Program-made: the position numbers and the translations under genes
NCBI GenBank assembly: GCA_000320545.1
Contig: ADNK01003222.1
Coordinates: forward strand, 1-34,759
Source of the DNA: Bigelowiella natans CCMP2755
Taxonomy: Eukaryota > Protista > Cercozoa
Direction of reading: 5' to 3'
DNA: 34,759 nucleotides
The notes under the pieces: model-generated
Database searches by the model: none
Seen by the model: only the letters and a program-made list of their open reading frames with translations
What the model was told of the DNA's origin: nothing
Shown here: positions 1-34,759 of the stretch, one piece after another
Position numbering within the stretch: position 1 is the first letter of the stretch
Layout of the letters: each line of letters starts with the position of its first letter

Positions 1-105
1 CTGCTGCTGCTATTGTTGCTGGTTGCTCCTTGTGCAGTAGTATCATCATAATGTTGGTTCAACTATAACAACAACAACTACTACTACTACTACTACTTAC
101 TACAG

Positions 106-1237
106 GTGGCTCGACTATCTCGAGACGTAAAAGAAAGGGAGAACATTGGGAGTGAATTTCTGTTTAAGCAGCTTCCTAGCTACGATTTGGATCCTAAAAA
201 AAAGTAAGTAATGATGATAATGATGGTGGTGATGATCATGACACCACTATATCTCATATATCATCGTCAAGAATTTCGTATTTTGTTAGTATTCGTCTGT
301 TGAATGTTTATAATTCATAGATTATACAAACAATAATTTTAGATTTAATCCACGTGCGGCTCGAGCAGCTTTCCTGCATTTGAACGTGCAGCTACTACAT
401 CATACGAAATACAGGACATGTCTCAAGTTTCCACATGTTTCCACGAGTGAGAATGATAGATACTAATACATTCTGATACAACAGTAGTAGCCGCAGCAGC
501 ATCAACACGCAACGATATGCTACAACAAAAGTCTACACTTCATACCTAATGATGGAAGGAAGAATATCAGCTGCAAAAATTATGTTGTTGTTGTTGATGA
601 TGATGATGATGATGCGGTAGATATATCCTGTTGTTTGTGTACCTCTCTATGTGGTTGGTTGGTGGGTATGGTTTCCTTCTCAATTGTTGTTTTCTGATCT
701 ATCTATCTATCTTTCTATCATCTTCATTATCATCATTATCCCTTTTCTTCACCGCTTATCATGTTGCATAATCGTAGGTACGATCAAGAAGGATTTTGGT
801 GTTGATGACGTATTTGATATCGAGAAGTTTATCAGGTGATGGTTGCTACTGCATTGGATGATGATGGACTATTATTCTTATTCGTTAGTAATAATGACGA
901 TGATTCTTGATAATATGTTTGTGATGATGATGATTTCTTCGCTATCATTTCTTCGCTATCATTACCTCATCATCATCTTAAGTAGTAGAGTATTCTCCTT
1001 CTCCTTCCCCTCCCTCCCTCCCTCCTCCAGCTACTTTCCACGAAGTGCCCAGGAATTTGCACGCATGCTCTCCAGCACTCAGGTGCGGTTTTTGCCGTCG
1101 TATTGTTGGTGTGTGTGTGTGTGTGTGTGTGCGTGTTAATCGATGGTGATTATTATACTGCTGTCATCATTTCTTCCTACCTAGCATTTATGATGATAAC
1201 TTGTTTTTTATGATCATAATGATACAACAGGGGCACA

Positions 1238-1310
<73 letters not shown>

Positions 1311-1719
1311 GGATACACTCTTTTCTCGAAAATGACTGGAAGATTGCATGATTTAACATATTCAGGCTTTTGCTCGGTTTTCAGACGAAAAAACGTTGAT
1401 TTCAAGCGATAGGTTTTGTGCAGTCATATGATCATCGTCATCACAATCATCATCATCATCATCAACAACAACAACAGCAATCTTTAGCAGTAGAGCAACC
1501 AACATCCCCTAACCCTAACCCTAATTCATTCCTCAATGCCGTCGTTCATTATTGTTTGTAGAAATACGAGCAGTTGAGCAGTGATAGTTAATAGTATTAT
1601 CATCCTGTAATCAATAATTTCAGACAATCTGAATTGGACTTCTTTGACCATTGCTGCAATTACAAAGCTAAATATCTTCAGACGATGCTGGTAGTAAATA
1701 ATGTATCATCATGGTGATC

Positions 1720-1751
<32 letters not shown>

Positions 1752-2471
1752 GGTGGTTCAACACTCATTTCTTTCTTTGTTTGGTAATTGGGACATTGCT
1801 CGTTTCTTTACGATGACATGGATTGATTCTTCTTCTTTATTTTGACTACTACTACTACTGCTACTACTACTACTACTACTTCTCATTGCCGTCATTATTG
1901 TTACTATCAATGACTAATACTGGATTATACAACCTATTATTTTTGAAAAAATGATGATGATGATGATGATGATGATGATCAAAGCAGAATAATCCAATTG
2001 AAGTAGTAGTTATAGGATGCCAGTAGTAGTAGTAGTAGTAGTAGTAATAGTAGTTGTGCAAGTAATAGAATGATGATCTACTGCTGTTACTACTGCTACT
2101 ACAACTCTTAGCACTCGTGCAGAATTTTGAAAGAGTTGTTTGTTGAATTGGTATTATTATATCGTATGATGCTGAGCCACCACTCTCTTTCTTTCTTTCT
2201 TTCTTTCTTTCTTCCGATCTCTTTTCGTCAGATTCGTCGCAAAAATCGAGACCGCACATCAATACCCACACTTGTGCAGTACCTCTCCCAAACAGATCAA
2301 CAAAGTGTTATTTATGAGGTAATAATAATTATCCTCCTCCTCCTCCTCCTCTTGCTGCTGCTGGTGGTGGTGGTTGTGGTATATTGTTTTACATCCCGTG
2401 ATGACTATGATGATGATGATTTGATGATGGTGGTAGTAATATTCTTCTCGTTGTTGTTGTTGTTGTTGTTG

Positions 2472-2507
<36 letters not shown>

Positions 2508-2981
2508 AGGTACCGAAGCCTGACGAGGAAGGACTAGATAAGCAGAAAACAAAATGGGAATATCCTGATGGATTTCCTTTTCTCAATGAAAAGCTATTCT
2601 ATGAACCAAGAGCTGTAGATCAAAAGTAGTTCTGATAGTAATCTTACCATCATATTCTGTAAGTTTAATTGTGTCTCATATAATATCCTGCATTATCATC
2701 ATCATCATCATCATCATCATCATCGTCGTCGTCTACATATATCGTGCATCAGGTACATGTGTGATGTTCATTCCGAGAGGCGCACTCAAATTCTATCTGA
2801 CTTCAAATCAGCATTCCTCAAAACAAAGCATAAGTACAATGGTAGCAGCCTGATGCCTGGTAGTAACGGATACGATGGGAGGAAGGGAGATCGAAGGAAC
2901 TCGTTTGCGGGGGGTAGAAAGAACGTCAGCTCCAAGGACATTGCTAGGTGTGGTGAGAGGATAATAAAAAATAAAATAAAA

Positions 2982-3015
<34 letters not shown>

Positions 3016-4088
3016 GGAATAACAACAGTATGCTACACTTCATATATATGTAGAAGAAGACAACTCGTATAGAGTCAAATCGGTAATAATGTGTCGTGTT
3101 GAAGAATAATGGTGATGTTTGGCCAATCTGCTGCTGCTGCCTCCTATTTTGTAGGTGGAAAAATGCTATATATTCCTCGTGGTTTCAAGTACAGGTAATA
3201 TGATCGTGATAATGAGGAGGAGGATGATAATGATGACACCTATCTGTTCCCATCGTTGTTCTCTTCTTGTTCTTACAAACAACAGACGACTCGTGTAAGT
3301 GGTGATTGTAGAAACCTTTGGGAGGATCATAAATCTCTAGATGATACTGTGGAGGTACTACTTCTGATAATAATAATAATAATAATAAATAATAATAATA
3401 ACAACAAATCATATAAATAAATAAATGAATGGAGGCTGACTTTTTTATTGTCACGTTTGCTGACAGTGATGATGGAGGGCACTACCTTTTGTTCTTCGTC
3501 CTCCTCCTCCTGTTGTTGTTGCTTCTGCTACTGCTACTGCTAATGTTGGCATTGTTGAAGATGTTATCATAAGGAGACTGTGTACTCGTGGTTGATATTA
3601 CATGATATGTGCAAGCTTTTCCTCCTCTCTATCTTTGCTTTATTAATCAATATATTATTGGTGCTACTACTTTCTGATTTCTTTGCAGCATCTTGTTACT
3701 ACTTATACCACCACCACTCCTATTACTACTACTATTACTACGTACGAACACGATTATCACGCCCAAATATGTTTAATAACACCCTTGATCAATTTTGAAT
3801 TTTTGCTATTATGAGTAGAATATCTTCAAGACCTTCACCTCTATTTCGGGGTATGTTGCATCAATTGCTCCTGTACGAACCAGCAAAGGGGGGGGAGGAG
3901 GAGGAGGAGGAGGATCATCCATCGATAAGAAGAAGAATGGTGGTGGTGGTGGTGGTGGTGGTGGCAGTGGTGGTAGTGCGGAAGGAGCATTACCACGCTT
4001 AAAGAAGACTAAATCATTTGGACAAGTACGAGCAGAAATGGAAACAGTTTACGGGTACTACTACTACTACCACTACTACTACTATGTA

Positions 4089-4131
<43 letters not shown>

Positions 4132-5634
4132 TGGCTAGGTAGGCCTCTTGTGTTGTGGCAACGTATATTCTTCCCTTGGTTTAATAATAATAATCATCAT
4201 CATCATCATGTACTAATATCTTCTTTTTCTAGGTGTCTCTTGAGTTTATGCGGGGAGTATAATCAGGGAGAAAAAGCAGCGGTAAGAAGAAGAATACGGA
4301 TAGTACATTCTATAACCAAACAACCAGCAGACTAGCACTAATATCTATCCTATCCTATCCCCTATTCTATCCACTCAGGAATTGTTTGAGGATATGCGCT
4401 CGAGGGGTATCGAAGCAACAGGGGCTACATTTGCAGCTTACCTAGCAGCTATAGCTTCGAGGAAAAACCATCGTTTGTCTATTCACAGGCCAGGTTTGTT
4501 TGCGGCGGCTTATACTACTACTACATGAGGATGATGACGATGATGATTTGGATCATTTACATGCTTTCTGTCATCGTGCCATGATCGTCATCATCATCAT
4601 CATCATCATCATCATGATATATTGTTATTGACATTCATTGTGATTATTATTATTATCAGGACACCGAAAGAATGCAAGTAGTACTACGAAACAACAGCAG
4701 CAGCAGCAGCAAAAGTCACATCCCTCTCTCGGTCGTTTGTAGTAGTAGAAGTAGTACGAGGAGTACTTATAATAGAAAAAGGGAATATTTCCACTCATTG
4801 TGATGGATATGATGATGATAATAACCAAATATTCATATTATATCTGCTCTCATATCAGGTGGTCATAGTCGAAGGAGAGGAATGACATACCAAGCTGATA
4901 CTCCATCCCAGCATCCATACACTACTACTACTACTACTACAACTACTACTACGACTGATATCTCCAAATCCACAAATTTTGCCATCAGCAGCAGCAGCAC
5001 TGAACCCCCTCTACCTAATAAAAGAATCAAGAGTCTTGATGTTAATCACATCAAGAAAAAAGAACCTTTAGAGGCACTACCTGAGCAGCAGTCAGCAGAT
5101 AACAACATGGTGATGAAGAAGAAGAAGAAGAAGAAATTGACTACCACTACGACGAAAAAGAAAAGGAGGAAATCGATTCTTCCTAGCAATTTCAATACAA
5201 GATTGAGTGAAGCTGTAGGCAGAAATCTTAGCCAGGTGATGATGGCATGGAGATAATCATCATGGATTAGAGTGATGATGATGATGATGATGATGATGAT
5301 GCCATGGGGAGGATTATCATCATCATAGATTAGGCTGATGCTGCTGCTGCTGCTTTGTGTGCGTGTGTGATTAGTGTGTATCATGCTCTCATATTGTTTT
5401 TACGACCATGTGCGTTATGATTATGTGTCTGTTGAAAGGATATCTCCAAGGCGCTGTACAAGCGAGACCTTGATCGTAATAATAACATAGCTACGACTAA
5501 ATAATCGATAGATAATTGAGAAGAAAGAAGAAGAAGGAGAAAGGAGAGAAGAAATATCAAACAACAAAGAGATGATGATGATGATGATGATGAAAGTGAT
5601 GAGGAAGGATGTTGGTGATATGGCTATAATACAA

Positions 5635-5666
<32 letters not shown>

Positions 5667-6768
5667 TCAGCTCTCATTGATGGAGATCATGTGAGTGTGA
5701 GTGTGTATGCTCATTAGTTATGTAAGTAATATTTGTTTCTTGGTTAATTACTACTACTACTACTACTACTACTACTACCATAACTAATACTACAGGTAAG
5801 CTACGACGAACAACAAGACAAAAGAGTACCAACCACAAGAGCAGTAGCCGCAGCAGCAGCAGCAGCCACGAGGACAATAAGGAGGAGGGGGGGGATAAGC
5901 ACCTCAGTAGTAGCGGAGGATCAACCAGCAGCAGCTTGAAAAGACCGCCAAAAAGTAGCAGTAGTAGTAGTAGTAATAGTAGTAATGAGAAGCATGGTTA
6001 ATAATTATAGCCAAATTATCTTCTGTACGTACTATCACATCCTCAATTGGTGTACATTTATTGTTATTCAATCCATATACACAGTAGCTGTACATATCGA
6101 GCAACCAAGACCTTCCCCAAAAACGGTGATGATGATAGGACAGGGAGAAGAGGAAAAACTACACGTTGGAAGTTTTGAGGTAGTTGTTGTTGGTGATAAT
6201 TATGATAATTATGTATAGTGCAATGAATCTCTTCTTAGCAGCCATCATCATTACTACCATGTGCTCTCTACCATCTTCTCCTTTGATCGACTACTGTATT
6301 GATGCCTATAATAACATGCTACAATGCAATTCTCGTTTTGCGTCTTCGTGTACATAATAGGAGGGATTCGAAGTAATGCGTCTGGCTCGTCAGCACGCTG
6401 GGAGAGGAGGGGGGGGAGAAGAAGGAGGAGATAAGAAGAACTACCTTGGTGGAGGTGATGATAATGGTGATAATGATGATGGTGATGGTCCTGAAGGAAG
6501 AAGCACGGCAACAAGTAGTCTACATAACGGCAGCCTATTAGGAAACGAAGAAGAAGGATCAACAAGGGGAAAAGATGAAGAAAAAGAGGGAGGGGGGGCA
6601 GACATAGAAGCAGCAGCATCGCACAATGGTGCTAGTAGTACAGAAAAAGAAGAGAAGCAGTTACTGCAGCTGAAAACATCACTACCTAGATTATCTTTGT
6701 CGTTAACCGAATACCAACTCTACCTCAAAAATAATGGCAAACTTCCAGAGCATACTGTGGAAAAAAGG

Positions 6769-6802
<34 letters not shown>

Positions 6803-8009
6803 AGAATATCATTAGTTCGTCGTTGAATAGGAGAGTGAATAATTCGTAAACAACGACATCATCATCATCATCATCATCATCATCGATAGGTTGAGTGGGA
6901 TAATCTCCACATTGGCATAGGCACAGGACAGATAAAAGGTGTTGTGGTGTGATGTCACGTGTTTGCTGCTGCAAAAAGAAGAAGGAGGGACCAGCACTTA
7001 TGATGATGATGATGATGATGATGATGATGGTGTTTATTCTTTCCATTGCCTAATTGGATTGGAATAAATGACCCCAACCTTCATATCATAATCAAATATA
7101 ATGTAGTCATTAGTAGCCAACACAATAACAAAGACTGCAATAAGGACAACCTCTTCCTCCTCCTCCTCCTCCTCCTCAATCTTCATAATACAATTTTTAG
7201 GCTATGGTGATGGTTTGGAGAACGAATTCGATGTGTACGATAGTAGTAGCAACAGCTGCAGCAGCAGCAGCAGCAGTCCTCGATTGTCATCTCCTACCAC
7301 CCTTTTCTCACCTGTTGTGACACCGAGGAAAGGCTCAAAGAACAATTTGAAGATGAAGAACAATGGAAGGCCCATTGCAATGTGGAAACGGCCTAAAAAG
7401 GAGCAAGAAATAGTACATTCTCTTTGTTCTCTTTCAACAGCAGAAATCATGGCAGGTGGTTTTGATCGTTATGATGATGATGATAATGATGATGATGTAG
7501 TAGTAGTAGTAGTAGTAGTAGGGAGAACAAGCAAGTGATGATGATGACTAAATATGAATAATTATTTATCAGGTTGGCCGTTAGATCCAGATGTATACAA
7601 ATCACGTAATGTAAGGGACTCTAGACTTTCTTTTGTACCTCGAATTACCGTGAGGTAGGTTGATATAAATATGGATAATTGTATGATGTACTGATAAGAT
7701 GCGGTATACGATTCATATGCAAGTAAGAGTGTATAGATGATTGCAGTAACATCGTCATTACTACTACTATTATCATCATCATCATATGATGATATCAAAG
7801 AAATGACGATGTATCCTTCTTATTTCATAAGTAACGACCTCCAAATCGCTTTTCTCTCTCTTCCCTAATGAAAAAACTATCATATTGCTACTCAGGTACA
7901 CGACGAATCTATACGTACAGAAGGATAATATTGAAGAAGAAGAAGAAGAAGAGGTAAACAGTCCCCGAAGTAGTTTTTCCTACAATATGTAGTAATTACG
8001 ATATATTAG

Positions 8010-8043
<34 letters not shown>

Positions 8044-8111
8044 CAACATATTTCTAACAAATTGTTTCCTCCTCCTCATCATATCTACAGCATCAAGATG
8101 ATAATAGGCAC

Positions 8112-8147
<36 letters not shown>

Positions 8148-9652
8148 CGCAACCATGGTGTTGCTGGAAATCACGTGCCAAATCCTGTTGGAGTAACAAC
8201 AACATCAACCGCTAATGAGGGGGAGGAGGAAGATTCTCACCATCGTCGTTTCACACCTACTCCTCCCCGTACCCTCCCCCCGGAGAGTGTACTGCAAAGA
8301 CGACACAACAGAAAGCAGAAGGAAGAACAAGAGCAGGAACAACAGGTGTATGATATTTATATCGTATTTACCTGAAGAAATAAAGCATATTAGTAGGAGA
8401 AATCATCATCCTGACTCAACGAACGACGACGATTCAACGACGAGTTATCAATGATCATGATGCTGCTTTTATTCATAACTCCTCAAGATAGCTACAATAT
8501 AGCCAGACAGCACAAATTTAGCAGCGATTTGCTGAAGATGATAAGATTGTATGCTTGAATATCGAGGAGTACAACACTGTTAATATTGTCAGATGTATTT
8601 TCTTCTTTCGTTTCTCCATCTTCCTTCTTTTTCCTTCGCATTCTTCTCTTGATAATTCTCGTAGACGGTTGTGATGTTCTAACGTGTAGCGTCCACTCGT
8701 TGGCCATTTTTTATCGAATCAGAAGAATCAACAACTGCAGCAGGAGGAGGAGCAGAAGGATGATGAGAATAATAAGGACAGCAATTTGGGCAACACCTCC
8801 ACTGGAAATTGTAGTGATCATCATGTAAGAAACGATAGACGACCGTCAGCTCTGACCCTATCTCTGGCTAAGCATGCATCATCAGCAGCAGCGACAACAC
8901 TAACTACGAATGAAGGGGAAGGAGAGAAGAAAACGAAGAAGAAGAAGAAGAACACCAACAAGAAAGATACATCATCATCATCATCATCATCTTCTGATGG
9001 ATGGAAGATCATGGAAGGGAGCAAAGCACAACAGCACTTAGTGTGTGTACCTTTCTTATCTCCAAAAGAACTCTCCGCTGAGGTAATATCATCATCATCA
9101 CCACATGATGATGATTCACCCTCCTCTCTCCTCCTCCTACAACTTAACCAAATCGTACTGTGTAATAATGATAATAATAATAATAATACCAACCAACATC
9201 AGATATCGAAAGTGTCCAAATTGTTCCCAAAAGAACTATTTAATCCTTCCATCTTCAGAGAGGTAGTAGAAGATGATATCAAGCCTATCTGTTGGGTTTT
9301 TAGAAAACTGAAATGGATTCTTACCATAAATTCAAATATATATTTACATATCGGGTGTGCCTGGTCCTTATTCAGCATTTTTAGACTAATGCATAATGCC
9401 TCCTCGTCATCATCTACATTGTAAGACTAAATAATAATCTCTTTTCCTAGGCACATATGGTGTTCTATTGGAATTTGTTTTGGTAATAGAAATAGTAGTA
9501 GTGCTAGCAGTAGCGGTCACTAAGTACCAGATCACGACGACAACAACAACATCATCATCAACAACAACGATGATGATGATGACTCATTTCTAGAAAAGTG
9601 GGACAAAGCAAACACATCTTCTTGATATCATATGCATGTAGAATGATGATTA

Positions 9653-9691
<39 letters not shown>

Positions 9692-10865
9692 TCTGCATTC
9701 CCTCCACCATGAGCGAGTCCGTGAGGAGGAAACTGATTGTTATTTTCATCGTATTATTCTGTACGAGCCACGCTGTACTACAGTGTAACAACAATAATTT
9801 GAGAATGATCTTCTTCTTCTTCTTTTAAATCCCCAACTCATAACTTATATACATTATCATCATCATCATAATCTTTTATCGTGGTTTATCTTGCTATGTA
9901 GGTATACACGTGCACTTCGTCTACCTGTGGGTTTCCTACTTGAATCGAATCAATCCAACAATAAGCTAAGGTTAAGTAGTAGCAGAGAGACATCTACTAT
10001 TTATATTACATTGCATTACATTATATATACAATAGCTGTGTAGTATGTATGTGTTGTATGTGTTGTCGTCGTTGTCGTCTTAATGGTAACATCTTGAAAG
10101 GATGAATGGGGGGTAAGGGAGGAGGAGGTTTTATATTGTTTTCATCGTGCAAGCGAGTACTGGATGTTTGTTTCTGAGAATAATCCCCTCCCTATCTTCT
10201 TCTTCTTATCAGAGTACTGCCAATAAGGAATGCTACTTGGGTTAAATACCTCATCATACCAAAGGACCTCTTGACTACTACTACTACTACTTCTACTGAT
10301 CACGATAATCAGGGTCAGTTGGAGAAGAAATAGAGAAGATATGTATTATTGTTAGTGTATATCATCATGCGACGGAAGAGGAGATGGAGGAGAAAGGAAG
10401 CAGTAAATATGATTGTCAGTGTGTGTGTGTGCGTGTTTGTATATGATATATGGACTTATTTGACAGCAGAGAGAGAGAAGGTGCAACCAGCAGCAATGGG
10501 TGGTGCAGCTCAAACAAACATGGCTATAATCGCAGAGGATGGTGAAAGAGAGGAAAAGGATGATGATGATGATGACAATGATGCTGCAACAGCAGCAGTT
10601 GATAACAATGAAGAAAAGGATGATGATAAGGAAGAGGGAAATAAACAAGGAGGAGGCAGCAGCAGGAGGAAAATTGGTGATATCAGTGGGATAAGTTCAG
10701 ATAACCTTAAGGCATTCTTCTCCTCCTCCCCTCCAAAATCATCTTCTGATGAAGCAGCAGCAGCAGCAAGTGATGATACAGAAGTAAGTAATTAATCATA
10801 AGTACAATAATAAATAATGAGGATGGGGAGAGTAGAGGAGAGGGTGGTGAGAGGTCAATCATAGA

Positions 10866-10908
<43 letters not shown>

Positions 10909-11340
10909 ATTGAGAACATACCTTTGATTACGAATGTTTTCTCAATCAATATGATGTGTTTCAAGTACTTCCTACAGCCAATGGGGGGAAGGGGGGGAGG
11001 GAGGGAGGGAGATAGGATCAGTAAATACACACATTATCCATCATTATGATGATTCTATCTTGTATAGGGTGGTTCGACTAAGCAGCAGCAGTATCATCAT
11101 CAGCACCAGCTATCAAATAGTGCAGGTATTCGCAGGGGCAGTATGATAAAACTACGACACCGTGTTTTATCTGCAACGAAGGATGAGCAGAAGGTATTTC
11201 ATCATCGTCATCATCATCATCATCATTATCATCATCATTATCATCATCATCGTCGTCATCACCATCATCATATACGTCTAACCTCAACATCTACACTTAA
11301 ATCACGTACAGCATTATCCCTGCATAATAGACCAATATCA

Positions 11341-11384
<44 letters not shown>

Positions 11385-11830
11385 AGGCAGCTGATCGTGC
11401 AGAGAACGCACGCCGTGAATTAGGACGTATTTATTACCAAATTGTACAAGCATTGACTCGAAAGAAGGTGATTATGATAAAGAATGATGATGATGATGAT
11501 GATGATGATGATGTTGTTATGATGTGTGTGTATCTACTAGGTGGCAAGAGCAATGGAATCTTTTCTAGAAGCTCGGATGTTTGTACAGTCAAATATCGAT
11601 TTCATGTACACATGCTTATTAGAAGATCAGAATGAGTTGATGCTCACAGTAGACTGGCAAGGGTCCATGTTTGTGGGGTAATAATTTAACGTGATTATCA
11701 ACTAATACTACTAAAATTATCAATTAACTCTGTAAGGGAAAGAGAGGGCCGGCACATTTCGTCGTGTCGTTTGACGAGTAGTATATGTGATGATGATGAT
11801 GATGATGATGTGTGTGTGTGTGTGTGTGTG

Positions 11831-11868
<38 letters not shown>

Positions 11869-11890
11869 GTCAGGTTATTATACATCATCT

Positions 11891-11927
<37 letters not shown>

Positions 11928-12521
11928 TCAGGTTATTATACATCATCTCGCGTGTAGAGCATGTCAAAAACATGTTTCCTTCAGCTCAAGAATTCTCCCA
12001 AGCATATAAGATGGTTGACCAAAGCTTCTTCAGGAAAGACAAACGAGAGTAATAATGATGATGATGGTCATTTGTATGCTTATTCGTGTTGCATAAATCA
12101 CTTGTCACTATCACTAAATATCATCATCGTCATCATCATCATCATCATCATCATCATTTCCATAATCATTCTCATAATTACTAGCTTTCATCCATCGATG
12201 ACCGTCATTAATCAACACTGCTAGATGTCTAAAAGATTTCATTTCAGCTTGATATGTACATTGTGTGTGTGCTCAATAATTAGGTTGATAACTCCTCAAG
12301 ACCAAGCACCTCCAGATTCTGTATTTGAAATATATCAAACCTTTGGGCTCGGTCAATTCTACGATGATGATGATGAAGATGATGATGATGGGAAAAATCA
12401 AGTAGCAACCAGCTCAAAAGTGGAAGTTGATCGTTTCAAGGAAGAGCCTATTGGTCGATACGTCATGCCTTCAGACTTATATCCTATTAAAGCCAATAAA
12501 AGAGAAGGAAGGAAAAAATAG
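106..12521 (+). CDS. DENND4/CRAG-like Rab guanine-nucleotide exchange factor (dDENN + PPR + C-terminal conserved blocks); 5'-partial, multi-exon
   Basis: Hand-spliced GT-AG exons keep frame: 106-203, 343-446, 778-835, 1031-1082, 1366-1412, 1624-1690 give [11 protein letters not shown]...[51 protein letters not shown] (dDENN). ~2510-2626 gives [15 protein letters not shown]. 4233-4281 + 4379-4493 give [41 protein letters not shown] (PPR). The 7455/7573 junction gives [13 protein letters not shown]...SFVPRITV; ~9040 gives [14 protein letters not shown]; ~9450-9970 gives [18 protein letters not shown]; last exon 12284-12521 gives [15 protein letters not shown] then TAG. These blocks match, in order, the DENND4 motifs as I recall them. 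Some internal low-complexity exons are not fully resolved. Confidence 0.85.
1241..1306. repeat. Compound (TA)15(TG)18 microsatellite in an intron
   Basis: Directly visible. Representative of dozens of GAT/ATC, TAG/CTA, TTG/CAA, AAT, TG and AG arrays in 1-12.8 kb and 25-34.7 kb. Confidence 0.95.
1507..1524. repeat. Interstitial telomere-type (CCCTAA)3
   Basis: ccctaaccctaaccctaa inside an intron of gene 1. Confidence 0.6.
11809..11951 (+). repeat. (TG)n arrays with a tandem-duplicated 3' splice site and exon start
   Basis: ggtcaggttattatacatcatctc(a/g)cgtgt occurs twice, with AG acceptors ending at 11873 and 11931, each preceded by (TG)n. Confidence 0.85.
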
Positions 12522-13217
12522 CAGCAGCAGCAGAATGGATGGGTAGAGCAACTAAGAATAGAGTATCACTTGTATTTCATCCGAGGACAAGAGGATGATG
12601 TGTATTGATAATAAGAAGGGTCACGGTAATATTGTGATGATAAATAACAAATAACAAGACAAGTAGCATTACAACGGCAACAGGCAGGGATAGATATGCG
12701 TACGTGTTTAGTATACGACGTATGGGAAATTCGAGTACTGATCTGGCTTGCTGCTATAGATGATATAATCATCATCGTAGCTCATCGCAGTTGTCACTGA
12801 TAATGATGATGATGCATGATGATGATGGAAGGAACTGTGTTATCTTCGATACAATAAATACTTGCCCACACACATCTAGACAAGGTATAAAAAGCATCTC
12901 CCTTCTAGCGTTCATGCTCATCTCAGAATAATGTGTGCTATATATGTATTGTAAAATATACGTACAGTCTACTCGCTATATATTTAGCACTGCCAGTCTG
13001 GCGTGCATCTGCTATCTTGATTAAATCTTTTAAATGGTCGCAGTACACGTACGCGTACGTGTGCCAGACTATAGCAGTCTGCAGTGCATGATCGACAATA
13101 TAACATGCGTCGTGTACGCGCACGACAGCAGGCTAGCAGGTGCGTGTACGTATGTGTACGTGTTGTCATCATGTGCGGCCCACACTCATGTGCATGTGAG
13201 ACGGATGTGATGAAGAA

Positions 13218-16200
13218 TCAAATTTTTTCAATGGTCATCCTGATGTAGCTGTGCAATGCAGCGGCTACAGCGCTAATGTTGCATCTGTTGGTTTCTGCCA
13301 CAATGTGTTTCATGCATTTGAAAGCGTCCTCATGCGACCGATGTTGCCGCGCACTGCGCGCAGCAGTTCTGGATTCAATTTCAGCCTTTGTCAACCGGTT
13401 CGTGTCGTCGTTGCGATTCATGATCGCGCGCATTTGATTGCGCAATCTGATTTGTTCTCGACCATGTGTTGGACATTGCAGGAGATGATCCATGTCCTTC
13501 AGGATGCCACATGCATCGCACGTGGCATCTTCCTCTGTGCATTGTCCACGTGACAGCATGAATTTGCCAAGATTGCCGACACCACAGATGGCGCGCATCC
13601 ATGATGTAGCAACACTTGGAAGTTTCAGTTTGATGCCGGTGATCGAAGATGACGGGAGGAAACCAAGATTCTTGAGATGCACAGCGCGCAATGAATCATT
13701 GGACCATTCCTCTTCGAATTCGTTGAAAGCACAAGATTTCATCACCTTGTGATGTTTTTTCAGTTCTTTTTTCAGCGCCTCTGTTGTCGCCAAAACGGTG
13801 GGCAATTCGTCACCTAACAAGTCGTCAGTGATCGATTTGAGCCGTCGAAACAAGGATGCTTTGTTCCACGTGTGTGTGGGCACATCAATCCACGATGTGC
13901 CATCCAACATTTTTCGATTTTCAATGATGAAGCCATAACTGCTCCAATCATTTATTCCCTCATGGATTTGAGGACCGCTGCCTGTGTCGATCCATGCGTT
14001 AGTGCGTAACCATGATTTAGCACACTGCACTTTAGTTTGATATCGGGGTGGCAACGTGCCAGTGAGGACGTGGGGGACGTCGTTGGAGATGGATCCAGGT
14101 AATCCCAATATACGTTTCAGGGTTTGGGATTCCATGGAATCCATCTGTTTTATTCGTATGTTTCTTCGTGATCTCCATATTGGAGCAGCGTATCTGCTGG
14201 ATGCAAGGAACCATGATTTGTAAAATTTCAGTCTGACGTTTAGCGGTACAAGGTGTCTGGAATAACACAACCTTAACAAAAACCTTCGCTTCTTTTGCAA
14301 TCTCAGGTGAGAAGCAAGAGCATGTTTTTCAAAGGTTAATTTGTTGTCGAAGATTAGTCCGAGACATCTGCCGCTGTCGACTCTTTTTATTTTTCCTTGG
14401 AGATTGAGAGAGATGTTCCAGGAGGTTTGGTGTCGGTGGGCTTTATTTCTTTTGTCAATTATAAGGTACCCGCTCTTGTCCCCATTGAATCGCATCCGCC
14501 ATTTCATGCACCAGTCCGTCATTTGGTTTAGGTCGGCCTGGATATCATCTTGCATTTTCCCCCATCGGTTTGGCGAAAACAATTTGTAGGGGGTAACGTC
14601 GTCACAGTATATTTGGAAATCTGTGTTGGTAATATGTTCGTAAATGTCGTAATAGGTTATGAAAAGGAAACAGCTGAGAGATGATCCTTCGGGGACGCCG
14701 CTCCCAAGGTTCATGTGCTCAGAGAGAGTATTGCCAAATCTGAATCTGGCGGTACGATCTCTGAGCCAGTCGTCGATCCACAGCAATAGCGAGCCTCGTA
14801 TTCCGTATTTGTCATGTAACTTGCGTATCATGCCGGAATGCCAGGCTTTTGGATAAGCTTTAGAGGCATCTGTAAACAACAGGATGGCTGCAAGCTTTTT
14901 GTTATATACTCCATCCTCGATTGACTGCGTCATCTTTGTGAGTGCAGTTTCGCAGGATCGATTTTTCATGAATGCATACTGATGTATGCTAATGTTTTTG
15001 GGGGGTATAGCTTCGCGGAGCCGTTGTTCTATTAGTTTGTCTTCTATTTTTGAAGCTATTTGTAGGAGAGAAATCGTTCTCCCGTTGAGAGGGGTGTTAA
15101 GTTCTTTGTTGGCCTTAGGGATGAGACAAAAAATGGCCGCCTTACGTGAGCCATCTCGGGTACCCCATCTATATGACATGTTGAATGTAGCTAACCACAG
15201 TTGATGGAGTTTCTTGCTTTTTTTCAACATGTTTAGGTGAACACCATCATCGCCAGGAGACTTGTACGGTGATGCTTTGTTGATCACGTTTCTTAGTTCA
15301 TGCATAGAAAAATCTCTGTTGTATGAATTAACACTGTGGATCTTTTTGTCTTCATTTTTCCTGAAGGTATTTCTCCAAGCCTCAGTTTCAGCGTGAAAGG
15401 TTCGATTTTTCTTGTCTGACGGGTGTGGTTTGTAGATATGTTTCCATTTGGCAACACACACTCCACATTTTTTTTCTTCAGAGGTTTCGCCATCGAGTCC
15501 TCCGAATTTATCCCGCCCTCTGGATTTTTGGAATAATTTGTACAGCATTCTGGTATGATTCCCATTGTTGTATTTTTCGAAGCGAGACAAGAATAATTGC
15601 CATGCTTCGTACTGAAGGGTTTCGGTGGTTCGTTCAAGTTCGGCGTTGATTTCTTGGATCTTGGTTTCTAATAATTTTCTCTTCCGAAATTTCCTTTCGT
15701 GTTTCAAGGATCTAAATAATTTTTCTTGTTGATCTTTGATGGATTTATATTTTTTGTCGTTTTGGTATGGCTTGATTGGACTCCAACGTTGTCGTTTTTT
15801 TGGTGTGCAGCTATTAAAAGCTTTTCCGGTAAAGTCCCAGAACCAGCGTTCAAGCTTTTTTGCATCAGCCTCCGATTGAACGTTTAGTATGCGCTGGTGC
15901 AAGCGTTCGGTAATATTATTCAATTTTTCGTCAAATCGTTTTACATCGAATTTGTCGATGTCATATATCATTGGTGAAGTCTGTTGATGGATTGCCACAG
16001 GTTTTCCAAAGTGGATACCGAAATGGTCACTTGTCGTGGTGTTGGCCATCTGATATTCTATTTGGTGTGCGAAGTTTGAGGAGCACAGCACATGATCAAG
16101 TGTGCTTGTGTTTCCTTTTCTGAAATATGTGGCTTCCCCAGGGTTGACCATCATGATGTTGTTATCCGACAACCACTGGTGTAGGTATCTGCCACGTCTA

Positions 16201-16712
16201 TCTTCTTGGTTTCGGACATCGTAGGTGGAGTGTTTAGCATTAGTGTCCCCCACGATGATGTATTTTTTCCATTTCTGTTTCCGAATGATGTTCATTATGA
16301 AATCTAATCTCTCTTTCAGATGTGAGATGTTTTGGTGTGGCTGGAGGTACACCATTATGACAGCATATTTTTCAATGCTGTGTATGAAAAAACTAATATC
16401 GTAATTGTTATCATCTATAGGTATATGAATTATATCTGTGTTCTTTTTTCTTAATCCAAAGCTCCCAGAGGAGCCGCTCGTCCGAATCACTTCGTATCCC
16501 GCTGGAGGATGCAGCCTCTCCGATTCTTTGAGGCGGCCTTCCCCAAACCAGGCGAGTTCGATGTTGTTGGTGGTTATCATTTCTTTTAACATATTATATC
16601 TTCTATTTATTCTTTGCCTGCCTTGTTCAGTTCCGTTTTTACTGCGTATGTTTTGGTAGTAGTAGGGGAGATTCAAATGATTAACCATATTTACGTGTCC
16701 TTCTGTTTTCAT
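13218..16712 (-). CDS. LINE ORF2: apurinic-type endonuclease + reverse transcriptase + C-terminal zinc finger (1164 aa)
   Basis: APE motifs QNIRS, VYL, IVGDTNAKH, TY..STLDHV, TSDH. RT motifs SPGDDGV, RTISLL, HQYAFMKNRSCET, DASKAY, GVPEGSSLS, YCDDV, CLGLIFDNKLTF. C-terminal CDACG..DMDHLLQCP. No RNase H motif recognised. Confidence 0.95.
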   Translation of the reverse strand: MKTEGHVNMVNHLNLPYYYQNIRSKNGTEQGRQRINRRYNMLKEMITTNNIELAWFGEGRLKESERLHPPAGYEVIRTSGSSGSFGLRKKNTDIIHIPIDDNNYDISFFIHSIEKYAVIMVYLQPHQNISHLKERLDFIMNIIRKQKWKKYIIVGDTNAKHSTYDVRNQEDRRGRYLHQWLSDNNIMMVNPGEATYFRKGNTSTLDHVLCSSNFAHQIEYQMANTTTSDHFGIHFGKPVAIHQQTSPMIYDIDKFDVKRFDEKLNNITERLHQRILNVQSEADAKKLERWFWDFTGKAFNSCTPKKRQRWSPIKPYQNDKKYKSIKDQQEKLFRSLKHERKFRKRKLLETKIQEINAELERTTETLQYEAWQLFLSRFEKYNNGNHTRMLYKLFQKSRGRDKFGGLDGETSEEKKCGVCVAKWKHIYKPHPSDKKNRTFHAETEAWRNTFRKNEDKKIHSVNSYNRDFSMHELRNVINKASPYKSPGDDGVHLNMLKKSKKLHQLWLATFNMSYRWGTRDGSRKAAIFCLIPKANKELNTPLNGRTISLLQIASKIEDKLIEQRLREAIPPKNISIHQYAFMKNRSCETALTKMTQSIEDGVYNKKLAAILLFTDASKAYPKAWHSGMIRKLHDKYGIRGSLLLWIDDWLRDRTARFRFGNTLSEHMNLGSGVPEGSSLSCFLFITYYDIYEHITNTDFQIYCDDVTPYKLFSPNRWGKMQDDIQADLNQMTDWCMKWRMRFNGDKSGYLIIDKRNKAHRHQTSWNISLNLQGKIKRVDSGRCLGLIFDNKLTFEKHALASHLRLQKKRRFLLRLCYSRHLVPLNVRLKFYKSWFLASSRYAAPIWRSRRNIRIKQMDSMESQTLKRILGLPGSISNDVPHVLTGTLPPRYQTKVQCAKSWLRTNAWIDTGSGPQIHEGINDWSSYGFIIENRKMLDGTSWIDVPTHTWNKASLFRRLKSITDDLLGDELPTVLATTEALKKELKKHHKVMKSCAFNEFEEEWSNDSLRAVHLKNLGFLPSSSITGIKLKLPSVATSWMRAICGVGNLGKFMLSRGQCTEEDATCDACGILKDMDHLLQCPTHGREQIRLRNQMRAIMNRNDDTNRLTKAEIESRTAARSARQHRSHEDAFKCMKHIVAETNRCNISAVAAALHSYIRMTIEKI

Positions 16713-18111
16713 ATGCCCTGAATCGTAGGTAGCTGCCCTGATATGTGATTTGTGAATTCAGCAGTTTGGTGGCCTCTTCATGCGAGTGCACAAACAGCTG
16801 AAGTAGAGGGCCCTTGCCGAGAGGTTCTATTGCTGCGACTTTTACATCGATGTTGGTTTCGATTATCTGCTTGATGATTCCAATTCGTGTTGATTTTTCC
16901 TGCTCGTTAGGTCCCAGCCTTGGGCCTCTCAGAACTACAGAGTGCTTACTTGGCCTTGACTTAGCTGCTCTGACTGTGGTCACTAATCCAAAGAGTGAGG
17001 GAAGGAATGATCCTTGTCCTAACTGATGTTCGGTGTTAAGCAGATCCAGGTAAGCATCCATCTTAGATTCTCTGGAGCCTTTGAAGAACACTTTTAGGTG
17101 GGTTTTATTCCTAGATTTGAATTGGATTCCTTGAAAGTCCTTCCCATATTTCGCTTGGAAAGCTACGTGCATTTGGAATTCGTTCAATCCTAGTGCATCG
17201 ATCAACTTTGGAGTTATTTTGGACAGGTTTTTCCCAATATCTGGAACATCTTTTTTTTCACTGGATGGGTTCAAATCCTCTACGTTCTTTCCGGCTAGGC
17301 ATTTAGTCTCTTCTTCCTCGGTGTTAACTTCTGTCAGTGTGTCGCGGTTTTCATCCCTCGGATCTGCTGTGTTTGTTTCCTCACTTGTTGGTTCGTTGGG
17401 ATGTTTTTTTTTGCCAGTGAGAACAGTGCGACATGGGTCGCCGGAGGCCATAATGGCGCCCCCCGCTTGCAGCATGGCTTTTTTGTCAAGTTCCAATATG
17501 AGCACGTTCTGTTTATACTTCCGGTTGTATTTCCTTTGATTCCTGGCGTGACTTTTTGGAACTTGCCAACTCTGGCTATTCTTTCGCTCAGCTAGTCTTT
17601 GTACTTCTGCTTCAGGATATTTATCTCGACCATGAGGTTCATCAGCGCGTGATGAGGTTGTGACACTAGCGTAAGTTCTCGAGGTCCGTTGCATCGAGGA
17701 GGGTTGAGCTTCCATTGTGCCATTCTTCTGATGTTCCTTGATATAAGTCAGTTCTTCTTCAAGTTTCAGTAATTTGTTTTTAAGCCCAGCGTTTTCCTCC
17801 TGCATGTCTTTTTGATCTTGCTGCAATTGTTGTTGTTTCTCATCAACTAACTGGACCATTGTGGTCAGCATTTCACACAATTTTTTCATTGTGTTCCACT
17901 GAGGAGTTTCTTTGCGTTCCATTGTTGCAGACAGTGTTGAAGTAACTTCGCGAAGGCATTGAGACAGATCATGACTTTTCCTATCAGAGCCACAGTCGTC
18001 ATCATTGCATTCTGAATCGAGATCCAACGTTGCGTGTTGGTTCTTTTTGTGCTTTCTTCCCTTTTTGGGTGTCTGGTGCTTGTTGTTGCCACGCGCGCTG
18101 CGCGTGATCAT
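16681..18111 (-). CDS. LINE ORF1 protein (coiled coil + RRM-like C-terminus)
   Basis: Open frame directly upstream of ORF2, overlapping it by 32 nt. First ATG at 18111 (MITRS; the track's 18123 start is TTG). Heptad-like LQQDQKDMQEENAGLKNKLLKLEEELTYIK; C-terminal SVVLRG...LLQLFVHSHEEATKLL...FRAY resembles the RRM of LINE ORF1s. Confidence 0.8.
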   Translation of the reverse strand: MITRSARGNNKHQTPKKGRKHKKNQHATLDLDSECNDDDCGSDRKSHDLSQCLREVTSTLSATMERKETPQWNTMKKLCEMLTTMVQLVDEKQQQLQQDQKDMQEENAGLKNKLLKLEEELTYIKEHQKNGTMEAQPSSMQRTSRTYASVTTSSRADEPHGRDKYPEAEVQRLAERKNSQSWQVPKSHARNQRKYNRKYKQNVLILELDKKAMLQAGGAIMASGDPCRTVLTGKKKHPNEPTSEETNTADPRDENRDTLTEVNTEEEETKCLAGKNVEDLNPSSEKKDVPDIGKNLSKITPKLIDALGLNEFQMHVAFQAKYGKDFQGIQFKSRNKTHLKVFFKGSRESKMDAYLDLLNTEHQLGQGSFLPSLFGLVTTVRAAKSRPSKHSVVLRGPRLGPNEQEKSTRIGIIKQIIETNIDVKVAAIEPLGKGPLLQLFVHSHEEATKLLNSQITYQGSYLRFRAYENRRTRKYG

Positions 18112-19162
18112 CACGGTGGGCAATATTTCACTTGTGCGCGGCTATGAGTCCGTTTGAAGATGTGCACATGCGCTATTGAGTTGTCATTGGGCATATTTCG
18201 ATCATCGAGCGCACGAACTGTGCAAAATGAACACACTTTGCAGTAGTCATACGCAAGATGTTGTCAGCGTTCGTCATATCGCTATAGCAGTCATACACGC
18301 GCAATGTACGCTAATTGATGCACATGTAGCAGACACACATGCATATATACATGCAGCGTACACGACAGCTAGTAGCGCTCGGCTATGGCACTCCTATGCA
18401 TGCATGCTGCATGATGTACGCACTGTGTGCACAATCGTAGCCAGCTAGCCAGGGCCATGCGTGCGCCATCTAGCTATGCAGTCCATCATCTATTTGTAAC
18501 TTCTTCGCGATGATAACGGTAATTGACAATTTCACGAGTGCTAGTTACACATTCCATGTTTGAGATGCATCACTGGTACGCATTCGTCTTAGCCAACAAA
18601 ACCGGAAAAAAGAAAGGTGCTAGTCCTCACTCCCAATTGAAAGAAAGGCAAAATTAAGGATATGGCAGCAGGACACCATGTTGTCACCATAGTAAAGATG
18701 TTAAAAATAGAAGGAATATATATACTCCTTCCTTGGTTGTTTCTTGGATTGGTTTATTTCTTCCTCGATACTTGTTCTACCTCCACTTCACATGAATCAT
18801 AGCATGAAGAGTAAACCATTACCTCTCCATACCATGAGCATGCAATAGGAATTCGTGATTTCGAACAAATGAAAAGGACACTGTTTTGAGAGACTATATA
18901 GTAGAGGCAAACTCATATGGGAATATAAATCAGTATACATGCAGAATGGATCTAAAATGTCATATTTTATGTAGAAATCAAACTTCATCAGCTTTGTGCT
19001 GCTTTCGATATTCTGGTGTAATAGCCACCATTTAAAATCGCAACTACTTTCTGTTTACCCAGCAGTTGTCACCGATGGACAAATATACCAATATTAAGAA
19101 GAAAAACAGCATAGCACCTAAAAGAATCTTTCTATATGAATACGCCTATCCCACCCACCCAC

Positions 19163-19166
<4 letters not shown>

Positions 19167-19223
<57 letters not shown>
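19167..19223. repeat. (TA)n microsatellite downstream of the ATPase stop
   Basis: About 28 TA units, directly visible. Confidence 0.95.
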
Positions 19224-19227
<4 letters not shown>

Positions 19228-19334
19228 CAATTTGCAACGATTTCGTCATCTTCTCTCAATTATAAGATGGAAAATTCCGTCGTGAAAATGATGATTCGAC
19301 GAGATTGTATGCAACACGTATTTATTAATAACAT

Positions 19335-22300
19335 TTAATAGTAAGTGTATGTGTAGACCCATCCTGATTCTCCTTGCTGTCGCATAATTGACTTACGGAT
19401 CTCGTCATAACAAAGAATGTAAATCGCAAATGGAAGAGCAGGAAGCCAGTGAACGAACTCAATAGCCCGTGTACCAAGCCCTGTATTCAAACCTGGAGTG
19501 TAGCAAAGGAAGATACCTAGTACTGTTTCAAAGACAAGACCAAAGTTGAGGACTTGATTCCTCATTCCCTGGTGGTAGATAGAAAGTGTACGAGTCTTGC
19601 AAGCTAGGATATCTGCCCATTGTACGACGATAATACACACGAAATATGCACACTGTGCGTGAGCCAATGCTTCTTTTGGATTCTGGCAAATCCCATTACA
19701 AATGTTGCACTTTTTCAGATCGTAGCTGTTGCCGTCATAAATCATGGTAGCTGCGTCACAGTTGCCTCCCGTGCGAACAATGACAGGCTTGTCGCTATCA
19801 TCGTTGGCATCAGCTTCGAATGCAGCAGAAAGACCAAACAGGATCTCAGGCTTGAAACCATAGTCGTTAAGAACGACGAAGTATGTGTAGAATCCACCAA
19901 GGGCCTGGATAATACCGATTTGAAGGTATGAGAAAGAAATCAGCTTTGCAGTAACCAAACGGTCCGTGTCCATATTTCGCGGCGGCTTTTCCATAATATT
20001 AGCTTCTCTGTTCTCGTAGGCAAGGGAAATAGCAGGAACCATATCCGTACCGAGGTCAATACACAAGATAAGTACAGTCGTAAGGGGAAGAGGAATCGAA
20101 GTAAGAATAAACATTAGGAAGGGCGTGATCTCAGGGATGTTGGATGATAGTGTGTATGCAATAGATTTCTTCAAGTTGTCAAAGATGAGTCGGCCTTCTT
20201 GCACACCATCTACAATAGATGCGAAGTTATCGTTGAGAAGAATCATATCGGCAGCCTCCTTTGCAACATCGGAACCTTCCATTCCCATTGCAACACCGAT
20301 GTTAGCCTTCTTCAGCGCAGGAGAATCGTTAACACCATCTCCAGTTACGGCAACGACGTAATTGCACGACTTGTCAGGTTTGAGTCCACGCCCACGCTTA
20401 ATGGTCTTATTCTGGAGACCCTTCACGATGAAGAGCTTTTGCTGTGGAGAAGTACGTGCAAAAACGATATCATCATAGTCCAACACACGGTCCAACTTAT
20501 CAGGAGTGAACGTCTGTAGCTGCTTGCCCTCGATAACAATAGCGGTAATTCGAGGATCATCCTCCTTGACGGTATCTGGGTCTTTGCCTTGAAGAGTAAG
20601 TTCTGCTCGTAGATCACGGATTGTCTTAGAGTTCTTCCTGATGATATTAACTTGCTTTGCAATAGCTTCTGCAGTGACGGCATGATCACCGGTAACCATG
20701 ATGACATTGATTCCTGCACGTTGACACTTGAGAACAGACCCTGGGACAGCAGGACGAGGAGGGTCAATCAGAGAAATAAGACCACAGAATGTAAGAGATG
20801 ACTGGATCTCCTCCCTAAAATTCCAGTCCTCCTCTGCTCCGGAGACGTGGTACTTGAAATCAGCAGGATACTTCGACTTGTCGAGATAGGTGTAAGCAAG
20901 GCCAAGAACACGTTCACCACCGTCCATCAACCGGAAAATGTTGTCGTTGAAGCTCTTGATGTGAGCCTTCTTTTCCTCAATCTTCCCATCTATCAAAATT
21001 TTGTCGCATCTAGTCCAAACACGCTCAGGTGCTCCTTTGAACATGAGCATGTGAGGTTTGGTCTTATCACAATCTTGCTCATTGATGGAAACCATGAACT
21101 TATTCGCAGACTTAAATGGTACGAGACCGTTAGGAACACGAGGGTTTTGATCACGTAGTTTCTTAATTGGCTGAAGAGTCTGGAAGTATTTAATGAAGGC
21201 TGTTTCTCCTGCATCTCCTTCAACAGGCCATGTATTGACCTCAGCGTCTTCAGGCATTTCCTTGAACACTGCAGTTGCACAGTTGACACCAATGTTGTGA
21301 AGCACTTGAAAGGTTGGATCCTTCATATCGATCTCATTAGGAGCATGAATCTTGTTGTTGTAGTAAAGGTGAGCAACACTCATACGGTTTTGAGTCAGAG
21401 TTCCTGTTTTATCTGATGCAATAACGGAAGTTGAACCTAGAGTCTCTACAGCCTCGAGGTTTTTCACCAAAACCTTCTGTGTTTCCATACGCTTTGCAGT
21501 AAGAGTGAGCGCAACCGTCACAGTTGCAAGAAGTCCTTCAGGGACGTTAGCCACAATAATACCAATGCAGAACACAACGTTATCAATTGCATCGAATCCT
21601 TTAATGATACCGATAATGAGGAAAACTACACCAAGCACAATAGCAACGGAGGAAATGATCTTGATGAAATGTTCAATCTCCTGTGCAATGGGGGTTTCTT
21701 CCTCTTCTGCAGTAGAAGCAAGCTTTGCAATTCGACCAATGACAGTTCTGTCACCCGTCGCAATGACAATTCCCTTTCCATTTCCTTCGCAGCAAAGAGT
21801 ACCATAGAAAGCAACGTTTGTGGCTTCAAGAGGTCTCTTGCCTTTGGGATCTGCCTTTGGGAAACGTTCCTGCGGTTCTGGCTCTCCAGTCATAGAGGCA
21901 TTATCGACTTTGAAGGATTGTGCCTCAAACATCCGGACGTCAGCTGGAATCTTCTTACCGTTCTTGATCTCAACGATATCTGTAATAAAAATAAACATAA
22001 TTAATTGGACGATACTGCATACAATATGTTGTATCCATGGAAATAGGGGAAGAAAACTTCATTTTAGTTTACCGCCAATGACGATATCAGTTGCTGGAAA
22101 ATCGGAGATTTTCTTTCCTTCACGGGTAACAATGGTCGATGTTGGTGTCAACTTCTTAAAACCTGACAAAGAACATTTTCGTATTATGGGAGGCAATAAA
22201 TACATCAATAATAAATCTTGCCAAAATTAAAGGAGTAACACATGAAATTGTTGCAGACTGTTATAAATTGTATACCTTGCATGACCGCATCAGCTTGTGC

Positions 22301-23333
22301 ATCTTGGTAGAAGGAGAAACATCCGGTAAGGAATACGACGACGGCCAAGACAATACCAAGATAAAGCTATAAAAGAGTTTCATTTAGTACGTTTAATGGT
22401 TTGAAAAAAGATAACTGATTTTAACGGTACTAGCTAGAATATCAGGGTTAGAAGACGACGTACGTTGTCAACGGCATCGTTGTTGATTCCATACGCAATG
22501 AAACACAGAACTGCAGCTCCCCACAAGAGAAGGGAGAAAAATCCAGTCATATGAAGAAAGAACTTGACATACCTGAAGAAACAACCCATTCAAAATAAGA
22601 AGATAGCAAATATTTAGGCGACGACACTACTCACTTGATCGTAGTAGTCTTATTCGACTTTATAGTGTTATTGATACCAAACTTCGTTATTACCATGGAA
22701 GGGAAGGAGGGGGGGAGAGTTCATTGAGTCCATCACGTTCAAGACGCCTTTGTGCTTCCGCAGTGCTAAGACCCTGCATATTCCAACACATTCGTCATTC
22801 AGAGTTGCATGTAAAATGATATCATATTGATCAGAAACACGGTCGGCGTCTACACAACATGCATGCATATGATTTATTTTCAGGGATTTTCAACGTACAT
22901 TCTTGATACTGGTATCGTGTTTCGCCGCAACTTCTTCACAGGTCATCATATGCTCATCCTGTAATATATTGTGATGTAGAGAATAAGGTTTTTTGTAATA
23001 TAGCATGTGATTTTGCGTGGGAGTGTACATTAGATCAAATTCGTCGCTATACTTTTAATAATTGAACGTTTAACAATTGTATTTCATTGCTTGCCAATGT
23101 TTTGTCAACGATAAATTAGGTTTTACGTTTGATTAATATATCAATACCATAGGAATTTCTTGAGCTCCCTCTTCTTCCTCTTCACTAGCACCTGATGCCT
23201 TGCGCATGGCCCTCCTTTTTTCCATCTCTGCAGTTGTGGCTGATACTTGGGTAATGATAGCCGCAGTACCTGCGGTATTATCATCCGCAGGCTTTCCTTG
23301 ATCCTTATCCAAGTCTCCGTGCTTAGTTGCCAT
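19335..23333 (-). CDS. Na+/K+-transporting P-type ATPase alpha subunit (P2C), ~1086 aa, 7 exons
   Basis: Exons 23333-23148, 22958-22899, 22773-22694, 22572-22464, 22366-22276, 22162-22073, 21979-19335 are all GT-AG and in frame (3261 nt). Motifs MDEH, RDGLNELSPP, DNLYLGIVL, ANVPEGLLATVTV, SDKTGTLTQN, KGAPER, MVTGDH, TGDGVNDSPALKKA, KKSIAYTLSSNIPE, DLGTDMVPAISLAYE, QWADILACKTR and C-terminal TYY are diagnostic of Na,K-ATPase alpha. Confidence 0.96.
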
Positions 23334-24941
23334 GTTTACTCAGTTATACGAAAGATGCCCCTTTCTGATCCTGCGTCTCGTTTAACTTATTAACTGAAGA
23401 ACTGCTAAATGTGCAACCAAGACCTAGATGATACGCAATTGTAGCAAAAATGAGTATGTGTTGAAGAGGTATGGACGATATGGGAGTCACAGAAGGCTGT
23501 TAATGGAAGAGACCGTATTTATAATTCGAACGTATCTTTTTAATAAACTGAGTAGCTTAATTTCCACGGGGGGGGCTACTACCTACTTACAGTTGGGGTT
23601 GAGATGTCTGCTTCTGCCTGATCTGGTTCCTTTTATGCATTAAATACACTATGTTTATACCATTTTAATCAATATATGTATGTCGCATCAAATAAATGAA
23701 TAATATCTTCTGATTTCATGTTCTGGTTTGCGGACTGGCTGTCTGGCATGGAACTGCGACCTCGTTCCAGTGGGAAATATTAAGATATACAGAGATGACT
23801 GTAAAAGCAACGCAAGTTATATTAATTTACAATAATTATAAACGACATCAAAAAAGGGAGTCGGAATGATATTTTTCCGGTCCAAGGAATAATTTCTAAA
23901 CTTTTGGAGGTTTGGTCTAATCTCTTTCGGTGAAATACAGTTTCAAAGTTTCATTTCATTCTGGTGATCATTTTAAATGAGAAATACACAATTACGTCAA
24001 GGTATTGTAGATCTAAAATCTAAAGAATAATCGTCATTCTGTCTCCTATAATGTTAAAATCCCTGAATTTTATCTCTTACACATCCTTTCTTTGAATTTA
24101 AGATGAATATGATATATTTTCATTGATATGTTTTCTACATTTATCCTTGTTTTTGAAGTCTTAATGATACTAAACATTGTATTAAAATATTTTTGATGTA
24201 ATTGCCGGTAAATATTTGCTACATTTGATACAATCAAATACTGGATCAACAGGTATGTGAAGATTCGCCGCATCGGTTTCTGATTCACACACACGCTAGA
24301 AACGGGTGTATGATTCGAGCCGAGAAAACAATCAACAGGCAAAAATGCAATGCAAAACACTTAATTCTGCAAATAATTTGGTTAAAATCATTCAGAATGA
24401 GAGAGCATTCAAGGAGATCAAGCATGCCAGAAATAAAACATGTAAAAAGGGCCTAGATTTTTCTTATTAAAATGCAGAAATTGGGATAAAAAGCACACGC
24501 GACATCCGAAGGACATCCTCGGTTACACAGTGAAAAAACGGTAGGAAAACGGAGAATTATGGGCGGAGATAAGTGGTAGCAAAAAGATTGTTGTCGCATC
24601 ATCTGAATTCGTTGCGTTTCTGTTCACAGTTTATGTTGGCACAATAATGCCGATGTGCACACACATACATTGTACTCGAATAGAGAACTATTCGCAAACC
24701 GATCCACCAAAACCAATGCTGTACACACACTTTTAGGATATTTCCCCGAGGATAATTTATCATTGCTATCTTGTTCTTTTTCTGGTACTTTTCATGATCA
24801 GCAAGAGCGTATATTTATGTTTAGATAGAGATAGGGAAAACATCAGCATAAATAATGCTAAATGAGCGTTATTTATTATCATTCAATATTATCAACTCCT
24901 CGTACACGTATACCCTATCCGTAGCACCACCAACGGCATTC

Positions 24942-25253
24942 ATGATCCCGATCCTTCAGTTAACGGTGTTTCTGTTGGAGCTAACTTATGGCGGGAGTCA
25001 TGCTTTAAAGCAAGTCCAAAGAAGGAGTGTTACTAATGCATTAAGTATCAAAACTGCGAAGAAGGTGGGGAACCTACTTGAGGGGTCCGTGAGTGTTGGT
25101 CAATAGTGTACATCGCAAGGCCAGCATTTTGAGGAGGAGGAGTTACAAACTAGTAGGAGTAGAAAATTCAGCTTCAGTGTATAGAAGAGTATATACCAGA
25201 GGACGACTAGGTGTTGAGGCGCTATCTTTAAAAATTGAGGATTATATAGTTCC

Positions 25254-25288
<35 letters not shown>

Positions 25289-25689
25289 GCGTTATATTGA
25301 ACTAGGTATCTCCATCTGTAGCAAAGAGATCATCTCTTCACCGACGATTTGGTGTTGCCTATTTTGGGAGGCCATATCCTACTTCGGAATCGTCGTTTGC
25401 ACCTGCAACAAGATACCAAAATGCAATGGAAAATTTCTGGAAACCTCGTAGGAATACGAGACAAGTTTTGACAAACGTTGCTAGCGAAGGAGCGAGTATA
25501 GAGTTAAGAGATGATAAAAAGAGGAACCAGGGACGCTTGATGCTTGTCGGAGTTGCTGGTTCTTAACTAACCAAAACACAAAAGGGGAAGGGAGGAGGAA
25601 TCACATAAATAACACGAATAATAAGGCACAGCAGAGACGAGATTAAACATGAACGTGGATGCCACTACCTCCTTGAATTGTTCTATTAT

Positions 25690-25727
<38 letters not shown>

Positions 25728-28700
25728 TGATGCAGGTCTATACGGGGCCCTAACAGTGGTTCTGCGGTCATTAACCTTGATGGAGGTAGGAATTGTAGTA
25801 GTAGTACTAGTAGCAGTACTAGTAGTAGCGGTACTGTCAAATGAATGCATATTGACGATAATTTGTCATTACTTAATCGTTCCAAAGTTATTTTTTCTTC
25901 TTGTTGTTGTTGTCCTTCCTCGTTTCGTTGTTTGTATTGTCCTCCTTATTTGAAATATTATGTCAAGGGTCCTCCTGTGGCGTCACTCTTGAGCACTGTG
26001 CGCGGTAAGTGGCAGCTGAAAATAATGACGACAACATCGAGTTGAACACACCATGCTTCCTTTATTTATCCCTTGATTTCCATATTTCTTTCGATTTTCC
26101 TTGTTTCCTCGTTTCCCTAAAGCGCACCACAAATACATTTGCTTCTTCTGTCTTCAAGGTGCCATCGCGGCCACGTGCTTTCTTCCTTCACTTGCTTCCT
26201 TTTTAAATCAGGGCAAGAAACTCAGTAATGATCATCACTGATACATTTGTTAGTTTTTCAAGTCAAACCTAAACATAAGATTATATGTTCTCGTTGCTGT
26301 GTACTGTGTTGCTCTCGACTGCTAGTTTTGAAGCATTGGTTACTATTTAGAGTCGTATAACGGTATCATAATCATCTTCATCATCATTATCATTTCAGGT
26401 AAATCTCAATGGGCTGGTGTAATTGAAATGGCACTATACAATCTTGGAGCTCAGGTAATAATAATAACAATAATAATAATAAGAAGAAGAATAATAAGTA
26501 GCATTGCTCCTGTTTCTTTTTTGAAATATAAATTAGTTGAACCATTGTTGAAAGCGATATATATCTACTGAACTATAGAAAAGATGGGGTTAATACCAAC
26601 TTCTTCGCTATTATCTCCTATCGTAGGGATTTCTTGCTTTGGGTATCTATCACACAGATGCAACAAGAGCAGCATTTTTCACACAGGTTACTTCTTTATA
26701 CTACCTCATTGTGTGGCTGAATATGATGACAATGATGATGATAAGAATTCGTATCTACTAATTATTTTAGTTGTTATTGCATCACCAACACAAGGGTAAG
26801 GGGATGTTATATGCCAATCGTAAAAGAGAGATTATCATTTCTTCTACTACTCCAAGCTCTACCACTTCTACTACTAATTTCTTCTATTTCTACTTCTCAA
26901 AATAACATGCTCGAAAACGACGACGATGACGACTATGGCAATCAGGCTTCCGTAATACTGACACCAGTGATTTCACGGCTCTCTGGAGAACGAGTGCCTG
27001 TTTCAATGTGGATAGGAGCTTCCATAGCCATGGCAGGTGGTGGTGGTTGTGGGGGGTATTAGAAGTCGTGGAGTGGGAGAGGATTCCTGTATATCATCAT
27101 TATCATTACCACCACCACCATCATCAGCATCATCATCATCATCATCATCATCATCTGTACCCTATTATTATGTGCTCTAGCCACCTTGCACAACGTCCAT
27201 TCGTAGTCACCCAATTTCAATATATTATCAACAATGGGAAAATTGTATTACATCATTTTACATAACATATATGTACAATAATGTTTGTACATTACGGTAA
27301 TATGTTGTTGTTACCCTCGTCTCTATCGATATGATGCTACTGCTGGTTGCAACGTAGGAGTGAGCTTGCTTGGAATGACAGGTATGGCACATCTATACCA
27401 AAACATAACCCATATTGAACCAGAATTTGTGGGACGATTTCTACTATGTTTGGGATTCAAACATGTGCTTAGTTCCGTGTATTCTGTGTCTAGGCGCATT
27501 TACAGCGGCAGCAGCCGGATTTAATATCGGGGATATTCTCTGTTTAGCAGGGGCTGTCAGTTGGTACTTGTATTTTATTTATTTTTTTTAACAGGTTTTT
27601 TTCCAATTAACACACCATATTGTGGTATTGCAATCAATGTTGGTGGTTGTAATGATGACGACATCCATGGTGGTGCCATAGTCAGGAGTCCAGATATGTG
27701 CAAGAATTGATAACATATGCATGAAATCTGATCGAAAGATCAAGTTATTTGAGGAGATACACATTTTTCATAAGTATCTAACTTTATATTTTTTCTTTTC
27801 TTCCTCCTATCCCTGTCATATTAGTTATCATTGAGAATCATTATCTTCATTAGGTCTCTATACATTTGCCGCATGGGTGCAATCATGAACAGGGGTCATC
27901 GTAGAAAATTATATAAGGCTTAATAATATCTTCATTTTTCAATGATGCAACAGATATTTCTGTTATACGTGTTGTGTCCGTGCGTGCGTATATATTTCAT
28001 GATGCAGAACGATGTGAATATTTTTCTCACAAATCTCGAATGGATTCTCGTTTTCTCGTTTCTTTGTTTATTATTAGGTCTCTCTCCTATCGTTCTTCAG
28101 ACCTTCAAAACTATCACATTGATGTTTCTCTACGCATTATGGGCTTTTGTTGCCTTGAAGACATCTGGTAGTATAGTGGGATTCTAGTGTTTTATGAATG
28201 TAAGTAATAACACCTCTTCTTATTCTCTCCTAGGATTATCTCTCCTTGCTGCATGGCCTGGCTATAAGAACTTAAGTAAGCATTGACCATATGATATTCA
28301 AATGAATACTTTGCTTCTCTGCCACACTTAATCTGACATTATTGCTAATATCATCAGGTCAGTGGCTTCTCATCGCTTTCTCTGCAATCGGTCCCGGGGC
28401 TTTAGCTGATTGGGTTTCACATGAACACTCAGCATAAAACATGAACACGCACAAAAAGAGAGAGAGAGGGAGGGGGGGGGGGGGGGGAACAAGCATTATG
28501 AAGATGCGACTTTAAATTATTCCGACGACTGACTGCTCTTTCATCCTTTCACTGATGTTTCCCAACAGGCTCAAAGTGTGGGACAAAAGACTGTGTCCTC
28601 ATCGGAGGTAATATCAAGAGATTATATGCCACCAGTCAGCGACTAATTCAGAAAAACTTATGAATTTTGTAGGCAAACATTATTTTATGTTCCGAACCGT

Positions 28701-28814
28701 TGTTCTCGGCCCTTTTAGCATTTGTGATGTTACAGGAACGAATCGCAGGTTTAATGTGCACAATGTTTGTTTAACAGTGTTTAAAGGGATGTTGTGTACA
28801 TGTCAATGCACATT

Positions 28815-28845
<31 letters not shown>

Positions 28846-28863
28846 GTGAAAGATAGATAGAGT

Positions 28864-28896
<33 letters not shown>

Positions 28897-29037
28897 CATG
28901 CACATGACACACGTACGATGTGTTGCATCGTTGTGGTTTTCTCAGGTCCCGGCCTTGTGGGTGCTGGTATGATATTTGTCGCTGCTTTGGTCGCTAGTGG
29001 GATTTTCGAAAAACCATCGACAGCTCAGTCGTCTTGA
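24942..29037 (+). CDS. EamA / drug-metabolite transporter (DMT) family protein, probably plastid-targeted; multi-exon, start codon uncertain
   Basis: In-frame exons: 25306-25558 (...GRLMLVGVA), 25736-25785 (GLYGALTVVLR), 26399-26454 (AGVIEMALYNLGAQ), 26627-26686 (GIYHTDATRAAFFTQ), 26946-27036 (ASVILTPVISRLSGERV), then GDILCLAGAVSWSLYI, FSAIGPGALADWAQSVGQKTVSSSE, 28673-28748 (ANIILCSEPLFSALLAFVMLQE), 28946-29037 (GAGMIFVAALVAS..TGA). Two EamA repeats. Confidence 0.88.
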
Positions 29038-29228
29038 ACGATCACAAAACAGAATGGTCACAAGAGCATACACATTACTCTGCCCTACCTCGGCACGCGC
29101 GCAAATCAGAGATCCAATTGCATTCACAGATGATCGTTTTAAAGTTTGTGTTGATGAGTGGGAGATCGAAGACTTGTGCATGTACAACCATGCCAGATGT
29201 GTTCTGTTCAGTCCACGTCGTGCCGCTA

Positions 29229-30215
29229 TGCTGCTGCGATTCGATCTGACCTCGCTCGGCTTGTTTTTGGACTGGCACTCACTAGCTCACTCAGCAGCAC
29301 GTCCCGGCGTGCCGGTGTCGTTCGTGCAGAAGCAGCGCTAGCTGATGCGAAACGTAGCCAGGTGACGACGACAATTCTAGAATGCTCGCTAGCTCGCTCC
29401 ACCGCTGCTAGCTAGCTAGGCCGTCTAGCCGCCGTGCGCTGCACCACACCGCACTCAGCCTGCATTGCTGGGCAGCGCGCGTGGCACTCACTCGAAATGC
29501 TAGAATGACATCTAGACATGCCAGCATGTGTGGGTGCAACTGGGCATCGCCTCGCACGTGGCGTGGTGCAAACGCGCACAATTGCTGGCGGTTCTCGTGT
29601 TGTGCACCACGCTAGCACGCTAGCACGTGCCAAGCGTGTGCATGCTGGCATGCTGCCGCCTGTGCTGTGGTGTGCGTGAGATCGCGTTCACTTTTGTGAT
29701 TTTTTCACCAACAAGTCTGTGTTGAGCAGCACAGTGCGGAGCTCTCAGAGAACCTGAGTCTCCCACATCCACTGACTGGAGCACCCTTGCTTGGCAGGTT
29801 TTTGATTGAGCGCAGTGTGGTCTCAAAAGTCTGAAAACGTCGAAAAAAGCCATGACACGTGCAAAGCTTTGTGCTTGAACGAACGAAACACTGGATCATT
29901 GAAGCATTGACGACAATTTGACACTCAGCACGTGTCTGCACAGACAACACGCTGCGCTGCCAACGTGAAGATGCGCCCCACTGGCCCAACCAACACACGT
30001 GCAGAGCAGGAAAGGAGTCCACAACGAACAAACGGACGAACGAACGAAGCGGTTCCACAGGAGCAGCTGAATGGATCATGTGTCACGCTGACTCATCCAT
30101 GATCCCCTCAACCGACTGGATCTCCAGGGAAAGTTGAGGGTTTGTTCACATCGCCCACGGCACTTGGACGGATGACGTCGCAGGGCGCGAGGTGAGCGAT
30201 CAATGGTTGCCAAGG

Positions 30216-30283
<68 letters not shown>

Positions 30284-30308
30284 GCACAAGCATCGGAGAC
30301 TCTGCTGG
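29229..30308. mobile_element. Degenerate non-coding repeat/transposon-like block, TpA-depleted, with an (ACGA)n tract, hairpins and (TTG)23
   Basis: Intergenic and compositionally alien: 13 TpA in ~1080 bp, none in 29623-30308. acgaacaaacggacgaacgaacgaa at ~30024-30048; stems at 30073-30140. Mobile-element identity is inferred; no coding homology recognised. Confidence 0.45.
30216..30284. repeat. (TTG)23 microsatellite
   Basis: Directly visible, at the right end of the TpA-free block. Confidence 0.95.
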
Positions 30309-30560
30309 TATGAATGTCCATCAGTTGGTCAATAATATGTGCCAATTACATCGTAAAAGCATCAAACACATCATCAAGTCGCAGCATTTGTCATCGATTG
30401 TGTCGTAGTAGTTCTGAAAATAATAATTTTCGTAGTATTGATGATCAAAGAAAGTTTGTCTATCTTGCATCATCATCATCATCATCATCATCATTTTCCA
30501 TCCGAAGGAAGAAGAAGAAGAAGGAATCAGGAAGAAATCAACAAATCAACATACACATTC

Positions 30561-31893
30561 ATGGCTGCTGACCGAGTTTACAGCCTTGCAGAACTCTGCT
30601 CGCGGTAATGGTGTGCCCATCTTCTCATATGGAAAGTGAGAGAATGATCACTGTGAATGTCGTGTGTCGCACAGGTTTAACGCGGTCGCATCAGCCCCCG
30701 AATATCTGATCGATGAGAAGCAGTTTAGGTATGTCTCCCCCCTTTTGCTGCGTAGTTTTCAAAATATAGCTCACTCATGCACCACACCTGGGCCTTGAGG
30801 AAACTTCATCATACACATGTTTGGATCTTGCGGCGTTCATCACTAATTTATTGTCGTCTCTCACGTGTACTGCAATTATTACTCATCTTCGTTGGCAATG
30901 AATCCATCATAAATCCTCCTCAGTTCTTTACTCACGCCAATGCTGGGTGGGGGGAGGACCGCAGTTGAGGATATTGCCAACAACGTCTTCAACAAGTATG
31001 CGTGTTGATGTGTTGTGAGTGTGTGCATGTGTTGGAAGGAAGAGAGCTACTACTTGCTTCTTTCACGAATCAAAAATTCAGAGAGCTTCTCTTCCTCTCT
31101 CTCTCTTCCTCATTCCCTCCCTCTCGCTCCCTCTTTTATGCTTTCCTCAGGAGAGGGAAGGGCTTGTGCTTCCAGGAATTCTGCCAAGTAACAACAAAAT
31201 TTATGACCCCTCTTACCAAAACGATTATAAATGTTTTTGTTATTGTTGCGCACAGCTACGACTATTATTGTTAGCAGTTTTGTTTTCCCTCTAGTTACTG
31301 TTATTATATTGAGTGAGCGTTCCAACCTGATTACGGTTGGCGACATGCAATAGGAATACGTCAAGGTTGCTCCTATGAAGCCAGTCCTTGCGGTACTACT
31401 ACTACTACTACTAATACTAATACTAATAATTGTCCTACTTGGGATATTTGTAGCTCTAGTTTTTGTGAAAGACGGAGGAAGAGAAGGAGCGGCTGTAACG
31501 GCCATAAAATTGAATTGAACATATATGAAATGGATATATCATAGTAACATCCTCAATATTGCTTTTTTCGTGTGATATACAATGGGAATCATATTTCATT
31601 TGAGAAATGAAGAATTTTGTAGTAATGCATTTTGCCACCTATCACAAGATCCAACGTCAATTTGAGCTCATGGATACAGACTTCGACGGTATGATTAGTG
31701 CGTCGCCAATCGTTTTACTTTCAAGAACATCATTTAGTAGTGTATTTAGACAGATCGTGGATCATGTAACAACTATTAGTCAGTAGCACCAGTTGCTTTC
31801 AACTCTATAGAGTACGAGCTAAATTGTTATAATATAGCGTATGTGTTCTCCTACAGTTTTGTTGCTGTTTTTGTTTGCCTTCGCTGATTACAT

Positions 31894-31924
<31 letters not shown>

Positions 31925-32744
31925 ATGATGATAATGACGCTCAAAAGTACAACAAATTGATTTACAAAGGCAAGATATCAAAGAGCGAAATGAGAAAGCA
32001 TTTCTCCGGTGTATACGAACATCTTGATGTTGAACAGCAGGTAGTAGTAATAATGTAACCTCAAAACCAGAGTAATACAGGGTATAGCAATGATGATGAT
32101 AGGGTTCTTGCTCTTACTCCGCTTACACCCTCAGGTCGAAAGGCTGTTCAAAAGCATGGCTAAAGATAAGGTAATACATGCCTCCTTTATATCACCATCA
32201 TCATCATCGTCGTCGTCACTGCGCGATATATAAGTTTTCATAGAAGATATGGTAGTAGTAACGACAAGCCGACTAACCAAAGACAGAAGAATCAGCAGCA
32301 GCAGCAGCAGCAGTAGTTGTTATTGTGACTGTGAAAGACCCTATGGTGATGCTTTCTTGCACTTGCTCTGCATTTCTCTTTCTATTATTCTTCTTCATCT
32401 CAATTGTTGTGACCATGTGTTTTCGTTTGTTCTTTCTTCATGGGTAGGACTCATGGATATACTTTGAAGCTCTTAAAGACTGGTGCGTGCTTAATATGGA
32501 TCATGTTGTTTCTATTTGCTCCTCCTCCTTTTCCAATACAGATAGTATTAGCAGCATGTGTGTGTGTATCAGTGTTCACATACAGATAGTATTAGCAGCA
32601 TGTGTGTGTATCAGTGTTCACATGATGATATGCGATGATGCCGGTGCTACTACTACTAATACAAATACAAATACAAATACTGTTAATAATATACAGCATT
32701 ATCACTTGTCACATCAGCTTACTTCACGAACTTTCCCATACTAT

Positions 32745-32776
<32 letters not shown>

Positions 32777-33811
32777 AGGTATGTGCAGAAGCTACGGCCA
32801 TCCATAGACTTAGCAGATCAACAGCAGGGTTCAGAAGGAATGGATGCAGACGAAGAAGACAACAATGATCGAAAAACAGGAGGCAAAGGCACCGAAGAGA
32901 AGGATAAAAAGACGAAGACACCAAAAGATACGATTGAAGGGTGGGATGTGCACGAGGTAGTGACGCTTACTATACAAACCAATATCATACACAACAAGTA
33001 GTAGCACTTGCAACAGGCCGCCCCCGCCCCTATGATATCCTGGATTCTACGTTCATATTACGTTGAAATTTACGATGATAGATAAGCGCAGTAGCTATAT
33101 GGAAACGCTCTTAATGTAGTACTTATGCCCCAAAACACAATGATCTGATCATCATTGTCATGGTCATCGTGTGATATTATTACTACCTCATATTATGGAA
33201 GACTTGCTCCTGGATGGGGTTGGTCAAAACACGTTTTGGAATACAAAGTAAGTATGTGGGTAAGGGAGGGGGGGACTGAATGCGTGGGGAAAAAGTAGCA
33301 GCGAGAATAACAATTGATACAACTTACAGAAAACAGGATTTGATTGGTAATGATGCTTATTGATAATGATGATGATAACGATGATGTGGTGATGGTGATG
33401 ATGATGATGAAGATGATTGGGTGCTGTTTATGCAACCAGACGCAAGTATTGAACAGCTCAGGGCGGAGGAATGTGACGGTAGTATTACGATATCGTCCTC
33501 ATCATCATTATCACTAGCAGCAGCAGCTGCAGTATCATCGTTGATCATCATCATACCTCCAGCTATATCATCATCATCATCATTTGTCGTATCCATCAAC
33601 AACAAGGCCTTACCTTGATGGAGATTGAGAAAGCTATGCTTCGGCAAATGGGTGTGTGCATGATAATGAGAGAAGGAGGACGGGGGGGGGGGGGGGGGTA
33701 TTATATATAGTAGCATGTTGCGTGCTTAGTGAATGTGTTCATGTCTATTAAACATGTATGATAAATAACAAGGGAGGAAGCAGCAGCAACAGACAGCCAA
33801 AATGATGTCAG

Positions 33812-33845
<34 letters not shown>

Positions 33846-34018
33846 ATTAGGGTTAAGCGTCTCACAGGCGAATTCGATAATGAGCGCAGTAGCTTTTCTT
33901 CATAAAAGTCCTGCTGAAGCACTTACGATGATGAAAGGTGATGCTGCTGCTGCTTACAAGTGGTTGACCATTACTACTACTAATAATAATACTATTACTA
34001 CTACTAAGTTGCCCTCCC

Positions 34019-34050
<32 letters not shown>

Positions 34051-34180
34051 CGTGTGAATGCTATGATGCACGTTATCAATTAGGAAGTGCAGATGACGAT
34101 AACAAGAAGACAACTTCTGGTGGTGCTGCTATGGTTTATGTTCCGAATTCTAAATATCTTTCGGTATAACTTCAACTACA

Positions 34181-34212
<32 letters not shown>

Positions 34213-34680
34213 CATATCACCACAGTAAGCTTACTACTACACCAACTACTGTAGGGTGTATTATGTCTTGGCATCGTTGTATGTAGTAGTAGTCGTCGTT
34301 GTTGTTGTTGTGTCGAGTAGTTGGATTAGTACAGCAGCAACAGCGAATATTCCTCCTTACGCCATCTGTCACGTCGTTACTTCTTCAATAATTAACATAC
34401 CTCCTTCATCCAACGAATAACTGTCATATCTGCGTTGTGGTACAAAATACTGCTGAATACACAGCTATGTTTGTTGCAAATTGATGTGTCTAAGATTCGG
34501 GAAAATTTGTTACGATTGGCGCATCATTACATGACGAGCAGTAATAGCAAGAAGTCAGAAGAAGAAGGAGCACCAGCTTCGTCGTCGTCGTTATCGTTTT
34601 CGTCTTCTTCTTCTTCATCGTCTTCTTCTCAGGAAGCCAAACAAAACGAGGAAGCTCTCAGGTATTTGATATGTTAATGA

Positions 34681-34715
<35 letters not shown>

Positions 34716-34759
34716 CGTAAGAAGAAGATGCTATCATACTTCGTCATCGTCGTCGCCGT
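30561..34759 (+). CDS. EF-hand + SAM domain protein; multi-exon, 3'-partial
   Basis: Putative ATG at 30561 (MAADRVYSLAELCSRFNAV). Exons 31649-31688 + 31970-32040 give QFELMDTDFDGKISKSEMRKHF (canonical 12-residue EF loop), with degenerate EF-like segments around it (IDEKQF, LCFQEFC, IYFEAL). 32779-32956 ends TIEGWDVHE; ~33413-33478, 33607-33651 and 33851+ give DWVLF..EQLRAEECDGLTLMEIEKAMLRQMGLSVSQANSIMSAV (SAM pattern). The junction after 32956 is not resolved. Confidence 0.72.
32536..32621. repeat. Tandem duplication of a ~44/42 bp unit in an intron
   Basis: atacagatagtattagcagca(tg)n tatcagtgttcac occurs twice, differing by one TG unit. Confidence 0.9.

What the first reader, a model, noticed from the sequence alone, without database searches (positions are those of the whole stretch)
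13276..13935. 3' end of LINE ORF2 is stripped of TpA while the middle of the same ORF is normal
Seen: 2 TpA in 660 bp (13607, 13815) versus 18 in 300 bp at 15001-15300 of the same ORF, with TpA returning beyond ~13936. The encoded ~220 aa stretch has no Tyr and many His/Cys/Met. One reading frame with two regimes is hard to explain by codon usage. Inference: the terminal ~0.7 kb was hypermutated at TpA, with the effect fading inward. Higher copy number of 3' fragments (5'-truncated LINE copies) or spreading from the UTR could set the gradient.
Basis: partly seen in the sequence, partly recalled or inferred. Interest (0 to 1): 0.8.

Follow-up and report, generated by a model that had tools for sequence, protein, structure and literature searches.

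The report
TpA-erased 3' end of algal LINE
The last 0.7 kb of an intact jumping gene (LINE) in the alga Bigelowiella natans has lost almost every TA letter pair to the host's TA-to-TG/CA hypermutation, which wears this element down from its 3' end inward; the footprint is real, but the process was reported in a 2026 preprint.

Summary
Window 13276-13935 holds 2 TpA, against 44 expected from base composition and about 35 from the rest of the same ORF (Poisson P about 3e-13). CpA+TpG is enriched there (o/e 1.64).

The tract is the 3' end of ORF2 of an intact, recently active non-LTR retrotransposon of about 5 kb. The element is on the minus strand and carries a (TA)n tail. The genome is Bigelowiella natans, not human.

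Thirty genomic copies show what happened:
- Older copies have lost essentially every TpA over the 2.6 kb compared.
- Different copies carry TG or CA at the same site, so TA was ancestral and each copy was hit independently, on both strands.
- The TA-poor 3' tract is inherited from the source lineage. It contains at least 21 "ghost" TA sites, including the stop codon (TAA to TGA).
- Loss in the source lineage falls with distance from the 3' end: 79%, 45%, 43%, 11%, even at sites where a silent outcome exists.

The process itself, TpA to TpG/CpA hypermutation of foreign DNA in B. natans, was published as a 2026 preprint. This scan has already met it on other DNA of this genome, including LINE copies. 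New here are the 3'-to-5' polarity within a still-intact element and five unexplained surviving TpA.

The parts
13197..18160 (-). Full-length non-LTR retrotransposon (LINE), about 4.96 kb, with intact ORF1 and ORF2. About 10 near-identical full-length siblings exist in the genome.
   Evidence: The 3' limit comes from where 29 copies stop aligning, at 13193-13197. The 5' limit comes from 10 copies whose match ends at query position 2356-2364 of window:15801-18300.
16681..18123 (-). ORF1 (480 aa, no Pfam match)
13218..16712 (-). ORF2 (1164 aa): apurinic-type endonuclease, reverse transcriptase and a Cys/His-rich C-terminus
   Evidence: Pfam Exo_endo_phos_2 at 9.5e-18 and RVT_1 at 7.3e-18; translation.
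13276..13935 (-). The TpA-erased tract of the finding: 2 TpA, CpA+TpG o/e 1.64. It holds at least 19 'ghost' TA sites lost in the source lineage.
13936..14230 (-). Boundary zone, holding the first normal-density TpA. 22 of the 24 TA-to-TG/CA differences among the 99.6-99.9% identical copies fall here.
13218..13220 (-). Stop codon TGA, derived from ancestral TAA. TAA is kept in L013 and 7 older copies; L012 has CAA.
13244..13269 (-). Predicted hairpin TGTAGC-N14-GCTACA holding two of the five surviving TpA (13267 and 13247). The sequence is kept in the sister family L077. It may be the 3' recognition element for the reverse transcriptase.
   Evidence: (folds; z-scores not significant, so a hint only).
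13181..13196 (-). Probable remnant of the element's (TA)n tail, scrambled into a TG/CA mix (CATGCACATGAGTGTG after the terminal CATCCGTCTCA).
   Evidence: The tail is still (TA)n in L008, L022 and L077, and is partly or fully scrambled in L010, L019 and L030. For this copy the reading is an inference.

Best explanation
The tract is the inherited footprint of the TpA-to-TpG/CpA hypermutation of Bigelowiella natans. This is a DNA-level, locus-restricted process that changes A:T to G:C only at the palindromic step TpA, on either strand.

Shown:
- Integrated LINE copies are hit after insertion. Heavily hit copies lose 88-100% of their TpA while other sites diverge by only 0.3-3%.
- The conversion is confined to the element.

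Shown for the gradient, inferred for its cause:
- In lightly hit copies and in the source (master) lineage, hits are concentrated toward the 3' end.
- Source elements that took hits in the tolerant C-terminal part of ORF2 stayed functional and passed them on.
- Over the family's history the last ~0.7 kb was therefore cleared of TpA. Tyr became His or Cys, Ile became Met or Thr, and the TAA stop became TGA. The endonuclease and reverse-transcriptase parts kept their TpA.
- That produces two dinucleotide regimes in one open reading frame.

Inferred:
- The enzyme is unknown. The preprint proposes an ADAT2-like adenine deaminase.
- The 3' polarity may come from nucleation at the very abundant 3' fragments or at the (TA)n tail, followed by spreading.
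For: Identity of the genome and element:
- The genome is B. natans. JGI Bigna1 gene models are 93-99% identical to the query part they cover, and earlier scan notes agree.

Direction and specificity of the change:
- Young copies (99.6-99.9% identical) share the TA-poor tract and normal TA upstream. Older copies have 0-4 TA per 660 bp over the whole 2.6 kb.
- At 97 reference TA sites, older copies carry TG or CA almost exclusively. L015 has 53 such changes against 9 others; L016 has 59 against 7.
- Outcomes at the same site agree between copies only about 50-65% of the time, so TA was ancestral and the hits were independent.
- 55 TA sites are shared with a sister family at 68% aa identity, which confirms the polarity.

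Neutral, both-strand, DNA-level:
- Outcomes are only weakly tied to synonymy.
- TG and CA are interspersed, with no strand-coordinated runs.
- L024 and L025 are segmental duplicates. They have 0 substitutions in 1.5 kb of one flank. Across the LINE and the other flank they differ at about 19 TA-versus-TG/CA sites and 6 TG-versus-CA sites, which shows post-insertion change at the DNA level.
- Flanks of erased copies are otherwise TA-normal.
- CpG loss is only 1-19%.

The tract itself and the gradient:
- There are 53 ghost TA sites, 21 of them in 13209-13909. Even near-identical copies differ TG versus CA at 13906 and 13468.
- Master-lineage loss of synonymous-capable TA sites runs 15/19, 9/20, 12/28, 3/28 going 5' (Fisher P = 4e-4 for the zone against upstream).
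- Young-copy hits: 22/224 opportunities in 13936-14230 against 0/840 further upstream.

Independent experiment:
- bioRxiv 10.64898/2026.01.13.699255 reports a mutation-accumulation experiment in B. natans. It found about 1000-fold hypermutation, exclusively A-to-G/T-to-C at TpA, in integrated virus regions. TpA-depleted CDS were enriched for the endonuclease-RT and RT Pfam families.
Against: - No copy preserves the fully TA-normal ancestral 3' tract, so its complete history is inferred from 21 polymorphic sites and a sister family that is itself TA-poor there.
- Five TpA inside the tract are kept in 9-13 of the 14 older copies, although octamer-identical sites upstream are converted. A simple 'strongest at the 3' end' gradient does not predict this.
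- In older copies, ancestral TA in the 3' zone appear to be retained more often (about 50%, small numbers) than upstream (under 3%).
- The C-terminal region is also the least conserved protein segment (58% against 68-75% identity with the sister family). Relaxed selection therefore contributes to the gradient, and its share is not separated cleanly.
- Only one full-length, partly converted dead copy (L015) shows the polarity directly.
Confidence: 0.85

Rival explanations
1. The gradient is purely a selection filter. Hypermutation hits source elements evenly along their length, and only hits in the weakly constrained C-terminal 220 codons are compatible with further transposition, so only those accumulate.
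For: The C-terminal segment is the least conserved against the sister family (58.5% aa identity against 68-75%). Synonymous outcomes are favoured among master-lineage losses (13 against 6 in the tract, 20 against 12 upstream).
Against: - Sites with a synonymous outcome available still show 79% loss in the tract against 32% upstream, declining to 11% further 5'.
- The dead, full-length copy L015 is converted densely from 13937 to about 14900, partly to 15323 and not beyond.
- Truncated, partly converted copies keep their 5'-most TA.
- Hits in young copies include many non-synonymous changes, yet all lie within about 1 kb of the 3' end.
Confidence: 0.15
2. The hits are made during retrotransposition, on the RNA (ADAR-like) or on first-strand cDNA (APOBEC-like, but on adenine). 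The 3' end is exposed first and longest, which sets the gradient.
For: The 3'-to-5' polarity resembles the editing gradients on retroviral cDNA. Target-primed reverse transcription starts at the 3' end. The conversion is confined to element sequence.
Against: - RNA editing would give only sense TG and cDNA editing only sense CA. Observed outcomes are about 58% TG and 42% CA, interspersed at random within single copies.
- The duplicated locus L024/L025 acquired different outcomes at the same sites after duplication.
- The preprint observed the same signature arising in integrated, single-copy DNA during vegetative growth.
Confidence: 0.07
3. Chimeric origin: the source element acquired its 3' 0.7 kb by recombination or template switching from an already erased dead copy.
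For: The TA count steps sharply at 13936, from 2 per 660 bp to 30 per 660 bp. Variants among young copies combine in a reticulate way.
Against: - The TA-poor tract is shared by all subfamilies down to 86% identity, with the same five surviving TA.
- Losses inside it are stepwise and still polymorphic among near-identical copies.
- Loss declines gradually upstream rather than stopping at a junction.
- The sister family shows the same trend independently.
Confidence: 0.05
4. Functional avoidance of TpA/UpA in the 3' part, with no special mutation process behind it. Possible reasons are escape from UA-cleaving RNases, avoidance of cryptic polyadenylation or splice signals, or a second reading frame kept open.
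For: The absence of TA removes TAA and TAG in all six frames. The 3' end of such elements is recognised as RNA by their reverse transcriptase, and a conserved hairpin is predicted.
Against: - Dead, truncated and frameshifted copies lose TA far more completely than the functional one.
- The replacements are strictly TG or CA.
- A single-copy, non-coding island in the same window has the same signature.
- The process has been observed experimentally.
Confidence: 0.03

Closest known systems
TpA hypermutation of integrated NCLDV and virophage DNA in Bigelowiella natans (Mettrop et al., bioRxiv 10.64898/2026.01.13.699255, 2026)
   Same: - Same species.
- Same signature: only A-to-G/T-to-C, only at TpA, giving TpG or CpA.
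- Sharply local, and episodic: some lines or copies are hit and others are not.
- Long-term footprint of TpA depletion with CpA+TpG enrichment. The preprint already lists endonuclease-RT and RT Pfam families among TpA-depleted CDS.
   Different: - The preprint measured new mutations in two virus-derived regions and did not analyse retrotransposon copies. 'Retrotranspos', 'gradient' and flanking context do not occur in its text.
- Here the evidence comes from paralogous copies.
- It shows a 3'-to-5' polarity, a still-intact element with an erased end, strand-random outcomes and relative sparing of CTA/TAG contexts.
Repeat-induced point mutation (RIP) of fungi
   Same: A dinucleotide-specific transition hypermutation of selfish DNA on both strands. 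It is confined to the element, is not clock-like, and destroys coding capacity.
   Different: The chemistry and direction are opposite: RIP turns CpA/TpG into TpA, and this process turns TpA into CpA/TpG. It creates no stop codons. Repetition is not required, since the preprint's NCLDV region is single-copy and so is the island at 29.0-30.3 kb of this window.
APOBEC3 editing of retroviruses and LINE/Alu cDNA
   Same: Host-driven hypermutation of retroelements, with a positional gradient and a dinucleotide context.
   Different: APOBEC3 deaminates C on single-stranded cDNA, so the changes are strand-specific (G-to-A on the plus strand) and made at the time of insertion. Here the changes are at A:T pairs, on both strands at random, and occur after integration.
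ADAR hyper-editing of repeat-derived dsRNA
   Same: A-to-G with a 5' U/T preference; directed at repeats.
   Different: ADAR acts on RNA and would be heritable only through retrotransposition, and only as sense-strand A-to-G. ADAR also favours UAG, whereas TAG/CTA contexts are the relatively spared ones here.

Membership tests
B. natans TpA-to-TpG/CpA hypermutation (Mettrop et al. 2026) | Changes are almost exclusively A-to-G / T-to-C transitions | tested here: met
   At reference TA sites, copies carry TG or CA, with only rare other states. L015 has 53 such changes against 9 other differences and L016 has 59 against 7.
B. natans TpA-to-TpG/CpA hypermutation (Mettrop et al. 2026) | Restricted to the TpA dinucleotide, giving both TpG and CpA | tested here: met
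   A/T-to-G/C changes outside TpA are not elevated over G/C-to-A/T. Outcomes are about 58% TG and 42% CA, interspersed.
B. natans TpA-to-TpG/CpA hypermutation (Mettrop et al. 2026) | Sharply local: the rate is orders of magnitude above neighbouring DNA | tested here: met
   In L016, 88% of TA sites are converted against 0.37% divergence at other sites. Flanks are TA-normal. L024 and L025 have 0 substitutions in 1.5 kb of flank against about 40 in the 1.5 kb of LINE plus the other flank.
B. natans TpA-to-TpG/CpA hypermutation (Mettrop et al. 2026) | Episodic and heterogeneous between lines or loci | tested here: met
   L011 has 10 ordinary differences and 0 TA hits. L016 has 7 ordinary differences and 59 TA hits.
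B. natans TpA-to-TpG/CpA hypermutation (Mettrop et al. 2026) | Arises de novo in integrated DNA during vegetative growth | not testable with these tools
   Only indirect support: post-duplication differences between L024 and L025. Repeats were probably outside the callable genome of the published experiment; this is my inference.
Non-LTR retrotransposon (LINE) with APE-type endonuclease | ORF2 with an apurinic-type endonuclease followed by a reverse transcriptase | tested here: met
   PF14529 at 9.5e-18 (residues 117-233) and PF00078 at 7.3e-18 (residues 532-751).
Non-LTR retrotransposon (LINE) with APE-type endonuclease | Copies share a fixed 3' end, have variable 5' truncation and a simple-repeat tail | tested here: met
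   All copies end at 13193-13197, with 5' ends scattered between 14080 and 15330 or full length. A (TA)n tail follows CATCCGTCTCA.
Non-LTR retrotransposon (LINE) with APE-type endonuclease | Target-site duplications flanking insertions; assignment to a named clade | not tested
   There was no PDB sequence match at E <= 0.001. The word-based protein search found only 3 proteins, all from this LINE group or chimeric with it. Clade not assigned.
Fungal RIP | C-to-T at CpA (TpG), which raises TpA | tested here: not met
   The direction is the reverse. TG and CA alternate at the same site across copies, which requires a TA ancestor. TA sites shared with the outgroup family are the ones lost.
ADAR-type RNA editing fixed by retrotransposition | Only sense-strand A-to-G (TA-to-TG), acquired before insertion | tested here: not met
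   42% of outcomes are CA. There is no strand coordination, and changes occurred after duplication.

The most novel reading that the evidence does not exclude
A still-active retrotransposon is being driven toward a TpA-free sequence by a TpA-specific host DNA mutator that nucleates at LINE 3' ends and spreads inward. Candidate nucleators are small RNAs or chromatin marks raised by the more than 1000 short 3' fragments, or the (TA)n tail. The erased tract would then be both scar and armour: sequence without TpA can no longer be hit. The element would be evolving resistance from its 3' end, and the family would provide a natural time series of an arms race with what may be a natural double-strand DNA adenine editor.
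Probability: 0.3. Interest if true: 0.7.

Novelty: new member of a known kind. Interest (0 to 1): 0.45.

Why it matters
The underlying process is a natural, locus-targeted A:T-to-G:C mutator acting on chromosomal DNA at TpA. It is of wide interest for genome defence, mutation-rate evolution and possibly natural adenine base editing. It is already in the literature as a 2026 preprint, and this scan has met it repeatedly in this genome.

This locus adds three things:
- It shows, in a functional element, how the mutator shapes a transposon that survives it. One ORF holds two dinucleotide regimes, Tyr codons have become His or Cys, and the TAA stop has been rewritten to TGA.
- It supplies positional rules that a mechanism must explain: 3' polarity, confinement to the element, strand-random hits, relative sparing of CTA/TAG, and five stubborn survivors.
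- LINE copies were probably outside the callable genome of the published experiment, so comparing paralogous copies is a complementary way to read the process.

Tried and rejected
For the same reason the 5' halves of the copies could not be fetched.
- Second TA-free tract (29621-30309) as a repeat family: it is single-copy.
- Other TA-free tracts in fetched loci: no relation to this LINE and no Pfam match. One is a repeat containing a heat-shock-element-like array, and its two copies show no TG/CA switching. Not every TA-free tract need be a mutator footprint.
- TA depletion leaking into the flanks of erased copies: not seen in general. It is seen only in the L024/L025 pair, on the 3' side.
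- Strand-coordinated runs of TG or CA, as expected for single-strand intermediates: none.
- Tetranucleotide or octamer context as the reason the five TpA survive: CTA/TAG contexts are about 12 times more often spared upstream. However, identical octamers upstream are converted, so context alone fails.
- Isolation of those five sites: the ghost-site map shows they had neighbours.
- CpG-methylation decay as a companion signature: CpG loss is only about twice that of other C/G transitions.
- Enzyme leads: no Tet_JBP match (the controls did not ring, so this is uninformative). There is one A_deamin locus, probably the universal ADAT1. Neither discriminates.
- Sequence search of solved structures with ORF2: no match.
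- Comparing the 5' ends of the two sister families: too diverged (46% identity) to polarise changes.
- The costly representative-protein search, structure prediction and the RNA-model tools were not used, because the question did not need them.
Full report
**Observation**

Window 13276-13935 contains 2 TpA, at 13607 and 13815. Base composition predicts 44 (o/e 0.045). TG and CA are enriched (o/e 1.48 and 1.85) and CpG is normal. The rest of the same ORF has 148 TpA in 2777 bp, which gives Poisson P(<=2) of about 3.5e-13. Only one other place in the 34.7-kb window is equally poor in TpA. TpA resumes abruptly at 13936. The comparison figure of 18 TpA in 15001-15300 is correct. The encoded residues, about 927-1146, contain no Tyr.

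**What the sequence is**

The tract is the 3' end of a 1164-aa ORF on the minus strand (13218-16712). This ORF has an apurinic-type endonuclease domain and a reverse-transcriptase domain. It is preceded by an overlapping 480-aa ORF1.

Genomic copies stop aligning at 13193-13197, only about 22 nt after the stop codon. Ten copies end together near 18157-18164. The element is therefore a LINE of about 4.96 kb.

It terminates in CATCCGTCTCA followed by a (TA)n tail. The tail is intact in some copies and scrambled into TG/CA mixtures in others, probably including this one.

The genome is Bigelowiella natans. JGI Bigna1 gene models are 93-99% identical to the query part they cover, and earlier notes of this scan say the same. 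The contig is not human. CpG o/e is 0.76, and the neighbouring ORF at 19335-21998 is a P-type ATPase exon with TpA o/e of about 0.6.

**What the copies show**

I compared 29 other copies over the 3' 2.6 kb.

- Fourteen copies at 99.2-99.9% identity share the TA-poor tract and the normal TA density upstream.
- Copies at 86-97.6% identity have 0-4 TpA per 660 bp over most or all of the compared length.
- At the 97 TA sites of the window copy, these older copies carry TG or CA almost without exception. Ordinary differences are few: L015 has 53 TA changes against 9 others, and L016 has 59 against 7.
- Different copies carry different outcomes at the same site, and pairwise agreement is only about 50-65%. 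A site that is TG in one copy and CA in another needs a TA ancestor. The direction is therefore TA to TG/CA, made independently in each copy. This is the reverse of fungal RIP.
- 55 of the window copy's TA sites are also TA in a sister family at 68% aa identity (L077, a marine metagenome contig). This confirms the polarity with an outgroup.

**Nature of the process**

- The choice of TG or CA is only weakly related to synonymy, and many erased copies have broken frames. The hits are therefore essentially neutral.
- TG and CA are interspersed at random within each copy (runs test). This argues against single-stranded or RNA intermediates, which would give strand-coordinated or one-sided outcomes.
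- L024 and L025 are a duplicated locus containing the same truncated insertion. The 1.5 kb on one side has no substitution. The LINE and about 490 bp on its 3' side differ at about 19 TA-versus-TG/CA sites and 6 TG-versus-CA sites. Hits therefore continued on chromosomal DNA after the duplication.
- Flanks of erased copies are otherwise TA-normal.
- CpG loss in the same copies is 1-19%.
- Intensity is not clock-like. L011 has 10 ordinary differences and no hit; L016 has 7 and 59 hits.

**Literature**

All of these properties match a preprint, Mettrop et al., bioRxiv 10.64898/2026.01.13.699255.

- In mutation-accumulation lines of B. natans, two integrated virus regions mutate about 1000 times faster than the rest of the genome.
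- The changes are exclusively A-to-G/T-to-C at TpA, and occur only in some lines.
- An ADAT2-like adenine deaminase is proposed as the enzyme.
- The text does not analyse retrotransposon copies, positional gradients or flanking context.

**The tract of the finding**

The tract is inherited, not a private event of this copy. All copies share it, and they share the same five residual TpA at 13816, 13608, 13275, 13267 and 13247.

Its origin by the same process is visible in 'ghost' sites, where the window copy has TG or CA and other copies have the opposite outcome or still have TA. There are 53 in the 2.6 kb, and 21 of them lie in 13209-13909.

Even copies 99.6-99.9% identical differ TG versus CA at 13906/13905 and at 13468/13467. 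The stop codon is TAA in L013 and seven older copies, TGA in most young copies and CAA in L012. Against the sister family, two of its C-terminal Tyr align with His and Cys here.

**The gradient**

Counting extant plus ghost sites, the source lineage lost 15 of 19 synonymous-capable TA sites in the tract. Going 5', the next segments lost 9 of 20, 12 of 28 and 3 of 28. For the tract against everything upstream, P = 4e-4.

Among the near-identical copies, 22 of 24 TA hits lie in 13936-14230 (224 site-by-copy opportunities), and none in 840 opportunities further upstream. Their distribution among copies is reticulate, so at least some are recurrent.

The full-length copy L015 is densely converted from 13937 to about 14900, partly to 15323 and not beyond. 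Truncated, partly converted copies (L016, L019, L020, L030) keep their 5'-most TA.

The polarity is therefore largely mutational. Selection acts on top of it: synonymous outcomes are preferred in the source lineage, and the C-terminus is the least constrained protein segment.

The sister family shows the same, weaker 3' decline in TpA and rise in CpA+TpG.

Copy number differs little between 13936-14230 and the region upstream. A nucleation-and-spreading model therefore fits better than simple proportionality. This is an inference.

**Context and the unexplained survivors**

In thoroughly converted copies, retained TpA upstream are 8 of 136 in CTA/TAG contexts against 2 of 386 elsewhere.

In the single-copy TA-depleted island at 29000-30309 of this window, 12 of 19 surviving TpA are CTAG, against 2.8% of all TpA in the window.

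The five survivors in the LINE tract are all of the CTA/TAG class. They are kept in 9-13 of the 14 older copies, yet octamer-identical sites upstream are converted. The ghost-site map shows that they were not isolated.

Two of them pair with each other in a predicted hairpin that is conserved in the sister family (folding z-scores are not significant). An edge effect may cover the three terminal ones. The other two remain unexplained.

**Verdict**

The mechanism class is already described for this species, and this scan has found it repeatedly on other DNA of the same genome. Those earlier reports include erased LINE copies, a report of spreading from the 3' end, and CTAG sparing. I tested these points independently here.

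What this locus adds:
- an intact element whose 3' end has been rewritten yet still functions;
- quantified polarity in the source lineage;
- a set of positional rules and exceptions for any mechanistic model.

Noticed in passing
window 29000-30309: A single-copy, apparently non-coding island with TpA o/e 0.27 and CpA+TpG o/e 1.6. It includes 688 bp (29621-30309) with no TpA at all. 12 of its 19 remaining TpA are CTAG, mostly as GCTAGC. It looks like an end-state footprint of the same mutator on non-repeated DNA.
   Followed up: partly
window 17830-18160: The 5'-terminal 330 bp of the same LINE (5' UTR and start of ORF1) are also TpA-poor (5 TpA, o/e 0.23, CpA+TpG 1.54). The element is therefore worn at both ends. 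I could not compare copies because no more genome sequence could be fetched, and the sister family is too diverged there.
   Followed up: partly
window 13181-13196; L008, L010, L017, L019, L022, L023, L030, L077 (3' junctions): The LINE ends in a (TA)n microsatellite tail. In many copies the tail has been scrambled into TG/CA mixtures. Several loci hold two or three 3' ends in tandem, and in L007 and L018 the 3' end abuts the 5' end of another copy. This suggests insertion into existing tails or (TA)n tracts.
   Followed up: partly
G000 genome-wide; L075, L076; L024:2578-2720: Hundreds to more than 1000 short fragments (about 135 bp, 75-85% identical) of the extreme LINE 3' end are scattered in the genome (625 and 1109 first-look candidates). 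They may be heavily truncated copies or a SINE-like family sharing the LINE tail.
   Followed up: no
L012 and L013, position homologous to window 13218-13220: In L012 the ancestral TAA stop of ORF2 became CAA, so the stop is lost. L013 still has TAA, and most young copies have TGA. The mutator can remove a stop codon but never creates one in frame.
   Followed up: partly
P0001, P0003 (JGI Bigna1 models 76607 and 79389): Two annotated B. natans gene models, one with a kinesin domain and one with LTD and LCCL domains, contain 93-99% identical pieces of the LINE ORF2 C-terminus. These are probably annotation chimeras or exonised fragments.
   Followed up: no
L077 (NCBI GCA_001369675.1, CENW01111646.1, 5001 bp): A complete sister LINE (ORF1 483 aa, ORF2 1158 aa, 68% aa identity, intact (TA)n tail) sits on a marine metagenome-assembly contig. 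Close relatives of its 3' end also occur in the B. natans genome (L017, L023). It shows the same 3' TpA decline.
   Followed up: partly
L032:300-620 and L063:2400-2700: A TA-free two-to-three-copy repeat containing a long array of heat-shock-element-like units (nGAAnnTTCn). It shows that some TA-free tracts may be promoters or other functional DNA rather than mutator footprints.
   Followed up: no
window 19335-21998 (minus strand): An 887-aa open frame encoding most of a P-type cation ATPase (E1-E2 ATPase, Cation_ATPase_C). It is a host gene 1.2 kb from the LINE 5' end, with ordinary TpA content (o/e 0.64).
   Followed up: partly
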